Below are positions 1-64,000 of a stretch of 64,000 nt of DNA, in pieces. How positions within the stretch are numbered: position 1 is the stretch's first letter; each line of letters starts with the position of its first letter. A program made the position numbers and the translations under genes. The DNA is from Escherichia coli (GTDB lineage Bacteria > Pseudomonadota > Gammaproteobacteria > Enterobacterales > Enterobacteriaceae). The DNA is taken from assembly GCF_002854065.1 (NCBI RefSeq), contig NZ_CP024147.1; one strand, written 5' to 3'. The notes beneath the pieces were generated by a model, which saw only the letters and a list, made by a program, of their open reading frames with translations, was not told the origin of the DNA and did no database searches.

Positions 1-520
1 GGTTCGAGTTCTGCTGTGATAACGGAGAGAGACTGCGTGTCACGTTCGCGCTGGACTGCTGTGATCGTGAGGCACTGCACTGGGCGGTCACTACCGGCGG
101 CTTCAACAGTGAAACAGTACAGGACGTCATGCTGGGAGCGGTGGAACGCCGCTTCGGCAACGATCTTCCGTCGTCTCCAGTGGAGTGGCTGACGGATAAT
201 GGTTCATGCTACCGGGCTAATGAAACACGCCAGTTCGCCCGGATGTTGGGACTTGAACCGAAGAACACGGCGGTGCGGAGTCCGGAGAGTAACGGAATAG
301 CAGAGAGCTTCGTGAAAACGATAAAGCGTGACTACATCAGTATCATGCCCAAACCAGACGGGTTAACGGCAGCAAAGAACCTTGCAGAGGCGTTCGAGCA
401 TTATAACGAATGGCATCCGCATAGTGCGCTGGGTTATCGCTCGCCACGGGAATATCTGCGGCAGCGGGCTTGTAATGGGTTAAGTGATAACAGATGTCTG
501 GAAATATAGGGGCAAATCCA
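1..520 (+). mobile_element. IS2 right-end fragment; element continues beyond the window start
   Basis: Frame-0 translation from nt 3 gives IS2 InsD C-terminal half (…[20 protein letters not shown]…[19 protein letters not shown]…NRCLEI); terminal sequence GGGGCAAATCCA ends at 520 as recalled for the IS2 inverted repeat. Confidence 0.85.
3..509 (+). CDS. insD: IS2 transposase InsD (OrfB), 5'-partial at window edge
   Basis: Integrase-core motifs in translation; ORF runs open to window start. Confidence 0.85.
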
Positions 521-1063
521 TTGACCAAGTACTTTTGTTAAAGCGGTAACTCTGCCAAGCAATTCTGCCGACTGATTTTTTGCCTGCTGATAAAGGTCCA
601 TAAAACATATCTTCTTGGCTGGAAAACGTTCCATCAAAGATTGATATTCTTCTAGCTCGCCCAGAATCACAGCAAGTTTGGCTTCATGAATAACTTTTTC
701 TTTTTCTATATCGACCAAGAAACGATCAGCCCCCGGTGCCGACGGTTTCATTTTTTCGGGCATAGCGATAAGCCGCGAATTCTTTGGCAACGCTCTTGGT
801 ATGAAAATAGTTGAATGAAAACTTTCCGTTTTCTTATACACACTTCTGGACTTGCCACCACTACTCTCAATTTTATAGATGAAGCCCAGGGACTCTAACC
901 GAAGAAGTTGTCGGTGAATGAATTTTCTAGCCTCAGTAACTTCTGCGTAGTCATCTGTAATCTTCAGCAAAGCATCCCTGAGATGGATAGCGCAGAACTC
1001 ATTAAAACCCATCTCAATCAATAACTTATACATATATGGATGCAACTTTACTGCAGATTTCAT
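521..1063 (-). pseudogene. Hypothetical protein gene, 3' end interrupted by the IS2 insertion (last 28 codons of the 209-aa ORF are IS2-derived)
   Basis: ORF 434..1063 crosses the IS2 terminus at 520/521; native part ends …LTKVLGQ; no family recognised. Confidence 0.5.
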
Positions 1064-1161
1064 TATAAAAAATCCAAAATAACAAACTTAGAATTGCTAA
1101 GTATACAGAAACCAACGAAACTTAGACAATCTCAGCACCCTAAGGCAATGATGATGAATAC

Positions 1162-1473
1162 GTGGCTCACCCAAACCCGATACCCGAGAGGCTCAAAGCG
1201 GCCAGAACAAAAGCTGGGATCACTCAGAAGGAATTGGGGATCCGAATTGGCATGGAACCCAGCTCGGCGAGTGGTCGTATGAACCATTATGAGAAAGGGA
1301 GACACACTCCTGACATTGATACCCTCAAGCGTATGGCTGATGAACTTGGGGTACCAATTAACTATTTCTTTTGCGAGAACGACATAACTGCAGAATTAGC
1401 ATGTCTGATAGCTAAAATGACTGAGCAGCAGCAGATTGAATTGATTGCTATGCTAAAGAAAAATCAATCTTAG
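1162..1473 (+). CDS. XRE-family helix-turn-helix transcriptional regulator (103 aa, GTG start)
   Basis: HTH signature ITQKELGIRIGMEPSSASGRMNHYEKGRHTPDIDTLKRMADELGVPINYFF; divergent from 521..1063 gene, same strand as downstream ATPase. Confidence 0.7.
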   Translation: MAHPNPIPERLKAARTKAGITQKELGIRIGMEPSSASGRMNHYEKGRHTPDIDTLKRMADELGVPINYFFCENDITAELACLIAKMTEQQQIELIAMLKKNQS

Positions 1474-1861
1474 ATTTTTCACAGAACTCATACCTGAATA
1501 ATATCAGGGTTTCTTAGATATCCTTGACCTGCGACGTATACGCCTCCTCGAAGGGTATCCGCAATTTCTTATCTCATGTATCAGCTACCACCCAAACCGA
1601 ATCTTCATCAGTTCCGGACGTCATGTAATAAACCATAATTCTGGAAATCAAGGAAGCAAATCTAATTGTGTAAATGACCCCGTTGTTTCAGTAATTGAGT
1701 AACATGCCATAAACGGGATTAATAAAGACTTCATTTTAATTTCAACGCCCTTATCAGCCTGAAGTAAAATATGACTTGCAGATCACGTGAATACCTAAGC
1801 TGGAAGAGTATCTTTTACTATTGCAGTCCAACGTGAGAAAACAACAAGTCAACAAGGATTC

Positions 1862-4474
1862 ATGATGCTCAGTAGCGAGTTTTTGCGCTTTTTTCAAACC
1901 TTAAACACAACAGAAGTCCCCAGTAATGTCAGGAAAATAGCGAATCTTGTGTGGGATAACCTAGATGATATAACCCCATTGGGCACTTCGCAGGGTCAGC
2001 GAGTCAGGCGCATTGTCTCTCTGGCACAGTCTGCATGGGATGCCCTCAGTACAGAAGTACAGCCACTACCAGAGCAGACCGCTGAACGCGTCTCCACGTT
2101 TAGTCGGCTGAGAAAGATATCTGTTGGACCATTTAGAGGGTTTGCAAAGCAAGAAGAATTTGATCTGGATTCACGTCTAGTGCTGATTTACGGCCCCAAT
2201 GGTACTGGGAAGTCAAGTTTCTGCGAAGCGCTTGAATATACATTACTGGGCAATGTGGCTGAGGCCGAAAGCAAGCGTTTCCGGAATCAAAACGACTATT
2301 TTAAAAATGCACATGTCAATCGGTTTTCTGTTCCAGAGATAATTGGTGTCGGAGATCATGGGCAGGATGTGTCGATTGAGAATAACGAAGCACAGTATCG
2401 CTTTTGCTTTGTTGAAAAAAATCGTATCGACAACTTTTCAAGAATCGCGGCTCTGGTCCCAACAAGGCAGACTGAACTTATCTCAACACTATTCGGGCTA
2501 GATAGTTTTAATGATTTTGTGCGAAATTTTACATCAGATATTGATGCCAGATACATCGATCTAACAGGCGTAAAAGCAGGTCAGTTGGCAGAAAAGCGCA
2601 AGTCTCTTCTGGCTGCACAGCAGCAATTGGCGACAGGTCAGGCTGCCCTGGAAGGGTTGGCATCAGAGGAACAGACACTGGCTTCTGTTTATCGTGAAGG
2701 CCTGTCTTACCAGCAGATGCTAGCTGAGTTAAAAGGGGATGAACAAAATATCGGAACCATCCGACAGCTTGAAACAGAGTTACAAACGCCACTTCCGAAT
2801 CAGAGTAGCCTGACATCTGCTATTTTGAACGATATAAGTAGCGCTGTTGAAACGGCACTTATAGATCTGGAAAGCAAGCAGAAGCAACTGGCAGAGGCAA
2901 GTCAGCAGGTTTCATATAAAAATTTATTTGAAGCAGTTGTCCAGTTACAGGGTACCAGCCCGGAACAATGCCCTGCATGCCATACCCCTCTTCAGCAAAC
3001 CGCCAAAAACCCCTACAGCCATGCCTGTGATGAATTGCTAAAGCTTGAGTTTCTGTCGACATTACAGGGAGAAATAACTCAGCTGGAAAAATTAATTGGC
3101 CAGTTGATGTACAGTGTTTCACAAGTAATCGGCACATGCTGTCAGTTTTTGCCACATGACAATGCTCTTGAAGTATTCCGAAATGAAAATGGCATCACTT
3201 TATGGCGTAATCTGCGGCAGCAAACAGGAGATGGCATAACTCCCTGGGCTCAGCTTGAAAAACAGGTGTGGCATCTGGAGGGAGAAGATAAAAAAATAGA
3301 GGAAGCAACTAAATTGCGAGAATCCCGTCAGCGGGATCTTGCGAGAATGCGTGAATCTGATCGCCAGATAACGATTTTGCAGACAAGAAGAGATACGATA
3401 GAAAAAACCATCTCTGCGGCTCAGTTGTTGATTGGCAACTTTGATACTGAAAACAGGCAGCTAATTGAAGAAGTTGCTCACGAAGAAGACATTGTAAGGA
3501 AAAACAAAGCAATTTCAGAAGCGTATTCCCGGTTCGTTTTACAGCTGAACGCCTATAAAGAGGGATTACCTCAGAGACTTGTAGCGAATCTTGGGGATCA
3601 CATTGTCACTCTCTACAACGCATTTAACCGTAATGACCCCCCGGGAGAAAAGCTAGCAGGTATCAAACTACCTCTGCTGCAGAATCAGCGACTGGAAGTA
3701 GCGTTTCAGAATAATCCAACGCAACTATTCGATGCCCTGCATGTACTTAGTGAGGGGCATGTACGCTGTATAGGGCTGGCTATTTTGTTGGCAAAAAACA
3801 TTAATGAACAGTGTCCACTTTTGATATTTGATGACCCGGTCAATGCTATTGATGACGATCACAGAGAATCGATTCGGAGAACGTTGTTTGAAGATGCTTT
3901 CTTTGCTGAAAAACAAATCATTCTGGCCTGCCATGGAGAGGAATTCTTCAAAGACATCCAGAATTTATTGCCAGCGCCGGTTGCCGCACAGTCCAAGACT
4001 TTCAGCTTCTTACCGCGTCTTGACGAATTGCATATCCGCGTAGATTTTAACTGCGCTCCCAGGAACTATATTATTTCTGCACGAGGGCATTATGAGCGTA
4101 ATGAGATTCGGGAGGCGCTTGCAAAATGCAGACAGTCACTTGAATCGTTGATGAAGGGGAGAGTCTGGCGATATGTAAATAAATATGGTGATGGTAATCT
4201 TAGTCTCAAGCTAAGGTCAGCAACGGCACCTATTGAGTTACGTAACTTGTCGGATCAATTGAAGAAACAGATCAATAAAGCTGAGTTCCGTGACCAAAAT
4301 AAAAACGCCGTATTCACACCAATTGATGTGTTAACTGGGCTAAGTGGAGAATCACGAGAATGGCGCTATCTAAATAAAGGTACGCATGAGGAAGACGGCA
4401 GGGCTGAGTTTGATCGAGCAACAGTAGAAACCATGATTTCTGCCCTTGAGGCGCTCGATCAGGCTGTGAGTTAA
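1862..4474 (+). CDS. Rad50/SbcC-like ABC ATPase with central CxxC zinc hook and C-terminal putative nuclease domain (RloC-like anticodon-nuclease candidate), 870 aa
   Basis: RBS AAGGA at 1852; Walker A GPNGTGKSS (nt 2192-2218); CPAC at nt 2969-2980 at the midpoint between the ATPase halves; signature-like LSEGH, Walker B LLIFDDP (nt ~3818-3838), H-loop ACHGEEF; C-terminal ~200 aa with REWRYLNKGTH (R-x6-H). Confidence 0.55.
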   Translation: MMLSSEFLRFFQTLNTTEVPSNVRKIANLVWDNLDDITPLGTSQGQRVRRIVSLAQSAWDALSTEVQPLPEQTAERVSTFSRLRKISVGPFRGFAKQEEFDLDSRLVLIYGPNGTGKSSFCEALEYTLLGNVAEAESKRFRNQNDYFKNAHVNRFSVPEIIGVGDHGQDVSIENNEAQYRFCFVEKNRIDNFSRIAALVPTRQTELISTLFGLDSFNDFVRNFTSDIDARYIDLTGVKAGQLAEKRKSLLAAQQQLATGQAALEGLASEEQTLASVYREGLSYQQMLAELKGDEQNIGTIRQLETELQTPLPNQSSLTSAILNDISSAVETALIDLESKQKQLAEASQQVSYKNLFEAVVQLQGTSPEQCPACHTPLQQTAKNPYSHACDELLKLEFLSTLQGEITQLEKLIGQLMYSVSQVIGTCCQFLPHDNALEVFRNENGITLWRNLRQQTGDGITPWAQLEKQVWHLEGEDKKIEEATKLRESRQRDLARMRESDRQITILQTRRDTIEKTISAAQLLIGNFDTENRQLIEEVAHEEDIVRKNKAISEAYSRFVLQLNAYKEGLPQRLVANLGDHIVTLYNAFNRNDPPGEKLAGIKLPLLQNQRLEVAFQNNPTQLFDALHVLSEGHVRCIGLAILLAKNINEQCPLLIFDDPVNAIDDDHRESIRRTLFEDAFFAEKQIILACHGEEFFKDIQNLLPAPVAAQSKTFSFLPRLDELHIRVDFNCAPRNYIISARGHYERNEIREALAKCRQSLESLMKGRVWRYVNKYGDGNLSLKLRSATAPIELRNLSDQLKKQINKAEFRDQNKNAVFTPIDVLTGLSGESREWRYLNKGTHEEDGRAEFDRATVETMISALEALDQAVS

Positions 4475-4607
4475 TATATGTAAAGTGGTCTATAAAATTG
4501 GCCACAACATGAGAATTACTGTTCGTTGGTTCCTGGCACAGAGCGTCTGTCAGATTTAGTTTAGCTCTGTGTCATACCAGTGGTAGCTCAAGTCGCGGCT
4601 AATGCAA

Positions 4608-5336
4608 TTAATCACTGAATACCAACGAATCTAATACACCTTGTCCACTATGAACTCCTCCTTCAACTGACTCTGCTGATTTGCTACGGATCAAATACCC
4701 AGCAAAACTGTGATCAGCGCTAGATGCATTGTTACCTATCTGGACGGAGAACATTCCTAGTTCGCTGACCAGATCAGTAACCTGATATAACTCCCCTTTA
4801 CGGACAACCAGAGAAGGTGTAGCTCGCGGGACAGGATGTATCCGACGCATGAACGACCAGGATTGATATTGCAGCGGGTCAAGTCTTGCCAGTTTTAACT
4901 GGATATCAGAGCCAAACAGACAATGCCCACCCCCTTCGCCCTGGTTTTTGAGAACCCATGAATCAGAAGGAGACTCTTTTACAATGCTGATTGTATCAGG
5001 GCTAACAGGAAGCATTTCGCCCAACACCATTTTTATGATATCAACCTCTTCCGGCTTCAGTCCAAAAGCAATCAGTTCATCGCACCCCAAATGAGAGAGC
5101 AACATTTGTACTCGCTTACTTGTCGCAAGTTGCTGAGCGACTGTTGCATTCACCGCAACTCGGTGCTGCTCAATCAATACTCGCGTGGCCATTAGCGTCT
5201 GGCAACACTCCTTCTCATTGAGACTGGCGGCTTCATAATCTGAGTATTGATATCCGGCACGTAAGTAAACAGAAGTAGTATGGGTGTATGAACTTGTCAT
5301 TGTTTTGACATTTATCAAATATATTCGATTATGCAT
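4608..5336 (-). CDS. Hypothetical protein (242 aa; alternative start at 5300 gives 230 aa), divergent from arsR; contains vicinal Cys pair (KECCQT)
   Basis: Only long ORF covering this interval; convergent with the ATPase gene; no recognised family; weak RBS at both candidate starts. Confidence 0.45.
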   Translation of the reverse strand: MHNRIYLINVKTMTSSYTHTTSVYLRAGYQYSDYEAASLNEKECCQTLMATRVLIEQHRVAVNATVAQQLATSKRVQMLLSHLGCDELIAFGLKPEEVDIIKMVLGEMLPVSPDTISIVKESPSDSWVLKNQGEGGGHCLFGSDIQLKLARLDPLQYQSWSFMRRIHPVPRATPSLVVRKGELYQVTDLVSELGMFSVQIGNNASSADHSFAGYLIRSKSAESVEGGVHSGQGVLDSLVFSD

Positions 5337-5353
5337 ATGTGTTGTTGATTTTC

Positions 5354-5368
5354 ATCTCCGCAGGAGAT
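5354..5368. promoter_or_regulatory. Perfect 15-bp palindrome ATCTCCGCAGGAGAT in the divergent promoter region just upstream of the arsR RBS
   Basis: Seen directly; RBS AGGAGG at 5387-5392. Confidence 0.3.
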
Positions 5369-5393
5369 ATCGTTACCTAAACGAACAGGAGGA

Positions 5394-5747
5394 ATGATGT
5401 CGCTTACTTCCCTACAACTCTTTAAGAATCTGTCTGATGAAACACGTCTGGGTATTGTTCTCATACTCAGAACTATGGGGGAGTTGTGCGTATGTGATCT
5501 TTGCACTGCACTTGATCAATCACAGCCTAAGATCTCCCGGCATCTGGCTATGTTGCGAGAAAGTGGGATTTTGCTTGATAGTAAACACGGTAAATGGGTT
5601 CATTACCGGTTATCCCCACACATTCCTTCATGGGCTGCACAGATTATTGAGCAGGCCTGGTTAAGCCAACAGGACGATCTTCAGGCCATCGCCCGTAAAC
5701 TGGCTTCAGTCAACTGCACTAACAGCAGTAAGGCTATTTGTATTTAA
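5394..5747 (+). CDS. arsR: Arsenical resistance operon repressor ArsR (R773-type, ELCVCDLC As(III) site)
   Basis: 117 aa; near-identity to recalled R773 ArsR (…LQLFKNLSDETRLGIVL…ELCVCDLC…). Confidence 0.92.
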   Translation: MMSLTSLQLFKNLSDETRLGIVLILRTMGELCVCDLCTALDQSQPKISRHLAMLRESGILLDSKHGKWVHYRLSPHIPSWAAQIIEQAWLSQQDDLQAIARKLASVNCTNSSKAICI

Positions 5748-5793
5748 AAATTTGCCTGAATATATATGATTTCCCACATATGAGGTATTGAGA

Positions 5794-6156
5794 ATGAAAA
5801 CGCTAGCGGTATTCGACCCGGCAATGTGTTGTAGCACCGGTGTCTGCGGTACTGATGTCGATCAGGCTCTGGTTGATTTTTCCGCGGATGTGCAATGGCT
5901 GAAACAACGAGGTGTTCAGGTAGATCGTTTCAATCTGGCACAGCAACCGATGAGCTTTGTCCAGAACGAGAAAGTTAAAGCATTTATTGAGGCTTCTGGT
6001 GCGGAAGGGCTGCCATTACTGTTACTGGATGGCGAAACAGTGATGGCCGGGCGTTATCCGAAACGGGCTGAACTTGCACGGTGGTTTGGAATTCCGCTGG
6101 AGAAAGTAGGATTAGCGCCTTCAGGCTGCTGCGGTGGTAATACTTCTTGTTGTTAA
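5794..6156 (+). CDS. arsD: Arsenic metallochaperone/secondary regulator ArsD
   Basis: MKTLAVFDPAMCCSTGVCG…GCCGGNTSCC; start set at ATG 5794 after RBS TGAGG. Confidence 0.92.
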   Translation: MKTLAVFDPAMCCSTGVCGTDVDQALVDFSADVQWLKQRGVQVDRFNLAQQPMSFVQNEKVKAFIEASGAEGLPLLLLDGETVMAGRYPKRAELARWFGIPLEKVGLAPSGCCGGNTSCC

Positions 6157-6173
6157 GTATGTCAGGAGGACAT

Positions 6174-7925
6174 ATGAAATTCTTACAGAACATCCCCCCT
6201 TATCTGTTTTTTACTGGTAAAGGAGGCGTTGGTAAAACCTCTATTTCCTGCGCCACGGCGATCCGTCTGGCAGAACAGGGTAAACGAGTGCTGCTGGTCA
6301 GTACCGATCCGGCCTCAAACGTAGGCCAGGTCTTTGGCCAGGTTATTGGCAATACTATTCAGCCAATAGCCACTGTTCCTGGATTGTCGGCACTTGAGAT
6401 TGATCCTCAGGCCGCTGCGCAACAGTACCGGGCCAGAATCGTTGACCCTATTAAAGGTGTCCTGCCTGATGACGTCGTTAGCAGCATCAACGAACAACTG
6501 TCTGGTGCATGCACAACAGAGATTGCGGCTTTTGATGAGTTTACCGGATTACTGACAGACGCCTCTTTGCTGACCCAGTTTGACCATATCATCTTTGATA
6601 CCGCGCCAACCGGCCATACTATTCGCCTTCTCCAGTTGCCAGGCGCCTGGAGCAGCTTTATTGACAGCAATCCCGAGGGCGCATCCTGCCTCGGCCCGAT
6701 GGCGGGGCTGGAAAAACAGCGTGAACAGTATGCCCATGCCGTTGAAGCACTGTCCGACCCAGCGCGTACCCGCCTGGTTTTAGTTGCCAGACTGCAAAAA
6801 TCCACCCTGCAAGAAGTCGCCCGAACTCATTTAGAACTCGCCGCAATTGGCCTTAAAAATCAGTACTTGGTCATTAATGGCGTTCTGCCCAAAACTGAAG
6901 CGGCAAACGATACACTGGCTGCGGCTATATGGGACCGTGAACAGGAGGCGCTGGCCAATCTTCCTTCTGACCTTTCCGGTCTGCCAACTGACACGTTATT
7001 CCTCCAACCACTCAATATGGTCGGCGTGGCTGCATTAAGTGGGCTTCTCTCCTCTCAGCCTGAGGCAGCATCATCTTCTGAAGAATACATTCAGCAACGA
7101 CCTGAAATTCCGTCGCTCTCAGCGTTAGTCGATGATATTGCCCGTAACGAACATGGTCTGATAATGCTAATGGGCAAAGGCGGTGTGGGGAAAACCACGA
7201 TGGCGGCAGCCATTGCCGTCAGACTGGCCGAAATGGGATTTGATGTCCATCTGACCACCTCAGATCCAGCAGCACACCTCAGCACAACCCTGAACGGTAG
7301 CCTTAACAATCTGCAGGTCAGTAGAATCGATCCTCACGAGGAAACAGAACGCTATCGTCAGCATGTTCTTGATACCAAGGGTGGAGAACTGGATGAAGCG
7401 GGTAAACGCCTGCTGGAAGAAGATTTACGCTCTCCTTGTACCGAAGAGATTGCGGTCTTCCAGGCCTTTTCACGGGTGATTCGTGAAGCGGGTAAGCGCT
7501 TCGTGGTCATGGATACGGCACCCACCGGGCATACCCTACTGCTGCTGGATGCCACCGGGGCGTATCACCGCGAAATTGCTAAGAAAATGGGCGATAAAGG
7601 CCATTTCACCACGCCAATGATGCAGCTTCAGGACCCGGAGCGAACCAAAGTGTTACTGGTCACGCTGCCGGAAACCACGCCCGTGCTTGAGGCGGCAAAT
7701 TTGCAGGCCGACCTTGAACGCGCAGGGATTCATCCCTGGGGCTGGATTATCAATAACAGCCTTTCCATTGCGGATACCCGTTCGCCGCTGCTTCGTCTGC
7801 GGGCGCAACAGGAACTTCCGCAGATCGAGAGTGTTAAACTCCAGCATGCCAGTCGCGTAGCTCTTGTTCCTGTACTGGCGTCAGAACCGACCGGCATCGA
7901 CAAACTCAAACAACTCGCTGGTTAA
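6174..7925 (+). CDS. arsA: Arsenite-translocating ATPase ArsA (two nucleotide-binding domains)
   Basis: Two GKGGVGKT P-loops and two DTAPTGHT motifs; start at MKFLQN after RBS AGGAGG. Confidence 0.92.
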
Positions 7926-7972
7926 TTATTGTCATTACTCGGGGCAGCTTTGCTGCCCTTTCGGGAGGTTAT

Positions 7973-9262
7973 ATGTTACTGGCAGGAGCCATTTTTATCC
8001 TGACCATCGTGTTGGTTATCTGGCAGCCAAAGGGATTAGGCATTGGCTGGAGCGCCACGCTGGGTGCCGTACTGGCTCTGGCATCGGGTGTGATTCATAT
8101 CGCCGATATTCCGGTGGTGTGGAATATCGTCTGGAACGCCACGGCCACCTTTATTGCCGTCATTATCATCAGTCTGTTGCTGGATGAGTCCGGCTTTTTT
8201 GAATGGGCTGCACTGCACGTTTCCCGCTGGGGCAATGGGCGTGGACGTCTGCTATTTACCTATATTGTTCTGCTCGGCGCGGCGGTGGCGGCATTGTTTG
8301 CCAACGATGGCGCGGCGTTAATTCTGACGCCGATCGTTATCGCCATGCTACTGGCGCTGGGATTCAGTAAAAGCACCACGCTGGCTTTCGTGATGGCCGC
8401 AGGGTTTATTGCCGATACCGCCAGCTTGCCACTTATCGTATCGAACCTGGTCAATATCGTTTCGGCTGATTTCTTCAAACTGGGATTCACGGAGTATGCG
8501 TCAGTTATGGTGCCGGTGGATATTGCCGCCATTGTCGCCACGCTGGTGATGCTGCATCTTTTTTTCCGCAAAGATATCCCGCCCACTTATGAGCTGGCGC
8601 GACTGAAAGAACCCGCAAAAGCCATCAAAGATCCTGCGACGTTCAGAACCGGCTGGGTTGTGCTCCTCCTTCTGCTGGTCGGTTTTTTTGTCCTTGAGCC
8701 GATGGGGATCCCTGTGAGTGCGATTGCGGCAGTGGGGGCGGCAATCCTGTTTGCGGTGGCCAAAAAAGGTCATGGTATTAACACCGGTAAAGTGCTGCGC
8801 GGCGCGCCCTGGCAGATCGTGATCTTCTCACTGGGGATGTATCTGGTGGTATACGGGTTGCGTAACGCCGGTCTGACGGATTATCTCTCTGACGTGCTGA
8901 ACGTACTGGCAGATAAAGGACTGTGGGCCGCGACGCTGGGGACAGGATTCCTGACTGCATTCCTCTCTTCTATCATGAACAATATGCCGACCGTACTGGT
9001 TGGCGCACTGTCGATTGATGGCAGCACCGCGACCGGCGTTATCAAAGAAGCGATGATTTATGCCAACGTCATTGGCTGCGATCTGGGGCCGAAAATCACC
9101 CCTATTGGTAGCCTGGCGACACTGCTCTGGCTGCACGTGCTTTCACAGAAGAATATGACAATCTCGTGGGGATACTACTTCCGCACCGGGATTATCATGA
9201 CCCTGCCTGTGCTGTTTGTAACGCTGGCTGCGCTGGCGCTACGTCTCTCTGTCACTTTGTAA
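7973..9262 (+). CDS. arsB: Arsenite/antimonite efflux permease ArsB
   Basis: 429-aa polytopic membrane protein, C-terminus …[12 protein letters not shown] as in ArsB. Confidence 0.92.
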
Positions 9263-9274
9263 TGAGATTCTGAT

Positions 9275-9700
9275 ATGAGCAACATCACTATTTATCACAA
9301 CCCAGCCTGCGGCACCTCGCGTAATACGCTGGAGATGATCCGCAACAGCGGTACCGAGCCGACCATTATTCTTTACCTTGAGAACCCACCTTCGAGGGAT
9401 GAATTGGTCAAACTCATTGCCGATATGGGTATTTCAGTACGAGCGCTGCTGCGTAAAAACGTTGAGCCTTACGAGCAACTGGGTCTTGCAGAAGATAAAT
9501 TTACTGACGATCAGCTCATCGACTTTATGTTGCAACACCCAATTCTGATTAACCGTCCGATCGTGGTTACGCCGCTGGGAACCAGACTGTGCCGTCCTTC
9601 TGAAGTGGTTCTGGATATCCTGCAGGATGCGCAGAAAGGGGCTTTCGCTAAGGAAGACGGTGAAAAGGTCGTTGATGAAGCAGGAAAACGGCTGAAATAA
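9275..9700 (+). CDS. arsC: Glutaredoxin-dependent arsenate reductase ArsC
   Basis: 141 aa, HNPACGTSRNT catalytic Cys motif. Confidence 0.92.
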   Translation: MSNITIYHNPACGTSRNTLEMIRNSGTEPTIILYLENPPSRDELVKLIADMGISVRALLRKNVEPYEQLGLAEDKFTDDQLIDFMLQHPILINRPIVVTPLGTRLCRPSEVVLDILQDAQKGAFAKEDGEKVVDEAGKRLK

Positions 9701-9702
9701 AT

Positions 9703-9728
9703 AATAAGGGGGCGAATGCCCCCTTATT
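9703..9728. terminator. Hairpin AATAAGGGGGC-GAAT-GCCCCCTTATT between convergent arsC and GNAT gene (bidirectional terminator candidate)
   Basis: GC-rich 8-bp stem with flanking A/T runs. Confidence 0.6.
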
Positions 9729-9734
9729 CGTACC

Positions 9735-10271
9735 TCAGAGCATCATGCCTGAATCCGATGGTAACGTGCTGTTCCCTTCGCCCAGATTTCGTTGCAGCAA
9801 CACTGTGTCAAGCCAACGACCATGCTTGAAGCCAATATTTTTCAGCGTACCAATCTCAGTAAATCCAACCTGCTGATGGACTTTCAGCGAACCTTGATTA
9901 TTGCTATCGCCGACAATAGCAATCATCTGCCGATAGCCGTGAGTTTCTGCCCAGGCAATGACGTAGCGCAGCAACGCTTTTCCTGTCCCCTGACGCTGTG
10001 CGTCCGGGTGAATATAAATCGAATCTTCGAGAGTGTGGCGGTAGGCGTAGCGTTCACGGTAACGAGTGAGATAACAATACCCGATAACCTTTTCTTCCTC
10101 TAACGCGACAACCCACGGTAGCGCCTGATTGCGGATCTTTTTCAGGCGGGTAAGCATCTCGTGGGTATCCGGAGGTTCAGTTTCAAAGCTGGCGGTACCG
10201 TGAAGAACATGATGGGCGTAGATATCGCGTATAGCGGGGATGTGCTTTTCTTCTGCGTTAACGATTTTCAT
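9735..10271 (-). CDS. GNAT acetyltransferase of the phosphinothricin-acetyltransferase family (ArsN1-like arsinothricin N-acetyltransferase candidate)
   Basis: 178 aa; resembles E. coli MnaT/PAT proteins (…IYAHHVLHGTASFETEPP…YIHPDAQRQGTGKALL…); positioned in an ars island. Confidence 0.7.
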   Translation of the reverse strand: MKIVNAEEKHIPAIRDIYAHHVLHGTASFETEPPDTHEMLTRLKKIRNQALPWVVALEEEKVIGYCYLTRYRERYAYRHTLEDSIYIHPDAQRQGTGKALLRYVIAWAETHGYRQMIAIVGDSNNQGSLKVHQQVGFTEIGTLKNIGFKHGRWLDTVLLQRNLGEGNSTLPSDSGMML

Positions 10272-10435
10272 TGTTCTGTTCCCGTTGGCATCTTTTTCAA
10301 GGTTACTTGAAAATCCTGAGGAAAGGTAAATACAAAAGCTTATGACCCAATAAGCAGGCTAATCTTCAATCCCATCTTTTGTTTTCATTCATGCAGGGAG
10401 ACAAATATGTGCTTCCAGTATCCTTATTTTTTATG

Positions 10436-10479
10436 TTACCTTTTCCGTTATGTCTAAAATGACATAACGGAAAAGGTAA
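10436..10479. promoter_or_regulatory. 44-bp perfect palindrome (19-bp arms TTACCTTTTCCGTTATGTC / GACATAACGGAAAAGGTAA, 6-bp spacer) ending 4 nt before the tauE-like start codon
   Basis: Seen directly; right arm contains the putative RBS AAAGG. Confidence 0.5.
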
Positions 10480-10483
10480 ACCC

Positions 10484-11308
10484 ATGTCCTCAGAATCAAA
10501 ACGGAACGGAAAAGGTTTTTTATCAGGCACGTTAATCGGTGCTTTAGGCGGCTTAATTGGCCTCGGTGGCGCTGAGTTCCGCCTTCCCGTCCTGATGGGT
10601 AGTTTCAAAATGCCGACGCTTGAAGCGGTTATTTTTAACAAAGCGATGAGCCTTACTGTTGTCGCTGTTGCTTTGATATTCCGCACAAAATCCATCGCCG
10701 TCGACCAGCTGTTTGCTCATCTTGATATTGTCATCAATTTGCTGGCCGGGAGCCTTATAGGTGCATGGTGGGCAGCAGGAAGAGCCATAAAAATGTCCCG
10801 TATTTGGCTGGACAGAACCATTCTGCTCCTGCTTGTTATCCTGTCATTCGTCATGTTTTCAGAAGCATTGATGCCTCTGCATGATAGCTCCGCTGGATTA
10901 TTCCAGCCCGGAATCGCGACCATTATTGCGGGTGTTATTGCGGGTGTTATTGCGGGTTTCTTCATCGGGAATGTTGCTGCTTTGCTGGGTGTTGCAGGGG
11001 GAGAGCTCCTGATACCAACTATCGTTATCCTTTTTGGGGCTGACATTAAACTGGCTGGCAGTTTGTCACTCATGATCAGTTTACCGACGATGATTGTGGG
11101 GTTCTCTCGCTACACTAATGCAGATGCTTTCCAGATCCTGAGAAAAGAGAAAAAACTTTTTGTGTGGATGGTCATCGGTTCCGTTATAGGTGCCGCTATT
11201 GGGGGCCTTATGCTCGGTATGTTCCCGGTAAGAGTACTTATGACTCTGTTAGGCGCGGTACTTCTTATTTCCGCGATCAAAACCTTTAAGCATACCCGGC
11301 AAAGATAA
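10484..11308 (+). CDS. TauE/SafE (TSUP/DUF81) family anion exporter-like membrane protein
   Basis: 274 aa, two glycine-rich hydrophobic halves (GALGGLIGLGGAEFRLP…; …GVAGGELLIPTIVILFG). Confidence 0.7.
   Translation: MSSESKRNGKGFLSGTLIGALGGLIGLGGAEFRLPVLMGSFKMPTLEAVIFNKAMSLTVVAVALIFRTKSIAVDQLFAHLDIVINLLAGSLIGAWWAAGRAIKMSRIWLDRTILLLLVILSFVMFSEALMPLHDSSAGLFQPGIATIIAGVIAGVIAGFFIGNVAALLGVAGGELLIPTIVILFGADIKLAGSLSLMISLPTMIVGFSRYTNADAFQILRKEKKLFVWMVIGSVIGAAIGGLMLGMFPVRVLMTLLGAVLLISAIKTFKHTRQR
10925..10960 (+). repeat. 12-bp tandem repeat ATTGCGGGTGTT x3 (last copy degenerate) inside the tauE-like gene, encoding (IAGV)2-IAGF
   Basis: Seen directly. Confidence 0.6.
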
Positions 11309-11370
11309 TAGCCGTTTACGCTTTGGACTATTCCGCATTACAGAGAAAATGATTTCGAAAAGGTATCAGA

Positions 11371-11739
11371 ATGAAAAAGAATCCCCTTAAATCAAACTTA
11401 ATCTTAGTCAGACCGAGGATCTATATTAACGACAACATCTCGCTGGGGCCGGGGAAGGTTGACCTTTTAAGGGCGATTGATGGCTTTCACTCTCTTTCTG
11501 CGGCAGCTAAAGATTTGGGGATACCTTATAAAAAAGCATGGCTCTTAATTGACACTTTGAATAAAGGGATTGGTCAGCCAGTTGTAACCACTTCCACTGG
11601 TGGTAACAAGGGCGGTGGTACAGTTCTGACGCCATTGGGGCGTAGCCTGCTGATCTGGTATGACCAGGCCGAGGCCCACCTCAATGAGCAATCTCAGCAA
11701 CAGTTAATCGAACTTGAAAAGATTCTTTTTGGAAAATGA
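11371..11739 (+). CDS. ModE N-terminal-domain-like winged-helix regulator (single domain, no Mop/TOBE domains)
   Basis: 122 aa; …AAKDLGIPYKKAWLLIDTLNKGIGQPVVTTSTGGNKGGGTVLTPLGRSLLIWY resembles ModE N-terminal HTH with the GG(K)GGGG loop. Confidence 0.6.
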   Translation: MKKNPLKSNLILVRPRIYINDNISLGPGKVDLLRAIDGFHSLSAAAKDLGIPYKKAWLLIDTLNKGIGQPVVTTSTGGNKGGGTVLTPLGRSLLIWYDQAEAHLNEQSQQQLIELEKILFGK

Positions 11740-11784
11740 CAGAGACCTTTGTTATCCATCGGGAAAATAGAGTGACAGCAATGC

Positions 11785-11810
11785 ATGAAGGGGGCTAATG
11801 CCCCCTTCAT
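11785..11810. terminator. Hairpin ATGAAGGGGGC-TAAT-GCCCCCTTCAT between convergent modE-like gene and arsA2; 19/20 identical to the hairpin at 9703-9728
   Basis: Seen directly. Confidence 0.6.
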
Positions 11811-11812
11811 TA

Positions 11813-13570
11813 TTACTTCGCCATTTCTTCCAGCAGGTCAATACCAACCGGCTCTTCGCTCTGTAGCGCTGTTAATGCAATACGCTTTGCATACTGCTCT
11901 TCCACATCAGAGATGAGAGGCAGCTCGCGGTTAGCTCTGGTCTTCAGGAAAGGTGAAGACGGCTCAGCAGCTGCCAGGCTGTTATTCACAACCCATGCCC
12001 ACGGCTCAATGCCAGCCCGACGCAGATCCTGCTGCAGGTTAGCGGCTTCCAGTACAGGTGTCGTTTCGGCAAGCGTCACGATAATCACCTTCGTCTTCTC
12101 CGGGTCCTGCAATTGCATCATTGGCGTCATCACATGGTCATGTGTTTGCCCCATCTGGCGCACCATTTCCCGGTGATAGGCTCCAGTCGCATCCAGTAGC
12201 AGAAGTGTGTGACCCGTTGGCGCGGTGTCCATAATGACAAAATGATCGTCTGCCTCTTTGATTATCCGCGAGAATGCCTGGAAGACGGCGATCTCTTCAG
12301 TACATGGTGAGCGGAGATCTTCTTCCAGCACCGCCAGCCCCTCAGCGTCTAATCCTTTGCCCTGATTCTCCAGTACAAAACGGCGATAACGCTCTGTCTC
12401 CACCTTCGGATCGATACGGCTGACCTGCAGATTTGGCAGCGAGCCATCCAGCGTGTAAGACAGATGTGCTGCCGGATCGGACGTGGTCAGATGGACTTTA
12501 TGACCGCGTTTTGCCAGCGATACCGCGACCGATGCTGCAACAGTCGTTTTGCCCACGCCGCCTTTCCCCATCGTCATTACCAGCCCTTTGCCTGTCAGAC
12601 TGAGTTCATCCACTAACGAGGAAAGTTTCGGTAAATCCAGAGCATTTAGCGTTGTATTGGAGAGAGACAGTGGCGCTTTGCTCTCTGTTAATAACTCTCG
12701 CAGGGCTTCCAGACCGACCAGATTAAATGGCTTCAGAGACAGCTGCGAGCGGGGAAGATTAACCAGATTATCAGGCATTGCCTGTAATGCTTTTTCTTCC
12801 CGAGCCAGAATACTTTGCGCCAGTGGATCATTTTCACCGGCAAACGGTGGCAGCACACCATTAATGGCAAGGTGTTGATGCTGCAAACCAATAGCAGAAA
12901 GCTCATCGTGCGTATGAGAAACCTCTTTCAGCGTTGAAGCCTGAGCTCGGGCAACCAGCACTAAGCGTGTGAGAGCTGCGTCGGACAGCGCTTTAACCGC
13001 ATCGGAGTACTGGTGCTGTTGTTTCTCAAGCCCTACCAGAGGTCCAAGGTTTGCAGCGGCATCAGGGTTCGCTTCGAGATAACCGCTCCAGGCTCCCGGC
13101 AATTCAAGCATGCGGATGGTGTGACCGGTTGGCGCGGTATCAAATACGATATGGTCATATTTTCCCCGCAGCTCATGATTGGTCAGCAGACCAGTAAACT
13201 CATCAAACGCAGCGATTTCCGTGGTGCATGAGCCGGAAAGCTGCTCTTCAATGCTGCTGACCACATCGGCTGGCATCAGCCCGCGAACAGGGTCGAGCAC
13301 ACGGTCACGATAGGCTTGCGCTGCAGCCATCGGATCAACTTCCATCGCGGCAAGATTTTCTACAGTACTGATATCTGTGATTCGGTGGCCGATAGTCTGG
13401 CTAAATACCTGGCCGACATTGGAAGCCGGATCGGTACTCACCAGAAGCGTTCTCTTACCCTGATCGGCCAGCCATACTGCAGTAGCACAGGCCAGGGATG
13501 TCTTACCCACTCCACCTTTACCAGTGAAGAAGATGAACGGGGGAATGTCTTTTAAAAATGGCATATTCAT
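11813..13570 (-). CDS. arsA: Second arsenite-stimulated ATPase ArsA (divergent paralogue)
   Basis: Two GKGGVGKT / DTAPTGHT sets; start MNMPFLKD with RBS GAGGAG. Confidence 0.85.
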   Translation of the reverse strand: MNMPFLKDIPPFIFFTGKGGVGKTSLACATAVWLADQGKRTLLVSTDPASNVGQVFSQTIGHRITDISTVENLAAMEVDPMAAAQAYRDRVLDPVRGLMPADVVSSIEEQLSGSCTTEIAAFDEFTGLLTNHELRGKYDHIVFDTAPTGHTIRMLELPGAWSGYLEANPDAAANLGPLVGLEKQQHQYSDAVKALSDAALTRLVLVARAQASTLKEVSHTHDELSAIGLQHQHLAINGVLPPFAGENDPLAQSILAREEKALQAMPDNLVNLPRSQLSLKPFNLVGLEALRELLTESKAPLSLSNTTLNALDLPKLSSLVDELSLTGKGLVMTMGKGGVGKTTVAASVAVSLAKRGHKVHLTTSDPAAHLSYTLDGSLPNLQVSRIDPKVETERYRRFVLENQGKGLDAEGLAVLEEDLRSPCTEEIAVFQAFSRIIKEADDHFVIMDTAPTGHTLLLLDATGAYHREMVRQMGQTHDHVMTPMMQLQDPEKTKVIIVTLAETTPVLEAANLQQDLRRAGIEPWAWVVNNSLAAAEPSSPFLKTRANRELPLISDVEEQYAKRIALTALQSEEPVGIDLLEEMAK

Positions 13571-13590
13571 CAGTGATAGCTCCTCTGGAA

Positions 13591-13953
13591 TTAAGGCATA
13601 CGTGGAATGCTGCAGCAACGCGGTTGCGTACTGTCTTCACTCCAGTCCTGAGTTAGCGGAATATCTGCCCAACGGGCGATATCTTCACGAGTCGGCAGTT
13701 TGCCTGCCATCACCAGCTTGCCGTCGAGCAAGGTGACAGGGAGGGATTCCATCCCTGATGTGTTCATAAACTCTTTGATTACAGGGGTATTCAGGAACTG
13801 CTGCGGGTTTTTCGCAAGGCTGTAGCGCTGAATATCAACGCCATTCTTTTTCGCCCATTCGGCGCTGGCATTCCATTTGACGGCTTCGTCGCTCACCACA
13901 ACGCTGCTGGTTGCGCAGCAGCCTGCTGCTTCAAAGATCTCAATTTTTGACAT
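13591..13953 (-). CDS. arsD: ArsD-like metallochaperone (divergent; only the N-terminal CC pair conserved)
   Basis: 120 aa, MSKIEIFEAAGCCATS…, immediately upstream of arsA2. Confidence 0.7.
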   Translation of the reverse strand: MSKIEIFEAAGCCATSSVVVSDEAVKWNASAEWAKKNGVDIQRYSLAKNPQQFLNTPVIKEFMNTSGMESLPVTLLDGKLVMAGKLPTREDIARWADIPLTQDWSEDSTQPRCCSIPRMP

Positions 13954-14028
13954 GGATTGTTTACCTCAGTGTTTAGTCATTTGGCTTTACACTGAGGTAA
14001 ACGAAGGTGGTGGGAAAAAGATGCGCGA

Positions 14029-14574
14029 TTAATTCATTTTTTTGTGGCAGCAGACAAAAGATGTGTCATCCGCCTCAATCTGGCAGAGTTCTGTCATCGT
14101 CTCTTTCAGGTGTTTTCTGGCCCGAAGTAGTCGGGATTTAAACGCTGTAAGCGTGATTCCCCATTCATCGGCCAGGGACTGCTGGGGACGCCGGTTAAGG
14201 TCGGACTCTTCAATCAACCACCGCTCATCTTCGGGTAAAGCCTGTAATGTTTCAGGCAGGCAAATATCCAGTGTTGAGATTGCATCAAGGGATGCGTCTG
14301 TTAATAGGGCATCTTCTTCCAGCTCAACAAACGCCCTGGTGGTTCGGTACTCATCAATCAGCAGATTCCTTGCTACCCGATACAACCAGGCTCGCGGATT
14401 TTCCATCTCACAAAAAATGTCTGAATGGGCTCGGGCACGCAGGAAAAGGTCTTGCAGAAGGTCTGCTGCTTTTTCGCTATCGCCTGTCTTCGATATCAGA
14501 AAGCGAGAAAATTCGCCTTCATGCTGCCGCCAGAACACGCTCATACAGCTGTTGAATGCTGTTATGTCACTCAT
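14029..14574 (-). CDS. ECF (sigma-70 family, group IV) sigma factor with C-terminal Cys-containing tail (…ELCQIEADDTSFVCCHKKMN)
   Basis: Region 2 (…NPRAWLYRVARNLLIDEYR) and region 4 (…SLADEWGITLTAFKSRLLRARKHL) motifs; ATG 14574 with RBS GAAGG overlapping arsH stop codon. Confidence 0.75.
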   Translation of the reverse strand: MSDITAFNSCMSVFWRQHEGEFSRFLISKTGDSEKAADLLQDLFLRARAHSDIFCEMENPRAWLYRVARNLLIDEYRTTRAFVELEEDALLTDASLDAISTLDICLPETLQALPEDERWLIEESDLNRRPQQSLADEWGITLTAFKSRLLRARKHLKETMTELCQIEADDTSFVCCHKKMN

Positions 14575-14582
14575 ACTAACCT

Positions 14583-15293
14583 TCAAATTTTGCTCTGATT
14601 AACCCGTCGGGAAAGTTCTTCTGCAGACTCTTTTCGTTCACTGTAGCGATCGACAAGATAGGCAGAATTTGCCCGGGTCAACAATGTAAACTTCATCAAT
14701 TCTTCCATCACATCCACGATGCGGTCGTAATATGGTGACGGTTTCATACGTCCATCGTCATCAAACTCCTGCCAGGCTTTTGCTACCGAGGACTGGTTCG
14801 GAATAGTGATCATTCTCATCCAACGACCAAGCACGCGCATCTGGTTGACTGTGTTGAATGACTGGGAACCTCCACACACTTGCATAACAGCCAGAGTTTT
14901 TCCCTGAGAAGGACGAACAGCACCTTCAGATAATGGTATCCAGTCAATTTGTGCCTTCATAATACCAGTCATCGCTCCGTGTCGTTCCGGAGAGCACCAC
15001 ACCATTCCTTCAGACCAGCGGACCAGTTCACGCAACTCCATAACTTTTGGATGTGACTCCGGTGCATCATCAGGAAGTGGAAGGCCAGATGGATTAAAAA
15101 TGCGGACTTCTGCGCCCATCGCAGTTAACAACCGACCAGCTTCCTCTGTCGCCAGTCGACTGTATGAGCGCTCACGAACTGAGCCATAAAGCATTAGTAT
15201 ACGAGGGGGGTGAGATATTGTCGGTATCCCCATTTTTTGCTCAGTTATTGCAGCATCAAATAAATCAGGAACTATATTATTTAGCTTATTCAT
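14583..15293 (-). CDS. arsH: ArsH, NADPH-dependent FMN reductase (organoarsenical oxidase)
   Basis: 236 aa; …[18 protein letters not shown]… flavodoxin-like motif typical of ArsH. Confidence 0.85.
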
Positions 15294-15391
15294 TTTTTAT
15301 TTTCCCTATAGATTCGGGATCTTAGTAGGATGGATTCAGACGGTTCGATGCAGCTTTCGTCAATCATGACAGTTATGAGTTTTTCGGTTAC

Positions 15392-15715
15392 TTATCCATT
15401 TTTGCCAGCGGGTTCCGTAACATCTGTTTTACTGTTTACACAGCACTCTTCACGTAAGAATTCGATGATAGCTTCCAGTATTTCGTATTGAGAGACGCAC
15501 ATGAGCGTTCGACTCTCCCGGTTTTGTGTGACGAGTCCTACTGATACTAAGGCTGAAATATGATGACTTAACGTTGATGAGGGAATGCCAAGCTGCTTTT
15601 GCAATTCACCTACAGGCAAACCTTGTTCTCCAGCTTTTACAAGATGTTTGAATATGAACAAACGGGTCGGGTGACCCAGCTCTTTTAGTGCTTTAGCTAC
15701 TTCTTCCAATTGCAT
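15392..15715 (-). CDS. arsR: ArsR/SmtB family repressor, C-terminal vicinal-Cys type (…REECCVNSK…)
   Basis: 107 aa; HTH …LPVGELQKQLGIPSSTLSHHISALVSVGLV…; lacks the CVC site of R773 ArsR. Confidence 0.8.
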   Translation of the reverse strand: MQLEEVAKALKELGHPTRLFIFKHLVKAGEQGLPVGELQKQLGIPSSTLSHHISALVSVGLVTQNRESRTLMCVSQYEILEAIIEFLREECCVNSKTDVTEPAGKNG

Positions 15716-15735
15716 GTGACAACCCTCTGTCTAAT

Positions 15736-15798
15736 GATATTTCGATAATACCAGAAATATCTTGACCAGAATTATATTTCGATTATTCTAGAAATGTA
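15736..15798. promoter_or_regulatory. Two tandem imperfect palindromic operator-like sites (GATATTTCGATAATACCAGAAATATC at 15736-15761 and TATATTTCGATTATTCTAGAAATGTA at 15773-15798) in the arsR2/arsP divergent intergenic region
   Basis: Seen directly; candidate ArsR2 binding sites. Confidence 0.45.
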
Positions 15799-15820
15799 GA
15801 TTTTGTCAAGAGGGTTTAGT

Positions 15821-16954
15821 ATGAATAGTTGGATTTCTATGCTGCAAGATGCCGCAGAGATGTTTTTGTTTTTGGCCGTCGAGCTATCTTTGCTGTTTAT
15901 TGTCATCAGTGCCGGTGTGAGCCTGATAAGGCAAAAGGTCCCGGACCATAAAATCCAGCAATTGTTGGGGGCGAAAAAAGGAAAAGGCTACCTGCTGGCC
16001 TCGTTGTTGGGAGCCGTTACCCCTTTCTGTAGTTGCTCAACAATTCCAATGCTACGAGGGTTGTTGTCGGCGAAAGCAGGGTTTGGTCCGACACTCACTT
16101 TTTTGTTTGTTTCACCGTTGCTTAATCCCATTATCGTGGGGTTAATGTGGGTTACCTTTGGCTGGAAAGTAACTTTGTTGTACGCGATCATCGCTGCCGG
16201 TGTCTCAGTCCTTGCCAGTATCGTATTGGATTTACTAGGATTTGAACGTCATATTGTTGATCACAAAAACTCAGCATCAAGTGGTTGCGCCACCAAATGT
16301 GATGATTCCGAAGCTTCGGTAAAAACGTCGGCGGGTTCCAGTTGTTGCAGCACTAGCTCGACTCAATTGCCTGTAAAAACGAGTTGCTGTACTTCATCAG
16401 CGAACCCCATAATTAACTTAAGGACGGTAAAGAACGAGCAGAACGTATCAACGTGTTGTTCATCAATATCATCTGAACAACCAGCTGTTAGCTGTTGCAG
16501 CAGCGAGAATCTGGGCAATGTGAATCTCACACCGAATACCACCTCTGGCCCAATAAAGTTAGCTATGAAAGATGCCTTACAGCAGTTTAAGGATGTTCTG
16601 CCTTATCTTTTGTTAGGTGTATTAATAGGTTCATTTATTTATGGCTTTATCCCTTCAGAGTGGATTGCAGCTCATGCCGGAGCAGATAATCCCTTAGCCA
16701 TACCGCTGAGTGCAGTTGTTGGTATTCCGTTGTATATACGCGCAGAGGCAGTGATACCACTTGCATCAGTGCTGATGACTAAAGGAATGGGCCTGGGGGC
16801 ATTAATGGCCTTGATAATCGGTAGTGCTGGAGCGAGTTTGACAGAAGTAATACTGCTTAAATCAATGTTCAGAATGCCTATGATAGTCGCTTTTCTGACA
16901 GTTATCTTAGGTATGGCAATTCTAATGGGTTATCTGACTCAATTCTTGTTTTAA
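15821..16954 (+). CDS. arsP: ArsP-type organoarsenical efflux permease with Cys/Ser-rich loop
   Basis: TPFCSCS motif recalled for ArsP; start ATG 15821 after RBS GAGGG; central loop has four CC pairs. Confidence 0.8.
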   Translation: MNSWISMLQDAAEMFLFLAVELSLLFIVISAGVSLIRQKVPDHKIQQLLGAKKGKGYLLASLLGAVTPFCSCSTIPMLRGLLSAKAGFGPTLTFLFVSPLLNPIIVGLMWVTFGWKVTLLYAIIAAGVSVLASIVLDLLGFERHIVDHKNSASSGCATKCDDSEASVKTSAGSSCCSTSSTQLPVKTSCCTSSANPIINLRTVKNEQNVSTCCSSISSEQPAVSCCSSENLGNVNLTPNTTSGPIKLAMKDALQQFKDVLPYLLLGVLIGSFIYGFIPSEWIAAHAGADNPLAIPLSAVVGIPLYIRAEAVIPLASVLMTKGMGLGALMALIIGSAGASLTEVILLKSMFRMPMIVAFLTVILGMAILMGYLTQFLF

Positions 16955-16965
16955 AGCATTACAAC

Positions 16966-16997
16966 AAGGGTCTTCTGCCTCAAGATCGAAGACCCTT
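16966..16997. terminator. Hairpin AAGGGTCTTC-12 nt-GAAGACCCTT downstream of arsP (weak T-tract; terminator-like)
   Basis: Seen directly. Confidence 0.35.
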
Positions 16998-17451
16998 CAG
17001 TTTCACTAGCAGATTGCCAGTTCTAGTAGCCAATTAAGAGAGGAGTGGATTGTTCTTTGGGTATTCGCAAACCCAGCAACGGTAAAATCAGGACTGACCC
17101 AAAAATTCAACGAGAATCCACCCCTTTAAATCTTTGATCCCTTCCCGGAAGCAGTATACGGCATATCTGAGTTAATCGTTTCTATTGGAGCTTCAGGGAA
17201 GCGACTCTTAATAGAAATCTGTTAATACTGTCCAAAACTGATTCCCTTTATCCCGAGCTGAACCGTAACAAAACCATCTCTCTTTGAGATCTCACATACT
17301 CAACGAACATAAGCCATTGCTGCTACATACAATTTTACGAAGCATATCACCTTAGTTGATCATGAAATCCATCCTGAATACAGATTGATTTTTATACTAT
17401 ATTAAGTGAGATATGATCTTCTTTAGAGTTGAGCTAAAAGGAGTCGAGGCG

Positions 17452-27147: not shown

Positions 27148-27195
27148 TGTCTCTCTTCCTTCCAGATAAATGCCCCGAAATATCGGGGCAGATGA

Positions 27196-29178
27196 TTACC
27201 ATTGATAACTCACGAAAATTTTTCCGTTACGACCATCCTGTGGGATGCCTTGCGGCGACCAGTACTCTTTGTCGAAAGCGTTACCCAACACCAAAGTAGT
27301 GGTCATACCTTTGAGCGCCTGTTGTCCTTGATAACTGACGTAGAAATCATTCACGCCATAGCCTGGTTGTTTGCTGTAACTGCTGCTGATATGTGTTGAG
27401 CGATCGGCAAACGTACCAACCCACCCAACAGAGAAGCCACTGTGAGCGATCGGAATATTCAGAGTGCTGGTAACAGTATCCGGGTTAATGCTGGAGATGT
27501 ATTCGCCGGTATCGGTGTCTTTGCCGCGGGTACGGTTATAGGCCACATCAAGGCTAAACAGATCAGTGGTATATTTCGTCATCACATCCCAGCCCCAGAT
27601 TTTGGCGTTCGGGACGTTATACGACATAGTCGTCGCCGCCGCGAAATCGACGGTCGTGGAGATGTAATCCTTCGCTTTGGTATCAAAGTAGCTGGCTTTA
27701 AATTCCAGAGCATCATTGGACAACATCAGGTCATCAAAACGCAGCCCAAAACCGTACTCCTGAGTTTCGTTAGTTTCCGGACGTAAGTTCGGGTTTGGCA
27801 CCCAATAGTTGGTATAGAAGCGACCAATCGAGAAGTGCTTAGAATCGTTATACATTTCGCCCATCGTCGGGGCGCGGAATGCCTGGGCATATGAGCCAAA
27901 TAACATCAGCCAGTTAGTCGGATTGATAGTCATCCCCGCACGAGATGACCATTTGTCGGCATCAACATCTTTGTAACCGTCACTGCTACCGCGATAACTG
28001 TCATAGCGGGTTCCGCCAAGCAGGGTAATCGGCAGATCGCGTAAGGTGATCTCATCCTGTAGCCAGCCGGAGCTAAAATCGATTTTTGCTTGCGGGAAGC
28101 CCGTCGTCGCGCCGCCCGGATGTTGTTCCTGACGATAATACTCACCGCCATATGTCAGTAAGTGAGAAGCGAAACTGTCGGCAAAGAGAGTGGAACGGTT
28201 CTCCAGCCTGGCTCCTTTTGTTATCTGTTCACGATACTCGCCGGAACTCCCCGTGTTTTGCGCATTAATACGGACTTCCGACCAATAAATTTTTGCATCT
28301 GCATTTAACCAGTCGTTGCCCTGCGGGGCGAGTTTATAAGAAAGCTGCGCATCGCGTTGAATTGTTGAACGATCAACCATCGGGTTGCTGCTTTCAGAAG
28401 CCTCAACGGTCTGCGGATTTTTTGGTTCACGCGCGTCGTTGTTGTAGTAACGCACTAAACCGCTCAGAGACTGGGCTGAATCAATTTGCCAGGTCCCTTT
28501 CGCCAGCATGTTATTAATGGACTCGTCATTCGGCGCGGTTTCACCATTGCTTTGCCGTAAATCACCCCGATCGCGACTGGACCAGGCCACAATACCATCC
28601 AGATTTTCAGTTCGCCCAAACGCGCTCGCGCCTAATCCCAGGCTATGGTCCCCCGTACCGCCAGTACCAAAGACACGAAAACCACTGCTTTGTCCTTCCT
28701 GCAATAAATCTTTTGCATCGACCGTATCGTAGGAGATCACTCCACCCAGCGCGCCACTGCCATACAGTAATGCTGAAGGTCCGCGAACAATCTCAACACG
28801 CTTGATCAGCGCCGGATCGAGAAAAGTGCCATTCAGGTGTCCGGTATCCGTTCCCTGGCGAACACCATCGATAAGAACCAGCACGCCGCGATGATCATAG
28901 CCACGCATATTTACATCCTGACCGTTGGTTCGTCCGGTACCATCCAGAGTAATTCCAGGAACATGACGCAGCAGATCGGTGGCTGAAGTAGCCGTTTGAT
29001 TTTCAGGAGCGGAAGTGTCGATGACGCTGACCATCATAGGCGTTTCGAAGGAACTACGGGCATTCCCCGTTGCCGTAACGGTCATGGTTTCAGTAGCAAA
29101 AGCAAACGTTGGCAAGGTGGCAGAAACAGCCAAGGCCAACAAACTCAAACGCAACGAGGTAAATTGCGGACGTGACAT
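27196..29178 (-). CDS. chuA: TonB-dependent outer-membrane heme receptor ChuA
   Basis: 660 aa, signal peptide, TonB box, C-terminal …SYQW. Confidence 0.9.
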   Translation of the reverse strand: MSRPQFTSLRLSLLALAVSATLPTFAFATETMTVTATGNARSSFETPMMVSVIDTSAPENQTATSATDLLRHVPGITLDGTGRTNGQDVNMRGYDHRGVLVLIDGVRQGTDTGHLNGTFLDPALIKRVEIVRGPSALLYGSGALGGVISYDTVDAKDLLQEGQSSGFRVFGTGGTGDHSLGLGASAFGRTENLDGIVAWSSRDRGDLRQSNGETAPNDESINNMLAKGTWQIDSAQSLSGLVRYYNNDAREPKNPQTVEASESSNPMVDRSTIQRDAQLSYKLAPQGNDWLNADAKIYWSEVRINAQNTGSSGEYREQITKGARLENRSTLFADSFASHLLTYGGEYYRQEQHPGGATTGFPQAKIDFSSGWLQDEITLRDLPITLLGGTRYDSYRGSSDGYKDVDADKWSSRAGMTINPTNWLMLFGSYAQAFRAPTMGEMYNDSKHFSIGRFYTNYWVPNPNLRPETNETQEYGFGLRFDDLMLSNDALEFKASYFDTKAKDYISTTVDFAAATTMSYNVPNAKIWGWDVMTKYTTDLFSLDVAYNRTRGKDTDTGEYISSINPDTVTSTLNIPIAHSGFSVGWVGTFADRSTHISSSYSKQPGYGVNDFYVSYQGQQALKGMTTTLVLGNAFDKEYWSPQGIPQDGRNGKIFVSYQW

Positions 29179-29467
29179 AGCGATTCTCCATGAGGAAAAT
29201 AAAAAATGCTGGCTGCCTGGGTTAATACCGGGGTGGCTGGCGAAAAATAAATTTATTTAAAATTCAGAGCGATAATATTCGCCGGGTGAGTTTACAGGCG
29301 TTTATATCCCATGAAATTGCCTGATAACTCGGCAATTACGCAAAAGCACGCCCTCTTTGTCAGGCAAAACGATATGCCCCATCAGGAGTGAAGAGAGCTG
29401 TGCGTTATCCCTTGCAAATGCTATGGTTTTGTTATCCATATGGTCGTGTTTTGTTAAATGCAAACGT

Positions 29468-29486
29468 GATAATGAGAATTATTATC
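29468..29486. promoter_or_regulatory. Fur box GATAATGAGAATTATTATC upstream of long chuA leader
   Basis: Close match to Fur consensus GATAATGATAATCATTATC. Confidence 0.7.
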
Positions 29487-29818
29487 GATCAATTTTTTAT
29501 GATCAAGTTTTTTTTTAACCACCATTAACACAATAAACAGGGGGTTATGAAACCTATCCTGCGCCCTGTAAACCACCTTGTTTTTATGGTTATCCCCCCA
29601 TGCCTCATCACTAAATTTTGTCGTTAACAGTGATAATTTTTTCTTCTCTTTGCTCTGCAAGCCTCGATATCTCTGGGTTATCAGCTTTTTCCCGCGATGA
29701 AATTTAGTCGGTAACAAGAACGTTAGCTGACGAAGCATCTTGATAAAAATCAAAAATAAATACGCTTGTAACGCCTTGCGTATTGAATCGACGGTTGTAT
29801 TTCATATATAACTCAAAT

Positions 29819-29837
29819 GATAATCATAATCATTCTC
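29819..29837. promoter_or_regulatory. Fur box GATAATCATAATCATTCTC upstream of chuT
   Basis: Close match to Fur consensus. Confidence 0.7.
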
Positions 29838-29860
29838 AATTTGATAAGAGTTCTCACATT

Positions 29861-30775
29861 ATGCCAAGGATCATCACCAGGCCGTTTCTTTTTTCCCCAC
29901 TGACGTTATGTATTTCAGCCGTGGCCTCTGCCGCGAAGACCGCAGTAAAACGAAAAAAATTGTTTACGGCAGTACTGGCTCTTAGCTGGGCTTTTAGCGT
30001 AACGGCTGCCGAACGTATCGTGGTCGCAGGAGGATCGCTGACGGAGCTAATCTACGCGATGGGCGCTGGCGAACGCGTGGTTGGTGTCGATGAAACGACA
30101 TCTTATCCACCAGAAACCGCCAAACTGCCGCATATTGGCTACTGGAAACAACTCAGCAGCGAAGGCATTTTGTCACTTCGCCCGGATAGCGTAATTACCT
30201 GGCAGGATGCCGGGCCACAAATTGTGCTCGACCAACTACGAGCGCAGAAAATCAACGTCGTCACCCTGCCGCGTGTGCCTGCCACCCTTCAGCAGATGTA
30301 CGCCAACATTCGCCAACTGGCAAAAACGCTACAGGTTCCTGAACAAGGCGAGGCACTGGTGACAAAAATCAGCCAACGCCTGGAGCGAGTACAGCAAAAC
30401 GTGGCGGCCAAAAAAGCCCCGGTTAAAGCCATGTTTATTCTCTCCGCGGGCGGAAGTGCGCCACAAGTTGCCGGTAAAGGCAGCGTCGCGGACGCCATTC
30501 TTTCGCTTGCCGGAGCAGAAAACGTCGCTCCCCACCAGCAGTACAAAAGCTACAGTGCAGAATCACTGATTGCGGCTAATCCAGAAGTGATTGTCGTAAC
30601 CTCACAAATGGTTGATGGCGATATTAATCGGCTACGTTCTATTGCTGGAATTACCCACACTGCCGCATGGAAAAACCAGCGCATTATCACCGTTGATCAA
30701 AACCTGATTCTGGGAATGGGTCCGCGTATTGCTGATGTCGTTGAGTCTTTACACCAGCAGCTTTGGCCGCAATAA
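29861..30775 (+). CDS. chuT: Periplasmic heme-binding protein ChuT (start placed downstream of Fur box)
   Basis: 304 aa with signal peptide; ORF-track start 29783 is TTG upstream of the Fur box. Confidence 0.8.
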   Translation: MPRIITRPFLFSPLTLCISAVASAAKTAVKRKKLFTAVLALSWAFSVTAAERIVVAGGSLTELIYAMGAGERVVGVDETTSYPPETAKLPHIGYWKQLSSEGILSLRPDSVITWQDAGPQIVLDQLRAQKINVVTLPRVPATLQQMYANIRQLAKTLQVPEQGEALVTKISQRLERVQQNVAAKKAPVKAMFILSAGGSAPQVAGKGSVADAILSLAGAENVAPHQQYKSYSAESLIAANPEVIVVTSQMVDGDINRLRSIAGITHTAAWKNQRIITVDQNLILGMGPRIADVVESLHQQLWPQ

Positions 30776-30794
30776 ATGGATTTAAATCAGACGA

Positions 30795-32132
30795 ATGAAC
30801 GCAATTAACACCCTGGATCTCACGCCACATTTTGCTTTAGACGGTGATCAGCCATTTAAAGACAGGCGCGCCATGATGCCGTTTCGTGGAGCCATTCCGG
30901 TTGCCAAAGAGCAACTGGCACTAACCTGGCAAGAGATGCTCAATCAAACGGTATCACCTCGTAAGCGACTGGTTTACCTACACATTCCTTTTTGCGCGAC
31001 ACACTGCACGTTTTGTGGCTTTTATCAGAACCGTTTTAATGAAGATGCGTGTACTCATTATACCGACGCCCTGATTCGTGAAATAGAAATGGAAGCGGAC
31101 AGCGTATTGCATCAGTCTGCCCCCATCCACGCGGTCTATTTCGGTGGCGGTACGCCTTCCGCACTTTCGGCACACGATTTGGCCAGAATCATCACCACAT
31201 TACGAGAAAAGCTGCCACTGGCCCCTGATTGTGAAATTACTATCGAAGGACGGGTATTGAATTTTGACGCTGAGCGAATCGATGCTTGCCTTGATGCAGG
31301 AGCAAACCGCTTCTCAATTGGTATCCAGTCGTTTAACAGCAAAATCCGCAAGAAAATGGCCCGCACCTCGGATGGCCCAACCGCTATTGCGTTTATGGAA
31401 AGCCTGGTCAAACGTGACCGTGCTGCGGTGGTCTGTGACCTGCTGTTTGGCCTGCCGGGTCAGGATGCGCAAACCTGGGGAGAAGATCTGGCTATTGCCC
31501 GCGATATCGGTCTCGACGGCGTCGATCTCTATGCGCTCAATGTCCTGCCCAATACACCGCTGGGCAAGGCCGTGGAAAATGGGCGTACTACCGTGCTCTC
31601 TCCGGCAGAACGTCGCGATCTTTATCTGCAAGGGTGTGACTTCATGGACGAAGCCGGTTGGCGCTGTATTAGTAACAGCCACTGGGGCCGTACCACACGC
31701 GAACGCAATCTCTATAACCTGCTGATAAAACAAGGTGCCGATTGTCTGGCCTTTGGTTCCGGAGCCGGCGGTTCGATTAATGATTACTCCTGGATGAACG
31801 AACGCAATCTTCAGACCTGGCATGAATCCGTCGCGGCAGGCAAAAAACCGCTGATGATGATCATGCGTAACGCCGAACGTAATGCGCAATGGCGTCATAC
31901 CTTGCAGTCAGGTGTTGAAACAGCGCGCGTACCGCTGGATGAACTTACGCCACATGCCGAAAAACTCGCGCCGTTACTGGCTCAATGGCACCAAAAAGGC
32001 TTAAGTCGCGATGCTTCAACTTGCCTGCGGCTGACTAATGAAGGTCGTTTCTGGGCAAGCAATATTTTGCAGTCTCTTAATGAACTAATTCAGGTACTTA
32101 ATGCGCCAGCGATTGTGCGTGAAAAACCATAA
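30795..32132 (+). CDS. chuW: Radical-SAM anaerobic heme-degrading enzyme ChuW
   Basis: CATHCTFCGF radical-SAM motif. Confidence 0.85.
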   Translation: MNAINTLDLTPHFALDGDQPFKDRRAMMPFRGAIPVAKEQLALTWQEMLNQTVSPRKRLVYLHIPFCATHCTFCGFYQNRFNEDACTHYTDALIREIEMEADSVLHQSAPIHAVYFGGGTPSALSAHDLARIITTLREKLPLAPDCEITIEGRVLNFDAERIDACLDAGANRFSIGIQSFNSKIRKKMARTSDGPTAIAFMESLVKRDRAAVVCDLLFGLPGQDAQTWGEDLAIARDIGLDGVDLYALNVLPNTPLGKAVENGRTTVLSPAERRDLYLQGCDFMDEAGWRCISNSHWGRTTRERNLYNLLIKQGADCLAFGSGAGGSINDYSWMNERNLQTWHESVAAGKKPLMMIMRNAERNAQWRHTLQSGVETARVPLDELTPHAEKLAPLLAQWHQKGLSRDASTCLRLTNEGRFWASNILQSLNELIQVLNAPAIVREKP

Positions 32133-32144
32133 CAGGAGTGATTT

Positions 32145-32639
32145 ATGAGCCATGTCTCGTTACAAGAATTTTTGAAAACGGAGCCGGACGGTACGCTGGA
32201 AGTGGTAGCCGAACAATACAACACCACACTGCTGGAGGTAGTGAGAAATCTACCCTTCTCTACCGTAGTGCCAGGCGATAAATTCGATACTGTCTGGGAT
32301 ACCGTCTGCGAATGGGGCAACGTCACCACGTTAGTACATACTGCCGATGTAATCCTCGAATTTAGCGGCGAACTGCCTTCGGGTTTCCATCGCCACGGCT
32401 ATTTCAACCTACGCGGAAAGCACGGCATGTCCGAGCATATCAAAGCAGAAAACTGCACGCATATTGCCTTTATCGAACGTAAATTTATGGGCATGGACAC
32501 CGCGTCCATTCTCTTTTTCAATAAGGAAGGCAGCGCCATGCTGAAAATCTTCCTCGGTAGGGATGACCATCGTCAGCTCCTGAGCGAACAAGTCAGCGCC
32601 TTCCATACTCTGGCGGCATCGTTAAAGGAACACGCCTGA
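32145..32639 (+). CDS. chuX: Heme utilisation protein ChuX
   Basis: 164 aa, position in chu operon. Confidence 0.8.
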   Translation: MSHVSLQEFLKTEPDGTLEVVAEQYNTTLLEVVRNLPFSTVVPGDKFDTVWDTVCEWGNVTTLVHTADVILEFSGELPSGFHRHGYFNLRGKHGMSEHIKAENCTHIAFIERKFMGMDTASILFFNKEGSAMLKIFLGRDDHRQLLSEQVSAFHTLAASLKEHA

Positions 32640-33262
32640 TGACGCCGTGGCTACTCTTTGGCGCAGGCGGAAAAGGTGTGGGTGTCAGAACGCTTGAACT
32701 GGCGCTGGCGGAACAACGTCCGGTCGTTGCTGTCATTCGTCATGCCGATGCCGCCACGAAACTGGCGCAACAAGGCGTACAGGTTTTTACAGGCGACGCC
32801 TGTGATGCCAGCGTAGTCGCGGCTGCTTGCCGCGCAGCTGGCCCGGATGCGCTTATCATCTCCACAATGGGAGGAGCTCAGGATTATCTGGCGCACAGAA
32901 CAGTGATTGATGAGGCCGAAAAGGCCGGCATCAGTCGCATGATTCTGGTGACCTCTTTGGGATGCGGCGATAGCTGGCCGTTTTTATCGGAGCGGGCAAA
33001 GGCTGCGTTTGGTCAGGCGGTACGGGAAAAAACGCTGGCGGAAAGCTGGCTGCAAACCAGCCAGCTTGATTACGCCATTCTCCGCCCTGGTGGTCTGCTT
33101 GACGGCGCAGCAACAGGCAAAGCACAACGGGTACAAAATCAGGAGTGTCATGGTTTTGTCCGCCGTGCCGATGTCGCCGCACATATCCATGAACTAGCAA
33201 ATGCGCCAGCACTTAACCAGCAGGTCTACAGTCTGATTGAACCGGACCTGAAACCGGCGTGA
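32639..33262 (+). CDS. chuY: ChuY (NAD(P)-binding, anaerobilin reductase)
   Basis: 207 aa, Rossmann-like N-terminus, operon position. Confidence 0.8.
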   Translation: MTPWLLFGAGGKGVGVRTLELALAEQRPVVAVIRHADAATKLAQQGVQVFTGDACDASVVAAACRAAGPDALIISTMGGAQDYLAHRTVIDEAEKAGISRMILVTSLGCGDSWPFLSERAKAAFGQAVREKTLAESWLQTSQLDYAILRPGGLLDGAATGKAQRVQNQECHGFVRRADVAAHIHELANAPALNQQVYSLIEPDLKPA

Positions 33263-33310
33263 TACCCCGGCGCGGCATGTCCGCGCCGTAATGTCGTAAC
33301 GGAGTTTTGC

Positions 33311-34303
33311 GTGCACAAGGATTCATTTTCATCCGCCAGGGTCTTTATGGGGCTATCACTATTATTGCTTGCCCTAGTGCTGTTCGGTGCTAGTCAGGGA
33401 GCGTTAAAGATCAGTTTTGATGCCCTTTTTGATGAGGAATACCGCGATATCTGGCTCAATATTCGTCTACCACGGGTTTTGCTGGCGGTGCTGGTAGGTG
33501 CAGCGTTGGCAACCGCAGGGGTAATTATGCAGGGGCTTTTTCGCAACCCAATGGCTGACCCAGGATTACTTGGCGTCAGTAGCGGTTCTGCATTAATGGT
33601 TGGCGTTGCTATTGTGCTGCCCTTCTCCTTCCCAGTGGTGCTGGTGCTCTATGAGCAAATGATGTTTGCCATTGCCGGAAGTTTAGTGGTCTGCACCATC
33701 ATTTTTCTCATCACGCAGCGCCATCGCGATGGCAGCATGATGCAATTATTACTCGCCGGTATCGCCATCAATGCCCTGTGCGGCGCAGCGATCGGCATCC
33801 TGAGCTATATCGGCGATGAGCAGCAGCTACGACAACTCACATTGTGGATGATGGGCAATCTTGGACAGGCGCAATGGCCGACGTTATTGGTTGCCAGTTC
33901 ATTCATCCTTCCGGCCATTATCGCAACAACTAGTCTCGCCGGAACGCTGAATTTACTGCAGCTCGGTGATGAAGAAGCTCATTACCTCGGCGTGAACGTT
34001 AAGCGTAAACGCCAGCAATTACTGTTAGTGAGCTCACTGCTCGTTGGTGCTGCCGTATCGGTAAGCGGCATTATCGGCTTTATTGGCCTGGTGATCCCGC
34101 ATCTGATTCGCATGACTACCGGAGCAAATCACCGCTGGCTAATCCCTTGTTCCGCCCTCGCCGGAGCCTGTTTATTGCTGATGGCAGACACGCTTGCCCG
34201 CACGCTGGTACAGCCAGCAGAAATGCCCGTAGGATTATTAACCAGCCTGCTTGGTGGCCCTTATTTTATGTGGTTGATTCTGCGAAATCGGAGGATCACA
34301 TGA
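33311..34303 (+). CDS. chuU: Heme ABC transporter permease ChuU (GTG start at 33311 or later Met)
   Basis: FecCD-type permease. Confidence 0.8.
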
Positions 34304-35070
34304 TCAGCGCCCAGAATCTGGTTTATAGCCTTCAGGGGCGGCGTCTGACTGATAATGTCTCGCTGACTTTTCCCGGTGGGGAAATTGTTGCAATTCTCGG
34401 CCCTAATGGTGCGGGAAAATCTACGCTGCTTCGCCAGTTAACCGGCTATCTTCAACCTGATAGCGGCGAATGTCGGTTGTTTAATAAGCCATTAAATGAA
34501 TGGTCGATTACTGAACTGGCGAAACACCGGGCCGTGATGCGTCAAAATAGCCACATGGCGTTTCCATTCAGCGTACAAGAAGTTATCCAGATGGGGCAGC
34601 ATCCGCATCGTACTGGTAATCAGGATAATGAAACAGCACAAATAATGGCGTTATGTGACTGTCAGGCGTTAGCAAACCGCGACTATCGGCAATTATCCGG
34701 TGGTGAACAACAGCGCGTGCAACTAGCGCGCCTGCTGGTGCAACTCTGGGAACCTACTCCCTCACCGAAATGGTTATTTCTTGATGAACCAACTTCGGCG
34801 CTGGATATTCACCATCAGCAGCACTTGTTTCGTTTATTACGCCAGTTAGTTCACGAGCGGCAGTTCAATGTCTGCTGCATATTGCACGATCTAAATCTTG
34901 CCGCGCGTTATGCAGACCGTGTTGTATTAATGCAAAAAGGAAAGGTTATCGCAAATGGTAAACCACAGGACGTATTGACACAGCAGGCGCTGACAATGCT
35001 CTACGGCGCGGATATTACCGTACTTAAAGATCCTGCCAACCATTCACCACTGATCGTCCTCGATCATTAA
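34300..35070 (+). CDS. hmuV: Heme ABC transporter ATPase ChuV/HmuV
   Basis: Walker [22 protein letters not shown] overlap with chuU; RBS GGAGGA. Confidence 0.85.
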
Positions 35071-35121
35071 AAGCAACAGGAGTACCGCACTGGTACTCCT
35101 GCGAATAAATAACTATACAGA

Positions 35122-35769
35122 TTAGCTAATTGAAACGCCTTTCACCCCTGCCATACCTTTTAATAATCGCAACAGATCTTCTATCGACGTTGTGGCATGA
35201 AGCTGGATATCAATGGCGACCACTTCATGATCTTCATTTTCCTGCAACGAAACTAAATCAGTTTTTATTTTTTGCTGCTTAAACCAGTCGAGCATTGATA
35301 CCGTATTACCGTTCACTAGTGTCAGCTGTAAATGGTAATTTTTGTTCATCAGGCGGAAGGTTAATTGATGGAAGACTTCCAGCACCAGCAAGGTCATCAC
35401 TGAACCATAAATACCCAGTTCGTACATACCACTGCCAATAACCATACCAATGGCGGCGGTCACCCAGATATCCGCTGCAGTCGTCAGACCTACAATATTT
35501 TGGTTACGAACGAGAATGTTACCTGCACCGATAAACCCGACGCCCGTCACCACCTGAGCAGCAATACGGCTGGGGTCCAGTCCGACGTGATCTAAAGACA
35601 GCACGTCAGCAAAACCATATTTCGAAACAATCATAAACAGGGCGCTTCCCATGCCAATTAATACATGTGTGCGTAACCCTGCTCCTTTGCCGCGTATTTG
35701 CCTTTCCATGCCAATAGCGCCACAGGCAATTGCCGCGAGTATAAGACGTATAATAAATTCTGCTGTCAT
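35122..35769 (-). CDS. yhiD: MgtC-family inner-membrane protein YhiD
   Basis: 215 aa, recognised. Confidence 0.85.
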   Translation of the reverse strand: MTAEFIIRLILAAIACGAIGMERQIRGKGAGLRTHVLIGMGSALFMIVSKYGFADVLSLDHVGLDPSRIAAQVVTGVGFIGAGNILVRNQNIVGLTTAADIWVTAAIGMVIGSGMYELGIYGSVMTLLVLEVFHQLTFRLMNKNYHLQLTLVNGNTVSMLDWFKQQKIKTDLVSLQENEDHEVVAIDIQLHATTSIEDLLRLLKGMAGVKGVSIS

Positions 35770-35832
35770 ATAAAAATGCAAAAAGGAGCAGCAAGATGGC
35801 TCAACTTGCTACTCCTTTTTACTTGTACCTCA

Positions 35833-36159
35833 TTAATTCGGCAAGTCATTAGATGCTTGATTTTTGAAGGTATACAAATTTTTCTGCGGGTTTTTCTTAC
35901 AGTATTCGATCACTTTAGGAATTTGAGTGAGATCGGTTTCATTTAAAGTAACGGTATCGCCACCTTTATATACTGTTTCTTCATGCAGCATCCACCATGC
36001 AACCGGGGTCATTGCTTTTGGATTCAGATCAATAAATTCCTGGCAGGTCATATCTTTAGCGGATTCATTGGCTGCCAGCGCAGATTGTGCGTTCACCAGT
36101 GACAAAGCCGCTACAGCGCCCATAAAAATAAACGCTTTACGGAGAGATGAAATATTCAT
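35833..36159 (-). CDS. hdeB: Periplasmic acid-stress chaperone HdeB
   Basis: MNISSLRKAFIFMGAVAALSLVNAQSALA…. Confidence 0.92.
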   Translation of the reverse strand: MNISSLRKAFIFMGAVAALSLVNAQSALAANESAKDMTCQEFIDLNPKAMTPVAWWMLHEETVYKGGDTVTLNETDLTQIPKVIEYCKKNPQKNLYTFKNQASNDLPN

Positions 36160-36274
36160 TTTGTAACCCATTCAATATAGAGATTATATATGAACAGGAG
36201 GAATAGCTGCTTTTAAAGAAGATATTCCGGCCTGTTCAATATGCAAGGAAGTACGATGTAACGCATTCCCGGAA

Positions 36275-36607
36275 TTACATATCTTTCTTAATTTTGTCCC
36301 ATTCGCCTTTAACTTTATCTTTAAAGTTGGCTTGTTTATCCTGAGTACAAGCCTGAACGATAGCTGGGGTTACGGTTGCAATACCCTGAACATCTAAAAC
36401 CGCATCTTCTGGTTTATCTTTGTTGTTCAGCGCTTCAGCAAAACCAACTGCAGTTGGCTGGAAGGATTCGTCCACAGCCAGGAAATCTTCACAGGTCCAG
36501 GAGTTGACCGGTTTTTTGTTATCAGCTGCTTTTTGCGCATCCGCTGCATTGCTCACAACTGGCAGAAGAAGCAGACCACCAAGAATAACGCCTAATACTT
36601 TTTTCAT
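36275..36607 (-). CDS. hdeA: Periplasmic acid-stress chaperone HdeA
   Basis: MKKVLGVILGGLLLLPVVSNAADAQKAADNKKPVNSWTCEDFL…. Confidence 0.92.
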   Translation of the reverse strand: MKKVLGVILGGLLLLPVVSNAADAQKAADNKKPVNSWTCEDFLAVDESFQPTAVGFAEALNNKDKPEDAVLDVQGIATVTPAIVQACTQDKQANFKDKVKGEWDKIKKDM

Positions 36608-36861
36608 CGTAATATCCTCAACTATAAAGTGAAAGAGCCGTCACGAATCAATTTCGACACTGAGGTTATAACCTGGTTTTCTGTATATGTCATGTTGATG
36701 GAAAATATCAAAATCAGATATTTTTATTTCAATACAATGAGTTACAGATGCATCAGATACTGCAATTAGGAAATTTTTATTAAATCGACTGCATTCTTAG
36801 ACGCGTTTTTGGCATAGATTGATAGCAGGGGATTTTCTTCTTAATTTTATAGGGTGGTTCT

Positions 36862-37434
36862 ATGTTATATATAGATAAGGCAACAATTTTGAAGTTTGAT
36901 CTGGAGATGCTTAAAAAACATCGCAGAGCAATCCAGTTTATTGCCGTGCTGCTGTTTATCGTCGGGTTGCTGTGTATCAGTTTCCCGTTCGTCTCTGGCG
37001 ATATTTTAAGCACAGTAGTGGGTGCATTATTAATCTGCTCGGGTATTGCGCTTATTGTCGGGTTATTCAGCAACCGCAGTCATAATTTCTGGCCGGTATT
37101 ATCCGGTTTCCTCGTCGCAGTCGCCTATTTATTGATCGGCTATTTCTTCATCCGCGCACCGGAGCTGGGCATTTTTGCCATTGCGGCATTTATTGCCGGT
37201 TTGTTCTGTGTTGCAGGGGTTATTCGCCTGATGAGTTGGTATCGTCAGCGTTCAATGAAAGGCAGCTGGCTACAGCTCGTTATTGGTGTGCTGGATATCG
37301 TCATTGCCTGGATATTCCTTGGTGCAACGCCGATGGTGTCTGTAACGCTGGTTTCCACACTGGTGGGAATTGAACTGATATTTAGCGCCGCCAGCCTGTT
37401 CAGCTTCGCCAGTTTGTTCGTTAAGCAGCAATAA
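36862..37434 (+). CDS. hdeD: Acid-resistance membrane protein HdeD
   Basis: 190 aa, recognised. Confidence 0.9.
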   Translation: MLYIDKATILKFDLEMLKKHRRAIQFIAVLLFIVGLLCISFPFVSGDILSTVVGALLICSGIALIVGLFSNRSHNFWPVLSGFLVAVAYLLIGYFFIRAPELGIFAIAAFIAGLFCVAGVIRLMSWYRQRSMKGSWLQLVIGVLDIVIAWIFLGATPMVSVTLVSTLVGIELIFSAASLFSFASLFVKQQ

Positions 37435-38231
37435 TTATCCCGGTTGTCACCCGGATCATAGTCACTTGATGTGACTATGATCCGATTAATACTCTCTCCG
37501 CTACGCGGAGTTGTAGATCAATTGCGCACTATCATTGAAATAATTACCTGCTAGTGATTATTTCAACCTACTGAATTTCATCTAATTTTTTTCACTCCAT
37601 GGCAAATTAGCCATTTCAAACATTATCATGGCTGATATTTTCCGTAGTCAGGTTTAATGTTTTAAAAGTGCTGTGGGAAAGTGAACAAAGAGTTCCGTAA
37701 GCGTTGATGCTATGGGCGGTTAAATAAGTAATCCGGGTTCATTTTTTTGCAACTGGCGTTGATTACATTGCATAAATATCCGTGTCTCCAGACGCTATAT
37801 AAAAACCTGAAGACATGAATGAGTTATTTACTCAGGTAATTTCAATGCGTTAAAAGAAAGCTGGCAATCCAATTGCCAGCTTAAGTCGAAACAAGGAGAC
37901 TCGATATTTAAATCGGATTACATTATAACTTTAGTAATATTCTTCAGAGATCACAAACTGGTTATTGATAACTTATTCTTGGGCAGTAATCCGCAAACGT
38001 TACTTTTTGCTCACTGCTTACAAATTGATAACAACCAGGAATTTTACTTAGGATCAATATATGGAGTGCGTGATGGATAAATCTGAAGTATTGATTAGTG
38101 TTAATAGACGTATTAGTTCACGAAGGGCAAAGTTCTTATAGGCGTTTACTATATTGAACAACGATTCGGACAAGGATGTAAATAATGAAAAGGATGACAT
38201 GTTCGAAACGATAACGGCTAAGGAGCAAGTT

Positions 38232-38759
38232 ATGATTTTTCTCATGACGAAAGATTCTTTTCTTTTACAGGGCTTTTGGCAGTTGAAAGATAATGACGAA
38301 ATGATAAAAATCAATTCCCTGTCAGAGATCAAAAAAGTAGGCAATAAACCCTTCAAGGTTATCATTGATACCTATCACAATCATATCCTTGATGAAGAAG
38401 CGATTAAATTTCTGGAGAAATTAGATGCCGAGAGAATTATTGTTTTGGCACCTTATCACATCAGTAAACTAAAAGCTAAAGCGCCTATTTATTTTGTTAG
38501 CCGCAAAGAAAGTATCAAAAATCTTCTTGAGATTACTTATGGTAAACACTTGCCCCATAAGAATTCACAATTATGTTTTTCACATAATCAGTTCAAAATT
38601 ATGCAACTGATTCTGAAAAATAAAAATGAAAGCAATATCACGTCGACGCTCAATATTTCGCAACAAACATTAAAGATTCAGAAATTCAACATTATGTACA
38701 AGCTGAAACTAAGACGTATGAGCGACATCGTCACCCTGGGTATCACATCTTATTTTTAG
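38232..38759 (+). CDS. gadE: Acid-resistance LuxR-family activator GadE
   Basis: MIFLMTKDSFLLQGFWQLKDN…; RBS AGGAGC; ~800-bp upstream regulatory region. Confidence 0.9.
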   Translation: MIFLMTKDSFLLQGFWQLKDNDEMIKINSLSEIKKVGNKPFKVIIDTYHNHILDEEAIKFLEKLDAERIIVLAPYHISKLKAKAPIYFVSRKESIKNLLEITYGKHLPHKNSQLCFSHNQFKIMQLILKNKNESNITSTLNISQQTLKIQKFNIMYKLKLRRMSDIVTLGITSYF

Positions 38760-54635: not shown

Positions 54636-55958
54636 ATGCAAGCAACAGCCACAACTCTCGACCACGAGCAAGAATACACGCCGATCAACTCGCGTAATAA
54701 AGTCCTTGTCGCCTCTCTCATTGGCACGGCCATTGAGTTCTTCGACTTTTATATTTACGCCACTGCGGCCGTTATTGTGTTTCCGCATATCTTCTTCCCG
54801 CAGGGCGATCCAACGGCAGCAACGCTACAGTCGCTCGCCACCTTCGCCATCGCCTTCGTCGCGCGCCCCATTGGCTCTGCCGTTTTTGGTCATTTTGGCG
54901 ATCGCGTTGGGCGTAAAGCGACGCTGGTCGCCTCGTTGCTAACGATGGGGATTTCGACCGTGGTGATTGGTCTGCTGCCGGGCTATGCCACGATTGGTAT
55001 TTTCGCCCCGCTGCTGCTGGCGCTGGCTCGATTTGGTCAGGGTCTGGGCTTAGGCGGTGAATGGGGCGGCGCGGCGCTGCTGGCGACTGAAAACGCCCCA
55101 CCGCGCAAACGTGCTCTGTATGGCTCCTTCCCACAGCTGGGCGCACCGATTGGCTTCTTCTTTGCCAACGGCACTTTCTTGCTGCTTTCCTGGCTACTGA
55201 CCGACGAGCAGTTTATGAGCTGGGGCTGGCGTGTGCCATTTATCTTCTCGGCGGTGCTGGTCATTATCGGCCTGTATGTTCGCGTGTCGCTGCATGAGTC
55301 GCCGGTGTTTGAGAAAGTCGCTAAAGCGAAAAAACAGGTGAAGATCCCGCTGGGTACGCTGCTGACCAAACATGTTCGCGTAACCGTACTGGGTACGTTC
55401 ATCATGCTGGCAACCTATACGCTATTTTACATCATGACGGTCTACTCGATGACCTTCAGTACCGCCGCCGCGCCAGTTGGGCTTGGCCTGCCGCGTAACG
55501 AAGTGTTGTGGATGCTGATGATGGCAGTTATTGGTTTTGGCGTGATGGTGCCAGTCGCCGGATTACTGGCTGATGCCTTTGGTCGCCGTAAAAGCATGGT
55601 AATTATCACCACGCTGATCATCCTGTTCGCGCTGTTCGCCTTTAACCCGCTGCTCGGTTCTGGCAACCCGATTCTGGTTTTTGCCTTCCTGCTGCTGGGG
55701 TTAAGTCTGATGGGGCTGACCTTCGGGCCAATGGGTGCGCTGTTACCAGAGCTGTTTCCGACAGAAGTGCGTTACACCGGAGCATCGTTCTCTTACAACG
55801 TAGCGTCGATTCTCGGGGCTTCCGTTGCGCCGTATATCGCAGCCTGGTTGCAGACTAACTACGGGTTAGGTGCGGTGGGGTTATATCTGGCGGCGATGGC
55901 TGGCTTGACGTTAATCGCCCTGCTGCTGACCCATGAGACGCGACATCAGTCGTTGTAA
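54636..55958 (+). CDS. yhjE: MFS transporter YhjE
   Basis: 440 aa. Confidence 0.88.
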   Translation: MQATATTLDHEQEYTPINSRNKVLVASLIGTAIEFFDFYIYATAAVIVFPHIFFPQGDPTAATLQSLATFAIAFVARPIGSAVFGHFGDRVGRKATLVASLLTMGISTVVIGLLPGYATIGIFAPLLLALARFGQGLGLGGEWGGAALLATENAPPRKRALYGSFPQLGAPIGFFFANGTFLLLSWLLTDEQFMSWGWRVPFIFSAVLVIIGLYVRVSLHESPVFEKVAKAKKQVKIPLGTLLTKHVRVTVLGTFIMLATYTLFYIMTVYSMTFSTAAAPVGLGLPRNEVLWMLMMAVIGFGVMVPVAGLLADAFGRRKSMVIITTLIILFALFAFNPLLGSGNPILVFAFLLLGLSLMGLTFGPMGALLPELFPTEVRYTGASFSYNVASILGASVAPYIAAWLQTNYGLGAVGLYLAAMAGLTLIALLLTHETRHQSL

Positions 55959-55970
55959 TAAGAGTGAAAA

Positions 55971-56132
55971 GCCTGATGCGCTACGCTTATCAGGCCTGAA
56001 TTTCCATACAATATATTGAATTCGCAAGGATTTGTAGGCCGGATAAGGCGTTCACGCCGCATCCGGCATGAACAAAGCACACTTTGCCAACAATCTAAAT
56101 CTGTTTAATTGCCGGATGTCAGACATCCGGCA
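55971..56132. repeat. REP elements plus terminator-like hairpin (TGCCGGATGTCAGACATCCGGCA) between yhjE and yhjG
   Basis: Seen directly. Confidence 0.65.
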
Positions 56133-56139
56133 ATTATCA

Positions 56140-58197
56140 TCACTTCTTCATCTGCGACAATATCGTCCGACACTGATTAGCCTCCCCTTCGGAAGGTGAG
56201 ATCAGTGCCAATAACGCCGCCGGTGTTACCAGCGTTGCCAGTGCCGCAGCAACAGCACCACGGGCAATCAGCGGTCCGGCTTTCACCCCAGCCTGCGGAT
56301 TTTTAAACGTCCCACGCACATACAGCGGCGAACGCAGTGTGATAATCCGAATTCCTTTACTCTCCGGATCAATAGTCAAATCCAGCTGTTCCGAAGCAAA
56401 ACTTGCCGTGCCGGTAACGTTAATCAACGCGTTCTCAGTATCGAAAGCAAAAATCTGCGGGCGCGCCACGCCGTTGGCAATATTCAGATTCGCCGCCGCG
56501 CAGTTCACCCGCACCTCATCGTCACCAAATATCGCACCGACAATGTAGTTGCCGACATTCAGCCCAACAATCTCCATCAGGTTGCGGCTCACCAGCCCGT
56601 CATTCATCAACAGTTTCAGGTTGCCGTTACTGTTGCCTAAAAGCGCCGCCACCGAGTTACCGCTACCGCGTAGTTCCGCGTCACCGTTCATTTCCCCCAG
56701 CGTCTTCTGCATCAGTTCCACATCGGGCATCAGTTCTTTCAGTTTCAGTCGACGAGCCTGAATATCTGCCCGCCCCTGCATCGGCTTTTTATCGCCTTCC
56801 AGATGAATATTCGCCGCAATGCTGCCGCCCGCCATGCCAAATTTCAGCGGTTGCAGGCGCAGGTCAGCATTTTTGAGGATGATATGAGTAGAAAGATCGC
56901 TAATCGGCAGGCTACTGCCATGCTCAATGCGCCGCCCTTTGAAGCGAACATCGGCATCCATAACGTCCCATTTATCGGTTTCGAAGCGGTCATAAGGCAG
57001 CACTTTGCCCGCAGGCTGAACGCTTTTTTCGCCCTTCTTCTGTTCAGACCGTTTCGACTTTTCAGCCCCTTTCCCGGAATCAACGCCAATCAACGGTCCC
57101 AGGTCCGCCAGCCGCAATTGCCGCGACTCGACATCACCTTCGAGTTTTGGTCGTGGCTTGCCGGTGGTGTAGATCAGAGAACCGTGGATATCGCTATCGC
57201 CAATGCGCCCATTAAAACCGCGATAATCAAAGACCGACGATTTTTCAGTGTCGATTTTCGCTACCAGCCGACCATCTGTTTCAAACGGCGGGGTATCGGG
57301 CAGCAGAACGCCCGTCAGTTCATAGAGATCACCCAGTGAATCGCCAGAAAATTTAAGCCGTAAATCGACACCGCCCATCTTCATTGGGTCATTCACGACG
57401 CCATCAAAAGCAACACGGGTATTACCTGAACGGAAATCAGCCTGTACCGGAAACGGCGTCCCTTCGCCACGCAGCGCCAGCATACCTCCTATTTTTCCCG
57501 TACCAGTGAGCGGTTCACCGTTATAACGTCCCTGCGCCTTCAGGCCAAAAACGTAATCGCCCACCTTTTCTGTATCCGCTTTACCTTTCGATCCAGTAAC
57601 TTCGCTGAACGGCAGCGGCTTGCCTAACGGATCGACAAAAATTTCCAGATCCGCTTTGCTTACTTTGTCATCAATGGCGATCCGCCCTTGATCGAACAGA
57701 ATATTATCCAGCCGAAACGACCACGCCGACGGCTTTGCATTCGCGTTTTTGTTGTCATCGTTGGCAAGATTAAACGTCCAGTTATTGTTCTTTTCAGAGA
57801 GGCGAATCAGGCGCGCGTCGGGCTTTTCGAGCTTGATCCACGGCAGCCAGACCGTTTTGGTCAGCAGCGCCAGCGGGGCCAGCGTTGCCTCTACGCGTGG
57901 CAAATGCACCATCGTGACTTCGGGAATATCCGGTGGATTGCCAAGAATGATGTCTTCCGCGTGTACATGGGGCCACGGCACCCAGCTGCGCCAGCCAGTT
58001 TCTTGCTTTTGCCGCTCCCACACCACGCCCAGATCGCCACGGATAGCGAACGGACGATTCAACTCCGCAGAGACTTTCTGGTTGATGGTCGGTTTGAGTC
58101 GATTCCAGTCAAAAGTTGCAATCAAAATGATCGCCACGACAATCAACAACAAGAAAGCCCCTGAAATCGCAGCGGTTATTTTGCCTGCCTTGCTCAT
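56140..58197 (-). CDS. yhjG: AsmA-family protein YhjG
   Basis: 686 aa from MSKAGKIT…. Confidence 0.88.
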   Translation of the reverse strand: MSKAGKITAAISGAFLLLIVVAIILIATFDWNRLKPTINQKVSAELNRPFAIRGDLGVVWERQKQETGWRSWVPWPHVHAEDIILGNPPDIPEVTMVHLPRVEATLAPLALLTKTVWLPWIKLEKPDARLIRLSEKNNNWTFNLANDDNKNANAKPSAWSFRLDNILFDQGRIAIDDKVSKADLEIFVDPLGKPLPFSEVTGSKGKADTEKVGDYVFGLKAQGRYNGEPLTGTGKIGGMLALRGEGTPFPVQADFRSGNTRVAFDGVVNDPMKMGGVDLRLKFSGDSLGDLYELTGVLLPDTPPFETDGRLVAKIDTEKSSVFDYRGFNGRIGDSDIHGSLIYTTGKPRPKLEGDVESRQLRLADLGPLIGVDSGKGAEKSKRSEQKKGEKSVQPAGKVLPYDRFETDKWDVMDADVRFKGRRIEHGSSLPISDLSTHIILKNADLRLQPLKFGMAGGSIAANIHLEGDKKPMQGRADIQARRLKLKELMPDVELMQKTLGEMNGDAELRGSGNSVAALLGNSNGNLKLLMNDGLVSRNLMEIVGLNVGNYIVGAIFGDDEVRVNCAAANLNIANGVARPQIFAFDTENALINVTGTASFASEQLDLTIDPESKGIRIITLRSPLYVRGTFKNPQAGVKAGPLIARGAVAAALATLVTPAALLALISPSEGEANQCRTILSQMKK

Positions 58198-58266
58198 CGT
58201 TCGCTTCCTCATATTCTTCCTGTGCCAGTCCTAAAGATAGTCCAGCCAGGCGGAAAATGAGGCAGC

Positions 58267-59034
58267 TTATAGCGCCAGAACCGCCGTATTCAGCGTTTCT
58301 ATCGGTGCCGGGCGTGAAAGAAACCAGCCTTGTGCGGCGAATGCGGGCGAGTTCTGTACATCACGCCACTCTTCCGGCGTTTCTACGCCCTCGACAATCA
58401 CCCCGCGACAATAGCGATTCATTAGATGTAAAAGCTGAGAAAAGAGTGTGCGTCCTTCCGGCGACTGACGCAGCATCACAAACAGTTCTCGCGCGATTTT
58501 GATGTAGTCATAACGCACTTCACTTAGTGCAGAGAAATTTGCCATCCCGGTACCAAAATCATCCAGCCACAGCGGGCCAAATTCACACATCGAGGCAAAG
58601 GTTGAATCTTTCGGCAGACGGATATGCTCCACCAGTTCGAAACGCAGCCAGGGAAGACGCTCAATTTGGCGCAGGATTTTTGGTTGCTGACGCAGGGCGA
58701 TGAGCGTAGGGCCATCAATATTGACCGATGCCAGCAGGCCGTGCTCTATAAAGAAGTCGGCTTTTTGCGCCAGCAAATCAATCTGCTCTTTCACAACCTC
58801 CATCCGATGGCTGACGGTGATTTCAGTAAAATAGCGATCCGGCGGCAGGCGTTGCGAAGGGTTCAAGGGATGCGTGACCACCGTTAATAGCTCCACGGCC
58901 ATTAACCGCCCGCATGTTTGATAGATCGGCTGCCAGGTGTAAGCACGCTCACACTGCAACCAAAAACGCCGTTCCTGCAAGCTCTCGATGCTTGCTTCAG
59001 GGTTGCTTATTCGCTGGATAACCTGCCTTATCAT
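58267..59034 (-). CDS. pdeH: c-di-GMP phosphodiesterase PdeH (YhjH), EAL domain
   Basis: 255 aa from MIRQVIQRISNPEAS…. Confidence 0.88.
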   Translation of the reverse strand: MIRQVIQRISNPEASIESLQERRFWLQCERAYTWQPIYQTCGRLMAVELLTVVTHPLNPSQRLPPDRYFTEITVSHRMEVVKEQIDLLAQKADFFIEHGLLASVNIDGPTLIALRQQPKILRQIERLPWLRFELVEHIRLPKDSTFASMCEFGPLWLDDFGTGMANFSALSEVRYDYIKIARELFVMLRQSPEGRTLFSQLLHLMNRYCRGVIVEGVETPEEWRDVQNSPAFAAQGWFLSRPAPIETLNTAVLAL

Positions 59035-59265
59035 CAAAGATGTCCTGTGTTTAAAAGTGATGCTGCCCGGACTCGACAAAGATTATCGGCGCGCAAGGGC
59101 AGAACTTTACCGCCTGGCCGGGGTAAATTTCCCCTCTCCACAACGGAATCTTTCAGGAATACGTTCTGGCTCAAAAAAATAATGGAACACTGTTTTAATA
59201 TGGTTGACCAGCAAACCACCACAGCGCAAACTAACGCTAATTTTTTACAGATCAGGTTCACGACT

Positions 59266-60195
59266 ATGTCCAAAAAGATTGCCGTGATTGGCGAATGCAT
59301 GATTGAGCTTTCCGAGAAAGGCGCGGACGTTAAGCGCGGTTTCGGCGGCGATACCCTGAACACTTCCGTCTATATCGCCCGTCAGGTCGATCCTGCGGCA
59401 TTAACCGTTCATTACGTAACGGCGCTGGGAACGGACAGTTTTAGCCAGCAGATGCTGGACGCCTGGCACGGCGAGAACGTTGATACTTCCCTGACCCAAC
59501 GGATGGAAAACCGTCTGCCGGGCCTTTACTACATTGAAACCGACAGCACCGGTGAACGTACGTTCTACTACTGGCGTAACGAAGCCGCTGCCAAATTCTG
59601 GCTGGAGAGCGAGCAGTCTGCGGCGATTTGTGCAGAGCTGGCGAATTTCGATTATCTCTACCTGAGCGGGATTAGCCTGGCGATCTTAAGCCCGACCAGC
59701 CGCGAAAAGCTGCTTTCCCTGCTGCGCGAATGCCGCGCCAACGGCGGAAAAGTGATTTTCGACAATAACTATCGTCCGCGCCTGTGGGCCAGCAAAGAAG
59801 AGACACAGCAGGTGTACCAACAAATGCTGGAATGCACGGATATCGCCTTCCTGACGCTGGACGATGAAGACGCGCTGTGGGGTCAACAGCCGGTGGAAGA
59901 CGTCATTGCGCGCACCCATAACGCGGGCGTGAAAGAAGTGGTGGTGAAACGCGGGGCGGATTCTTGCCTGGTGTCCATTGCTGGCGAAGGGTTAGTGGAT
60001 GTTCCGGCGGTGAAACTGCCGAAAGAAAAAGTGATCGATACCACCGCAGCTGGCGACTCTTTCAGTGCCGGTTATCTGGCGGTACGTTTGACGGGCGGCA
60101 GTGCGGAAAACGCAGCGAAACGCGGGCACCTGACCGCAAGTACCGTTATTCAGTATCGCGGCGCGATTATCCCGCGTGAGGCGATGCCAGCGTAA
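59266..60195 (+). CDS. kdgK: 2-dehydro-3-deoxygluconokinase KdgK
   Basis: 309 aa from MSKKIAVIGECMIELSE…; ORF-track upstream extension rejected. Confidence 0.9.
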   Translation: MSKKIAVIGECMIELSEKGADVKRGFGGDTLNTSVYIARQVDPAALTVHYVTALGTDSFSQQMLDAWHGENVDTSLTQRMENRLPGLYYIETDSTGERTFYYWRNEAAAKFWLESEQSAAICAELANFDYLYLSGISLAILSPTSREKLLSLLRECRANGGKVIFDNNYRPRLWASKEETQQVYQQMLECTDIAFLTLDDEDALWGQQPVEDVIARTHNAGVKEVVVKRGADSCLVSIAGEGLVDVPAVKLPKEKVIDTTAAGDSFSAGYLAVRLTGGSAENAAKRGHLTASTVIQYRGAIIPREAMPA

Positions 60196-60290
60196 ACGCA
60201 GCATATGCAAAAGGCTGGATAAAGTGTTACCCCTCTATCCAGCTCATCCATAAATACCTGATGGTTGTGCTAACTCATCACCATCAGGCA

Positions 60291-61787
60291 TTACTGTGCA
60301 GGTGGAATATCCGTCACTTCAGGATGTACGTCATCCGTGGCGACAGAGGTGGTCGCAGCGGCGGTAGATGGGGCCATGATTTGATCCCAGGCCGCCTGCA
60401 ACGCTTTCATGTTAAATTCCGGCTCGCCTTTCGGCTGCAGCAGTATTAACGCCATATCATTCGACAACTGCTGACGCAGATCCTGATTTAACATCTCCAC
60501 AGTCAGGCTGTTAAGGAAATCCTGCCGCAGTTTCTGATACTGCTCCGGCGCGATATCGACGACCTGATTTTGCAACGAACGCATCCGCTGACCCATCAGA
60601 ATATCGGTATCAGCTCGTGCATAGGCGGCAAACAGTTTCTGCAGCTCCAGTTTCTTTTGCGCCACTAACGCATTGAACTCTTCTTCCGGCAGACCTTTAT
60701 CGCGAACCTTCGCCAGTTCACGCGCCACCAGATTAAGGTTGCTGTTCAGCTTGTCGTTTGGTGATTCGATGTTGATGGCACACTGCGCACGCAGATACAG
60801 CACACGGCAGTCAAATCCAAGACCGATGTCTTTGCTGTTACTGGCGCTTAACGCTTGCTGAACATGCCAGAACAGCGCCTCACGGGCCAGGTCCGCACGC
60901 CAGTAGCGCAGCAGTGCGGCTGATTCACGAATCGGCTGCCACGGCGTATCCCACATGATAGATAACCGGTCCTGACGCACCGCGTCAGTCATAATACTCA
61001 CCGCTTCCGCACGCAGCGGAGAAAGCGTCGGCACCGGAGCCGGTGTTTCACGTTTGCCTTTCAGTTCGCCAAACGTTTTGTTGATTTGGTCGACAACCGA
61101 GCGCGCATCCACGTTTCCCACCACCAGCAGCGTCATTGCATCCGGGGTGTACCATTTCTGATAGAAATCTTTAATCTTTTCCGCTTCAACGGGTTGTTTC
61201 AGCGGATCGGCAGGATCGTGACCTAACAAGGTTGACCCTTTCAGACGATAGCGCCACCAGCCCTCTTTAGTATCGGCAGGCCAGGTTGCCACCATGTCCT
61301 GACTTTGCAGCGCGTGGTTGATGGTTTCTGGTGTGATGGTCAGTTTGCCAGTGGCATTTGCCAGATAAGAGAGCGCTTCTTTCAGCAAGTCGTTACGGTT
61401 ATTGGGCAAACTCAGATTAAACAGCGTGGTGTCATAAGAGACAATTACCGGCGGCATCGGGCGTTTAGGGTCGATCCCCTGCTGCCACAATGAACGCGCC
61501 TGTGCTGCGTCAAGGCCACCGCTTTGCGTTAGCGCAATACGAGGGATGGCGTGACTGTAACCGCTCTGTTGTGTACTTTCGGCGAGCGAACCGGTATTAA
61601 CCAGCAGGCGAATTTCAACACGATCGCTGGGACGCTGGGGGGTGGTCAGCACTTGCCACTGTAAACCGTTGGAAAGCGTCCCCTGTTGCCATGCTGGATC
61701 AGGCTGGAGCGCATCTGCCTGCACATAGCCAGCAGTGGCCATCATCAGCAAACCGCCCGCTAAAAGTCGAATTTTTGTGCCCTGCAT
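60291..61787 (-). CDS. yhjJ: M16-family peptidase-like protein YhjJ
   Basis: 498 aa with signal peptide. Confidence 0.88.
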   Translation of the reverse strand: MQGTKIRLLAGGLLMMATAGYVQADALQPDPAWQQGTLSNGLQWQVLTTPQRPSDRVEIRLLVNTGSLAESTQQSGYSHAIPRIALTQSGGLDAAQARSLWQQGIDPKRPMPPVIVSYDTTLFNLSLPNNRNDLLKEALSYLANATGKLTITPETINHALQSQDMVATWPADTKEGWWRYRLKGSTLLGHDPADPLKQPVEAEKIKDFYQKWYTPDAMTLLVVGNVDARSVVDQINKTFGELKGKRETPAPVPTLSPLRAEAVSIMTDAVRQDRLSIMWDTPWQPIRESAALLRYWRADLAREALFWHVQQALSASNSKDIGLGFDCRVLYLRAQCAINIESPNDKLNSNLNLVARELAKVRDKGLPEEEFNALVAQKKLELQKLFAAYARADTDILMGQRMRSLQNQVVDIAPEQYQKLRQDFLNSLTVEMLNQDLRQQLSNDMALILLQPKGEPEFNMKALQAAWDQIMAPSTAAATTSVATDDVHPEVTDIPPAQ

Positions 61788-62007
61788 GTGAACCCCTGAT
61801 CAACTATCCTGGTAATAAAAAAACTGCCCGTTGTCGGTCAGTCTAAATGACGTTAAAAACACTTCGTGTTAGACCGCAAGAACATGAAAATGTCACGGAA
61901 GAAGTGAAATAAACCTGAACTCACCCAGGTGGTAAGTTCAGGCACAGGGGTCAATTATGCGCAAACACCCGCACTCGGGGAAGGGAGTGCGGGCATAAGT
62001 GATGAGA

Positions 62008-63330
<1,323 letters not shown>

Positions 63331-63476
63331 TTATGGGGTACCTGCGGCCTTAAAATAACACCCAGACAACATCACAGAAATGTACCTGGATCATAATTGA
63401 AACAAAAAGGTTAAAAAGTTTGAGCTGGCTCGCACAAACCAGCACTTTTTAAAGTTTTGTAATCAGTTTGGGGTAG

Positions 63477-64000
63477 CTACTTTTCTTCCAGGTAACTCTC
63501 TTCGAAGATTTCAATAGGGAGTGGGCGAGCAAAAAGGAAGCCCTGGGCAATACCAACGCCCGCTTTTGCCAGCCAGTCGCGTTGTGCTTCAGTCTCCACA
63601 CCTTCGGCAATCATTTGTAAGTTCAGGCTCTGCGCCAGCATGATAATTGCAGCAATCATGCTGCTATCTTCCGGCAAGCCTTCAACAAACATTTTGTCGA
63701 TTTTCAGTACGTCGATTGGCAACGATTTCATATGCTGCAGCTGACGCAGCCCTGCGTAGCCCATGCCGAAATCATCCAGCGCCACCCGAACTCCGGCATT
63801 GCGCAGCGGACGGAGGATTGCCACCGCAGCATGAGGGTCGTCAATACGTCGGCTTTCTGTCACTTCCAGAATCAGTGTTCCCGGCTGAATGCGATAGCGG
63901 GTTAACAGTTCCAGCATATCCGCCACCATATTCGGGTGCATCAGTTGCAGCGCAGAGAGGTTTACCGACAAGGGCAGCATAATGCCGCGCTCTTGCCAGG
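63477..64000 (-). CDS. pdeK: c-di-GMP phosphodiesterase PdeK (YhjK), C-terminal EAL domain; 5' part outside window
   Basis: EAL-domain motifs; ORF open to window end. Confidence 0.8.

What the first reader, a model, noticed from the sequence alone, without database searches (positions are those of the whole stretch)
1..1063. IS2 insertion truncates a gene adjacent to the XRE/ATPase module
The IS2 terminus at 520 interrupts a minus-strand ORF divergent from the XRE gene; its last 28 codons are IS2 sequence. If that gene were a partner of the ATPase module (for example an antitoxin or immunity component), the insertion would alter the module.
Basis: seen in the sequence. Interest (0 to 1): 0.3.

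Follow-up and report, generated by a model that had tools for sequence, protein, structure and literature searches.

The report
IS2 splits a regulator–helicase operon
An IS2 element has inserted into the last eight codons of a VspR-family DNA-binding gene in an E. coli genomic island, separating it from the helicase gene it is normally coupled to; this is an ordinary insertion event, and the neighbouring ATPase is unrelated cargo, not a partner.

Summary
IS2 ends at window 520, and the minus-strand ORF 434..1063 has 181 native codons followed by 28 IS2 codons. A 5-bp target duplication (TTGAC) and an uninterrupted allele (E. coli 100416, 99.9% identical) show a genuine transposition.

- **Small truncation.** The intact protein has 189 aa, so only 8 poorly conserved residues are lost.
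- **Gene identity.** It is a VspR-family protein: Pfam VspR_N plus VspR_C, with a winged helix and a helical hairpin.
- **True partner.** It is the first cistron of a two-gene operon. Its stop overlaps the start of a RadD/XPB-like SF2 helicase by 7 nt (ATGTTGA). The helicase lies just outside the window.
- **Regulator.** The divergent XRE is a C.Csp231I-type controller protein. Two palindromic operators in the 98-bp intergenic region overlap the predicted VspR-gene promoter.

This XRE/VspR-like/helicase trio was intact or recognisable in about 50 loci. It occurs in type I-F3b CRISPR-associated transposons and in GInt islands. The window's ATPase accompanies it only in copies of this same island.

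The main likely effect of IS2 is to uncouple and silence the helicase. That step is inferred, not measured. An independent IS3 insertion lies 9 bp away in Salmonella Agona.

The parts
1..520 (+). Right-hand 520 bp of IS2: the 3' part of the transposase orfB and the right inverted repeat ending at 520. The other 811 bp lie left of the window.
   Evidence: Complete element = L002 6791-8121 (1,331 bp).
521..525 (.). Right copy of the 5-bp IS2 target-site duplication TTGAC.
   Evidence: Single copy in the uninterrupted allele at L001 8001-8005; the second copy is at L002 6786-6790.
434..1063 (-). Chimeric ORF of 209 codons: 181 native codons of a VspR-family gene (521-1063) fused to 28 IS2-encoded codons (437-520), plus the stop codon.
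   Evidence: Precomputed Pfam hits VspR_N (PF27213) and VspR_C (PF27192) on the family. AlphaFold2 model.
1064..1161 (.). 98-bp divergent control region between the VspR-like gene and the XRE gene.
   Evidence: Length (98-105 bp) and sequence are conserved from E. coli to Vibrio and Neiella.
1087..1101 (.). C-box operator, a perfect palindrome CTTAGaattgCTAAG. It is distal to xre and lies 24 bp upstream of the VspR-like start codon.
   Evidence: Found at -38/-39 from the VspR-like ATG in nearly all loci that have the ~100-aa XRE.
1121..1135 (.). Second C-box, CTTAGacaatCTCAG (one mismatch), proximal to xre.
   Evidence: Found at -72/-73, always 34 bp from the first box.
1100..1129 (-). Promoter-like site TTGTCT-18-TATACT for the VspR-like/helicase operon. 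Its -35 lies inside the xre-proximal box and its -10 abuts the distal box.
   Evidence: This is a consensus match only; function is inferred.
1162..1473 (+). XRE gene (103 aa, GTG start): a C.Csp231I-type controller protein, homologous to the Xre regulator of type I-F3b CRISPR-associated transposons.
   Evidence: PDB 3lfp, E 1.1e-18. PADLOC Control_protein, E 4.9e-26. 68% identical to the Xre of a Vibrio type I-F3b transposon. Petassi et al., bioRxiv 10.1101/2020.07.02.184150.
1493..1518 (+). Terminator-like hairpin plus T-rich tail just after the XRE gene.
   Evidence: Consensus match only.
1862..4474 (+). SMC/LmuB-like ATPase (870 aa). It is adjacent island cargo, not a conserved partner of the interrupted gene.
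17453..23013 (+). GInt-type recombinase operon (ginA, ginB, ginC, ginD) at the far end of the same island. ginB and ginC are each split into two ORFs here.
   Evidence: Intact versions in L011 have 574 and 698 aa.

Best explanation
IS2 transposed into the last 8 codons of a 189-codon VspR-family gene.

**The protein.** The predicted fold is an N-terminal winged helix, a linker and a C-terminal helical hairpin.

**The operon.** This gene is the first cistron of a bicistronic operon. Its stop overlaps the start of a 462-aa RadD/XPB-like SF2 helicase by 7 nt (ATGtTGA). The helicase lies just left of the window, next to gorA.

**The regulator.** The operon is transcribed divergently from a C.Csp231I-type XRE controller. 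Two palindromic operators 34 bp apart cover the predicted operon promoter.

**The cassette.** The three genes form a portable cassette found in type I-F3b CRISPR-associated Tn7-like transposons (between tnsC and tniQ) and in GInt islands. The adjacent ATPase is variable cargo.

**Shown consequences of the insertion.**
1. The last 8 residues are replaced by 28 IS2-encoded residues, starting 4 residues before the end of the last predicted helix.
2. 1,331 bp of IS2 now lie between the VspR-like gene and the still intact helicase gene, 20 nt upstream of its ATG.

**Inferred consequences.**
- Translational coupling is lost.
- Transcripts must cross about 1.25 kb of untranslated IS2 in the antisense direction, so the helicase is probably silenced or strongly reduced.
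- The VspR-like protein probably remains largely functional.
- The ATPase is not expected to be affected.

**Inferred cassette logic.** This follows the characterised transposon Xre and restriction-modification C-proteins. XRE autoregulates and represses the VspR-like/helicase promoter. The pair would then be expressed in a burst when the element enters a cell lacking XRE and be shut off afterwards. What the DNA-binding protein and the translocase do in that burst is unknown. My best guess, at low confidence, is an establishment or cargo-regulating role, by analogy with V. cholerae VspR, a repressor of its island's genes.
For: - Insertion anatomy.
- Uninterrupted allele at 99.9% identity.
- VspR family: precomputed Pfam VspR_N and VspR_C on all close homologues; UniRef name 'Transcriptional regulator VspR' for the identical 189-aa protein.
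- Fold of the VspR-like protein: AlphaFold2 mean pLDDT 82, winged helix 1-90, helices 110-146 and 148-185. Residues 187-189 are below pLDDT 50 and the 181-189 block averages 57. The nearest solved folds are PadR/MarR-type regulators.
- Operon coupling: a 7-nt RTGYTRA overlap in about 42 of 50 loci, which also explains the near-invariant terminal Cys189.
- Helicase: Pfam ResIII; motifs GAGKT31, DEIH116, TGT151 and QVLGR344; RadD and XPB are the nearest structures; no nuclease domain; 462-aa ORF intact in the IS2 strain.
- Trio conservation and contexts.
- Operators: two boxes at fixed positions in nearly all loci, with the two half-site classes co-varying between the boxes. A third perfect box lies about 30-40 bp upstream of tniQ in six transposon loci, as published for type I-F3b Xre.
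- Promoter overlap.
- Known IS2 outward promoter element: the -35 is in the right inverted repeat (PMC9330008). Here that end faces away from the helicase.
- No consensus promoter in IS2 on either strand.
Against: - No expression data exist. Polarity and loss of coupling follow from general knowledge of Rho-dependent polarity and of overlapping cistrons.
- The promoter scan is crude. It does not even detect IS2's own promoter, so a weak outward promoter at the IS2 left end cannot be excluded.
- The helicase ORF is undamaged in the IS2 strain. That would also fit continued expression or a recent insertion.
- XRE binding to these particular boxes, and repression of the VspR-like promoter, have not been tested for this cassette arm. 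The published experiments cover pXre and ptniQ only.
- Direct similarity to V. cholerae VspR itself was not measured. Membership rests on Pfam and UniRef labels.
- The island is decaying generally (ginB and ginC are split; IS1 and IS2 are present). The insertion may therefore have no selective meaning.
Confidence: 0.75

Rival explanations
1. One reading: the interrupted gene is an antitoxin or immunity partner of an XRE/ATPase module, and IS2 changes how that module works.
For: Physical proximity in this island, and the same arrangement in the Salmonella Agona copies. V. cholerae VspR represses neighbouring defence genes, so some regulatory influence on cargo cannot be excluded.
Against: A homologue of the ATPase was found beside the gene only in copies of this one island, not in roughly 45 other loci. 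The gene next to XRE varies: CBASS, a TrlF ATPase plus SIR2, CTD10/MC6 genes, tnsC. Other nearby ATPases are unrelated. The gene's stop overlaps a helicase start in about 42 of 50 loci.
Confidence: 0.05
2. The VspR-like/helicase pair with its C-protein is itself a costly defence-type system, and IS insertions at the junction are selected because they switch the helicase off.
For: The cassette sits in defence-rich islands. C-protein control is typical of restriction systems. The helicase gives weak matches to PbeA and to type I, III and IV restriction motor subunits. Two different IS elements (IS2, IS3) inserted 9 bp apart in two genera. Helicase ORFs are disrupted or shortened in L008, L009, L019, L037, L046 and L053-55.
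Against: No nuclease or other effector domain in either protein. The VspR-like protein has no PADLOC match. The promoter layout predicts early expression followed by repression, which is the pattern of a protective function rather than a toxic one. The cassette occupies a fixed position inside the transposition gene set of CRISPR-associated transposons. IS2 and IS3 belong to one family and may share a target hot spot. Some shortened ORFs may be sequencing errors.
Confidence: 0.12
3. Neutral decay: the cassette matters only during transfer. In a long-resident, immobilised island the IS2 insertion is one of several inconsequential lesions.
For: ginB and ginC are split in the same island. IS1 and IS2 are present. 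In strain 100416 the ATPase and gin genes are cut by IS3-family and IS1 elements. The IS2 allele accounts for about 2-5% of recorded copies.
Against: This is compatible with the main explanation rather than opposed to it. The clustering of two independent insertions within 9 bp is not expected from random hits in a ~2-kb operon (rough chance about 1%). The helicase and the VspR-like body remain intact.
Confidence: 0.3

Closest known systems
IS2 (IS3 family) insertions with polar effects on downstream genes
   Same: 1,331-bp element, imperfect terminal repeats, 5-bp target duplication and a frameshifted transposase. It is inserted inside an operon with its left end toward the downstream gene, so the known outward -35 in the right repeat cannot drive that gene.
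   Different: Nothing unusual about the element itself. The polar effect is inferred here, not measured.
VspR (VC0177) of the Vibrio cholerae VSP-1 island, a repressor of the island's CBASS genes
   Same: Same Pfam domains (VspR_N and VspR_C), about 175-190 aa, encoded in a mobile island next to defence cargo. Some relatives sit beside capV-dncV-type CBASS genes (pWL297) or beside a DncV-like gene (Shewanella plasmid).
   Different: Here the gene is translationally coupled to an SF2 helicase and paired with a divergent C-protein. I could not check whether VSP-1 has either, nor measure identity to VC0177. DNA targets are unknown.
Xre regulator of type I-F3b CRISPR-associated transposons (called RtbC; Petassi et al. 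2020), and the restriction-modification controller C.Csp231I
   Same: About 100 aa, strong similarity to C.Csp231I, and two operator motifs upstream of its own gene. In the transposon loci I collected, a third motif lies just upstream of tniQ, as published.
   Different: In the E. coli island there is no tniQ and no third box in 64 kb. The regulator's only visible targets are its own promoter and the divergent VspR-like/helicase promoter. The papers I could read do not mention the VspR-like/helicase pair.
GInt islands (Tn6571 family; ginABCD recombinase operon plus cargo)
   Same: The island carries a ginA-D operon (one annotated integrase, two large proteins and one small protein). It sits at a site-specific position at the 3' end of gorA and carries defence and resistance cargo.
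   Different: The published GInt layout puts ginABCD at the 5' end with cargo after ginD, as in plasmids pPSV and pWL297. In the E. coli chromosome the gin operon is at the opposite end from the trio and reads outward. The GInt paper does not mention the trio.
RadD and XPB SF2 DNA translocases
   Same: Two RecA-like domains with all core motifs. These are the best sequence and fold matches.
   Different: Only about 20% identity. It lacks the accessory domains of RadD and XPB. Instead it has a ~60-residue disordered linker and a short conserved C-terminal hairpin.

Membership tests
IS2 (IS3 family insertion sequence) | About 1.33-kb element with imperfect terminal inverted repeats and a two-ORF transposase made by programmed frameshift | tested here: met
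   L002 6791-8121 = 1,331 bp. Inverted repeats at 6800-6832 and 8081-8113. RefSeq annotation 'IS3-like element IS2 family transposase, programmed frameshift'. Thousands of near-identical copies in E. coli genomes.
IS2 (IS3 family insertion sequence) | 5-bp target-site duplication, with an empty site in a related genome | tested here: met
   TTGAC flanks both ends. It is single-copy in strain 100416, which is 99.9% identical.
VspR family (Pfam VspR_N and VspR_C) | Matches to both Pfam domains | tested here: met
   Precomputed hits PF27213 and PF27192 on the cluster representative of the identical protein and on all close homologues. These models are newer than the local Pfam copy, which found nothing.
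VspR family (Pfam VspR_N and VspR_C) | DNA-binding transcriptional repressor of neighbouring island genes | not testable with these tools
   Only the fold supports DNA binding: a winged helix plus a helical hairpin that could mediate dimerisation. Function is known only for V. cholerae VspR.
Restriction-modification controller (C) protein, C.Csp231I class / type I-F3b transposon Xre | Full-length sequence similarity to C.Csp231I | tested here: met
   PDB 3lfp, E 1.1e-18 over residues 9-97. PADLOC Control_protein, E 4.9e-26.
Restriction-modification controller (C) protein, C.Csp231I class / type I-F3b transposon Xre | Two palindromic operator boxes upstream of its own gene | tested here: met
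   1087-1101 and 1121-1135. Position and 34-bp spacing are conserved, and half-site class co-varies across loci. Binding itself was not tested.
Restriction-modification controller (C) protein, C.Csp231I class / type I-F3b transposon Xre | Additional operator upstream of a controlled operon (tniQ-cas in the transposons) | tested here: not met
   Present about 30-40 bp upstream of tniQ in L007, L019, L021, L023, L047 and L048. There is no third box in the 64-kb window.
SF2 helicase/translocase | Walker A, DExH, motif III and motif VI within two RecA-like domains | tested here: met
   GAGKT31, DEIH116, TGT151, QVLGR344. Pfam ResIII above its cut-off. Model and fold matches.
   An ATPase homologue is found only in copies of the same island. 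Other neighbouring ATPases are unrelated.
GInt (Tn6571-family) genomic island | ginABCD operon: three integrase-like proteins plus a small protein | tested here: inconclusive
   Four-gene set present at 17453-23013 with the expected sizes, and ginA is annotated as an integrase. I did not compare it with the published Gin proteins. ginB and ginC are split here. The layout is permuted relative to the published one.
Known anti-phage defence systems (PADLOC-DB v2) | Profile match of the VspR-like protein or a full-length match of the helicase | tested here: not met
   No match for the VspR-like protein. The helicase gives only weak partial matches to PbeA and a type IV restriction enzyme.

The most novel reading that the evidence does not exclude
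The XRE controller already known from type I-F3b CRISPR-associated transposons is one arm of a three-gene cassette. Its other arm is a VspR-like DNA-binding protein translationally coupled to a minimal RadD/XPB-like translocase, and this arm has not been described. The cassette is shared between two unrelated kinds of site-specific mobile element (CRISPR-guided Tn7-like transposons and GInts). It may supply an XRE-gated function expressed on entry into a new host. Repeated IS insertions exactly at the VspR/helicase junction (IS2 here, IS3 in Salmonella) may reflect selection to switch the helicase off once the island is resident.
Probability: 0.3. Interest if true: 0.55.

Novelty: new member of a known kind. 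Interest (0 to 1): 0.3.

Why it matters
The IS2 event itself matters little. It is a routine insertion carried by a minority of copies of one accessory island.

The context is more useful.
- It corrects the gene assignment. The XRE belongs with the VspR-like/helicase pair, not with the ATPase, and that affects how this island's defence cargo should be annotated.
- It shows that the regulator studied in CRISPR-associated transposons travels with two conserved genes of unknown role, and that GInt islands carry the same cassette.
- The IS2 allele (CUWW06) and the uninterrupted allele (100416) are 99.9% identical across the aligned region. They form a natural near-isogenic pair for asking what the helicase does.

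Tried and rejected
- The local Pfam, NCBIfam, PADLOC and PHROGs scans of the interrupted protein gave nothing usable. Its identity came only from precomputed newer Pfam hits.
- A sequence search of PDB with the VspR-like protein gave only marginal hits.
- I asked whether ~830-870-aa ATPases near the trio in pPSV and in a Vibrio transposon were homologues of the window's ATPase. They are not.
- A profile search failed to retrieve V. cholerae VspR itself, so direct identity to VC0177 remains unmeasured.
- A tblastn of the helicase against phage genomes gave one distant actinophage hit with no informative context.
- A promoter scan of IS2 found no outward promoter toward the helicase, but the scan is too insensitive to be decisive.
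- Literature searches for VspR-like/helicase pairs or for 'VspR family' found nothing relevant. The GInt and CRISPR-transposon papers do not mention the pair.
- Assembly artefact was rejected because of the target duplication and the many independent contigs.

Full report
**1. The observation**

The window is the chromosome of E. coli CUWW06 (NZ_CP182139.1; window position 1 = record 4428288). The first 520 bases are the right-hand part of IS2. The transposase reading frame ends at 509, and the right inverted repeat ends ...GGGGCAAATCCA at 520.

In the source record the whole element is 1,331 bp (L002 6791-8121). It has imperfect terminal repeats and a frameshifted IS2-family transposase.

The minus-strand ORF 434..1063 encodes 209 aa.

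The pentamer TTGAC flanks both ends of IS2. It occurs once in an otherwise 99.9% identical uninterrupted allele in E. coli 100416. This is therefore a genuine simple transposition.

The same fusion protein is on record from 9 contigs. Contig-end-truncated forms with the same IS2 tail occur on 11 more. Native partial products that stop 1-3 residues before the junction occur on 23 others. The intact protein is on 897 contigs.

**2. What the interrupted gene is**

The intact product has 189 aa and ends ...VLGQ-HSDEHRVC. IS2 therefore removes 8 residues and adds 28.

The local profile libraries gave nothing. Every close homologue, however, carries precomputed hits to two newer Pfam families, VspR_N (PF27213) and VspR_C (PF27192). 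UniRef calls the identical protein 'Transcriptional regulator VspR'. VspR of V. cholerae is the repressor of the CBASS genes of the VSP-1 island.

An AlphaFold2 model (mean pLDDT 82) shows these parts:
- a winged helix at residues 1-90
- a disordered linker
- a long helical hairpin at residues 110-146 and 148-185

The nearest solved folds are PadR/MarR-type regulators. The IS2 junction follows residue 181, four residues before the end of the last helix. In the tail, residues 187-189 fall below pLDDT 50. The tail is poorly conserved apart from the terminal Cys.

**3. Its real partner is a helicase outside the window**

In the uninterrupted allele the stop codon overlaps the start of a 462-aa DEAD/DEAH (ResIII) helicase as ATGtTGA. 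The same 7-nt overlap, RTGYTRA, is present in about 42 of 50 loci from Escherichia to Vibrio, Photobacterium and Neiella. The overlap forces the last VspR codon to be TGY. That explains the 'conserved' terminal cysteine.

The helicase has these properties:
- All SF2 core motifs are present.
- It has two RecA-like domains, a ~60-residue disordered segment and a short conserved C-terminal hairpin. It has no nuclease domain.
- RadD and XPB are its nearest relatives by sequence and fold.

In CUWW06 the helicase ORF is intact. It now begins 25 nt beyond the left end of IS2, counting the duplicated TTGAC.

**4. The XRE belongs to this operon, not to the ATPase**

The 103-aa XRE matches the restriction-modification controller C.Csp231I (PDB 3lfp, E 1e-18; PADLOC Control_protein, E 5e-26). 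It is 68% identical to the Xre of a Vibrio type I-F3b CRISPR-associated transposon.

The 98-bp region between the two divergent genes holds two palindromes: CTTAGaattgCTAAG (1087-1101) and CTTAGacaatCTCAG (1121-1135). These are the only two such sites in 64 kb.

Across loci the boxes sit at fixed distances from the VspR-like start (-38/-39 and -72/-73). They come in two classes, CTTAG-N5-CTAAG and CTAAG-N5-CTTAG, and the class always agrees between the two boxes of a locus.

In six transposon loci a third perfect box lies about 30-40 bp upstream of tniQ. Petassi et al. showed exactly this layout for type I-F3b elements. There, Xre binds two sites upstream of its own gene (the distal one activating, the proximal one repressing) and represses tniQ-cas. 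They interpreted this as a burst of expression on entry into a new host. A later review names the regulator RtbC.

A promoter-like site on the minus strand (TTGTCT-18-TATACT, 1129 to 1100) overlaps both boxes. I therefore infer that XRE represses the VspR-like/helicase operon.

A terminator-like hairpin follows the XRE gene (1493-1508). A 388-bp gap then precedes the ATPase.

**5.

I collected 36 genome loci, several plasmid loci and metagenome or draft loci. I mapped the neighbours by tblastn.

- The helicase follows the VspR-like gene everywhere. In three cases an IS intervenes or interrupts it: L002, L046 and L053-55.
- A divergent XRE precedes the gene wherever sequence is available. It is ~100 aa in most loci and ~70 aa in two distant plasmid members.
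- A homologue of the window's ATPase occurs only in copies of this same island (CUWW06 and Salmonella Agona).
- Large ATPases near the trio in two other elements share only a P-loop with it.

The contexts were:
- 16 type I-F3b Tn7-like transposons, with the trio between tnsC and tniQ
- about 20 GInt-type elements with a ginABCD recombinase operon
- a dozen loci with no identifiable element within 10 kb

The gene next to XRE on the cargo side varies. Examples are CBASS, a TrlF ATPase with SIR2, CTD10/MC6 conflict-system genes, and this ATPase. The partner hypothesis is therefore not supported.

**6. What the insertion most likely does**

Shown:
- The protein's C-terminus is changed.
- The two cistrons are separated by 1,331 bp.
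- The helicase's upstream 25 nt, carrying at best a weak ribosome-binding site, are retained.

Inferred:
- Ribosomes now terminate 86 nt inside IS2, so translational coupling is lost.
- The remaining ~1.25 kb of IS2 is untranslated and read antisense. General knowledge of Rho-dependent polarity predicts premature termination.
- The known outward-facing IS2 promoter element is a -35 in the right repeat (PMC9330008). Here it points into the 3' end of the VspR-like gene, not toward the helicase.
- A consensus scan found no promoter in IS2 on either strand, but that scan is insensitive.

I therefore expect a near-normal VspR-like protein and a silenced or much reduced helicase, with no direct effect on the ATPase.

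**7. Decay or selection?**

In Salmonella Agona copies of the same island, an IS3 element (3-bp duplication ATG) sits 9 bp downstream of the IS2 site. It again lies between the VspR body and the helicase start, and the helicase there is also shortened to 414 aa.

Other loci show an IS66-like insertion in the helicase (L046) and shortened helicase or VspR-like ORFs (L008, L009, L019, L037, L051).

In the window ginB and ginC are split. This fits general decay of a resident island. The two insertions 9 bp apart could equally reflect a shared IS3-family hot spot or selection against helicase expression. I cannot distinguish these possibilities.

**8. Comparison with what is known, and verdict**

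- The element is ordinary IS2.
- The gene is a member of the Pfam VspR family.
- The XRE is a member of the C.Csp231I / type I-F3b Xre class.
- The helicase is a generic SF2 translocase.
- The island is GInt-like. These islands are described as defence carriers at E. coli hotspots.

The papers I could search do not mention that the transposon Xre comes with a conserved VspR-like/helicase operon, or that GInts share this cassette.

The finding as given is a routine IS insertion with a corrected interpretation, so interest is low to moderate. The undescribed arm of the cassette is the part worth following up.

Noticed in passing
window 1-23800; L003, L005, L011: The chromosomal island is circularly permuted relative to plasmid GInts. 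In the chromosome the order is gorA | helicase, VspR-like, XRE, cargo, ginABCD (reading outward) | dinQ. In plasmids pPSV and pWL297, ginABCD directly abuts the helicase and cargo follows the XRE. This does not match the published GInt layout.
   Followed up: partly
window 18749-22565: ginB (18749-19789 plus 19828-20472) and ginC (20469-22271 plus 22311-22565) are each split into two ORFs. Their intact relatives have 574 and 698 aa, so the island is probably no longer mobile.
   Followed up: partly
L053-L055 6540-7830 (Salmonella Agona; L053 lies on a plasmid with tra genes): An independent IS3 insertion (3-bp duplication ATG) lies 9 bp from the IS2 target site in the same island. It gives a different altered C-terminus (…HSDVILPT). 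The helicase there is shortened to 414 aa.
   Followed up: yes
intergenic regions of L003-L051: The two operator boxes come in two half-site arrangements, CTTAG-N5-CTAAG and CTAAG-N5-CTTAG. The arrangement always agrees between both boxes of a locus, which suggests two co-evolved regulator/operator specificities.
   Followed up: partly
L028 and L030, about 5784: A perfect operator box lies about 250 bp upstream of tnsA in two Vibrio CRISPR-associated transposons. This hints that the XRE may also control tnsABC in some elements.
   Followed up: no
helicase, L001 6595-7980 (-), residues 382-462: After the two RecA-like domains comes a ~60-residue disordered stretch. It is followed by a short conserved hairpin (residues 443-455, consensus FKQRVI.AF) that looks like a protein-docking motif.
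   Followed up: no
L008 8677-8895 and L010 8680-8886: Distant VspR-like/helicase pairs (Pseudomonas and Klebsiella plasmids) have a ~70-aa divergent XRE instead of the ~103-aa one. This parallels the two Xre size classes reported for type I-F3a and I-F3b transposons.
   Followed up: no
window 4608-5336 (-): This ORF matches only the C-terminal ATP-binding part of eukaryotic-type glutathione synthetase (Pfam GSH_synth_ATP, E 4e-28). It lies between the ATPase and two arsenic-resistance gene clusters.
   Followed up: no
L002 5238-5247 (gorA 3' end; just left of the window): Similarity to island-free E. coli genomes stops 9 bp before the end of gorA. The island therefore supplies the last codons of gorA, and its attachment site overlaps the gene's 3' end.
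   Followed up: partly
window 1862-4474: The 870-aa ATPase is closest to Lamassu LmuB-type SMC ATPases (PADLOC E 3e-26). It stands alone, without an LmuA-like effector gene beside it.
   Followed up: no

Follow-up and report, generated by a model that had tools for sequence, protein, structure and literature searches.

The locus and its genes

The window analysed here is a stretch of 64,000 nucleotides of Escherichia coli DNA (contig NZ_CP024147.1, assembly GCF_002854065.1). A sequence-only reading of this DNA had picked out two open reading frames near its beginning, one for an XRE regulator and one of 870 aa for an ATPase, and both are real. The larger corresponds to the RefSeq CDS WP_032288318.1 (869 aa, from position 1865), which carries the label 'AAA family ATPase'. 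The genes and the region between them are as follows.

1162-1473, plus strand: XRE/controller-type HTH gene, 103 aa (PADLOC Control_protein, 5e-26), adjoining the ATPase gene
1762-1861, plus strand: upstream region of the ATPase gene, about 100 nt, shared by the copies of E. coli, Morganella and Buttiauxella
1862-4474, plus strand: 870-aa ORF from the ORF list (869 aa from the RefSeq start at 1865)
1865-4474, plus strand: solitary gene for a Rad50/LmuB-like zinc-hook ABC ATPase with a HEPN domain (ORF and RefSeq CDS)

The neighbours of the ATPase gene in the window are the XRE gene and a glutathione-synthetase-like ORF. Neither an sbcD nor an hsd gene adjoins it, as had been claimed, and an lmuA or lmuC partner was likewise not found next to it (RefSeq annotation and neighbour survey). 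A ribosome-binding site, AAGGA, lies at 1852-1856 ahead of the ORF. Beyond the upstream stretch of about 100 nt the sequences of the E. coli, Morganella and Buttiauxella loci are unrelated; since this stretch is kept with the gene while the farther sequence differs, it is probably the gene's own promoter and 5' UTR.

Domain organization and conservation

Motif coordinates were checked by translating the exact positions, and residue numbers are those of the 870-aa version.

1868-2044, plus strand: N-terminal helical domain, residues 3-61 (AF2 helices 2-12, 20-31, 33-36 and 42-60)
2105-2524, plus strand: N-lobe of the ABC head, residues 82-221 (Pfam SMC_N, AAA_23 and AAA_15)
2192-2218, plus strand: Walker A GPNGTGKSS, residues 111-119 (translation; residues invariant)
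2570-2953, plus strand: ascending helical arm, residues 237-364 (AF2 helices 236-276, 282-290, 298-306, 318-348 and 352-363)
2969-2980, plus strand: CPAC motif of the predicted zinc hook, C370 and C373 (in the AF2 loop 364-382 between the arms)
3011-3625, plus strand: descending helical arm, residues 384-588 (AF2 helices 383-428, 434-438, 444-451, 460-529, 531-573 and 577-587)
3653-4012, plus strand: C-lobe of the ABC head, residues 598-717 (signature, Walker B, D-loop and H-loop)
3746-3760, plus strand: signature LSEGH, residues 629-633 (translation)
3818-3838, plus strand: Walker B LLIFDDP, residues 653-659 (DD in place of DE)
3842-3862, plus strand: D-loop NAID, then D-D-H667 (conserved in the alignment)
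3920-3943, plus strand: H-loop ILACHGEE (H691 at 3932-3934)
4067-4471, plus strand: HEPN-fold domain, residues 736-870 (predicted RNase effector)
4241-4255, plus strand: R794-N795-x2-D798 (motif specific to the query's clade)
4355-4387, plus strand: REWRYLNKGTH, residues 832-842 (translation)
4364-4387, plus strand: R835-x2-N838-x3-H842 (as a full motif, specific to the query's clade)

In this protein a long antiparallel helical arm, with a CPxC hook at its tip, divides the ABC head, and a HEPN-fold domain follows the head. Translation and alignment bear out the split head and the motifs first proposed for it. The proposal that a long helical insert bears a zinc hook of Rad50 type also stands: the CPxC is invariant, and the AF2 model (whole-chain pLDDT 89.7) has helical arms on both sides of the loop 364-382 that holds this predicted hook. 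The CxxC had been placed at the midpoint, and it is indeed close to the middle of the chain, although the arms are unequal, with about 128 residues going up and about 205 coming down. Foldseek aligned the whole chain, with Rad50 (3e-10) and Salmonella LmuB (2.6e-9) as best matches. The N-terminal helices are modelled with pLDDT 89-95 and the linker that follows (residues 62-80) with low confidence (pLDDT 66-79). This N-terminal domain is conserved along the ATPase family and specific to it, and gave no match in Pfam or PADLOC.

The ATPase family comprises 285 clusters (50% identity) at E<1e-30, and among the matches listed most members are full-length, at about 850-920 aa. In an alignment of 77 sequences reaching down to 25% identity, the Walker A residues G/N/G/G/K, the signature S-x-G-H, D657-D658 and H691 are invariant or nearly so, and N661, D664 and H667 of the C-lobe are also invariant. 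C370 and P371 are present in all 77 sequences and C373 in 76; three members match Pfam Rad50_zn_hook weakly. In the C-terminal domain, R757 (4130-4132), E761 (4142-4144), N838 and H842 are found in 77/77. Invariance or near-invariance over such a range indicates that the motifs are not chance.

The C-terminal domain fits the four-helix up-down HEPN fold. An 'R-x6-H' motif had been described here as HEPN-like. Its H842 is invariant, whereas the arginine, R835, is kept within the query's own clade alone (11/77), so the canonical HEPN Rx4-6H arginine is not a family-wide feature. The invariant N838 lies at -4 from H842, which is directly preceded by Thr. A displaced Arg is on record for some HEPN families, and non-catalytic HEPN domains are known too (PMC3710099). 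Judged from the alignment, the invariant R, E, N and H amid a fast-evolving domain argue for catalysis. A profile of the C-terminal domain searched against 5.8 billion proteins returned only fragments of the same family, and since no other architectures appeared it provided no sequence link to known HEPN families.

Distribution and genomic context

Members of the family occur in Proteobacteria and Firmicutes and in MAGs labelled Cyanobacteria, Cloacimonadota and Myxococcota. Among complete E. coli genomes 19 of 5426 (0.35%) carry one. Searches with tblastn found the family on 31 plasmids, 21 of them conjugative, and some of the conjugative ones also carry a carbapenemase; a search of 50,697 phage genomes found none. 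Further copies sit at the ends of prophages or within a satellite-like island, and in or beside BREX loci, one of them inside a BREX operon. Known defence proteins make up 9 of 20 immediate neighbours of the ATPase, and include BrxL, DRT, a type III MTase, HsdR, Shedu, RmrA (twice) and bSEFIR. No neighbour family recurs in four or more of 52 ATPase loci, the maximum being three. The mobile, defence-island setting proposed from the window is therefore seen at other loci, on plasmids, with BREX and in the neighbour survey, and the gene moves among defence islands, BREX/restriction loci, prophage ends and conjugative plasmids. No defence-database model covers the protein, a PADLOC run having returned weak, local matches only, and neither WP_032288318 nor WP_102803754 is among the entries of the DefensePredictor supplements.

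Comparison with RloC and PrrC

RloC provides a precedent for the control of a fused anticodon nuclease by a zinc hook together with a DNA-dependent ATPase (PMC2610378, PMC3458546). The RloC-like architecture proposed for the query holds overall. Both are single polypeptides with the same order of parts, namely an ABC head, an inserted coiled coil bearing a CxxC hook, and a HEPN-type nuclease at the C-terminus. They share a DD Walker B, the spacing of the D-loop with a conserved polar/His position after it ('DDPISSLD' in RloC) and N-x3-[ST]H after W/Y, and RloC too is usually solitary and often restriction-linked or on mobile elements.

These likenesses raise the question of whether the protein is RloC itself, as a divergent orthologue of that wobble-nucleotide-excising anticodon nuclease which may even stand in the 2008 list of orthologues. 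Table S1 of that study contains several 'RloC orthologues' of 866-874 aa, near the query's length, including one of 868 aa with an HTH neighbour from Erwinia carotovora SCRI1043 and one of 868 aa from P. aeruginosa PA14 described as 'poor ACNase triad, poor Walker B' (PMC2610378), and 15 of the 77 family members match Pfam AAA_13 at E<=1e-3 (best 6e-13). Nevertheless, the scores of a control are of a different order. The RloC of a Shewanella ANA-3 plasmid (110255-112495, 746 aa) matched AAA_13 at 4e-178 over model positions 1-713 and PADLOC PDC-S06 at 3e-266; PDC-S06, which matches bona fide RloC over its full length, appears to be the RloC family. The query reached AAA_13 with an i-E of 9e-6 over residues 104-549 and of 0.09 over 649-716, its nuclease part being unmatched, and PDC-S06 at 9e-11 at most, in the C-lobe only. 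All 77 members score higher on SMC_N and AAA_23, the Rad50/SbcC-like models, than on AAA_13, and the plasmid sets found by tblastn with the query and with ANA-3 RloC do not overlap. Profile comparison by hhalign gave 68% probability over 80 columns for the query family and RloC, with the similarity confined to the ABC motifs, and 1-8% for the C-terminal profile against an eight-sequence RloC C-terminal alignment, in which YLNKGTH was aligned with WINDGSH.

The query family differs from RloC also in an extra conserved N-terminal domain of about 80 aa, in a CPAC[KH]T rather than a C-x-F-C-G/Q hook, in a length tightly fixed at about 870 aa and in a larger HEPN domain, in which an invariant R-x3-E precedes the His by 80 residues. 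The ACNase triad of RloC is R-x3-E-x36-52-H with Ser before the His; the family-wide R757-x3-E761-x80-H842 falls outside this spacing, while the query's clade also has R794-N795-x2-D/E798-x43-H842, which falls inside it. By its profile scores the protein falls outside the RloC family that Pfam AAA_13 and PADLOC PDC-S06 model, and its own family, which is widespread, is separate from RloC so modelled. Orthology with RloC is accordingly considered unlikely.

PrrC offers a second comparison, as a HEPN RNase governed by a fused ABC NTPase. In EcoPrrC the DD (D215-D216) and SSLD-D-N-H motifs (SSLD222, H225) are essential (PMC3025547), as are the PrrC nuclease residues R320, N321, E324, R349, N352 and H356. 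The query shares the Walker B DD and a D-loop followed by x-x-H, and R-N-x2-E ... R-x2-N-x3-H is matched one-for-one in its clade, where R-N-x2-D/E is followed 43 residues on by the H of R-x2-N-x3-H. PrrC, at about 400 aa, differs in having neither coiled coil nor zinc hook, whereas the query has a coiled coil; PrrC always lies within, and is silenced by, a type Ic hsd locus (EcoprrI-like), whereas no hsd genes flank the query. PADLOC gave no PrrC match for it. Anantharaman et al. (2013) have described other ABC-HEPN fusions, the APECO1_4465 and ERFG_01251 types, which by description resemble the query as prophage- or island-borne ABC ATPase-HEPN proteins independent of R-M systems. The APEC O1 protein (YP_852004), called RloC in 2008, has 738 aa rather than about 870 (PMC2610378).

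Comparison with Lamassu and other SMC-like ATPases

The protein might alternatively be an SMC-like ATPase of DNA-directed defence or maintenance (orphan LmuB, DndD, PbeC or SspC-like) whose HEPN tail is non-catalytic and serves dimerization or nucleic-acid binding, the effector acting at the DNA level or in trans. Its best PADLOC matches were LmuB (3e-26), mad3, DndD and PbeC, LmuB is also among the best structural matches, and the Rx4-6H arginine, as noted above, is lost in most of the family. Like LmuB of Lamassu it has an ABC head of Rad50 type, a folded coiled coil and a zinc hook, and it resides in defence islands. LmuB, however, has a DQ Walker B, with Gln for the catalytic Glu (10.1101/2025.03.14.643221), while that of the query is an invariant DD. 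Lamassu also has an LmuA and usually an LmuC partner, whereas the query has neither and its effector is fused, and LmuA is a released DNase or another domain where the effector of the query is a predicted HEPN RNase. Orphan LmuB was rejected on the DD Walker B and the lack of an LmuA/LmuC partner in 52 loci, and a DndD-type modification ATPase on the lack of dnd genes there; ssp, pbe or other recurrent partners were equally missing from these loci. With the invariant R, E, N and H of the C-terminal domain also against it, a non-catalytic tail seems improbable.

The XRE gene and its own neighbours

The XRE regulator and the ATPase had been proposed to form one module, and as a two-gene regulated system of regulator plus toxin they would fit their common strand and their spacing of 388 bp. 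Two Xanthomonadales loci also have an RmrA-type HTH-peptidase regulator, which shares the strand of the ATPase and lies 90 bp upstream of it, and HTH neighbours are mentioned in the RloC table (PMC2610378). The features around the XRE gene point elsewhere.

1086-1102, no strand: operator-like palindrome ACTTAGAATTGCTAAGT in the divergent hypothetical/XRE promoter region
1120-1136, no strand: degenerate second copy of the palindrome, in the same region
1493-1508, plus strand: terminator-like hairpin just 3' of the XRE stop (weak, from a consensus scan alone)

A consensus scan placed promoter-like hexamers on both strands over the palindrome pair (1086-1136), and the palindrome has no copy upstream of the ATPase, being confined to the divergent hypothetical/XRE promoter region. 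The XRE gene is missing beside the ATPase at all the other loci surveyed, those of 17 other E. coli among them, and on plasmid pWL297 the same gene accompanies a divergent hypothetical/DEAD-box helicase pair with the ATPase absent. No R-M genes lie next to this controller-like XRE; its partners are the hypothetical gene and the DEAD/DEAH helicase. An IS2-disrupted gene was earlier thought to flank the ATPase, but the IS2 separates the upstream hypothetical gene from its helicase partner and is not beside the ATPase. Together with the hairpin after the XRE gene and the ATPase's own conserved 100 nt upstream, these findings make a shared two-gene system very improbable. The XRE gene belongs to the hypothetical/helicase pair, a different three-gene module.

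A housekeeping DNA-repair ATPase of SbcC/RecN/RecF type is suggested by generic labels ('double-strand break repair', 'RecF', 'SMC'), and weak NCBIfam RecF and Rad50 matches (28 bits for Rad50, whose cut-off is 700). Rad50/SbcC is also the protein's best whole-chain match among solved structures and has a hook of CP[AV]C type too. All NCBIfam scores are far below cut-offs, however, an Mre11/SbcD partner is lacking, the arms are much shorter than in Rad50/SbcC, a HEPN domain is fused, and the role is effectively refuted by the gene's sparse, accessory distribution on plasmids, prophages and islands.

Proposed function

The gene probably encodes a self-contained, single-protein defence nuclease of the abortive-infection kind, an ABC-HEPN protein of RloC type (probability about 0.6). 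By analogy with RloC and Lamassu, the zinc hook and an ATP-dependent engagement of the heads would join two protomers. The head and arm would recognize infection, or a failure of restriction, from a cue in DNA (ends, damage, foreign DNA), and the resulting conformational change would free HEPN domains that are otherwise silenced. These would then cut RNA without a metal ion, and the cutting would halt translation and phage production. The most likely target, judged from PrrC and RloC, would be tRNA, cut in the anticodon loop; both target and trigger are pure inference from analogy. The gene would act from its own promoter region with no need of a partner gene, the adjacent XRE having no part.

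A related reading, which is tentative, sets the family further apart as a distinct, ancient and widespread one-gene 'one-protein Lamassu/Rad50', in which a zinc-hook SMC-like ATPase that senses DNA ends or damage gates its own HEPN RNase. The family would then have arisen separately from RloC or split off very early, its N-terminal domain would be phage-sensing or autoinhibitory, and its RNase could have a target other than the anticodon cut by PrrC and RloC.

Implications

If the proposal of a self-contained defence nuclease is confirmed, the gene would count as a compact defence system, encoded by one gene in 2.6 kb, that current PADLOC models miss. It would also offer a tractable single-polypeptide model of how a Rad50-type zinc-hook ATPase turns DNA sensing into effector activation, a process at present investigated in Lamassu and Mre11-Rad50, which are complexes of several subunits. 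For annotation, labels such as 'AAA family ATPase', 'DndD', 'RecF' or 'SMC' on proteins of about 870 aa conceal a predicted HEPN nuclease.

The ATPase-HEPN gene and its predicted structure

The 870-aa open reading frame described in the sequence-only reading is real and lies at window 1862-4474 (+ strand). RefSeq places the start of the coding sequence at 1865, which gives an 869-aa product (WP_032288318.1) named "AAA family ATPase". Residue numbers below follow the 870-aa numbering, and the AlphaFold2 domain limits follow the 869-aa numbering. Window 400-5400 matches the E. coli CUWW06 chromosome (NZ_CP182139.1) with 100% identity. All six motifs previously noticed in the ORF were recovered by translation at their expected coordinates.

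Motifs and 5' region of the ATPase-HEPN gene (window positions)
1762-1861, + strand, ~100 nt 5' of the start codon, kept in the E. coli, Morganella and Buttiauxella copies
2192-2218, + strand, GPNGTGKSS
2969-2980, + strand, CPAC
3746-3760, + strand, LSEGH
3818-3838, + strand, LLIFDDP
3920-3943, + strand, ILACHGEE
4355-4387, + strand, REWRYLNKGTH

The AlphaFold2 model, built from a deep alignment of 77 sequences (A3), has a mean pLDDT of 89.7 and a pTM of 0.69.

Domains in the AlphaFold2 model (869-aa numbering)
2-60, helical N-terminal domain, followed by a low-confidence linker
81-220, ABC N-lobe
236-363, ascending helices
364-382, loop bearing CPAC
383-587, descending helices, longer than the ascending ones
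597-716, ABC C-lobe
735-868, all-helical tail

In its computed architecture the protein has a head and arm resembling those of Rad50 and LmuB, and the hook is invariant. Foldseek has ranked Rad50 of C. thermophilum as the top PDB match (3e-10) and Salmonella Lamassu LmuB as the second (2.6e-9), with cohesin, condensin and JetC lower; by sequence, the PDB matches were weak and confined to Rad50 and SMC heads. The tail matched known HEPN structures, including 4nqf (9.9), Csm6 (9.1), SsR10 (8.8), sacsin HEPN (8.1), TT1696, HI0074, the HEPN toxins of HEPN-MNT systems, the HEPN domain of AbiA, and AbiV, so that the earlier description of the C-terminal domain as HEPN-like is right at fold level. 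Across the 77 sequences the Walker A residues, C370 and P371 of the hook (C373 in 76), S630, G632 and H633 of the signature, and D657, D658, N661, D664, H667 and H691 are invariant. The computed HEPN fold likewise carries four invariant residues, R757, E761, N838 and H842, while W769, W834, G840 and F850 are nearly invariant.

Relation to RloC, PrrC and LmuB

Mutagenesis of EcoPrrC has identified as essential the Walker B residues D215-D216 (Glu not being tolerated), the D-loop SSLD222 followed by D223, N224 and H225, the H-loop H251, and the nuclease residues R320, N321, E324, R349, N352 and H356 (PMC3025547). RloC has a nuclease triad in common with PrrC, R-x3-E-x36-52-H, with Ser preceding His (PMC2610378). 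In the ATPase-HEPN family, the DD Walker B of PrrC is matched by an invariant DD, its D-loop and His by NAID664-D-D-H667 (H invariant), and its H-loop by H691. The family's tail has N838-K-G-T-H842, a core shared, in the form [WY]-I-N-[DR]-[GE]-S-H, by eight true RloC sequences assembled for comparison. In the query and its clade, the nuclease residues of PrrC are matched residue for residue by R794-N795-x2-D/E798, 43 residues and R835-x2-N838-x3-H842. Across the whole family R794, N795, E798 and R835 vary, R835 occurring in only 11 of 77 sequences; the tail pair that is invariant family-wide is R757-x3-E761, which lies 80 residues N-terminal to the His, on the first, long helix. HEPN families with a relocated Arg have been documented (PMC3710099).

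Membership of RloC was assessed against a reference from the 2008 orthologue table, the 746-aa gene of a Shewanella sp. ANA-3 plasmid (NC_008573.1 110255-112495; locus L024 35255-37495). This protein matched Pfam AAA_13 over all 713 model positions (4e-178), the PADLOC PrrC model at 1.6e-13 and PADLOC PDC-S06 over its full length (3e-266), and the unnamed candidate system PDC-S06 therefore appears to be the RloC family. The reference gene adjoins a type I R-M system, an IS200/IS605 element and an unrelated 103-aa HTH gene. The query matched AAA_13 at 9e-6 over part of the head and arm only, with no AAA_13 match over its nuclease part in the Pfam search; it matched PDC-S06 at 9e-11 at most, confined to Walker B-H-loop, and was not matched by the PADLOC PrrC model. 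Its best PADLOC matches were LmuB (3e-26), mad3 and DndD/PbeC, none at family level. Pfam SMC_N was found in all 77 family members, AAA_23 in 68 and AAA_13 in 15. When the family profile was aligned with ANA-3 RloC (hhalign), the match covered 80 columns (Walker B through H-loop) at 68% probability; the C-terminal profiles of the two families aligned with 1-8%. On these comparisons, the protein has the architecture and motif dialect of RloC and PrrC and lies outside the RloC family as currently modelled.

Distribution and genomic context

A word-indexed search has found many proteins of ~870 aa, 56-84% identical and all generically named, in methylotrophs, Enterobacterales and other Gammaproteobacteria. 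When 1.84 billion representatives were searched exhaustively with HMMER, 285 clusters (50% identity) had E<1e-30; among the matches listed, most align end to end at ~850-920 aa, down to ~25% identity, and others are fragments. Among the matches listed from AFDB50 and the genome scan are cultured Firmicutes (Paenibacillus, Neobacillus, Lachnospira, Liquorilactobacillus), cultured Spirochaetes (Leptospira, Treponema) and metagenome-assembled genomes labelled Cyanobacteria, Cloacimonadota and Myxococcota. Only 19 of 5426 complete E. coli genomes have a member of the family. The gene is present on 31 plasmids, 21 of them conjugative (tblastn), and in none of 50,697 phage genomes.

The computed picture is of a solitary, mobile gene resident in defence islands. 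Flanking ORFs within ±6 kb were compared by all-against-all BLASTP over 52 loci, which comprised the window, four plasmid loci, 39 genome loci and nine encoding-contig look-ups. The most widespread neighbour family occurred in three loci, and the gene is thus solitary. A PADLOC scan gave strong defence matches for 9 of 20 immediate neighbours, with BrxL, DRT UG5-nitrilase, a type III methyltransferase, HsdR, Shedu SduA, two RmrA regulators and bSEFIR named. One relative (L036 6001-8646) is part of a BREX operon, placed between PglX and PglZ in the order BrxC, SLFN/AlbA-like, PglX, ATPase-HEPN, hypothetical, DndB-like, PglZ and BrxL, and another (L037 6001-8619) directly follows PglZ-BrxL; these copies resemble PrrC and RloC in their "restriction-linked ORF" habit. 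Others are flanked by an integrase and HsdS fragment on one side and an AIPR gene on the other. One shares a satellite-like island with primase-type genes (AlpA, Toprim, DUF927), one is sandwiched between icd and a prophage integrase, and one adjoins an MmeI/Eco57I-type enzyme. The copy of E. coli strain 165 is at the tail-fibre/invertase end of a prophage.

In the E. coli, Morganella and Buttiauxella copies, the intergenic sequence beyond window 1762-1861 is unrelated. An imperfect inverted repeat (1763-1772 / 1810-1819) lies in the conserved stretch. This stretch may serve as a promoter or regulatory 5' UTR, and its conservation beside unrelated distal sequence suggests that the gene travels with its own promoter.

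The XRE gene and the hyp-helicase module

The sequence-only reading had paired the ATPase with the XRE gene at 1162-1473, which lies 388 bp 5' of it in the same orientation and has the R-M "Control_protein" as its best PADLOC match (5e-26). This pairing is not supported.

Components of the hyp-helicase module
Window 434-1473, XRE/C-protein-like HTH gene (103 aa) and divergent gene for a hypothetical protein (hyp), with the helicase just left of the window
L001 (window surroundings) 12377-13765, - strand, and L002 8592-10543, DEAD/DEAH helicase, 463 aa, weak PADLOC PbeA match (4e-9)

The gene order is helicase and hyp (189-225 aa) in one direction and XRE in the other. The trio recurs at ~80% nucleotide identity on plasmid pWL297-blaNDM-6, beside CBASS and without the ATPase; in the same island of strain 100416 the ATPase is IS-truncated, and the other E. 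coli copies of the ATPase-HEPN gene are without XRE. The palindrome ACTTAGAATTGCTAAGT and a degenerate repeat are found only in the hyp/XRE divergent promoter region, and a terminator-like hairpin lies 3' of the XRE stop codon. The XRE gene therefore fits best in the hyp-helicase module, and the trio by itself may qualify as a candidate defence module. In two Xanthomonadales loci (L056 4745-5911 and L057 4659-5906), RmrA-type regulators, in which an XRE HTH is fused to a CapP-like metallopeptidase, lie ~90 bp 5' of the ATPase in the same orientation, a hint that transcription in this lineage is under control that responds to DNA damage; lineage-specific regulators may thus exist, a regulator being no defining component.

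The right end of an IS2 (window 1-~510) is inserted between hyp and its helicase partner. The hyp ORF consequently runs into IS2 and has 209 aa, against 189 in strain 100416; CUWW06 probably lacks an intact operon as a result. The whole island (L001, record 4426063-4448760) is bounded by gorA and the native ars/dinQ region and contains a site-specific integrase and two arsenic clusters, arsR-D-A-B-C and arsA/arsD/arsH with a sigma-70 family factor. Strain 100416 has at the same site a decayed island with IS3 and IS1 insertions and the truncated ATPase. Between the ATPase-HEPN gene and the arsR/arsD/arsA/arsB/arsC operon, a 242-aa ORF (window 4608-5336, - strand) matches the eukaryotic-type glutathione synthase TIGR01986 (E 1e-29) over only its C-terminal half (model positions 263-471 of 473). 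RefSeq gives a shorter "glutathione synthetase" here; a truncated GSH synthase of eukaryotic type is an odd occupant of an arsenic island.

Proposed function and novelty

A defence role for the ATPase-HEPN protein has, in our estimate, a probability of about 0.7. By analogy, the protein would dimerise through its hook, the head would sense a DNA cue, and ATP-dependent release of the HEPN RNase would allow it to cut tRNA or other RNA, leading to translation arrest and abortive infection. The HEPN tail is probably the RNase effector; the tRNA anticodon as its specific target is a tentative proposal.

Knowledge of ABC-HEPN fusions, and of RloC above all, goes back to 2008-2013, and Anantharaman et al. 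have explicitly mentioned further prophage-borne ABC-HEPN groups. Several 866-874-aa entries of the 2008 RloC table may belong to the present family. What is new is a large and sharply defined family of ~870-aa proteins, absent from PADLOC and outside the RloC, PrrC and LmuB models, with its own N-terminal domain and a distinct HEPN subtype.

Follow-up and report, generated by a model that had tools for sequence, protein, structure and literature searches.

The two arsR genes in the window (the whole stretch of 64,000 nucleotides of Escherichia coli DNA that was analysed) are best read as belonging to two independent repressor-operator circuits within a single acquired arsenic island, accompanied by the scar left where the native ars operon was deleted; we put the probability of this reading at roughly 0.55. 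It is built on sequences, homologies, operator conservation and gene contexts, from which we infer binding, repression, inducer identity and promoter activity. The complete ars island sits between gor and dinQ, about 7 kb upstream of the native ars remnant (Table 1). Judging from genome comparisons, this arrangement of two unrelated-looking ArsR proteins with their own operators plus a native scar is common in E. coli and would leave little scope for the three-way cross-talk that an earlier note on this DNA had proposed.

Table 1. Features of the arsenic island and of the native ars remnant, with positions in the window
Feature	Position	Strand	Description
ArsR1-type operator (predicted ArsR binding site)	5323-5348	+	ATTCGATTATGCATATGTGTTGTTGA; homologous to native site 24304-24329
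arsR1	5394-5747	+	117 aa ORF; R773/E. coli-type ArsR with type 1 site Cys32-Cys34-Cys37
arsD1-arsA1-arsB-arsC	5794-9700	+	Inorganic arsenic efflux/reduction operon downstream of arsR1; from ORFs and RefSeq annotation
GC-rich hairpin	11785-11810		ATGAAGGGGGCTAATGCCCCCTTCAT; 11-pair stem; likely bidirectional terminator closing the arsR2 operon after arsA2
arsD2-arsA2	11813-13953	-	Divergent ArsD (Cys12/13, Val18); ArsA (Cys113, Asn172, Cys422)
SigZ-like ECF sigma factor gene	14029-14574	-	C-terminal C-x11-CC-H tail; Pfam Sigma70_r2 and r4_2
arsH	14583-15293	-	Organoarsenical oxidase family; directly downstream of arsR2; TIGR02690 403.6 bits (cut-off 292)
arsR2	15392-15715	-	107 aa; AfArsR-like ArsR/SmtB repressor; Cys73, Cys91, Cys92
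ArsR2 operator site 1 (predicted)	15739-15758		ATTTCGATAATACCAGAAAT; adjoins -35 of arsP promoter, downstream of arsR2 promoter
ArsR2 operator site 2 (predicted)	15776-15795		ATTTCGATTATTCTAGAAAT; overlaps -10 regions of both divergent promoters
arsP-type permease gene	15821-16954	+	377 aa; TPFCSCS motif; central loop with four Cys-Cys pairs
Native ars promoter remnant	24304-24340	+	Predicted ArsR binding site and -35 TTGACT (24325-24330); deletion junction 24340/24343
Native arsB end	24343-24391	+	Last ~16 codons and stop codon, fused to promoter remnant; from alignment to K-12
Native arsC	24404-24772	+	Truncated near codon 123 of 141 by IS1 insertion

ArsR1 and the native ars remnant

ArsR1 closely resembles the ArsR proteins of R773 and K-12, likewise having Cys32-Val-Cys34-Asp-Leu-Cys37 in 117 aa, and a near-identical recognition helix. 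The helix-3 CVC site that the earlier note described is present in its residues 30-37 (ELCVCDLC), at the start of the DNA-binding helix-turn-helix. The protein matches Pfam HTH_5 (E 2.6e-16) and, over its full length (1-117), the E. coli ArsR subfamily NF007528 of NCBIfam at 218.5 bits against a cut-off of 97. K-12 ArsR is identical at 84 of the 117 positions (72%), with one conservative change in the segment that runs from the CVC motif through the helix-turn-helix, and a Citrobacter plasmid carries a copy of ArsR1 with 100% identity. As in R773, the gene heads an arsRDABC operon, where ArsD1 has Cys12, Cys13 and Cys18 and ArsA1 has Cys113, Cys172 and Cys422.

The ArsR1 operator is homologous to the K-12 ArsR binding site and ends in TTGATT, a -35-like hexamer. 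By alignment to K-12, the arsR1 promoter would consist of this -35 TTGATT at 5344-5349 and a -10 TATCGT at 5367-5372; an alternative promoter, TTGACA-16-GATTAT, lies at 5305-5332. Work from the Rosen laboratory in 1996 reportedly gave the ArsR operator core consensus as TCAT-N7-TTTG; unlike this R773/K-12 consensus, the core of the ArsR1 operator reads GCAT-N7-GTTG. ArsR1 is expected to occupy its operator and thereby to control arsR1-arsD1-arsA1-arsB-arsC, responding to As(III)/Sb(III).

The orphan chromosomal operator that had been noted at 24293-24340 is indeed there, since window positions 24125-24340 align to the K-12 sequence upstream of arsR and retain both the ArsR binding site and the -35. 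In the remnant, TTCGTTAAACCATATATGTTTTTGACTTA, 27 of 29 positions are identical to the published E. coli ArsR binding sequence (PMC6555750). The shared pattern ATTCGNTWANNCATATRTGTTKTTGA, built from the ArsR1 and native operators, matches only those two sites in the window, with 0 matches expected by chance; on such sequence comparisons, the ArsR1 and native genes and sites are homologous rather than similar by chance. A 1686-bp deletion, corresponding to K-12 positions 3648490-3650175 and beginning 10 bp past the -35, has stripped the native locus of its -10 region, of arsR and of most of arsB. Its left edge falls at exactly 24340, so that what follows the -35 region is now the last ~16 codons of arsB; where the -10 lay in the native promoter is taken here from spacing and not from a mapped transcript start.

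Because the ArsR1 operator and the native site are homologous, ArsR1 probably binds the remnant as well (24304-24332), where any effect would go no further than that of a decoy or a weak control over the truncated arsC. With the expected -10/start stretch lost and the downstream arsC cut by IS1, the orphan site may in fact be no more than a decoy. In published work, the chromosomal binding sequence of E. coli has been placed in the promoter of reporter circuits derived from the R773 arsR operon (PMC6555750). Of 5426 complete E. coli genomes, 1111 have the deletion junction as contiguous sequence. The orphan operator is a deletion scar of an ordinary kind, and a widespread one. An ars locus reduced to arsC has been reported in E. 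coli phylogroup B2 (PMC5923176); there, too, arsC survives between gor and the chu/slp region without arsR and arsB, whereas here IS1 also interrupts arsC and a whole ars island has been inserted ~7 kb upstream.

The predicted ArsR2 operator and possible cross-talk among promoters

ATTTC-N10-GAAAT occurs in exactly two perfect copies in the 64 kb, both in the spacer between arsR2 and arsP, where they flank or overlap the predicted divergent promoters. The same palindrome is found in 47 of 48 arsP-arsR2 spacers, from Escherichia, Citrobacter, Aeromonas, Vibrio, Photobacterium, Shewanella, Neptuniibacter and Desulfobulbus. ArsR2 would bind the two copies at the back-to-back promoters of arsP and of arsR2-arsH-sigma-arsD2-arsA2. 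Since this operator is unrelated to the others and sits only in the arsR2-arsP intergenic region, the ArsR2 circuit appears to be shielded from the ArsR1 and native promoters at the level of DNA.

The proposal of cross-talk among three promoters has therefore to be divided. Action of ArsR1 at the orphan site is plausible, given the homologous sites and the near-identical helix-turn-helix; the part that concerns ArsR2 is weakened by an operator of another type that is confined to the arsR2-arsP spacer. A full cross-regulating network of two repressors and three promoters, with each ArsR acting on the operators of the others, could appeal to the fact that both proteins are ArsR/SmtB winged-helix repressors, to the predicted binding of ArsR1 at the native site, and to one study in which E. 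coli-type ArsR reporters tolerated an A. ferrooxidans binding sequence as a second site (PMC6555750). Such a network is nevertheless very unlikely: the ArsR2 operator differs from the ArsR1 and native sites in half-site order and spacing and has no copy at either of their promoters, even when one mismatch is allowed; the recognition helices differ (STLSHHISAL in ArsR2, QPKISRHLAML in ArsR1); and the native remnant lacks the K-12 sequence where the -10 and start site are expected.

The cysteines of ArsR2 and its candidate inducers

The earlier note was right that ArsR2 has no CVC site and carries C-terminal vicinal cysteines: its alpha3 region is free of cysteine, and Cys91 and Cys92, in REECCVN, lie where alpha5 ends. 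AfArsR of Acidithiobacillus ferrooxidans (6J05) is both its closest PDB sequence match (E 2.2e-11) and its closest fold match (TM-scores 0.81/0.86); in the AlphaFold model (pLDDT 89.7) the CC pair lies in or at the end of helix 77-96. Cys91-Cys92 align to Cys95-Cys96 of AfArsR, in the same columns as the pair in its type 2 site (Cys95/Cys96/Cys102), but the two proteins are only ~30% identical, their operators differ, and ArsR2 has Cys73 where AfArsR has Tyr. The ArsR2 tail, VNSKTDVTEPAGKNG, contains no cysteine and hence no equivalent of AfArsR Cys102, 5-6 residues past the CC pair. The idea that the two repressors represent two As(III)-site classes holds for ArsR1, which is of type 1, but the class of ArsR2 is not established, the third AfArsR As(III) ligand being missing.

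With an AfArsR-like scaffold that keeps only the vicinal pair of the type 2 site, ArsR2 fits the description of SpArsR of Shewanella putrefaciens 200 (Cys101/Cys102 only); unlike SpArsR, the ArsR2 family has a third invariant cysteine, Cys73. In the original paper on SpArsR an arsP gene is said to adjoin the regulator gene; the ArsR2 homologues listed include no S. putrefaciens entry. Cys73, which the AlphaFold model locates in wing strand beta2, is invariant in 121 of 121 family members, and Cys91 and Cys92 are likewise invariant across the family alignment. An extra cysteine 4-7 residues past the CC pair occurs in about a quarter of the sampled homologues and in roughly half of 80 species loci, and among these homologues it does not track with adjacency to arsP.

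By analogy with these proteins, ArsR2 most likely senses trivalent arsenicals and is probably an organoarsenical sensor, because two-Cys sites are methylarsenite-selective both in SpArsR, which has the vicinal pair only (PMC11868830; PMC13236881), and in the C102S derivative of AfArsR, which responds to organoarsenicals and not to As(III) (PMC4287715). The sensor would be the Cys91-Cys92 pair at the end of alpha5, and since the third AfArsR ligand is absent, the most likely inducers would be two-coordinate trivalent organoarsenicals such as methylarsenite and reduced roxarsone. These proposed inducers match the organoarsenical functions of ArsP and ArsH.

Against a purely two-Cys site stands the invariant Cys73, which could contribute a third ligand, perhaps from the other subunit of the dimer. 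ArsR2 would then be a full As(III) sensor with a three-coordinate site of Cys73 (in the wing strand, possibly of the partner subunit), Cys91 and Cys92, a further As(III)-site variant, and both island modules would be arsenite-induced. This is possible, though we regard it as doubtful. Besides the invariance of all three cysteines, the modelled position of Cys73, just before alpha5 with the CC pair at the far end of that helix, speaks for it, as the antiparallel alpha5 helices of ArsR/SmtB dimers may bring these ends together, by analogy with SmtB and CzrA, which have known alpha5 metal sites. The arsR2 operon also includes arsD2 and arsA2, and arsD and arsA are classically As(III) genes, but ArsD2 itself lacks the third cysteine of its own As(III) site. 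Beta-sheet cysteines do serve as As(III) ligands in ArArsR (PMC11868830); on the ArsR2 type of scaffold, however, the As(III) response is lost in two-Cys derivatives.

The genes around arsR2 bear on the same question. The permease belongs to Pfam ArsP_1 (PF03773; 186.3 bits, cut-off 32.3), the family of the ArsP organoarsenical efflux permeases (TC 2.A.119), whose members fall into two size classes (PMC2963123), and is of the long form, its Cys-rich central loop being a mid-protein hydrophilic insertion; such a gene is divergent from the ArsR2 homologue in 52 of 80 loci. It reaches no NCBIfam equivalog, and the families that score best there are SO_0444 (Cu/Zn efflux) and SaoE (efflux). One may ask, then, whether ArsR2 senses some other thiol-reactive signal (Cu/Zn/Cd, or a persulfide or oxidant) and controls a metal-exporting ArsP_1 family permease. 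Vibrio and Photobacterium have the regulator with the permease, or the regulator alone, without other ars genes nearby, and YgaV and BigR, thiol-based sulfide sensors, are among the weaker PDB matches of ArsR2. All the same, this seems quite unlikely, as the NCBIfam matches fall well short of their cut-offs (for SO_0444, the nearest, 123 bits where the cut-off is 300), the pairs in Enterobacterales and Aeromonas are embedded in ars loci, several genera have arsH directly downstream of the regulator gene with arsRBC or arsDA beside it, ArsR2 lacks the alpha2 cysteine used by BigR and SqrR, and the structure closest to it is that of an arsenic sensor.

ArsH, whose function is that of the organoarsenical oxidase family (PMC6138428), is encoded directly downstream of an ArsR2-type regulator gene in Serratia, Hafnia, Ewingella and Citrobacter. 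The SigZ-like sigma factor scores 132 bits against TIGR02959, below the cut-off of 168.65, and conserved Cys-rich tails are encoded by the sigma genes that follow those of ArsR2 homologues. ArsD2, at 84.4 bits, is just below the ArsD cut-off of 90, and ArsA2 reaches 944 bits (cut-off 650). The stretch from arsR2 to arsA2 showed no strong terminator on the minus strand. In a sister island variant the ArsR2-type protein has the extra cysteine and arsP is missing, yet the arsH-sigma-arsD2-arsA2 genes are the same. One canonical As(III) thiolate is lost in each of ArsR2 (no Cys102 equivalent), ArsD2 (Cys18 to Val) and ArsA2 (Cys172 to Asn). A bolder proposal, speculative and on balance unlikely, is that arsP, arsR2, arsH, the sigma gene, arsD2 and arsA2 form a dedicated system for two-coordinate trivalent organoarsenicals, in which the Cys-tailed sigma factor may add a second arsenical-sensing layer; were this so, ArsD2 and ArsA2 would act as chaperone and ATPase in a pair dedicated to the export of organoarsenicals, perhaps together with ArsP.

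Distribution of the two regulator types

A native locus with arsRBC and arsR2-arsP is present in about 2200 of the 5426 complete E. coli genomes (~40%) and has been lost from K-12; this strain, too, has lost its native arsR2-arsP copy. Type-1 ArsR and ArsR2-type regulators are thus native companions in about 40% of complete E. coli genomes, and they also occur together on hundreds of plasmids. In the native locus, as in O26 strain RM8426, both regulator classes lie side by side as they do in the island; its ArsR2-type protein shares 92-96% identity with ArsR2 across 97 aa, and both ATTTC-N10-GAAAT sites occur there too. There arsR2 stands alone opposite arsP, whereas in the island it heads arsH-sigma-arsD2-arsA2 and encodes a longer C-terminal tail.

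The value of these observations is mainly corrective, since K-12, the model for ars regulation, has deleted the arsR2-arsP pair, which is carried by roughly 40% of complete E. coli genomes and by hundreds of plasmids from livestock isolates. Because of that deletion, work on E. coli has largely passed over what appears to be a second, insulated arsenical-sensing circuit, whose predicted operator can now be defined as two copies of ATTTC-N10-GAAAT. Whether ArsR2 is induced by organoarsenicals only or also by arsenite matters for the response of gut and farm bacteria to feed additives of the roxarsone type and to microbial methylarsenite, and the circuit is relevant to species-selective arsenic biosensors.

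Two repressors and their predicted operators

ArsR1 and ArsR2 both belong to known kinds, and the overall architecture of this stretch is likely one in which they would run two circuits insulated from each other. ArsR1 carries the helix-3 CVC site, as the earlier note had said: in this 117 aa protein ELCVCDLC supplies Cys32, Cys34 and Cys37 (R773 numbering). It scores 218.5 bits against a cut-off of 97 for the E. coli ArsR subfamily of NCBIfam and is 72% identical to K-12 ArsR, with one conservative change in the segment that runs from the CVC motif to the end of the recognition helix. A Citrobacter plasmid copy is identical to it, and the common Klebsiella plasmid ArsR is ~84% identical.

The site 5' of arsR1, ATTCGATTATGCATATGTGTTGTTGA, is homologous to the native site, ATTCGTTAAACCATATATGTTTTTGA (coordinates are collected in the table). 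A degenerate pattern covering both ArsR1-type sites has just these two matches in 64 kb, where 0 are expected by chance; having been built from the same two sites, it speaks for their mutual resemblance rather than for independent motif discovery. In the first circuit, ArsR1 would repress arsR1DABC until released by As(III) or Sb(III), as in R773; the homology between the two sites makes it probable that ArsR1 binds the native remnant too. The chromosomal binding sequence has also served in the promoter of reporter circuits based on the R773 arsR operon (PMC6555750). The minus-strand ORF divergent from arsR1 matches only the C-terminal ATP-binding part of a eukaryotic-type glutathione synthetase; since its upstream region overlaps the ArsR1 operator, it may be co-regulated by ArsR1.

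ArsR2 (107 aa) is Cys-free in its alpha3 region and has its vicinal pair, Cys91-Cys92, in REECCVN, as the earlier note had described. Its best solved relative by sequence is AfArsR (6J05, E 2e-11), whose Cys95-Cys96 align with Cys91-Cys92, whereas nothing in ArsR2 aligns with AfArsR Cys102. The AlphaFold model (mean pLDDT 89.7) has the standard ArsR/SmtB fold, again with 6J05 as best fold match; in it, Cys73 falls on strand beta2 of the wing and the CC pair in the C-terminal part of alpha5. The family is large, with > 800 clusters when grouped at 90% identity, and with 546 genome loci at species level. An alignment of 30 sequences shows no variation at Cys73, Glu90, Cys91 or Cys92, and of 121 sequences in a larger set every one has Cys73 and 116 have the CC pair. 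Roughly one in four homologues sampled, and about half of 80 species loci, have an extra Cys 4-7 residues past the pair, at the position of AfArsR Cys102; the window ArsR2 lacks it, as do its Escherichia and Citrobacter relatives and most of those in Aeromonas. A homologue search seeded with a Shewanella family member gave no S. putrefaciens entry among the 120 matches listed. A persulfide sensor of the BigR/SqrR/YgaV type was also considered for ArsR2 and ranked low, given the lack of the alpha2 Cys and the ars-locus setting.

A 26-nt element containing ATTTC-N10-GAAAT occurs twice in the 87 bp that separate arsR2 from arsP. The two copies are the only perfect matches to the palindrome in the 64-kb window, and it recurs in 47 of 48 arsP-arsR2 spacers, usually in two or three copies each, from genomes that include Escherichia, Citrobacter, Aeromonas, Limnobaculum, Buttiauxella, Vibrio, Photobacterium, Shewanella, Neptuniibacter and a Desulfobulbus genome. 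Chance AT-rich repeats were rejected as an explanation on both counts, the sole perfect matches and the cross-genus conservation, and comparison of the spacers gives strong evidence that ATTTC-N10-GAAAT is the operator of the ArsR2 family. Through the two palindromes ArsR2 would repress arsP and its own operon, with the Cys91-Cys92 pair as the sensor. The half-site order and spacing of this motif are unrelated to those of the ArsR1 and native sites. Of the cross-talk among three promoters that had been proposed, the part linking ArsR1 with the homologous native site is plausible, but that linking ArsR2, with its unrelated motif, to either other promoter is not.

Features of the ars island and the native remnant (window positions)
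Feature	Position	Strand	Remarks
ORF divergent from arsR1	4608-5336	-	
ArsR1 operator	5323-5348		ATTCGATTATGCATATGTGTTGTTGA
arsR1-arsD1-arsA1-arsB-arsC	5394-9700	+	
ArsN1b-like acetyltransferase gene	9735-10271	-	145 bits, under cut-off of 210
TauE-family exporter gene and ModE-N-terminal-domain regulator gene	10484-11739	+	adjoin acetyltransferase gene
Hairpin	11785-11810		3' of arsA2
arsR2, arsH, SigZ-like sigma factor gene, arsD2, arsA2	11813-15715	-	
arsD2 and arsA2	11813-13953	-	
Inverted repeat	13968-14003	-	ACCTCAGTGT-N16-ACACTGAGGT
SigZ-like sigma factor gene	14029-14574	-	
ArsR2 predicted operator site 1	15739-15758		abuts -35 of predicted arsP promoter; downstream of arsR2 promoter
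ArsR2 predicted operator site 2	15776-15795		overlaps -10 regions of both predicted divergent promoters
ArsP_1-family permease gene	15821-16954	+	divergent
Integrase gene			in island
Native ArsR site	24304-24329		ATTCGTTAAACCATATATGTTTTTGA

The inducer of ArsR2 and its operon

By analogy with studied relatives, the chance that ArsR2 is selective for organoarsenicals is about even. In AfArsR the C102S change abolished the response to As(III) and kept that to methyl and aromatic trivalent arsenicals (PMC4287715), and SpArsR, which naturally has the vicinal pair only, is MAs(III)-selective (PMC11868830, PMC13236881). Trivalent organoarsenicals are oxidised by ArsH (PMC6138428) and exported by ArsP (PMC6205960), and given these facts an organoarsenical-responsive module would fit the second circuit. 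Caution comes from a sister island variant, which has an ArsR2-like regulator with an extra Cys and the same downstream genes without arsP, and from the permease itself, whose nearest named NCBIfam families are metal exporters, well under their cut-offs. An association between the extra C-terminal Cys of ArsR2 homologues and the absence of arsP was looked for and none was found. It is also conceivable that Cys73, Cys91 and Cys92 form a three-coordinate site, and hence that ArsR2 responds to As(III); Cys73 is not only invariant, it lies just before alpha5. In ArsR/SmtB dimers the alpha5 helices pack antiparallel (as in the alpha5 sites of SmtB and CzrA), so Cys73 of one subunit could, by analogy, approach the CC pair of its partner. 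The As(III) ligands of ArArsR are beta-sheet cysteines (PMC11868830).

In 52 of 80 ArsR2-homologue loci the regulator gene lies divergent to one for an ArsP-type permease. Among the same 80, arsH lies directly downstream on the strand of the regulator in Serratia, Hafnia, Ewingella and Citrobacter, and a sigma-70-family gene follows the regulator in about 24, mostly Vibrio. In several Aeromonas species (comparison loci L006, L008, L009, L011, L013, L014 and L017) the ArsR2-type regulator, divergent from arsP, adjoins an AfArsR-type one with the full CC-x6-C, and canonical arsD-arsA lie downstream; here two-Cys and three-Cys versions of one scaffold occur as a natural pair. In the window no strong minus-strand terminator was found between arsR2 and arsA2 and a hairpin lies past arsA2, so the genes from arsR2 to arsA2 (arsR2-arsH-sigma-arsD2-arsA2) are consistent with one transcription unit. 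A perfect 10-bp inverted repeat sits in the 75 bp separating the sigma gene from arsD2; it may form an RNA stem-loop or serve as a binding site.

The SigZ-like sigma factor ends in C-x11-CC-H. Cys-rich C-terminal tails (for example EECC...C-x7-C-x2-C) are present in 23 of the 24 sigma-family genes near ArsR2 homologues, which come from Vibrio, Aeromonas and Psychromonas and lie mostly directly 3' of the regulator (loci L008, L026, L033-L049, L059-L074 and L079). The arsR2 operon of the window has no recognisable separate anti-sigma gene, and the sigma factor may be thiol- or arsenical-sensing. In ArsA2 Cys172 is replaced by Asn and in ArsD2 Cys18 by Val. Both changes are kept in other variants of the island (L083, L084) and in a narrow Enterobacterales ArsD2 clade, down to 60% identity; the other ArsA and ArsD genes beside ArsR2 homologues all have the three cysteines intact. 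Castillo and Saier recorded C172N in a single ArsA, their sole exception, and left it without interpretation (PMC2963123).

The island and the native operator scar

The ars island runs from the window start, which lies inside an IS2 element, to about 23,000; its insertion point lies between gorA and dinQ, and the native ars locus follows immediately downstream. Its TauE/ModE-like gene pair looks like an accessory insertion, since it is not in the Combat11I9 island variant. The chromosome of E. coli CUWW06 (wastewater, Thailand) is nearly the same in sequence as the window. Against that record the window shows two 1-nt indels, at 15292 and 24198, about nine SNPs and an additional 80-nt stretch, 25541-25620, just 3' of the IS1 element.

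The earlier identification of 24293-24340 as the native ars operator holds: window 24125-24340 aligns to K-12 upstream of arsR, and the core, TTCGTTAAACCATATATGTTTTTGACTTA, agrees with the published chromosomal ArsR binding sequence (PMC6555750) at all but two positions. Alignment with K-12 reveals a clean 1686-bp deletion (K-12 positions 3648490-3650175) that starts 10 bp past the -35 hexamer TTGACT. Lost with it are the K-12 stretch at -10 spacing, the 5' leader, the whole of arsR, and arsB from its first codon to about codon 414; the last ~16 arsB codons and arsC are left. Judged from hexamer spacing, the native -10 would fall inside the deleted stretch. A simple promoter scan found no plus-strand promoter in the fused remnant; it also missed the K-12 ars promoter and therefore cannot judge the remnant's activity. 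The native arsC is cut by IS1 at about 24772. Binding of ArsR1 here would be of limited consequence, since the K-12 sequence 3' of the -35 is lost and arsC is truncated.

Of 5426 complete E. coli genomes, 1111 carry the deletion junction as one contiguous stretch. An arsC-only state, with arsR and arsB lost, has been reported for phylogroup B2 and some E isolates (PMC5923176), and the deletion in the window corresponds to it. The operator scar is thus an already known lineage deletion; a strain-specific accident was rejected, given the identical junction in those 1111 genomes and the published lineage-level loss.

Distribution of the two-regulator arrangement

ArsR2 at ≥ 95% identity is found on 627 plasmids, mostly conjugative ones of E. 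coli and Salmonella and many from pigs and poultry, and the entire island is present on pAPEC-O78-2 and related plasmids. Among the 5426 complete E. coli genomes, 2383 have a match to the arsR2-arsP segment, in about 2200 cases a chromosomal copy with ~83% identity. In O26 strain RM8426 (locus L085, 8993-10397) the chromosomal copy lies directly 3' of native arsRBC, shares both operator sites with the island and encodes an ArsR2-type protein > 90% identical to the island ArsR2. In K-12 (locus L082) a ~1.6-kb deletion has removed the pair, leaving about 70 bp of the regulator 3' end.

Because chromosomal arsR2-arsP is this widespread, and adjoins native arsRBC in RM8426, two ArsR classes per genome are the native state for a large part of E. 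coli. The window lineage lost its native ars genes and regained both regulators via the island, and the combination of two repressors with the operator scar is common. Useful by-products are a defined operator for the ArsR2 family, the recognition that K-12 is without a regulator-permease pair that much of E. coli keeps, and the Cys losses in ArsR2, ArsD2 and ArsA2, which may mark a module specialised for organoarsenicals.

Follow-up and report, generated by a model that had tools for sequence, protein, structure and literature searches.

The two near-identical hairpins between the two ars operons of this E. coli island are probably two copies of the single terminator shared by the convergent genes arsC and arsA2, now bracketing optional cargo. 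Most relatives have one GC-rich hairpin in a gap of ~33 nt, where it would be the common intrinsic terminator of both genes. In this island the gap holds 2.06 kb with two independent transcription units. The first is a gene for a PAT-family GNAT on the minus strand and would end at the left hairpin (H1). The second consists of genes for a TauE/TSUP permease and a short ModE-type repressor (wHTH) on the plus strand; its predicted control site is a ModE-box palindrome that covers the start of TauE, and it would end at the right hairpin (H2). Each copy would now mark the end of an ars operon on one side and of a cargo unit on the other. The junction appears to be a recombination-prone cargo slot whose content differs among close relatives. 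The copies form direct repeats of 20-26 nt that also fold as DNA, and they are likely substrates for precise cargo loss and possibly for cargo gain.

The two-operon ars island is spread over hundreds of clinical and environmental Enterobacterales plasmids (R64, IncF, IncC, IncHI2) and chromosomes. Its 26-nt terminator hairpin marks the spot of gain, loss and swap and could serve as a simple typing marker. The slot also offers a well-defined example, open to testing, in which a terminator would be a structural hot spot of gene flux with no dedicated recombinase.

Two hairpins between convergent operons

The window (the whole stretch of DNA that was analyzed, 64 kb) carries arsRDABC to the left of the slot. 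The second cluster, arsR2-arsH-ECF sigma-arsD2-arsA2, lies to the right on the minus strand and reaches 15715. A gene for an ArsP_1 permease (PF03773; 15803-16954) is divergent from this second cluster.

Table 1. Features at and around the junction, in window coordinates
Feature	Position	Strand	Description
H1	9703-9728	none	11-bp perfect stem, loop GAAT; arsC-side flank kept; terminator-type copy
H2	11785-11810	none	11-bp perfect stem, loop TAAT; arsA2-side flank kept; terminator-type copy
arsC	9275..9700	+	Last gene of arsRDABC (5394-9700); NCBIfam NF007456 303 bits, cutoff 242; annotation
GNAT, PAT-family N-acetyltransferase (yceA in R64)	9735..10271	-	ArsN1-like; cargo unit 1, ends at H1
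GNAT/TauE divergent intergenic region	10272..10483	none	AT-rich, 36% GC
Predicted operator palindrome	10436..10479	none	Perfect 19-nt inverted repeat, 6-nt spacer; overlaps TauE ribosome-binding site
TauE/TSUP-family permease (ycfA in R64)	10484..11308	+	Cargo unit 2, gene 1; Pfam PF01925, two matches
wHTH, single-domain ModE-N-type regulator (ycfB in R64)	11371..11739	+	Cargo unit 2, gene 2; TIGR00637, PF00126
arsA2	11813..13570	-	TIGR04291 944 bits; annotation; last gene of second cluster

A sequence-only reading of this DNA had described two 20-nt hairpins that differ at one loop base and flank exactly the DNA between the clusters. Both points were borne out. The H1 core (9706-9725) reads AAGGGGGC-GAAT-GCCCCCTT and the H2 core (11788-11807) reads AAGGGGGC-TAAT-GCCCCCTT; with the outer pairs included, the stems extend to the limits that the reading had assigned. 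The stop codons of arsC and arsA2 each lie 2-3 nt from a hairpin. H1 starts 2 nt past the arsC stop (9698-9700) and has the GNAT stop 6 nt away, while H2 lies 45 nt past the wHTH stop and leaves a gap of 2 nt to the stop of arsA2 (11813-11815, minus strand). GC pairs make up 6-7 of the 11 bp in the stems, and the outer stems are unlike each other (AATAA/TTATT in H1, ATGAA/TTCAT in H2). The core pattern has two matches in the 64 kb, against 0.00 expected from 100 shuffles.

Do the hairpins terminate transcription? They were the two top-ranked matches of a terminator scan, and each is a stable GC-rich stem-loop close behind a stop codon, with a fold energy of -21.9 to -29.0 kcal/mol (z -3.6 to -5.8; both strands, 56-nt windows). 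Each sits between convergent genes (arsC/GNAT at H1, wHTH/arsA2 at H2). The U-rich tail of H1 is present on the minus strand only (TTATTATTTATTT, GNAT side), with none on the plus strand (arsC side), so H1 would be the terminator of GNAT. The tail of H2 is present on the plus strand only (TTCATTATTACTT, wHTH side), with none on the minus strand (arsA2 side), so H2 would be the terminator of TauE-wHTH. Because no U-tract occurs on the ars-operon sides, termination of the arsC and arsA2 transcripts at these hairpins is uncertain. The earlier suggestion that both act as bidirectional terminators thus fits the one strand of each that has a U-tract but not the ars-operon strands. In relatives whose slot is empty, a hairpin of the form AAATAAAAATGAAGGGGGC-N4-GCCCCCTTCAT lies between convergent arsC and arsA2, flanked by an A-tract and a T-tract as in a bidirectional terminator. 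H1, H2 and this single hairpin are all best regarded as putative intrinsic terminators.

Convergent genes of E. coli are known to have common bidirectional intrinsic (Rho-independent) terminators (bioRxiv 10.1101/2022.10.23.513370). The hairpins described here resemble them in the perfect GC-rich stem, the 4-nt loop and the position directly between converging stops. Likewise, the hairpin of the empty alleles would serve both operons, with its A-rich side toward arsC and a T-rich side opposite. The difference is that the hairpin is present here in two copies that enclose cargo, and that each copy has kept a U-tract on one strand only since the split.

Covariation was observed directly in the stem. 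In the alignment, 92.7% of cells were paired, and compensatory changes occurred in 3 of the 11 pairs (one pair was GC in 8, UA in 4 and CG in 1); the covariation score was reached by none of 500 shuffles. On this evidence, and on that of a loop flip between L137 and L138 described below, the hairpin stem appears to be under selection and to form in vivo.

Empty, occupied and mosaic alleles

Both empty and occupied alleles of the junction were found in relatives (cited here by L numbers). In nine Enterobacterales species (L137-L141, L143 and L145-L147) the gap between arsC and arsA2 is only 33-50 nt and holds one hairpin, ATGAAGGGGGC-N4-GCCCCCTTCAT. Plasmid records with a contiguous empty junction numbered 394 and E. 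coli genomes 43; the occupied form (3.1 kb) was contiguous in 22 and 11, respectively. The same alleles occurred on unrelated backbones (IncI1, IncF, IncC, IncHI2) and on chromosomes.

The homology of the hairpins follows directly from their flanks. H1 and the one hairpin of L146, an empty allele, are colinear (CTGAAATAA..hairpin..TTATTC is common to both), and H2 is colinear with that of L140, L143 and L217 (hairpin..TATTACTTCGCCATTTCTTCC is common to all). In other words, H1 carries the arsC-side flank of the single hairpin and H2 carries its arsA2-side flank, which argues for a duplicated shared terminator rather than chance matches.

The two cargo units vary independently. GNAT is the only cargo in L002 and L144 and is absent from L003, L142 and L124, and the TauE-wHTH unit occurs alone in L003, L142 and L125. 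Other cargo fits the slot as well: Hafnia alvei L124 has a phosphatase gene next to TauE-wHTH, with three hairpins, and L148 has a fluoride riboswitch and crcB. L144 keeps a scar of the TauE-wHTH unit, showing that cargo loss does happen. Thus the proposal that the repeats mark an exchanged module was right in that the slot gains, loses and swaps DNA, as seen in the one-hairpin empty alleles and in the incongruent flanks described below, but its notion of one module gave way to at least two independent units. Neither GNAT nor TauE-wHTH was ever found without bracketing hairpins, so that one of the two refuting conditions named in the sequence-only reading did not arise, although some of these hairpins have other sequences. 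L002 has ATGGGGC-CGTA-GCCCCAT, the junction hairpin of L003 and L142 reads GAAAGGGC..GCCCTTTC, and L144 has a G-to-A variant of the stem. Since the bracketing hairpins are unlike in some occupied alleles, either duplication is not the sole origin of junction hairpins or they diverge fast. A further point against the duplication model is that the TauE-only alleles have their left boundary within the 3' end of arsC.

The flanks of the slot are mosaic. The arsBC flank of the window is nearest to L145/L146 (91-92%), whereas for the arsA2D2 flank L003/L141/L137 are nearest (92-93%) and L145/L146 most distant (84-85%). On both flank trees the occupancy states lie scattered. Incongruent flank phylogenies indicate recombination at the junction. 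GC and GC3 of the cargo do not differ from those of the flanks, so nothing is learned from them about a foreign origin.

The hairpins themselves would have a role in causing this recombination. Deletion and duplication between short direct repeats, and illegitimate recombination stimulated by palindromes, involve slipped mispairing, template switching and SbcCD cleavage of hairpin loops. The slot resembles such cases in that the cargo lies between direct repeats of 20-26 nt, a precise one-copy product exists in relatives, and one loop inversion and two rearrangement endpoints fall inside hairpins. The inversion separates L137 from L138, which over 4,004 nt differ in nothing but the loop (AAAT and ATTT, reverse complements). 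As for the endpoints, homology in L125 stops in the loop of H2, where it is joined to the prophage gene ymfQ, and in L227 an IS26 abuts the 3' arm of H1; the case for an endpoint hot spot was made post hoc, from 2 of the 5 truncated alleles. There are also differences: a distance of 2.08 kb between the repeats is long for slippage, and according to the flank trees cargo is moved by ordinary homologous recombination in the ars genes as well.

Alternative origins of the paired hairpins

The order of cargo insertion and deletion is hard to read from the hairpins, as the outer stems and loops of L217, L146, H1 and H2 need a few extra changes either way. It is possible, though clearly less probable than duplication of a shared terminator, that the occupied form is ancestral. 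In that case the clusters were joined with the cargo between them and with a separate terminator on each side, and the common one-hairpin alleles would be products, perhaps several times over, of slipped-strand or RecA-mediated deletion between the directly repeated hairpins. The empty-allele data fit deletion too: recombination between the cores of H1 and H2 yields the exact structure of the empty junction, and a simulated deletion product gave a contiguous 95.4% match to three E. coli plasmids. Allele L217 is empty and has flanks 97.5% and 95.4% identical to those of R64, a carrier of the full cargo. Its single hairpin joins the loop of H1 (GAAT) to the outer stem and right flank of H2. However, its left outer stem is ATGAA where H1 has AATAA, which speaks against a simple chimera of H1 and H2. 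The scar in L144, the scattering of states on the flank trees and the convergent arrangement of the TauE/short-ModE genes with arsD-arsA in Undibacterium also speak for ancestral occupancy. Against it, empty alleles are ~18-fold commoner, are spread over a very wide variety of backbones and vary in their loops, and the near-identity of two originally separate terminators must still be accounted for.

Two bolder readings were considered, and taken jointly they seem unlikely. One is that the hairpin is a recombinase-independent docking site. It would fold in DNA, break or provoke template switching and be regenerated at each new junction, such that GNAT, TauE-short ModE, the phosphatase and the riboswitch-crcB pair would pile up as hairpin-delimited cassettes, an integron-like array made from a transcription terminator. 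The other, which is separate, is that TauE and the short ModE form a hitherto uncharacterized transporter of oxyanions that contributes to arsenic tolerance, derived from modA-TauE-modBC operons that recur beside ars genes.

A further explanation, which seems improbable, is that H1 and H2 are unrelated terminators that converged independently on a generic GC-rich stem, with neither history nor mechanism behind their resemblance. Such convergence is conceivable because the 8-bp stem AAGGGGGC-N4-GCCCCCTT is carried by at least 120 unrelated viral or phage contigs, most with an A-tract before and a T-tract after it; among the matches listed, one viral contig has the loop TAAT. Some junction hairpins of relatives also have other sequences. 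However, the stem has no copy outside the slot in 435 kb of Enterobacterales loci (the window included), even with the relaxed pattern GGGGC-N3-6-GCCCC, and the strict pattern has no match in 1.06 Mb of other ars loci. Furthermore, for each of H1 and H2 one entire flank recurs at the hairpin of empty alleles, and the stem is conserved in H2 of L124 although its flanks are only ~80% identical and loops vary across alleles. A generic consensus was rejected on the motif's absence from the 435 kb and the flank that each copy has in common with the single hairpin. This had been the other refuting condition named beforehand. The stem did prove widespread in phage contigs, yet it is absent elsewhere in the local genomes and the flank colinearity points to common descent, by which convergence appears already largely refuted.

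Slightly less probable again is the idea that the hairpins are sites of a dedicated enzyme, either an integron-type integrase acting on attC-like folds or a hairpin-specific transposase, with the slot as a cassette array. The layout of Hafnia alvei L124, in which gene and hairpin alternate three times over, resembles such an array; cargo units are exchanged independently, and the loop flip between L137 and L138 shows folding of the DNA. As in integrons, the units are promoter-poor, have an imperfectly conserved inverted repeat behind each of them and are independently present or absent. Unlike in integrons, no IntI or attI lies by the slot, and no recombinase or transposase ORF was found within or beside the cargo. 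The nearest tyrosine recombinase gene (17413-18756) is 5.6 kb away and scores 21-22 bits against Xer and integron-integrase models (cutoffs 220-335). Unlike attC, the hairpin has only 26 nt and a perfect stem, with no R/L boxes, extrahelical bases or GTTRRRY core. The presence of the same alleles on unrelated plasmid backbones and chromosomes also speaks against a dedicated enzyme, as does the left boundary of the TauE-only alleles, which falls inside the 3' end of arsC and not at a hairpin.

Least credible is a small mobile palindrome (REP- or MITE-like) inserted at two nearby sites, for although the hairpin is short, perfectly palindromic and GC-rich and occurs two or three times in a stretch of a few kb, the many dispersed copies typical of REP, BIME and MITE elements are lacking from the same 435 kb, the copies sit at gene ends of one slot only and have no terminal repeats or target duplications of their own, and there is no Rfam or REP-type match (at E<=1 the stretch 9000-12500 gave nothing in Rfam but a spurious miRNA match on the operator palindrome).

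Cargo genes and the predicted operator

The sequence-only reading had named the three cargo genes correctly in kind: GNAT is close to ArsN1 family B, TauE belongs to PF01925 and wHTH is of the TIGR00637 type. TauE matches PF01925 (TauE/SafE, TSUP) at residues 12-213 (5.7e-15) and 155-270 (9.2e-12). It is 58% identical to TauE of Undibacterium, and it is orthologous to the TauE genes inside modA-TauE-modBC operons. wHTH scores 77.9 bits (E = 4.9e-22) against the ModE repressor domain TIGR00637, under the cutoff of 98.5. Residues 16-95 of E. coli ModE (1b9m) can be aligned with it, and so can its best PDB match, 2ijl, a protein of 135 aa titled 'molybdenum-binding transcriptional repressor', consistent with a ModE-type DNA-binding domain. 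In its 122 aa the HTH domain was the sole match, with no Mop/TOBE domain, and there is no cysteine. The lack of tandem Mop/TOBE domains makes it a single-domain ModE-like protein, not a ModE. Compared with its Hafnia counterpart, wHTH shows 46 synonymous and 18 non-synonymous codon differences.

The palindrome upstream of TauE is the predicted site of the wHTH repressor. Its core (10446-10469) reads CGTTATGTC-N6-GACATAACG, a ModE-type box; the consensus box of E. coli ModE is ATCGNTATATA-N6-TATATANCGAT (PMC545781). The sequence tCCGTTATgTc-N6-gAcATAACGGa at 10444-10471 keeps the N6 spacing and 7 of 10 specified positions per half-site. Conservation of the box was observed directly upstream of transporter genes in six lineages: the Citrobacter, Hafnia and Atlantibacter alleles, Proteus, Shewanella and Azoarcus. 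A strict operator pattern had no match in distant loci; the box was found by a relaxed inverted-repeat search in Shewanella and Azoarcus and by eye in Proteus, and no such box was found in the Undibacterium or Aeromonas loci. Could the 19-nt palindrome act as an RNA hairpin or riboregulator instead? If transcribed, it would fold at -33 kcal/mol, and its outer arms show compensatory changes between alleles, a point for the RNA reading. We still favor a protein operator, since the core has the form of a ModE box and is conserved in distant lineages that lack the long arms.

A TauE exporter with a ModE-like regulator had seemed an unusual combination, and this impression did not hold. The pair and its conserved operator recur in beta- and gammaproteobacteria. 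In most cases they lie in true modABC operons, and ars genes are often adjacent. In operons headed by wHTH homologues, ModA, ModB and ModC exceed the NCBIfam equivalog cutoffs. The unit is like the ModE/modABC regulon of E. coli and the single-domain ModE (2ijl; PMC545781) in DNA-binding domain, box spacing and most box positions. It differs in that wHTH has no Mop/TOBE molybdate-binding domain and that the Enterobacterales islands have lost modABC, leaving TauE alone under the operator. The R64 'hypothetical' genes ycfA and ycfB can thus be re-labelled as a TauE and short-ModE unit with a predicted operator. Its relatives in molybdate transport operons beside ars genes suggest that arsenic islands are linked, in a way not yet explored, with the transport of molybdate-type oxyanions. 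In the literature covered, which included two surveys of arsenic islands (PMC4435449, PMC3834237) and few subscription journals, no description of the slot or of TauE-ModE in ars islands was found.

For GNAT, the call of a PAT-family acetyltransferase stood, and membership of ArsN was not established. Its similarity to solved phosphinothricin N-acetyltransferases extends over the full length; the best PDB match is 9igl (182 bits, E = 8e-53, residues 5-175), with further matches to 5dwm (E = 2.5e-45) and to ArsN1 5jtf (81 bits). All three equivalog scores in NCBIfam lie under their cutoffs: 145.4 bits for ArsN1b, the best (cutoff 210), 101.4 for ArsN1a (170) and 104.7 for PAT (300). A PAT-family GNAT inside an ars cluster is also found in Pseudomonas putida, as phoN1/arsN1 (PMC6465285, PMC11637737). 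The GNAT described here differs in these scores and is nearer to 9igl and 5dwm than to PpArsN1 (5jtf). A GNAT beside wHTH in Undibacterium was dropped as an orthologue (24% identity). The two cargo units meet near 10365: homology to the TauE-only alleles begins near 10370, and in L126 an ISKpn26 is inserted at about 10362.

The hairpin pair at the arsC/arsA2 junction

The window matches the chromosome of E. coli CUWW06 at 100% identity and carries three cargo genes in the gap between arsC and arsA2 (the slot), where two ars clusters converge. The sequence-only reading had described a pair of near-identical hairpins, H1 and H2, around this cargo, and the pair was borne out. With its outer pairs, each hairpin consists of a perfect 11-bp stem and a 4-nt loop. 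H1 begins 2 nt past the arsC stop, and 2 nt separate the end of H2 from the arsA2 stop, which is on the opposite strand. These two were the only matches to the core in the 64 kb, even with two mismatches allowed, and none is expected from shuffled sequences.

H1 and H2 were the two top-ranked matches in a terminator scan of the window, and their folding energies were -22 to -29 kcal/mol on both strands. On which strands would they terminate transcription? A U-rich tail follows H1 on the minus strand only and H2 on the plus strand only. In other words, the tails occur only on the cargo strands, so as canonical terminators H1 and H2 would serve the cargo genes. By sequence, no U-tract is present on the arsC side of H1 or on the arsA2 side of H2. 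The earlier idea that both hairpins terminate bidirectionally is thus supported by sequence for the cargo strands but weakened for the ars strands: both copies very probably terminate cargo transcription and may also terminate that of the ars operons.

Features of the window and of comparison loci (L-numbers, from genomes and plasmids)
Feature	Coordinates	Strand	Remarks
870-aa SMC/RecF-like AAA ATPase	1862-4474		island left edge, beside IS2
242-aa ORF	4608-5336		divergent from arsR
arsRDABC	5394-9700	plus	left of H1
H1 with outer pairs	9703-9728		
H1 core, AAGGGGGC-GAAT-GCCCCCTT	9706-9725		
PAT-family GNAT	9735-10271	minus	NCBIfam and structure matches
19-nt inverted repeat	10436-10479		6-nt spacer
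TauE/TSUP permease	10484-11308		between the hairpins
Third copy of repeat arm	10505-10516		within TauE coding sequence
Tandem 12-nt unit	10923-10958		in TauE
122-aa ModE-type DNA-binding-domain protein (wHTH)	11371-11739		no further domain
H2 with outer pairs	11785-11810		
H2 core, AAGGGGGC-TAAT-GCCCCCTT	11788-11807		
arsR2-arsH-ECF sigma-arsD2-arsA2	15715-11813	minus	right of H2
ECF-type sigma gene	14029-14586		between arsH and arsD2
ArsP_1 permease gene			beside second ars cluster, divergent from it
Native ars locus	23787-25600		beside dinQ; L225 7075-8773
Short-ModE locus beside ars, L133	7522-11862		arrangements differ among these four loci
Short-ModE locus beside ars, L221	865-12607		
Short-ModE locus beside ars, L131	3638-9582		
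Short-ModE locus beside ars, L224	7044-12734		

Empty junctions and the descent and folding of the hairpin

A scan for ArsA2 in one genome per species yielded 80 loci, which were then mapped with the island proteins. The two ars clusters abut directly in nine Enterobacterales species (Enterobacter, Hafnia paralvei, three or more Citrobacter, Photorhabdus, and Cedecea davisae). In these empty alleles, 33-50 nt separate the arsC and arsA2 stops, and a single hairpin, ATGAAGGGGGC-N4-GCCCCCTTCAT, lies in the gap. Contiguous copies of the empty junction are present in 394 plasmid records and 43 E. coli genomes; among the matches listed, every empty-junction row is one uninterrupted alignment. The occupied 3.1 kb was found in 22 plasmid records and 11 E. 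coli genomes. Sequences ~97% identical to it occur in the IncI1 plasmid R64, whose versions of the three cargo genes are named yceA, ycfA, and ycfB, and in Citrobacter, Salmonella, and E. coli plasmids.

H1 and the single hairpin of L146 have in common the left flank, the hairpin, and then TTATTC. For H2, the hairpin and the right flank, TATTACTTCGCCATTTCTTCC, recur at the single hairpins of L140, L143, and L217. L217, an IncF plasmid whose flanks are 97.5% and 95.4% identical to those of R64, has an empty junction with the GAAT loop of H1. This flank sharing makes H1 and H2 two copies of a putative terminator that is otherwise shared by the convergent ars operons. The closest known arrangement is a bidirectional intrinsic terminator between convergent operons; here it is duplicated around a variable cargo slot. 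No account of the arsC/arsA2 slot was found in the searchable literature, whose coverage is incomplete.

Which came first, the empty or the occupied state? A deletion running from H1 to H2 would leave exactly the structure of an empty allele, and a scar in one allele (L144) shows that cargo loss does occur. However, empty alleles are far commoner and more diverse than occupied ones, which favors insertion into an empty junction. As direct repeats that fold, H1 and H2 would promote precise loss of the cargo, and perhaps its gain, and ordinary homologous recombination in the flanking ars genes would spread the cargo states.

The sequence-only reading had allowed that the likeness of H1 and H2 might reflect a generic terminator consensus found genome-wide. 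The bare stem AAGGGGGC-N4-GCCCCCTT is indeed a common terminator stem in phages, present in at least 120 phage contigs, mostly with A- and T-tracts and UUCG-type loops. But GGGGC-N3-6-GCCCC had no match outside the slot in 435 kb of Enterobacterales loci, and the stem had none in 1.06 Mb of other ars loci. Given the lack of off-slot copies and the colinearity of the flanks, chance convergence is rejected for this pair. An integron is rejected for lack of IntI (the nearest recombinase scored 21-22 bits) and of attC architecture, and a REP- or MITE-type repeat for lack of dispersed copies in the same 435 kb and of an Rfam match.

Among fifteen distinct slot hairpins, 92.7% of stem cells were paired, dropping to 44-71% in shifted registers. 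Three of the 11 stem pairs carried compensatory changes (one of them GC in 8, UA in 4, and CG in 1), and none of 500 shuffles matched the covariation score. The stem is evidently under selection for pairing. Evidence for folding of the DNA itself comes from L137 (Enterobacter sp. Bisph1) and L138 (Hafnia paralvei), which are identical over 4,004 nt except for two central loop bases. Their loops, AAAT (L137 4045-4048) and ATTT (L138 10775-10778), are reverse complements. An inversion of this kind bears the mark of a hairpin-mediated flip and indicates in vivo folding of the hairpin DNA.

Two of five truncated alleles examined end within a hairpin. In L125 (E. coli GDSC2227PM, 8375-8390), homology stops after AAGGGGGCTA, in the H2 loop, and the loop is joined to ymfQ, a gene of an e14-type prophage, with 1 nt of microhomology; the entire second ars cluster is gone. 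In L227 (plasmid CP029743, 2990-3010), an IS26 end adjoins the 3' arm of H1. A role of the hairpins as rearrangement endpoints is suggestive only, because the sample is small (five alleles) and the pattern was noticed after the fact.

Variable cargo of the slot

Other ars islands, in which the earlier reading had proposed a search for the hairpin and the module, hold partial and other-cargo alleles besides the empty ones. L002 carries the GNAT only, and L144 carries the GNAT plus the scar, in which ~30 bp upstream and ~50 bp downstream of the deleted TauE-wHTH are kept. In L003, L142, and L125, TauE-wHTH stands alone; the 3' end of arsC is a variant one there, and the left hairpin, GAAAGGGC..GCCCTTTC, is different. 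In L124, a tyrosine-phosphatase gene accompanies TauE-wHTH, and three hairpins of the family are present, one following each unit on the plus strand. The more distant Cedecea neteri locus (L148, slot region 2872-3512) contains a fluoride riboswitch (RF01734, Rfam 48.7 bits) and crcB. The hairpin that closes its slot, ACGGACTCAGG..CCTGAGTCCGT, is a different one and is also the sole hairpin of the empty Cedecea davisae allele (L191).

The histories of the flanks were compared in two neighbor-joining trees, one for arsBC and one for arsA2D2. The window arsBC is nearest to L145/L146 (91-92%). Its arsA2D2 is nearest to L003/L141/L137 (92-93%) and most distant from L145/L146 (84-85%). The two trees are discordant and occupancy states are dispersed on both; recombination, and gain or loss of cargo, have therefore taken place repeatedly at the junction. 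The suggestion of a segment inserted or exchanged by recombination was therefore largely right, given empty and occupied alleles with mosaic flanks, but not that of a single module, since GNAT and TauE-wHTH occur separately.

The calls of a PAT-family GNAT, a TauE/TSUP permease, and a single-domain ModE-type regulator stand, but the GNAT is at most a candidate ArsN: its best NCBIfam match, ArsN1 family B, scored 145 bits, under the cutoff of 210. Among solved structures, phosphinothricin acetyltransferases are its best relatives. PAT/ArsN1 genes are known from ars clusters (PMC6465285, PMC11637737), and this gene conforms to that pattern.

The TauE-ModE pair and other island genes

The 19-nt inverted repeat is perfect and lies immediately upstream of TauE, over its ribosome-binding site. 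Its core, CGTTATGTC-N6-GACATAACG, agrees in spacing and at most positions with the E. coli ModE box, ATCGNTATATA-N6-TATATANCGAT (PMC545781). The same box precedes transporter genes in Citrobacter, Hafnia, and Atlantibacter alleles, Proteus hauseri, a Shewanella Tn3-family transposon, and Azoarcus. The 122-aa regulator (short ModE) has no Mop/TOBE domain and no cysteine in its protein sequence. Its codons differ from those of the Hafnia allele at 46 synonymous versus 18 non-synonymous positions, and its homologues are widespread, with 286 matches. In nine contexts examined, a homologue occurs with TauE in seven, with a ModA-type binding protein in six, and with ModB and ModC in five; four directly adjoin ars genes. 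All Mod proteins scored, ModA from three loci and ModB and ModC from Undibacterium, passed NCBIfam equivalog cutoffs. The window TauE is 58% identical to the Undibacterium TauE encoded between modA and modB. Box, contexts, and identity together argue that TauE and short ModE are a conserved unit with a predicted operator, derived from molybdate-type transport operons and recurring beside ars clusters. The combination, which had been thought unusual, is thus a recurrent one.

Short ModE with modA-TauE-modBC, or with TauE alone, adjoins ars operons in Undibacterium, Rhodoferax (on an ICE), Azoarcus, and Proteus. This suggests a repeated, and possibly functional, association of molybdate-type transport genes with arsenic clusters.

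The 12-nt arm AACGGAAAAGGT recurs 39 nt downstream as a third exact copy, within the TauE coding sequence. The outer arms show compensatory changes between the window, L003, and L124 alleles, so the repeat may also have an RNA or DNA structural role besides that of predicted operator. Within the window TauE, a 12-nt unit, TTATTGCGGGTG, encoding IAGV/AGVI, occurs three times in tandem. R64, L003, L124, L125, and L142 have two copies (813 versus 825 nt), so TauE of this strain carries four extra residues, duplicated in frame within a predicted membrane helix.

The ECF-type sigma gene of the second ars operon is SigZ-like (132 bits, cutoff 169) and is conserved in every relative with two clusters; no anti-sigma gene was noticed. 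The 242-aa ORF, annotated 'glutathione synthetase', matches eukaryote-type glutathione synthase over the C-terminal half only (TIGR01986 263-471, 103 bits, cutoff 330). The acquired island lies between gorA and dinQ, ~7 kb from the native chromosomal ars locus, where arsC alone is left, arsR and arsB are missing, and IS1 overlaps the arsC 3' end. The 870-aa ATPase, with a small HTH gene upstream, matches Rad50-like and PtuA-like ATPases weakly and may be a defense gene.

Follow-up and report, generated by a model that had tools for sequence, protein, structure and literature searches.

A predicted ModE-type operator, with a lineage-specific extension of its arms, upstream of a tauE–short modE gene pair in an arsenic-resistance island of Escherichia coli

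The inverted repeat that lies directly upstream of a TauE-like permease gene in an arsenic-resistance island of Escherichia coli belongs, judged by its sequence, to the class of ModE operators and carries an extension that is unusual and confined to its lineage. Within the 64,000-nucleotide stretch analysed (hereafter the window), the inner 24 bp of this repeat, 10446–10469, very probably constitute a ModE-type operator on the promoter of an operon made up of the permease gene and a gene for a short ModE-like protein. The prediction draws on sequence, conservation, co-occurrence with ModE-like genes, homologies and folding energies, from which we infer binding, repression, the start site and a molybdate/tungstate signal. 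The features concerned are the following.

10434–10442, plus strand: predicted extended -10 element, TGtTACCTT (TG at 10434–10435, hexamer TACCTT at 10437–10442)
10436–10454, plus strand: left arm of the 19-bp inverted repeat, its outer part (10436–10445) overlapping the predicted -10
10446–10469, no strand assigned: core ModE-type box, CGTTATGTC-TAAAAT-GACATAACG, with two 9-bp half-sites and a 6-bp A/T-rich spacer
10461–10479, plus strand: right arm of the inverted repeat, its outer part (10470–10479) holding the Shine-Dalgarno (SD) sequence AAGG
10484–11308, plus strand: TauE/SafE (TSUP) permease gene, first of the operon, 274 aa (PF01925, E 7.6e-25)
10505–10516, plus strand: third, direct 12-nt copy of the outer right arm, AACGGAAAAGGT, within the TauE coding sequence, coding for ..NGKG..
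11371–11739, plus strand: stand-alone ModE N-terminal-domain protein, 122 aa, with a winged helix-turn-helix (HTH) and a dimerisation region, and no Mop/TOBE domain

The two hairpin arms, 10436–10454 (TTACCTTTTCCGTTATGTC) and 10461–10479 (GACATAACGGAAAAGGTAA), are each 19 nt long and 100% complementary, and are separated by the 6-nt sequence TAAAAT at 10455–10460. An earlier note on this DNA had described the element as a 44-bp perfect palindrome; the arms do pair throughout, but the non-symmetric spacer makes it, strictly, an inverted repeat. Its placement 4 nt before the start codon is correct, the right arm ending at 10479 and being followed by ACCC and then by the TauE ATG at 10484, and the right arm does contain the sole purine-rich SD candidate, AAGG at 10473–10476, 7 nt 5′ of the ATG. 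This 19-bp arm belongs to the longest perfect hairpin of the 64-kb window, the runner-up having 14 bp, and the longest arm in each of 30 first-order Markov simulations was 8–12 bp, so that a chance origin can be excluded. The RNA folding energy, a calculation proposed in the same note, came to -40.7 kcal/mol for 10400–10540 against -23.9 ± 3.4 kcal/mol for shuffled sequences (z = -4.9), in keeping with the very stable stem that had been expected.

An alignment of 18 variants of the module, covering the segment from ATG-60 to ATG+2, shows how differently the inner and outer parts of the arms have evolved. The half-sites of the core are identical in 15 of the 18, including a lineage found on Tn3-type elements in which the DNA has diverged to ~74% identity, TauE to 82–86% identity, and the outer arms are non-complementary, while the core is unchanged; the plasmid variants L002, L003 and L005 have one half-site substitution each. 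When base pairs were counted, none of the nine core pairs had been swapped for another pair type: six never vary, and the other three depart only as a G-U pair or a mismatch, in one variant each. The tenth pair, 10445/10470, covaries (C-G in 7 variants, T-A in 7). The spacer is constant at 6 nt and A/T-rich, and its sequence is varied (TAAAAT, AAAAAT, AAAAAA, TTTTTT, AAGAAT, AAAAAG, GTTTTT and others). A fixed half-site sequence, with a spacer fixed in length and variable in sequence, therefore points to a protein-binding site and not to an RNA stem. We also considered whether the TAAAAT spacer could act as a -10 hexamer, which it cannot do as a general feature, since other variants carry TTTTTT, AAAAAA, AAAAAG or GTTTTT in its place.

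The consensus published for E. coli ModE, and used here, is ATCGnTATATA-N6-TATATAnCGAT (PMC545781); the core, CGTTATGTC-N6-GACATAACG, retains its CG, TAT and T positions as well as the N6 spacer, and the left half of a Geobacter site predicted in the same study, ATCGTTATgTc, is the half-site found here. The authentic modA operator was verified directly in genomes: tCGTTATATTgtcgccTACATAACG is located just upstream of modA in 5391 of 5426 E. coli genomes, where the operator sequence tCGTTATATTgtcgccTACATAACGttacat ends 14 nt before the modA ATG. Core and modA operator are identical at 15 of 18 half-site positions, with an N6 spacer in both. They share the inverted-repeat arrangement, the CG-n-TAT..T half-site and a position directly 5′ of the start codon of the first gene and over the promoter, which in the window is a predicted one, and they differ in their innermost bases, which are GTC/GAC here instead of ATT/TAC. 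On sequence grounds the core is thus a ModE-type operator, or Mo-box. The suggestion in the earlier note that the repeat might serve the downstream ModE-like protein as a dimeric operator is well supported for the inner 9–10 bp of each arm, by their conservation, their match to the consensus and to modA, and the gene co-occurrence described below, and does not extend to the outer arms. The window holds a single ModE-type box, a weak match to a degenerate form of the box at 48320 being intragenic and within chance.

The protein encoded by the second gene of the operon resembles the DNA-binding half of ModE. Its matches are to PDB entry 2IJL (E 8e-17) and, over ModE residues 16–95, to E. coli ModE (1B9M, E 1.4e-10); its alignment to ModE is limited to residues 16–102, the homologous winged-HTH N-domains are 39% identical, and the HTH motif AKD.GI.YK.AW is common to both. 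Unlike E. coli ModE, it consists of the N-domain only, with no di-Mop sensor, and no Pfam match to a TOBE domain was found in its 122 residues. It scores 77.9 bits (E 4.9e-22, profile positions 2–86 of 100) against TIGR00637, under the NCBIfam cutoff of 98.5, and 51.5 bits against NF007957, for which the cutoff is 369. Its length, the lack of TOBE and the latter score identify it as a short ModE-N-like protein and not as a ModE (PRK10676) equivalog. It is 55% identical to a short ModE encoded beside a Burkholderia mod operon, and is presumed to be the cognate repressor of its own operon. Short ModE-N regulators of this kind would have to rely on a partner for sensing molybdate or tungstate, either a separate Mop/TOBE protein or host ModE in a heterodimer. 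The signal is likely to be molybdate/tungstate status rather than arsenic. Of the ligands named in the earlier note, namely molybdate, arsenate and other oxyanions, the gene context thus favours molybdate, along with tungstate, over arsenate, and the regulator has no Mop/TOBE ligand domain.

The association between the box and genes of this type reaches far beyond enteric bacteria. A scan for the exact 18 specified bases, made without regard to gene context in contigs from one genome per species and in metagenomes, gave 26 loci in species-representative genomes, where ~4 would be expected in 3x10^11 bases, and 93 loci in metagenomes, a total of 119. When six-frame ORFs were searched iteratively with an HMM, 52 of the 119 proved to have a short ModE-N-like gene no more than 1 kb from the motif, typically 50–250 bp away, although many of the contigs are cut short. 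All 55 ModE-N-like ORFs near the motif are without TOBE, and they usually end 10–30 aa after the DNA-binding domain. From this co-occurrence and the TOBE-less ORFs, the box can be assigned to a family of short ModE-like regulators that is widespread and lacks a sensor, and it usually sits by the regulator's own gene. Other neighbours of the box are Mo/W genes, which encode a di-TOBE molbindin, ModA/TupA-type substrate-binding proteins (SBPs), aldehyde:ferredoxin oxidoreductase (AOR), formate dehydrogenase (FDH), an FmdE-MoCF fusion and TonB-dependent receptors. The 18 bases are not exclusive to ModE systems, since some exact-motif loci with GC-rich spacers are unrelated long palindromes. Outside the enteric bacteria, 35 distinct sites next to short ModE genes have arms 9–14 bp long, with a median of 9, which sets the long arms of the window apart from the family operator, and the sole flank preference across these sites is for A-T before CG, as in the E. 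coli consensus.

Regulators and operators of comparable design have been described in several bacteria. According to the summary in PMC3417520 of work by Taveirne et al., 2009, Campylobacter jejuni Cj1507c is a ModE-like repressor without a metal-binding domain that represses Mo/W transport operons; as described there, it is alike in lacking that domain and in its coiled-coil-like tail, and unlike in its operator and its targets, modABC and tupABC. Single-domain ModE proteins of Desulfovibrio and Desulfotalea, for which palindromic boxes were predicted by comparative genomics (PMC545781), are likewise stand-alone ModE DNA-binding domains adjoining molybdate-transport genes. Their box, CGGTCACG-N14-CGTGACCG, differs in both sequence and spacing, whereas that of the window is of the E. 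coli/Geobacter type. The Mo-boxes of Rhodobacter capsulatus, which are bound by MopA and MopB and repress the mod and anfA promoters (PMC6925177), are by description also palindromic boxes of the ModE family, and here the difference is that MopA and MopB are full-length proteins with Mop domains.

The window covers an arsenic-resistance island, with genes in the order arsR-D-A-B-C, an ArsN1-like GNAT gene (minus strand), tauE, the 122-aa winged-HTH gene, a second arsA/arsD, a sigma-70-family factor, arsH, arsR (the second arsA/arsD to arsR being on the minus strand), a permease and an integrase. The pair formed by tauE and the winged-HTH gene also occurs in other settings: after arsC with no GNAT gene in between, downstream of a SulP/USP pair, and, in Tn3-like elements of Klebsiella, Citrobacter and Serratia plasmids, following a resolvase gene. 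It was found in 287 plasmid records and in 26 of 5426 complete E. coli genomes. A Tn3 res site was rejected because the box is present also in contexts without a resolvase. Members of this tight TauE family (~65% identity) are encoded within modA-tauE-modB-modC operons of Methylomonas, Burkholderia and an Azospirillum-like contig, the order in mod-type operons being a modA-like SBP gene, tauE, a permease gene and an ATPase-TOBE gene. In Burkholderia, a box matching at 17 of 18 positions (CGTTATGTCatttttGACTTAACG) lies between the short modE and modA. The metagenome contig L056 carries the full enteric form, with a Tn3 tnpA, a resolvase, and then box-tauE-short modE-modA-modB-modC(TOBE). On the strength of the mod-operon homologues, the Burkholderia box and L056, the pair in arsenic islands is best understood as the beginning of a mobile operon of the mod type. 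A Mo-box should control genes for the transport or use of molybdate or tungstate, and the operon and its neighbours, by gene content, are of that kind. No specific description of TSUP permeases in mod or ars contexts was found in the literature searched. Compared with E. coli modABC, the target in the window is the gene for a TSUP permease carried by a mobile element, and the arms extend to 19 bp, over the -10 and the SD.

The predicted promoter lies against the box. The TG, T-12, A-11 and T-7 of the extended -10 (TGnTAnnnT) are invariant in 18 of 18 variants while neighbouring positions vary, and invariant flank positions are confined to the left side of the core. The element ends 3 nt before the box, a layout shared with the Burkholderia mod promoter (TATGCT, 3 nt, box), so that the start site is predicted at ~10449–10450, inside the left half-site. 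It follows that the operon's own transcript would lack the 5′ arm, and that a bound dimer would occlude initiation. The -35 of this proposed promoter is poor (TTCCAG), and a simple promoter scan made no call there; its only match was at 10285–10314, where 0.6 would be expected by chance, where a start would include the whole hairpin in the transcript, and which is absent from variants without the GNAT insertion. In L004 and L027, arsC is followed by a hairpin and T-run resembling a terminator, which implies an independent promoter in the last ~100 nt before tauE.

The operator at modABC is known to lie over the promoter, where a bound ModE dimer occludes initiation. By analogy, the 122-aa ModE N-domain protein, whose gene lies 0.9 kb downstream, would bind both half-sites as a dimer, and host full-length ModE carrying molybdate may bind the box as well. 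With the box 3 nt after the extended -10 and over the predicted start, the bound repressor would block initiation, and the regulator would thereby repress its own operon. The tauE-modE pair would be the front end of a mobile molybdate/tungstate-type operon (box-tauE-modE-modA-modB-modC) that has become lodged in an arsenic-resistance island. The additional 9–10 bp per arm would be an add-on of the ars-island lineage, bringing the SD into pairing with the -10 region and lying outside the operator; it could silence translation only of transcripts entering from upstream.

Three other readings of the element as a whole have to be set against a cognate operator. That the box is read only by host full-length ModE-molybdate, with the local short protein inactive, a dominant-negative partner or a regulator of something else, is rather improbable: the closeness of the core to the host modA operator and the short protein's lack of a Mop/TOBE molybdate sensor would both fit, but the exact box is tightly linked to short ModE-N genes in those 52 loci, spread over many phyla, the two are carried jointly by plasmids, transposons and islands, and PMC3417520 presents a functional ModE-like repressor of C. 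jejuni without a metal-binding domain. Primary control at the RNA level, in which the operon's own mRNA would carry the full 19-bp stem and be opened by temperature, a factor or a ligand, seems to us quite unlikely. Transcription of the 5′ arm would leave the SD fully paired, in the window and in close relatives, as in RNA thermometers and the expression platforms of riboswitches, the stem that covers it is very stable, and the one promoter match of the scan, at 10285–10314, would include it. That match is within chance and depends on the GNAT insertion, however, and there is no SD pairing in the Tn3-type lineage or in L005. The core is conserved in sequence beyond what mere pairing would need, and the identical box is found 5′ of divergently oriented genes in other phyla, where the geometry of an mRNA hairpin over a ribosome-binding site (RBS) does not exist. 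The stem also has no aptamer or known family and is, at 19 perfect base pairs, far too stable for physiological melting, with no obvious route by which it would be opened; a search of 10200–10700 against Rfam 15 at an E-value threshold returned only generic hairpin (miRNA-model) matches, of 14–25 bits against gathering cutoffs of 50–230, and no Moco riboswitch. It departs from RBS-sequestering hairpins in general in that SD pairing is not conserved across lineages and the predicted start of the operon's own transcript falls within the stem. In the ancestral arrangement the stable stem lies 3′ of arsC, which might suggest an intrinsic terminator or a 3′ stem-loop that stabilises the mRNA of the upstream gene; this is hardly credible, as there is no U-tract after the stem on either strand (it is followed by AACCCAUG), a terminator scan of 10150–10650 found none, arsC in L004 and L027 has its own separate terminator-like hairpin, and the upstream neighbour in the window is divergent.

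The operator model leaves one observation unexplained, namely that in the ars-island lineage, the only one with complementary outer arms, these arms have undergone several compensatory changes and kept their perfect complementarity. Perfect arms there measure 23 bp in L027 (Atlantibacter) and L089, 19 bp in the window and L004, 18 bp in L085 and 16 bp in L009; they are broken in L002, L003 and L005, and all 10 Tn3-type variants have arms of 10 bp. The outer arms coincide with the -10 region on the left and with the SD on the right, the reverse complement of TACCTT being AAGGTA. Symmetric versions number at least four (CCTTTTC/GAAAAGG, CCTTTCC/GGAAAGG, CTTTTCC/GGAAAAG and TCTTTTC/GAAAAGA), four outer pairs show double changes, and several outer pairs covary that are unpaired in the Tn3-type lineage. 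An extended operator was considered and rejected, given that the invariant flanks are on the left side only and that the 35 sites of the wider family have short arms; some DNA-level effect of the outer arms is a further reading that may apply. The probability that the SD is unpaired was calculated for two kinds of transcript. In read-through RNA it is 0.01 for the window and 0.00–0.02 for the long-arm variants, and in RNA from the predicted +1 it is 0.67 for the window and 0.44–0.86 for the perfect-arm variants apart from L009, which gives 0.20. The Tn3-type variants give ~0.3–0.7 in either case, and L005 is also open, so SD pairing is not conserved among the homologous leaders. The claim in the earlier note that an RNA stem sequesters the RBS and so provides translational control therefore holds as thermodynamics, provided that the left arm is transcribed, and does not hold as a conserved function, with the SD free in the Tn3-type lineage and the predicted start inside a half-site. 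Occlusion of the RBS is not a conserved mechanism and is unlikely for the operon's own transcript; it may nonetheless filter read-through transcripts.

Such a filter, added to the operator in the ars-island lineage, would keep silent those read-through mRNAs that carry both arms and allow translation of mRNAs that come from the operon's own promoter and lack the 5′ arm. We offer it tentatively and regard it as rather doubtful. The contrast in SD accessibility between the two transcripts and the several symmetric, doubly changed versions of the arms speak in its favour. So does the upstream context: where the upstream gene is co-oriented (five variants), the arms are without exception perfect and 16 bp or longer, and where it is divergent (four variants), they are broken in three. 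So does L031, in which the SD is hidden (0.07) by a different, asymmetrically placed anti-SD, TTCCTCTTT. Against it, the association comes from nine related, non-independent sequences (Fisher one-sided ~0.05), the Tn3-type lineage has a co-oriented resolvase upstream and yet has 10-bp arms and a free SD, the terminator-like hairpin after arsC in L004 and L027 leaves less need for a filter, covariation in a DNA palindrome can arise without selection, and the start site is a predicted one. Quasi-palindrome templated correction is an established mutational mechanism in E. coli. The outer arms could be a neutral by-product of it, the operator palindrome having been extended and kept symmetric by intrastrand template switching, an account that we find plausible while stopping short of calling it probable; the apparent compensatory changes would then be single mutational events, and the overlap with the RBS incidental. 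The extension is limited to one lineage, symmetry has been held even at a cost to the SD (AAGGTA has become AAAGTA in L089), and imperfect, decaying versions are widespread on plasmids (L002, L003 and L005), all of which fit this account. What it leaves unexplained is the coincidence of perfect arms with co-oriented upstream genes and the independent anti-SD of L031; long perfect palindromes are, moreover, normally unstable, and the persistence of 16–23 bp arms in several genera hints at some benefit.

Returning to the cognate operator, the preferred reading would lead to re-annotation of a recurrent pair of genes in enterobacterial arsenic islands and on resistance plasmids, labelled 'sulfite exporter' and 'winged-HTH/LysR', as the front end of a mod-type operon with a ModE-type switch. 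It would also link a subfamily of TSUP permeases to mod operons and define, for the widespread sensor-less short ModE regulators, a near-invariant box, aT-CGTTATGTC-N6-GACATAACG-At. How such regulators sense their signal becomes directly testable in E. coli, where host ModE may cross-regulate horizontally acquired genes. If the filter were real, a single DNA element would serve as both protein operator and RNA insulator, an arrangement that would suit a cassette inserted 3′ of foreign operons. Possibly of more interest than the palindrome itself are the short-ModE box, the occurrence of TSUP permeases within mod operons and the transposon-carried mod operon whose front part has persisted in arsenic islands.

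Two minor observations concern repeats of the arm sequence. Elsewhere in the window the outer-arm 12-mer recurs only as the copy within the tauE coding sequence and as one 12-mer with a single mismatch at 17744, and the 24-bp box does not recur, on which ground a REP-like repeated or mobile element was rejected. The left arm is able to pair alternatively with the in-gene copy at 10505–10516, which is absent from the earlier note. A switch based on this pairing was also considered and rejected, since L004 and the Tn3-type lineage break it, and the copy, which probably lies outside the mechanism, does not covary with the arms and is conserved in all variants as coding sequence.

In variants of the tauE leader from related loci that lack the GNAT gene (L004, L009, L027 and L085), arsC lies directly 5' of the tauE module, and in two of these (L004 and L027) arsC is followed by a terminator-like hairpin, which points to a promoter of tauE's own. 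In the window the GNAT gene is inserted between arsC and the TauE promoter, in the opposite orientation. The features concerned are as follows.

L004 3943-3972 and L027 about 919-948, terminator-like hairpin ATGAAAGGGC..GCCCTTTCAT with a T-run after it, 3' of arsC
Window 9735-10271, minus strand, GNAT acetyltransferase, ArsN1b-like (arsinothricin resistance), scoring 145 bits, which falls short of the ArsN1b profile cutoff of 210 bits
Window 10285-10314, plus strand, sigma-70-like match (TTGGCA, 18 nt, GAAAAT) adjoining the GNAT start

The sigma-70-like match can be accounted for by chance (0.6 such matches expected per region); if transcription began there, the tauE leader would hold the entire 19-bp hairpin that lies 5' of the ATG.

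The outer right arm of that hairpin, which holds the Shine–Dalgarno sequence (SD), also occurs as a third copy within the TauE coding region.

Window 10505-10516, direct copy of the outer right arm, AACGGAAAAGGT, exact over 12 nt

This copy, which codes for ..NGKG.. of TauE, could base-pair to the left arm, the two forming inverted-repeat pair I2. It is kept as coding sequence in all variants, without covariation with the arms, and may be a relic of the origin of the arm extension. Another SD-sequestering fold is seen in Citrobacter sp. NCU1 (L031, about 130-200), where a segment 16 nt 5' of the box (the core ModE-type motif), TTCCTCTTT, complements the SD AAAGAGGAA; this fold is asymmetric and distinct from that of the ars-island lineage, whose arms are symmetric.

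In one set of metagenome loci (L086, L093-L095, L101-L103, L122, L054, L082 and L121), half-sites identical to the 9-bp ones of the box flank spacers that are GC-rich and self-complementary (GAATTC, GATATC, GAGCTC). There they form the centre of much longer palindromes, viz. ataattcgg..gacataagcgg CGTTATGTC GAATTC GACATAACG ccgcttatgtc..ccgaattat. No ModE-like gene was found near these metagenome loci, and the long palindromes are an element other than the ModE-type box. Among all loci that have no ModE-like gene close by, one has perfect arms reaching 59 bp. A sub-class of the box with GC-rich spacers (L036, L050, L096, L097, L106 and L111) lies about 20 nt 5' of a small ORF beginning MKSQE, and all those of sufficient length (L036, L050, L096, L097 and L111) have a ModE-N-like gene about 250 bp downstream; this layout is a further conserved arrangement within the short-ModE family.

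TauE/TSUP homologues (about 65% identity) also occur between modA-like and modB-like genes in molybdate-type ABC operons.

L132-L134, 4001-4804 in each, TauE/TSUP homologues in mod operons
L056 5837-9753, box-tauE-short modE-modA-modB-modC, cargo of a Tn3-family transposon

No description linking TauE/TSUP with mod operons was found in the literature searched.

Elsewhere in the window, three further features were recorded.

48320-48343, weak, degenerate ModE-box-like match CGTTAAATACTGAGTTAAATACCG inside a 465-aa minus-strand ORF
11813-15293, minus strand, second arsA/arsD pair, then a sigma factor gene and arsH
14029-14586, minus strand, the sigma-70-family (ECF-like) sigma factor gene

The ModE-box-like match is probably due to chance. 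The sigma factor gene lies within the ars cluster, an unusual location for such a gene.

Follow-up and report, generated by a model that had tools for sequence, protein, structure and literature searches.

What does an ArsD/ArsA pair do in an operon that encodes no pump? The puzzle of pump-less ArsA has been published before (Castillo & Saier 2010; Vazquez 2022), and it is posed again by the second ars cluster in a 64,000-nucleotide stretch of Escherichia coli DNA (the window). The original prediction described a minus-strand operon with arsD and arsA and neither arsB nor acr3, with a divergent arsP as the only transporter, and offered two ways out: ArsA2 and ArsD2 act in trans on the ArsB of a nearby operon, or they pair with a non-canonical partner. 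The best reading, a good possibility that we hold only tentatively, is that they would act together as a sigma-controlled ATPase that captures its cargo with two thiols and delivers it to exporters encoded in trans.

Layout of the second ars cluster

The predicted gene content and order are borne out by open reading frames and profile matches, and the minus-strand order arsR2-arsH-ECF sigma-arsD2-arsA2 is also that of the RefSeq annotation of the near-identical E. coli CUWW06 island. The features of the region are as follows:

11813-13570, minus strand: arsA2 (TIGR04291, 944 bits, cutoff 650)
13591-13953, minus strand: arsD2 (NF033727, 84.4 bits, below the cutoff of 90)
14029-14574, minus strand: ECF sigma factor, 181 aa (best NCBIfam match SigZ, 132 bits, below the cutoff of 168.65)
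14583-15293, minus strand: arsH, organoarsenical oxidase / NADPH-FMN reductase (TIGR02690, 403.6 bits, cutoff 292)
15392-15715, minus strand: arsR2, ArsR/SmtB repressor (NF033788, 63 bits, cutoff 55)
15716-15820, no strand assigned: divergent control region of arsR2 and arsP (promoter scan and direct sequence reading)
15821-16954, plus strand: arsP, ArsP_1 permease, 377 aa (Pfam PF03773, 1e-54)
13997-14024, minus strand: putative ECF-type promoter in the sigma-arsD2 spacer (conserved motif)
13959-14002, minus strand: 14-bp stem-loop before arsD2, a putative regulator (folding and consensus fold)
11785-11810, no strand assigned: GC-rich hairpin after the arsA2 stop codon (terminator scan)
9703-9728, no strand assigned: second copy of the hairpin, after arsC (sequence reading)
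7973-9262, plus strand: arsB of the convergent arsRDABC operon (5394-9700), the sole ArsB/Acr3 gene in the window
10484-11308, plus strand: TauE/TSUP membrane protein gene

The operon does lack arsB and acr3, and tblastn of the whole 64 kb returned no Acr3 and no second ArsB; arsP, on the plus strand, is indeed divergent from arsR2 on the minus strand. Other details had to be revised. Upstream TTG starts give way to ATG codons at 13570 (arsA2), 14574 (sigma) and 15821 (arsP), and ArsB, placed 7 kb away, is encoded 2.5 kb from the 3' end of arsA2. ArsP is not the sole transporter nearby, since the TauE/TSUP gene lies about 500 bp beyond that same end. The terminator predicted at the end of the operon is present as a hairpin, but one without a U-tract on the arsA2 strand in the window. 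This hairpin and the one after arsC are both copies of an ancestral bidirectional terminator: relatives have a clean one common to arsA2 and arsC, and between the two stop codons of L004 lies a single hairpin, with TTTTTATTT after it.

Two separable modules

The interval consists of two separable modules, arsR2-arsP and sigma-arsD2-arsA2, with arsH ahead of the sigma gene here. At a query coverage of at least 80%, arsR2-arsP is found on 616 plasmids (E. coli 401, Salmonella 185, Klebsiella 33); several hundred plasmids carry it without arsA2, and in one example IS1 cuts directly after arsR2. Sigma-arsD2-arsA2 is found at the same coverage on 1224 plasmids, mostly from Klebsiella (1281 Klebsiella records among all matches) and mostly without arsP, which is absent from more than 1000 plasmids that have this module. 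ArsR2 shares 89% identity with an arsP-linked Aeromonas ArsR but just about 60% with the ArsR of relatives that lack arsP, a pattern indicating that arsR2 and arsP were acquired together, as one graft.

The arsR2-arsP spacer holds back-to-back sigma-70-like promoters (matching 11/12 positions on the minus strand and 9/12 on the plus strand in the promoter scan) and, at 15737-15760 and 15774-15797, two imperfect palindromes of 24 bp that are candidate ArsR2 operators. Comparison of C-termini across lineages shows that ArsR2 ends in EECCVNSK, an EECC without a third cysteine at +6. A C-terminal CC pair with no third cysteine is also found in SpArsR of Shewanella putrefaciens 200, where the missing third cysteine makes the repressor respond to MAs(III) and not to As(III), and the SpArsR-arsP/arsH system (with Campylobacter ArsP) also resembles the window in its divergent arsP with a TPFCSCS motif and in its ArsH. 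The window differs in that ArsR2 has a further cysteine, at residue 73, ArsP has an insertion of about 100 residues with four CC pairs, and the operon adds a sigma factor and ArsD/ArsA, components outside the known organoarsenical pathway. Alignment with homologues places in ArsP a Ser/Cys-rich loop with a CxxxC and four vicinal CC pairs. The first module would be self-contained, a two-cysteine ArsR repressing itself and a divergent permease for trivalent organoarsenicals; the second, here behind the ArsR2-controlled promoter, would be an accessory unit without a pump gene of its own.

A third cysteine lost from both ArsD2 and ArsA2

ArsA2 is a two-domain ATPase, 63% identical to ArsA1, with both Walker A and both DTAPTGHT motifs intact. 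It shares these motifs, C113, C422 and an arsD directly upstream with R773/R46-type arsRDABC operons, but its C172 is replaced by N. ArsD2, 40% identical to ArsD1, still has C12-C13, but a 2-residue deletion has removed C18, and of the two C-terminal CC pairs of its R773/R46-type counterparts only one (PRCCSIPRMP) is left; its score below the NCBIfam equivalog cutoff also sets it apart from them. Those operons differ further in having a pump gene and in being expressed directly from ArsR, whereas arsD2A2 expression would pass through the ECF sigma and an internal promoter.

The two losses go together. N172 is found in all 19 clade loci with ArsA read at that position, and C172 in 68/68 ordinary ArsA; every clade member joins a C-N-C ArsA to an ArsD with the CC pair and no C18, while ordinary pairs are CCC/CCC (68/68 sampled). 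The ArsD family divides cleanly into a GCCATSS and a CCSTGVCG type, and ArsA2 and ArsD2 fall in a clade with 100% bootstrap, the ArsA2 clade being sister to R773-type ArsA (81-82%). The clade is old, with members in Beta- and Gammaproteobacteria. ArsA-Acr3 operons, the pump-less arsADRC of Halobacterium pNRC100 and the 'promiscuous ArsA' of Castillo & Saier likewise have no ArsB and a flexible partner, but their ArsA and ArsD retain all three cysteines; within the sample, the N172/delta-C18 clade is the only ars-context lineage without the full set. Judged by its sequence, then, the module belongs to a widespread subfamily in which one of the three arsenic-binding cysteines has been lost from both proteins. 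This paired loss, overlooked in the original prediction, is one of the two most distinctive features of the locus.

Chaperone activity of R773 ArsD requires C18, so ArsD2 may work otherwise than proposed here. ArsA binds As(III) via three cysteines, and a C173A variant binds more weakly and is still activated (PMC12415280). A two-thiol site of this kind would suit MAs(III) and aryl-As(III), or else As(III) bound less tightly.

Could the second cluster simply be a redundant arsDA duplicate, decaying and without a function of its own? A 1-bp frameshift splits arsA2 in the common pKPN3-like plasmid lineage of Klebsiella pneumoniae, so the module is dispensable there, and degraded or hybrid forms occur (L010; sigma::ArsA fragments). 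This explanation is nevertheless scarcely credible: no catalytic motif is damaged here, the clade is of long standing, and the loss of cysteines is specific and coupled between the two proteins, not random. dN/dS is 0.05 for arsD2, 0.07 for arsA2 and 0.10-0.16 for the sigma gene, with 0.05-0.10 across lineages with saturated synonymous sites. These values (0.05-0.16 overall) and the intact ATPase motifs show that the three genes are functional and under purifying selection.

A sigma factor and its putative internal promoter

The sigma gene starts 8 nt past arsH and encodes a protein of the SigZ/CorE-like kind, with no anti-sigma gene adjoining it. Alignments reveal six conserved cysteines, including a C-x10-CC-H tail (modelled by AF2 at low confidence), which are kept in homologues down to 36% identity. 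Like the CorE/CorE2/SigZ-type factors (ECF238, formerly ECF44/ECF24; PMC7826278, PMC4937300), it combines an ECF sigma2/sigma4 core with a short C-terminal tail rich in cysteine, and it lies among metal(loid) resistance genes without a neighbouring anti-sigma gene. It departs from them in a linker with a single conserved cysteine instead of CxC, in three tail cysteines rather than six, in its score below the SigZ cutoff and in its predicted inducer, an arsenical; the literature searched held no arsenic-responsive CorE/SigZ-type sigma.

Between the sigma gene and arsD2, a 75-bp spacer carries the conserved motif GCATCTTTTT-N11-TCGTTTAC, which occurs once in the window and in 0/100 shuffles. Related loci have one copy each, or two where acr3 is inserted. 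The same motif with the same spacing lies 3' of sigma homologues of 36-37% identity in L038 and L098-L100, and also at a second sigma gene of L100, there ahead of arsP; in at least four lineages it follows the sigma stop codon. Such conservation suggests an ECF-type promoter. Overlapping its -10-like element is the 5' arm of the stem-loop, whose 3' arm includes the arsD2 Shine-Dalgarno (GAGG). The folding energy is -22.4 kcal/mol (z = -6.8), the consensus fold from 10 lineages has 12 pairs, two with compensatory changes, and Rfam holds no matching family. In uninduced RNA-seq of a pKPN3-like plasmid, signal falls from 47 (sigma) to 9 (arsD2) and 4 (arsA2) (PMC6286996).

These elements can be assembled into a tentative circuit. 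An arsenical would release ArsR2, and arsR2-arsH-sigma would be transcribed; the sigma factor, probably activated directly by the metalloid, would then fire the spacer promoter. Transcripts from that promoter would lack the 5' arm of the hairpin, while in read-through RNA the hairpin would hide the arsD2 ribosome-binding site. ArsD2 and ArsA2 would then be made. The putative internal promoter is the other of the two most distinctive features, also missed in the original prediction, and the literature searched contained neither this sigma circuit nor the cysteine covariation.

Which membrane partner?

An arsD-arsA pair without a pump is not rare. Of the 68 ordinary arsA loci sampled, about 30 lack a pump gene both in the 1.5 kb downstream on the arsA strand and in the 4 kb upstream, and about 20 of these also lack any membrane-protein gene just downstream of arsA. 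The clade itself is without a fixed pump. Its partners vary between a convergent arsB, acr3 in cis at two positions, and an ArsM-like methyltransferase with an aquaporin; a Comamonas/Pseudomonas element reads PadR-arsD2-arsA2-ArsM-like-MIP.

ArsB, the partner suggested to serve in trans, is encoded next to the module in every Enterobacterales lineage. A convergent arsB operon accompanies the module in L003-L014, L083, L084, L087-L091 and L094; in L014 and L087/L088 it is arsRBC only, so ArsA2 is the sole ArsA there. Outside the Enterobacterales arsB is not a constant neighbour of arsA2.

An acr3 in related islands, lost here, was the finding named as refuting the original prediction. Intact Acr3 (TIGR00832, 349 bits) does lie between sigma and arsD2 in L084, L091 and L085, islands with 90-98% identity to the window in their flanking sequence, and Dongshaea L105 has arsD2-arsA2-acr3. 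Might acr3 then be original to the module, leaving ArsA2 an orphan of its proper partner? The acr3 segment is bracketed by two copies of the promoter motif, recombination between which would delete it cleanly. However, the acr3 lineage is nested among acr3-less ones (96-100% bootstrap), the position of acr3 differs between the two lineages that have it, and the 75-bp spacer is conserved in all others. Only 1/72,556 plasmids matches the acr3 segment, against 1224 with the form lacking it. The basal lineage lacks a pump altogether, and parsimony favours a single gain in each lineage over three or more losses. The two positions and the nesting point to independent gains; these islands leave the original prediction standing, and loss here has a slim chance of being right.

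Could ArsD2 and ArsA2 do without a pump altogether, as cytosolic proteins that hand two-coordinate arsenicals to ArsH, to ArsM-like enzymes or to the cysteine-rich sigma? Across the clade nothing accompanies ArsD2 and ArsA2 constantly except each other. In the basal lineage arsD2 and arsA2 share an operon with genes for an ArsM-like methyltransferase and a MIP channel (aquaporin) and with none for a carrier; arsM-like, PadR and MIP genes adjoin the module in L089, and arsH adjoins it in most Enterobacterales lineages. We know of no precedent for ArsA delivery to an enzyme, acr3 has been recruited in cis twice and arsB is always adjacent in the Enterobacterales, which makes this rather unlikely; all characterised two-domain ArsA, moreover, pair with an exporter (PMC2963123, PMC12415280).

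The remaining candidate is ArsP, with ArsA2 and ArsD2 as its dedicated energising subunits in an ATP-driven pump for methylarsenite or aromatic arsenicals. An ArsA-ArsP pairing has been proposed by Castillo & Saier (PMC2963123). In the window arsP and the operon share the ArsR2 control region, two-thiol chemistry agrees with ArsP substrates, and the same sigma family would drive arsP directly in L038, L098-L100 and at the second L100 sigma. Where IS26 or IS1 has removed arsRDABC (pESI, L093), the arsP-to-arsA2 block is intact. A dedicated partnership is still doubtful. Four of five Enterobacterales lineages lack arsP, as do L101-L105 and more than 1000 Klebsiella plasmids; hundreds of plasmids keep arsR2-arsP alone, the ArsR2 identities indicate a graft, and Campylobacter ArsP functions without an ATPase. 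ArsP does not qualify as a dedicated partner. The reading we prefer, delivery to exporters encoded in trans, would let ArsD2 and ArsA2 pass cargo to either nearby candidate: ArsB, the constant Enterobacterales neighbour, or ArsP, the exporter in the island able to carry organoarsenicals.

Organoarsenical or inorganic cargo?

The original prediction favoured organoarsenical detoxification, and this gains support from the two-cysteine sites in ArsR2, ArsD2 and ArsA2 and from clade-wide linkage to ArsH, ArsM-like, ArsO-like and ArsN-like genes. ArsB and Acr3 are As(III)/Sb(III) carriers, and an organoarsenical cargo sits badly with their presence in many arsP-less loci. Loci with acr3 in cis presumably have As(III) as their cargo, and a two-thiol site may therefore not mean organoarsenical specificity. 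Published MICs favour the organoarsenical side: in Salmonella Infantis pESI hosts, which have the module and no arsB or acr3, the phenylarsine oxide MIC is 8 vs 0.25 (32x) and the arsenite MIC 128 vs 64 (2x), in non-isogenic strains (PMC9219668). The 32x difference goes with an intact arsP-to-arsA2 block, and ArsH and ArsP alone could explain it.

Gene content of the double ars cluster

Open reading frames and a search of the whole 64 kb bear out the original prediction that the second ars cluster of the window has ArsA and ArsD genes and no ArsB or Acr3 gene in its operon. The search found no Acr3 and no second ArsB, and the genes are arranged as follows.

Features of the double ars cluster (window coordinates, strand)
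4608-5336, minus: half-length glutathione-synthetase-like gene
5394-9700, plus: arsR1-arsD1-arsA1-arsB-arsC
9735-10271, minus: ArsN1-like GNAT
10484-11308, plus: TauE/TSUP
11371-11739, plus: ModE-N-like wHTH
11813-13570, minus: arsA2
13591-13953, minus: arsD2
14029-14574, minus: ECF sigma factor
14583-15293, minus: arsH (TIGR02690, 403.6 bits, above the cutoff of 292.25)
15392-15715, minus: arsR2
15821-16954, plus: arsP
17413 onward: integrase

By megablast the window is 100.0% identical to an island in the E. coli CUWW06 chromosome; direct comparison with the RefSeq CUWW06 sequence gives a SNP at 13164 in arsA2 and a 1-bp indel at about 15298 in the arsH-arsR2 spacer. One residue of the ArsP loop also differs (S in the window, L in CUWW06), despite the 100.0% by BLAST. 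The same double cluster is carried by the IncI1 plasmid R64 (94.6% identity) and by Citrobacter plasmids (96%). The native chromosomal ars locus (23787-24853) is a remnant, dinQ and then an arsC that aligns with ArsC up to residue 123 of 141 and there runs into an overlapping IS1. No native arsR or arsB remains there, so the ArsB of the island is the sole one in the window. The product of the gene divergent from arsR1 has 242 aa and amounts to just the C-terminal half of a glutathione synthetase of the eukaryote type; it scores 103 bits with TIGR01986, for which the cutoff is 330. Aeromonas allosaccharophila has a full-length, 479-aa version between an ars sigma gene and an arsP-like gene (L056 14154-15593).

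Paired loss of the third cysteine in ArsA2 and ArsD2

ArsA2 scores above its family cutoff (TIGR04291, 944.3 bits against 650). Alignment with ArsA1 resolves two homologous halves, each with a Walker A motif (GKGGVGKT) and DTAPTGHT, and its predicted function is that of a metalloid-stimulated ATPase energising an exporter. The three-cysteine metalloid site C113/C172/C422 is incomplete, however, reading C113/N172/C422. The window shares this C-N-C pattern with each of the 19 clade loci that have an ArsA read at that position, whereas the ordinary ArsA proteins of the same scan are C/C/C in 68 of 68 cases, as is every ArsD found beside them. ArsD2, labelled just “ArsD family protein” in RefSeq and below the family cutoff (NF033727, 84.4 bits against 90), keeps C12 and C13 and has lost C18 through a two-residue gap. 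C12-C13 without C18 recurs in the window and clade loci wherever the contig includes arsD2. In a profile search the ArsD family falls neatly into two types, GCCATSS without C18 and CCSTGVCG. The two-cysteine type is found in Pseudomonas aeruginosa, Comamonas, Photorhabdus, Serratia, Cedecea and Dongshaea, and its ArsA partners likewise carry N172 and fall in the ArsA2 clade with 100% bootstrap in custom neighbour-joining trees. Representatives of distant ArsA clusters are CCC in 36 of 48 cases. Two other ArsA proteins lacking C172 (P0087, P0088) lie in contexts unrelated to arsenic and are hence uninformative. Derivation of ArsD2 from the thioredoxin-like gene that follows arsP was discarded, the match being weak and local (E = 0.001, a single comparison).

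ArsA holds As(III) by all three cysteines, and C173A binds it more weakly and is still activated (PMC12415280); in an ArsR without the third cysteine, the response is to MAs(III) rather than As(III) (PMC11868830). A second arsD-arsA set next to a complete arsRDABC operon might be taken for a decaying duplicate, but dN/dS values of 0.07 for arsA2 and 0.05 for arsD2 indicate that both genes are under strong purifying selection, and decay is scarcely credible. Searches of the literature on arsA2/arsD2, ars-linked sigma factors and PadR-arsD-arsA-arsM arrangements returned no study of the ArsA2 clade and nothing on the paired cysteine loss or the sigma promoter. The textbook ATP-driven metalloid pump is ArsA/ArsD/ArsB, and the three-cysteine site is central to its current mechanism (PNAS 2025). 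The absence of the same ligand from chaperone and ATPase across a large natural clade offers a ready-made test of the third thiol's role, and of whether ArsA can be tuned to methylated and aromatic arsenicals.

Neighbourhoods of the ArsA2 clade

A scan of one genome per species placed close relatives of ArsA2 (76-97% identity) in Enterobacterales only. In all of them the unit is convergent with an arsB operon, usually with just a shared hairpin terminator between arsA2 and the facing stop codon. Searches with ArsD2 reached deeper lineages. Serratia fonticola (L083) and a metagenomic contig (L089) have arsR-arsH-sigma-arsD2-arsA2 convergent with arsRDABC, and Cedecea neteri and a metagenomic lineage (L014, L087/L088) have just sigma-arsD2-arsA2 convergent with arsRBC; in these last loci ArsA2 is the sole ArsA and ArsB the sole pump. 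At the base of the clade is a Comamonas/Pseudomonas mobile element in which arsR and an ArsO-like monooxygenase gene are followed by PadR-arsD2-arsA2-ArsM-like methyltransferase-MIP channel, with no ArsB, Acr3 or ArsP among its genes. Contig L089 shares the ArsM-like gene of this element (64% identity) and has PadR and MIP adjoining the sigma form. ArsH and ArsN-like GNATs are further recurrent neighbours, joined by ArsP in the window. Only ArsD2 and ArsA2 are stable partners across the clade; exporters vary and organoarsenical enzymes recur.

The original prediction had ArsA2 and ArsD2 either acting in trans on the nearby ArsB or pairing with a non-canonical partner, in a gene set pointing to organoarsenicals. 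It is partly supported, the gene-content observation being real. The best reading, which we hold tentatively and at slightly less than an even chance, is a sigma-controlled, pump-agnostic, two-thiol ArsD/ArsA unit for capture and delivery. In the window's island it would act in trans on neighbouring exporters, the candidates being ArsB, as the constant neighbour, and ArsP, as the one suited to organoarsenicals. The pump-less basal element could instead speak for a cytosolic hand-off role of ArsD2/ArsA2, but an arsB operon faces the unit in every close relative, and we think such a role improbable. TauE/TSUP was rejected as the partner of ArsA2 because the 2-kb arsN-like/TauE/ModE-like segment is confined to the lineages of the window, R64, L008 and L084 and splits the shared terminator hairpin. 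Near-identical hairpins flank it at 9703-9728 and 11785-11810 (AAGGGGGC-N4-GCCCCCTT), where relatives without it have one bidirectional terminator separating the arsA2 and arsC stops (L004 11760-11795), so the segment looks like a cargo insertion into the terminator.

Two smaller observations concern the deeper lineages. The PadR directly upstream of arsD2 in the Comamonas/Pseudomonas element has a vicinal CC pair (STQGCCAPTEG), and the ArsR near it ends in PYCCPANG (L101 entries 7498-7878, 5782-6147); this PadR may sense arsenicals. In the minimal sigma-arsD2-arsA2/arsRBC loci, sigma lies just downstream of a tRNA-3'-end-like sequence (GGTTCGAATCC...CCACCA; L088 1-200, L087 1-30, L014 1-20), part of which is repeated nearby. 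If the repeats are attachment sites, the minimal unit would belong to an island integrated at a predicted tRNA gene.

An ars-linked sigma factor and its predicted promoter

The sigma factor has Sigma70_r2 and r4_2 domains, and its best family match, SigZ, falls below the cutoff (132 bits against 168.65). SigZ, CorE and CorE2 form group ECF238, which is metal-activated and has a short Cys-rich tail and no anti-sigma (PMC7826278; PMC4937300). The tail C164-x10-C175C176-H is conserved here, a short Cys-rich extension of the ECF238 type, and the only neighbours are arsH and arsD2, with no anti-sigma. The CxC linker motif of CorE is absent, replaced by a single invariant C105. Six cysteines are conserved in the ars-linked sigma: one N-terminal, C55, C105 in the linker, C164 and C175-C176 (then H). 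C55, C105 and C164 never vary in alignments of homologues down to 35-40% identity, and the CC pair hardly does. An AF2 model of the sigma factor, built to look for clustering of the six cysteines, gives the tail a pLDDT below 50.

Directly 3' of the sigma stop codon lies the motif GCATC(C/T)TTT-N11-TCGTTTAC, unique in the window and found in 0 of 100 shuffles. It is present in every related locus, duplicated where acr3 has been inserted, and recurs with the same spacing 3' of sigma homologues with only 36-37% identity. At the distant sites (an Oxalobacteraceae MAG with arsH-sigma-motif-arsP-thioredoxin-like, L098-L100, and a second sigma in L100) the motif precedes arsP in each case. Because it is conserved after such distant homologues, we infer that it is the cognate promoter of the sigma factor. 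Autoregulation was looked for in the minimal loci, and no motif was found upstream of sigma.

The arsD2 Shine-Dalgarno sequence is paired in a 14-bp hairpin (-22.4 kcal/mol, z = -6.8) that has compensatory changes at two pairs and whose 5' arm overlaps the -10-like element. An Rfam scan of 9600-17400 gave just sub-threshold miRNA-like matches on hairpins. Transcripts initiated at the motif would be missing the 5' arm and hence open to translation, unlike read-through RNA. This masking model fits uninduced RNA-seq from a pKPN3-like plasmid, the common K. pneumoniae form, where values drop from 47 (sigma) to 9 (arsD2) and 4 (arsA2) (PMC6286996). The sigma factor would extend metal-sensing ECF factors to metalloids, and its predicted promoter is directly testable.

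A bolder version, possible though on balance doubtful, is that the N172/delta-C18 pair is the first ArsA system for two-coordinate trivalent organoarsenicals, with the first arsenical-sensing sigma and promoter-dependent arsD2 translation. In an ATP-dependent step the pair would capture methylarsenite and aryl-As(III), to be handed on to ArsP or some other exit. The switch would be a CorE-like ECF without anti-sigma acting at GCATCC-N15-CGTC/T, the hairpin tying arsD2 translation to that promoter. If true, more than 1000 plasmids from clinics and the food chain harbour an organoarsenical defence that has gone unrecognised.

acr3 in related islands

The alternative named with the original prediction was an arsB or acr3 gene lying downstream in related islands and lost here. 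Islands with acr3 do exist, but loss in the window is not favoured. L084, L085 and L091, the last a Citrobacter plasmid, have a gene for an intact Acr3 (TIGR00832, 349 bits) that separates sigma from arsD2. The flanks of these islands are 90-98% identical to the window and the stretch from mid-sigma to the arsA2 end just 63-80%, which marks a recombinant patch. Spacer-motif copies bound the acr3 segment on both sides, and a deletion between the two could have left ArsA2 an orphan. However, the segment is matched on 1 of 72,556 plasmids, and its lineage is nested among acr3-less lineages in the ArsA tree (96-100% bootstrap). In Dongshaea marina acr3 is likewise present, this time downstream of arsA2. 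Because acr3 has different positions in two lineages that are not sisters, the evidence favours independent gains over a loss in the window, and the orphan scenario appears very unlikely.

ArsR2, ArsP and the spread of two modules

ArsR2 ends in EECCVNSKTD, an AfArsR-like CC pair without the third cysteine at +6, as in SpArsR-type MAs(III)-selective repressors (PMC11868830); with its conserved extra cysteine at residue 73, MAs(III) is a candidate ligand only. The ArsR of L004-type relatives ends in EECCSGTNDC, and those of L083, L089 and L090 are of the two-cysteine type, like ArsR2. The notion that all arsP-less relatives have a three-cysteine ArsR thus fails, holding for the L004 type only. 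ArsP matches ArsP_1 (PF03773, 1e-54, residues 10-375) and shares the vicinal-cysteine motif TPFCSCS with all homologues compared. Its cytoplasmic loop (16280-16560) is of Ser/Thr/Cys low complexity with CxxxC and S-CC-S repeats, the latter numbering four in the window, two in the 345-aa form of the S. Infantis plasmid pESI (L092 12033-13070) and two or three in Aeromonas.

The puzzle of the pump-less ArsA is itself already published. Castillo & Saier (2010; PMC2963123) put forward ArsP as a further partner energised by ArsA, alongside ArsB and Acr3, and noted both an ArsA-ArsP cluster in E. coli, Yersinia and Aeromonas and an ArsP of ~400 aa with a 100-residue loop. Vazquez et al. (2022; PMC9219668) stated that pESI has arsA without arsB or acr3 in the genome and left its permease unrecognised as arsP. 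Their MICs for pESI versus LT2 were 128 versus 64 for arsenite, 512-2048 versus 128 for arsenate and 8 versus 0.25 for phenylarsine oxide. This 32-fold difference in pESI hosts, which is correlative, is the sole evidence on ArsP as a predicted MAs(III)/Rox(III) exporter.

Matches to the arsR2-arsP pair, which is frequently set off by IS elements, reach 80% query coverage or more on 616 plasmids (E. coli 401, Salmonella 185, Klebsiella 33). The sigma-arsD2-arsA2 block reaches this coverage on 1224, with 1281 Klebsiella records counted over all matches, and its pKPN3-like form is without arsP. ArsR2 shares 89% identity with the ArsR linked to arsP in Aeromonas and only ~60% with the ArsR heading arsP-less relatives. 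Their separate occurrence on plasmids and these identities indicate that arsR2-arsP was grafted onto an arsH-sigma-arsD2-arsA2 unit in the window's lineage. A dedicated ArsA2-ArsP pump would agree with the proposal of Castillo & Saier, and in pESI and one E. coli plasmid IS26 or IS1 has removed arsRDABC and left the arsP-to-arsA2 block intact; given the graft and the arsP-less form, we consider it unlikely. Carriers of the module include K. pneumoniae IncFIB(K)/FII plasmids, IncI1 R64 and pESI of poultry-associated S. Infantis. With more than 1200 sequenced plasmids involved, the true substrate of ArsA2/ArsD2 bears on co-selection of MDR plasmids by arsenical feed additives and herbicides.

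The pKPN3-like arsA2 is interrupted by a 1-bp frameshift close to residue 367, within the linker that joins the ATPase halves (L094 about 2148-2154), and a minority of plasmids, such as pLAP2_020035, retain an intact gene (L090 7744-9501). Database “ArsA” entries of ~100-170 aa, for example from Yersinia enterocolitica, include ~38 residues that match the sigma N-terminus with 87% identity (P0276, P0285-P0298). Together with a degraded arsR/arsH/sigma region (L010 8270-9530), they look like deletion hybrids of the module.

Follow-up and report, generated by a model that had tools for sequence, protein, structure and literature searches.

Introduction

CorE and CorE2 of Myxococcus xanthus, formerly ECF44 and now grouped with ECF238, are sigma factors that have no anti-sigma factor, are switched by metals through C-terminal cysteines and regulate metal-resistance genes (PMC8999054, PMC7826278). 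SigZ of Bacillus subtilis, formerly ECF24 and now subgroup 9 of ECF238, also has no anti-sigma factor and carries a short cysteine-bearing extension, and it has no known function (PMC7826278). In sigma factors of this SigZ/CorE type (ECF238), the short cysteine-bearing C-terminal extension serves as the metal sensor (PMC7826278, PMC8999054); Casas-Pastor et al., 2021 describe it as about 20 aa long with conserved cysteines. A further ECF sigma factor, OrbS of Burkholderia cenocepacia, responds to iron starvation, and its own cysteine-rich C-terminal extension is reported to be the sensor (PMC9023288).

Control of arsenic resistance is a textbook example of a repressor, ArsR (with ArsD), that senses a metal. 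No sigma factor is mentioned in the major ars reviews and surveys searched here (PMC6205960, PMC4435449, PMC3954881), full-text literature searches on sigma or ECF together with ars terms, and on arsE/arsF, found no paper on a sigma factor as regulator of an ars operon, and the main text of the ECF classification paper does not mention arsenic. Published listings name the gene studied here only 'sig70-like sigma factor' or 'hypothetical protein'. Here we analyze this gene within an ars island in a 64-kb stretch of Escherichia coli DNA (the window). The sigma factor and the candidate promoter beside it suggest that arsenic-resistance genes come under a second, so far undescribed, level of control.

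Results

A SigZ-like sigma factor lies between arsH and arsD2

An earlier, sequence-only reading of the window had placed a 181-aa ECF sigma factor with regions 2 and 4 between arsH and arsD2, on the same strand. The open reading frame and Pfam agree with this (Table 1), and RefSeq gives the identical frame as a 'sigma-70 family RNA polymerase sigma factor' (WP_032288330.1). Pfam finds Sigma70_r2 at residues 16–80 (E 3e-10) and Sigma70_r4_2 at residues 105–156 (E 2.7e-8), with neither region 3 nor region 1.1 nor any domain beyond these two. The protein therefore has the ECF (group 4) plan of sigma2 and sigma4 only, in a length within the expected range of about 170–220 aa, and scores 60.5 bits against the NCBIfam sigma70-ECF model TIGR02937 (cut-off 42.9). 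Its best NCBIfam match is the SigZ model TIGR02959 (E 1.9e-38), which aligns over residues 15–179, tail included. Both SigZ equivalog cut-offs are missed, at 132 bits versus 168.65 for TIGR02959 and 115.9 bits versus 212 for NF007215. By these scores the protein is SigZ-like, not SigZ.

Table 1. Genes and candidate regulatory elements around the sigma gene (window coordinates).
Feature	Position	Strand	Basis and details
arsA2, arsenical pump-driving ATPase	11813..13570	-	NCBIfam TIGR04291, 944 bits vs cut-off 650; RefSeq start 13570
arsD2, ArsD family	13591..13953	-	ArsD family, 84.4 bits, just below cut-off 90
Perfect 13-bp inverted repeat, TTTACCTCAGTGT / ACACTGAGGTAAA	13960..14001	-	folding vs 200 shuffles
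Candidate promoter read by sigma	13994..14028	-	-35 GCATC 14024-14020, 16-nt spacer, -10 CGTT 14003-14000
ECF sigma factor gene, 181 aa	14029..14574	-	ATG at 14574; 181 codons + stop
arsH	14583..15293	-	NCBIfam TIGR02690, 403.6 bits vs cut-off 292
arsR2, ArsR/SmtB repressor with C-terminal vicinal cysteines (EECCVNS)	15392..15715	-	NCBIfam NF033788, 63.2 bits vs cut-off 55
Candidate sigma-70-type promoter for arsR2-arsH-sigma, TTGACA-16-AATAAT	15782..15809	-	consensus scan, 11/12 matches
ArsP-family permease (Pfam ArsP_1), TPFCSCS motif and Cys/Ser-rich loop	15821..16954	+	divergent from arsR2

The solved chains closest to the protein are all ECF sigma factors, Mtb SigL (6dv9) being the best, and none of them aligns with it past profile position about 158. 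A structure model gives confident domains (mean pLDDT 87; pTM 0.49) and a tail at pLDDT about 44–52, with unreliable mutual placement of the two domains and the tail. After region 4.2, residues 160–181 form a C-terminal extension of 22 residues, ending ...ELCQIEADDTSFVCCHKKMN, that carries C164, C175 and C176. The sequence-only reading noted this cysteine-bearing tail but lacked its last two residues.

That reading also saw no adjacent anti-sigma gene, and this is confirmed: the neighbors are ArsH and ArsD family. The recurrent neighbors identified in 80 related loci likewise include no anti-sigma gene; they are ars genes, the ArsP-family permease and an ArsE-type thioredoxin-like gene. On the SigZ match and these shared features, the protein is of the SigZ/CorE-type (ECF238-like) kind. 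At the junction with arsH, TGAAGGTTAGTATG, an AAGG ribosome-binding site lies on or beside the arsH stop codon TGA (14585–14583), 5 nt 5' of the sigma ATG. The start codon proposed earlier, with its ribosome-binding site touching the arsH stop, is therefore correctly spaced, and the layout suggests that arsH and sigma are translationally coupled.

The closest described sigma factors share some of these features and lack others. Like CorE and CorE2, the ars sigma has no adjacent anti-sigma gene, and its C-terminal extension bears cysteines. In CorE-type proteins a CxC lies in the linker between sigma2 and sigma4, whereas the corresponding residues 80–100 of the ars sigma (RAFVELEEDALLTDASLDAIS) contain no cysteine, the nearest being C105 at the start of sigma4. 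The C-terminal domain of CorE-type proteins is longer than the ars sigma tail of 22 residues and three cysteines, with about 38 aa and about six cysteines in CorE. A cysteine-rich domain is described for the CorE type (PMC8999054). The ars sigma differs further in that its most conserved cysteines lie within sigma2 and sigma4, its presumed signal is a metalloid and its gene sits inside ars operons. SigZ is its best family match and resembles it in having a short cysteine-bearing extension and no anti-sigma factor. In the broader SigZ-like set positions 163–164 are CC, with a distal C..C in addition, in contrast to the ars-linked clade, which has a single C164, FC at 54–55, C10, C124 and often VCC at 174–176. 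OrbS belongs to another ECF group, with iron as its signal and ornibactin as its regulon, and is likened to the ars sigma by description only.

The sigma gene is dedicated to ars genes

Our comparison set comprised 80 related genomic loci, mostly from Beta- and Gammaproteobacteria, with sigma identities of 35–47%. Core ars genes lie within 5 kb of the sigma gene in 65 of the 80 loci. An ArsP-family permease (48/80) and a Thioredoxin_3 gene (55/80) occur within the same distance, usually just downstream on the same strand, and the usual thioredoxin-like partner belongs to the MTH895/ArsE family (TIGR00412, 84.7 bits). Independent loci (L004–L007) repeat this layout. The sigma factor is genuinely dedicated to ars genes, as these 65 distant orthologous loci show. 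The window itself contains no Thioredoxin_3 gene; the seed matches only ArsD there, weakly. For SigZ-like proteins outside the clade, context was limited to contigs of only 1–3.4 kb (P0187, P0152 and P0137), and exact-sequence look-ups of P0041 and P0048 returned no match.

At least 80% of the block is present in 1175 plasmid records from Klebsiella, Escherichia, Salmonella, Citrobacter and others. The block is also conserved in environmental Beta- and Gammaproteobacteria, beside the organoarsenical-resistance genes arsP and arsE. Independent deletions that remove the 3' end of sigma together with arsD and most of arsA are common, indicating that the module is dispensable in some hosts.

A candidate sigma-dependent promoter precedes arsD2

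De novo motif search identified an ECF-type bipartite element, TGCATCCTTTT-N-TTCGTCTTC (GCATC-N16-CGTC), directly 3' of the sigma gene. GCATC-16-CGTC occurs in 19 of 35 sigma–permease spacers, compared with at most three in shuffles; with one mismatch allowed it is found in 29 of 35, with a spacer of 16 nt every time. We derived a position-weight matrix from 29 loci other than the window and scanned the 80 loci, obtaining 83 matches of at least 18 bits versus none in five shuffles. Most matches (78/83) are on the sigma strand and point to the downstream gene, ending some tens of nucleotides before its start. Of the 80 loci, 51 have a match no more than 300 nt past the sigma stop; 22 of these come from the 51 loci that had no part in training.

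Several loci outside the training set place the motif before arsD: in L088, in L089, which has a second copy before acr3, and in L002/L003, where it stays before arsD though another gene separates it from sigma. The enteric versions examined (L001, L008, L088, L089 and L002/L003) retain the motif by sigma, and the -10 region follows lineage, with CGTTTAC in enteric bacteria versus CGTCTTC in the others. Extra motif matches are present in L015 before an OsmC-like gene.

The candidate promoter of the window begins 1 nt past the sigma stop, and its -10 ends 46 nt before the arsD2 ATG. It is the sole GCATC-N16-CGTY match in the 64-kb window. About 1.2 matches to this bare pattern are expected per window by chance; it is the extended match and its position that speak for a promoter. 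At 20.5 bits, with a -10 of CGTT instead of CGTC, it scores below the lowest training instance (22.1 bits), and it is the sole matrix match of at least 12 bits on both strands of the 64 kb. Nothing reaches this threshold elsewhere in the window, be it upstream of arsR2, arsH, the first arsRDABC operon or the GNAT, TauE and ModE-like genes, or in front of arsP, so that the window's ArsP-family permease has no sigma-linked motif before it. The search for a -35/-10 motif upstream of island genes, suggested by the sequence-only reading, thus ends in one site, before arsD2. Because this single match lies between the sigma stop and arsD2, sigma most likely drives arsD2-arsA2. What marks the element as a candidate promoter is its geometry and orientation, its position and the fact that it occurs together with the sigma gene.

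These data revise the view that arsR2-arsH-sigma-arsD2-arsA2 form one operon. They are probably not one simple operon, as an ECF-type promoter candidate separates sigma from arsD2, which makes arsD2-arsA2 look like a target of sigma rather than its co-transcribed partners. The sigma–arsD2 spacer was found to hold no intrinsic terminator, and transcripts begun at the arsR2 promoter may therefore continue into arsD2-arsA2 and express them as well. RNA-seq of a related plasmid without arsenic gave 21 RPKM for arsR, 39 for arsH, 47 for the gene at the sigma position, 9 for arsD and 4 for arsA (PMC6286996, Table 1); the drop after the sigma-position gene fits a transcript boundary there. The candidate sigma-70-type promoter upstream sits in the divergent arsR2/arsP spacer amid repeated ATCGAAATAT sequences, which may be the ArsR2 operator.

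In canonical autoregulated ECF/anti-sigma modules the cognate promoter stands upstream of its own operon, whereas here the motif is downstream of sigma. Autoregulation via GCATC-N16-CGTC was rejected because none of the 83 matches lies upstream of any sigma gene; all are downstream. When the 250 nt preceding the sigma genes were searched separately for motifs, only weak patterns emerged (the top one in 12 of 77, compared with up to six in shuffles), and these look compositional or coding.

The spacer before arsD2 also holds an inverted repeat (Table 1). In RNA, it pairs the stretch just past the -10 with the arsD2 Shine-Dalgarno sequence GAGG, giving a hairpin of -22.4 kcal/mol (z -5.25) that none of 200 shuffles equaled in stability. 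Its pairing is kept, with altered sequence, in other enterobacterial versions. An Rfam scan of positions 13500–16000 returned a single match, a plant microRNA hairpin on the other strand that stays below threshold (30.1 bits versus a gathering score of 62). This match reflects the inverted repeat and represents no known bacterial RNA family.

Conserved cysteines and the proposed mechanism

We propose that sigma is a functional SigZ/CorE-type (ECF238-like) factor that forms a second regulatory tier within the ars island. First, as the layout suggests, the sigma-70-type promoter between arsR2 and arsP would serve arsR2-arsH-sigma and be controlled by ArsR2, so that sigma would be made only once trivalent arsenicals release ArsR2. 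Second, and here the comparative evidence is strong, sigma–RNA polymerase would start at GCATC-N16-CGTT after the sigma stop and transcribe arsD2 as first and arsA2 as second gene. In most other bacteria the equivalent promoter would drive the ArsP-family permease and the ArsE-type thioredoxin-like protein, and in Citrobacter amalonaticus two promoter copies would drive acr3 and arsD-arsA. Taken together, we consider these two steps probable.

Third, conserved cysteines would gate sigma post-translationally, by binding a trivalent arsenical or by reporting thiol status, much as Cu or Cd/Zn switch CorE and CorE2 with no anti-sigma factor involved. The residues concerned would be C10 and C55 in sigma2, C105 and position 124 in sigma4, and C164, often with C175-C176, in the tail. 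We advance this third step as a hypothesis that is less likely than not. C10, C55, C105, C124 and C164 are present in 79–81 of 81 ars-linked orthologues. They are spread over both globular domains and not gathered in the tail. The window's protein has C10, C55 and C105 in addition to its tail cysteines, and position 124 is Ser in its lineage. The vicinal pair, which the sequence-only reading took as the key feature, does not have that standing: C175 is found in 48 and C176 in 43 of the 81 orthologues, and the pair is kept in only about 55%. Poor conservation of the tail cysteines had been named as grounds against sensing, and in part it applies, because C175 and C176 are this often missing; C164 is present in all 81. 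Weighing on the third step are the absence of the vicinal pair from about 45% of orthologues, the loss of the otherwise near-invariant C124 in the window's lineage and the unreliable placement of domains and tail in the structure model.

Alternatively, sigma may be a plain relay that is active once made and senses nothing, its level set by ArsR2 alone. It would then only add delay, amplification or insulation to arsD2-arsA2 (elsewhere arsP-arsE), and the conserved cysteines would bind Zn or another structural metal, or else stabilize the fold. Across the 80 loci sigma is usually the last gene of an ars operon headed by ArsR, and its arsenic-dependent synthesis is then enough to explain induction; invariant cysteines in both domains with a losable tail pair also suit such a relay. 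Against it, ECF sigma factors without post-translational control are uncommon, and arsenic–thiol chemistry makes an effect of arsenite probable on a protein with 6–7 free thiols in an arsenite-loaded cytoplasm. Moreover, the family that the protein resembles uses cysteines as signal input (PMC7826278, PMC8999054), as OrbS reportedly does (PMC9023288). We regard a plain relay as rather unlikely.

A thiol-redox sensor, in which disulfides form or break upon the thiol depletion or oxidative stress caused by arsenicals, so that redox state and not bound arsenic would be the signal, appears improbable. The usual thioredoxin-like downstream partner, the extra motif matches before the OsmC-like gene and the response of CorE to the redox state of copper (PMC8999054) would be in keeping with it. 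However, the sigma sequence has no CxxC motif, and its association is specific to ars genes, not general oxidative-stress genes.

It is quite improbable, too, that the bipartite element is another regulator's site (e.g. of ArsR type) or an RNA element and that the true targets of sigma lie elsewhere. In enteric versions the element does overlap the strong inverted repeat, which might be an operator. ECF promoters commonly have 'AAC' in the -35 element, and the candidate, atypically, does not. Yet the element is asymmetric, whereas ArsR operators are typically palindromic; its fixed 16-nt spacer and CGTC -10 are usual ECF geometry; and its orientation and distance to the downstream gene, together with its co-occurrence with the sigma clade across very different gene contexts, argue for a promoter.

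The sequence-only reading had also suggested control of sigma through ArsD2. In this case ArsD2 would either hand As(III) over to sigma or act as its anti-sigma factor. ArsD2 is encoded by the next gene, ArsD proteins are thiol-based As(III) chaperones, and ArsD2 is atypical in lacking Cys18 while keeping C12-C13. As a general rule such control is unlikely, because arsD lies within 5 kb of sigma in only 12 of the 80 loci, most species pairing sigma with arsP-arsE and no ArsD, and even for the window, where arsD2 is downstream of the candidate promoter and so looks like a target rather than a controller, we consider it very unlikely.

That the sigma gene is decaying and simply carried along, serving no function in the island today, is hardly credible. 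Truncated or fused forms do turn up often in databases, C124 is lost, and at least 80% of the block is present in just 24 of the 5426 complete E. coli genomes. The full-length frame is nevertheless intact, dN/dS is 0.12–0.18 where measurable (against four orthologues, versions being 77–95% identical), and the examined enteric versions keep the adjacent motif.

Discussion

The proposed second tier resembles canonical ArsR/ArsD regulation in its thiol-based detection of trivalent arsenicals and in the resistance genes served, and an ArsR heads the window's cluster too. It differs in that the canonical system sets a repressor and a chaperone at a sigma-70 promoter, whereas in the present case a sigma factor reserved for ars genes, together with a promoter type of its own, appears inserted downstream of ArsR. 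Such a sigma factor in ars clusters would add a layer absent from the ars reviews and surveys that we searched. It also offers an experimentally tractable unit, with a 35-bp promoter and a 181-aa protein with six cysteines.

Direct arsenical sensing by sigma is a plausible hypothesis. In its strongest form, the clade would be the first sigma factor to sense a metalloid directly, trivalent arsenic binding the conserved cysteines and switching sigma on; we think this somewhat unlikely. If sigma does bind arsenicals, metalloids would join the signals read by the few sigma factors that carry their own sensor (CorE/CorE2 and OrbS), and an orthogonal sigma/promoter pair would be available for arsenic biosensors. 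The ligand might then be methylarsenite or aromatic arsenicals, considering the two-thiol vicinal pair and the company of arsP, arsE and arsH. Control would follow a two-key gate, in which release of ArsR makes sigma and arsenical binding activates it, and in many Proteobacteria this gate would govern genes for organoarsenical efflux, while on widespread resistance plasmids of enterobacteria it would govern arsD-arsA.

An ECF sigma factor gene in the second ars cluster

The gene between arsH and arsD2 is a genuine ORF of 181 codons, beginning at ATG 14574, and lies where the sequence-only reading had placed it. Its product contains Sigma70_r2 (residues 16–80) and Sigma70_r4_2 (residues 105–156) with no further Pfam domains, passes the NCBIfam model for the ECF superfamily, ends in ...ELCQIEADDTSFVCCHKKMN, and is labeled 'sigma-70 family RNA polymerase sigma factor' in RefSeq. 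Between the arsH stop codon (TGA, 14585–14583) and the sigma ATG lies AGGTTAGT, which places an AAGG ribosome-binding site across the arsH stop, as that reading had also claimed; its names for the neighboring genes were confirmed by the NCBIfam scores for ArsH, ArsA, and ArsR/SmtB, with ArsD falling just under its cut-off. Judged by dN/dS values of 0.16, 0.12, and 0.18 against versions at 95%, 90%, and 77% protein identity, the sigma protein is under purifying selection.

Features of the ars island and its surroundings, with NCBIfam scores where available
Feature	Coordinates (strand)	NCBIfam score	Cut-off	Remark
TauE/SafE gene	10484–11308
arsA2 (ArsA)		944	650
arsD2 (ArsD family)	13591–13953 (-)	84.4	90	just below cut-off (ArsD equivalog)
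Perfect 13-bp inverted repeat	14001–13989 / 13972–13960 (-)			starts within -10 element
Candidate sigma-dependent promoter	13994–14028 (-)
sigma (ECF superfamily)	14029–14574 (-)	60.5	42.9
arsH (ArsH)		403.6	292
arsR2 (ArsR/SmtB)	15392–15715 (-)	63.2	55
Putative ArsR2-controlled promoter	15809–15782 (-)			TTGACA-16-AATAAT
ArsP-family permease	15821–16954 (+)			Cys/Ser-rich loop
Integrase and hypothetical genes, then dinQ, arsC, and IS1	17413–22271 (+) and 24404–24853 (+)			after ars island

The window is E. coli chromosome with 100% identity to the wastewater strain CUWW06. The island adjoins the native arsC/gad-mdtEF region and seems to have taken the place of most of the arsRBC locus native to E. 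coli beside gad-mdtEF. Past the island come a gene for a site-specific integrase and several hypothetical genes, and farther on dinQ, a native arsC, and an IS1.

The top family match of the sigma factor was SigZ (TIGR02959; E = 1.9e-38, residues 15–179 aligned, tail included), at 132 bits and thus below the equivalog cut-off of 168.65. SigZ (former ECF24) and CorE/CorE2 (former ECF44) have been merged into ECF238, whose members carry a Cys-bearing C-terminal extension of ~20 amino acids and no anti-sigma factor, and CorE2 is activated by Cd/Zn via this extension (PMC7826278; PMC8999054). The earlier suggestion of an on-board thiol sensor therefore has precedent in the family, and an ECF sigma factor with its own cysteine sensor and without an anti-sigma factor is a known kind of regulator. 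CorE has a linker CxC and a long cysteine-rich domain, whereas the window's sigma factor has neither. None of the solved ECF structures aligns past profile position ~158.

Spread and genomic context of the sigma gene

The arsR-arsH-sigma-arsD-arsA block, at least 80% covered, was found in 1175 plasmid records, chiefly from Klebsiella, Escherichia, Salmonella, and Citrobacter, and is rare in complete E. coli genomes (24/5426). A library-wide search recovered sigma relatives at 30–56% identity. We scanned one genome per species, yielding 80 loci, and annotated them with BLASTP, drawing the seed proteins from the window and locus L004. A core ars gene lay no more than 5 kb from sigma in 65 of these loci, a Thioredoxin_3 gene in 55, and an ArsP-family permease in 48; several genes downstream of sigma that the seeds missed encode the other ArsP subtype. 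The usual layout, on one strand, is arsR-arsC-acr3-(arsD-arsA)-sigma-permease-thioredoxin-like gene. The last of these belongs to the MTH895/ArsE family (TIGR00412), and ArsE has been described as conferring resistance to organoarsenicals (bioRxiv 10.1101/2022.10.17.512643; Chen, Zhang and Rosen 2019, as cited in PMC9144182).

One metagenomic contig (L006) carries two paralogous sigma-promoter-permease-thioredoxin-like modules in a single ars cluster (2166–2852 and 8001–8577). In proteins P0073, P0064, and P0056, at least three different in-frame deletions join the N-terminal part of sigma to the C-terminal end of ArsA, after sigma residue 38, 62, or 135. The 3' end of sigma has been lost repeatedly, along with arsD and most of arsA; one such fusion, in Yersinia enterocolitica, is labeled 'arsenical pump-driving ATPase'.

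R773/E. coli ArsR has an N-terminal CVC-type site, whereas the cysteines of ArsR2 are C-terminal (EECCVNS and one Cys in LMCVSQ), an arrangement resembling that in ArsR proteins of the Acidithiobacillus type and of the methylarsenite-selective Shewanella type. Alongside the arsH and arsP genes, this placement suggests that the second cluster targets organoarsenicals. Compared with ArsD1 (40% identity), ArsD2 has a 2-residue deletion that removes Cys18, and it keeps the Cys12-Cys13 pair; a two-thiol site would suit methylarsenite better than arsenite. The two membrane halves of the ArsP-family permease are separated by a long Cys/Ser-rich loop that carries four vicinal CC pairs (SSCCSTS, TSCCTSS, STCCSSI, and VSCCSSE). 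The permease also has the TPFCSCS motif, and its NCBIfam kin are only distant (SO_0444 Cu/Zn and SaoE efflux proteins).

A conserved candidate promoter motif follows the sigma gene

We enumerated bipartite words across 35 sigma-permease spacers. GCATC-16-CGTC occurred in 19 of them versus at most 3 in shuffles, and in 29 when one mismatch was permitted, with its two halves 16 nt apart every time (consensus TGCATCCTTTT-N-TTCGTCTTC). Its geometry is the one usual for ECF promoters, and CGTC forms the -10 element. From the 29 instances we derived a 35-nt matrix, which gave, across the 80 loci, 83 matches of at least 18 bits, 78 of them on the sigma strand, versus none in five block-shuffles. A match lay within 300 nt past the sigma stop in 51 of the 80 loci (22/51 among non-training loci). 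No matrix match was found upstream of the sigma genes in the 80 loci, indicating that the usual ECF autoregulation is absent.

The sequence-only reading had proposed looking for a -35/-10 motif upstream of the island genes. Scanning the whole window gave one match: the candidate promoter, which begins 1 base past the sigma stop codon, ahead of arsD2. It is the window's sole GCATC-N16-CGTY match and, at 20.5 bits, its sole matrix match reaching 12 bits; the matrix scan found no motif at the TauE/SafE gene. Non-training loci agree. The motif occupies the same place in a Citrobacter plasmid (L001) and Photorhabdus (L008), lies between sigma and arsD in Cedecea (L088), and still precedes arsD in L002 and L003 despite an unrelated gene separating it from sigma. 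C. amalonaticus (L089; island order arsR-arsH-sigma-acr3-arsD-arsA) carries the motif twice (8547–8581 and 9856–9890), once ahead of acr3 and once ahead of arsD. In the window, the layout resembles this arrangement minus acr3, leaving arsA2 without an adjacent pump gene. CGTTTAC is the -10 sequence common to enteric versions, and CGTCTTC that of the others. Additional strong matches in L013 (17613, 19465, and 20197), L015 (6046 and 8150), and L084 (14779, 20020, and 20099) precede unnamed genes as well as those for a TauE/SafE-like membrane protein and an OsmC-like protein; these species may thus have a wider regulon.

We propose that ArsR2 controls a sigma-70-type promoter expressing arsR2-arsH-sigma, and that sigma would then bring polymerase to the candidate promoter just past the sigma gene, driving arsD2-arsA2; comparison among loci supports this second step and suggests arsP-arsE or acr3 as targets of the same promoter type elsewhere. 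Published RNA-seq of E. coli carrying a pKPN3-like plasmid, in the absence of arsenic, gave RPKM values of 21 for arsR, 39 for arsH, 47 for a 'hypothetical protein' at the sigma position, 9 for arsD, and 4 and 4 for arsA (PMC6286996 Table 1). With that gene equated with sigma by position alone, the drop fits a transcript boundary after sigma.

The sigma-arsD2 spacer also contains a perfect inverted repeat (hairpin of -22.4 kcal/mol, z -5.25) in which, as RNA, CCUC base-pairs with GAGG, the Shine-Dalgarno of arsD2. Sequence just past the candidate -10 (TTTACyTC) is complementary to the Shine-Dalgarno/start region of the downstream gene (GAGGtAAA) in the window, L001, L088, L002, and both L089 spacers. 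The pairing survives sequence changes in L001, L088, and L002; the L089 acr3-arsD spacer has a compensatory change (CAGTG/CACTG to CAATG/CATTG), and in the L089 sigma-acr3 spacer, pairing of the same TTTACTTC with the Shine-Dalgarno of acr3 spans ~85 nt. If transcription began ~7 nt past CGTT, most of the left arm would be missing from the mRNA and the ribosome-binding site would be free (computed -4.6 kcal/mol), so read-through mRNA might be translated poorly and sigma-initiated mRNA well. A role as protein operator is equally possible for the repeat.

Cysteines of the ars-linked sigma factors

C10, C55, C105, C124, and C164 are each present in 79–81 of 81 ars-linked orthologues. The vicinal pair emphasized in the sequence-only reading exists in the window's protein and is kept in only part of this set, with C175 in 48/81 and C176 in 43/81. 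Versions without it (V[STA]D[FH]VPR) come mostly from Comamonadaceae and other Burkholderiales, suggesting loss in one or a few lineages. Position 124 is Ser in the window's lineage and, among the 81, otherwise only in Photorhabdus L008. Of these five, only C105 and C164 (the latter as CC163-164) are retained across the wider SigZ-like set, which also has distal cysteines. The conserved residues fall in sigma2 (C10, and C55 just ahead of the NPRAWL segment), in sigma4 (C105 and C124), and at the start of the tail (C164). A structure model was confident for the domains (mean pLDDT 87) and not for their placement (pTM 0.49) or the tail (pLDDT 44–52). A common Klebsiella allele (P0021, 361 member sequences) has a different N-terminus (MSFRTKHSPKKPGRFKQHE...) that removes C10, and keeps the rest of the protein, CC tail included.

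We hypothesize that these cysteines gate sigma activity; they would either bind a trivalent arsenical or report thiol status. The leading alternative is a plain relay in which the cysteines are structural. Control by ArsD2, the other option raised earlier, is unlikely because arsD accompanies sigma in only 12/80 loci.

Ars reviews and surveys (PMC6205960, PMC4435449, and PMC3954881) do not mention a sigma factor, and full-text searches of a limited library found no description of a sigma regulator in ars operons. Three aspects thus appear undescribed: an ars-dedicated sigma clade with a distinct five-plus-two cysteine signature, the promoter motif of this clade, and a sigma gene that ends ArsR-headed operons and would drive the next transcription unit.
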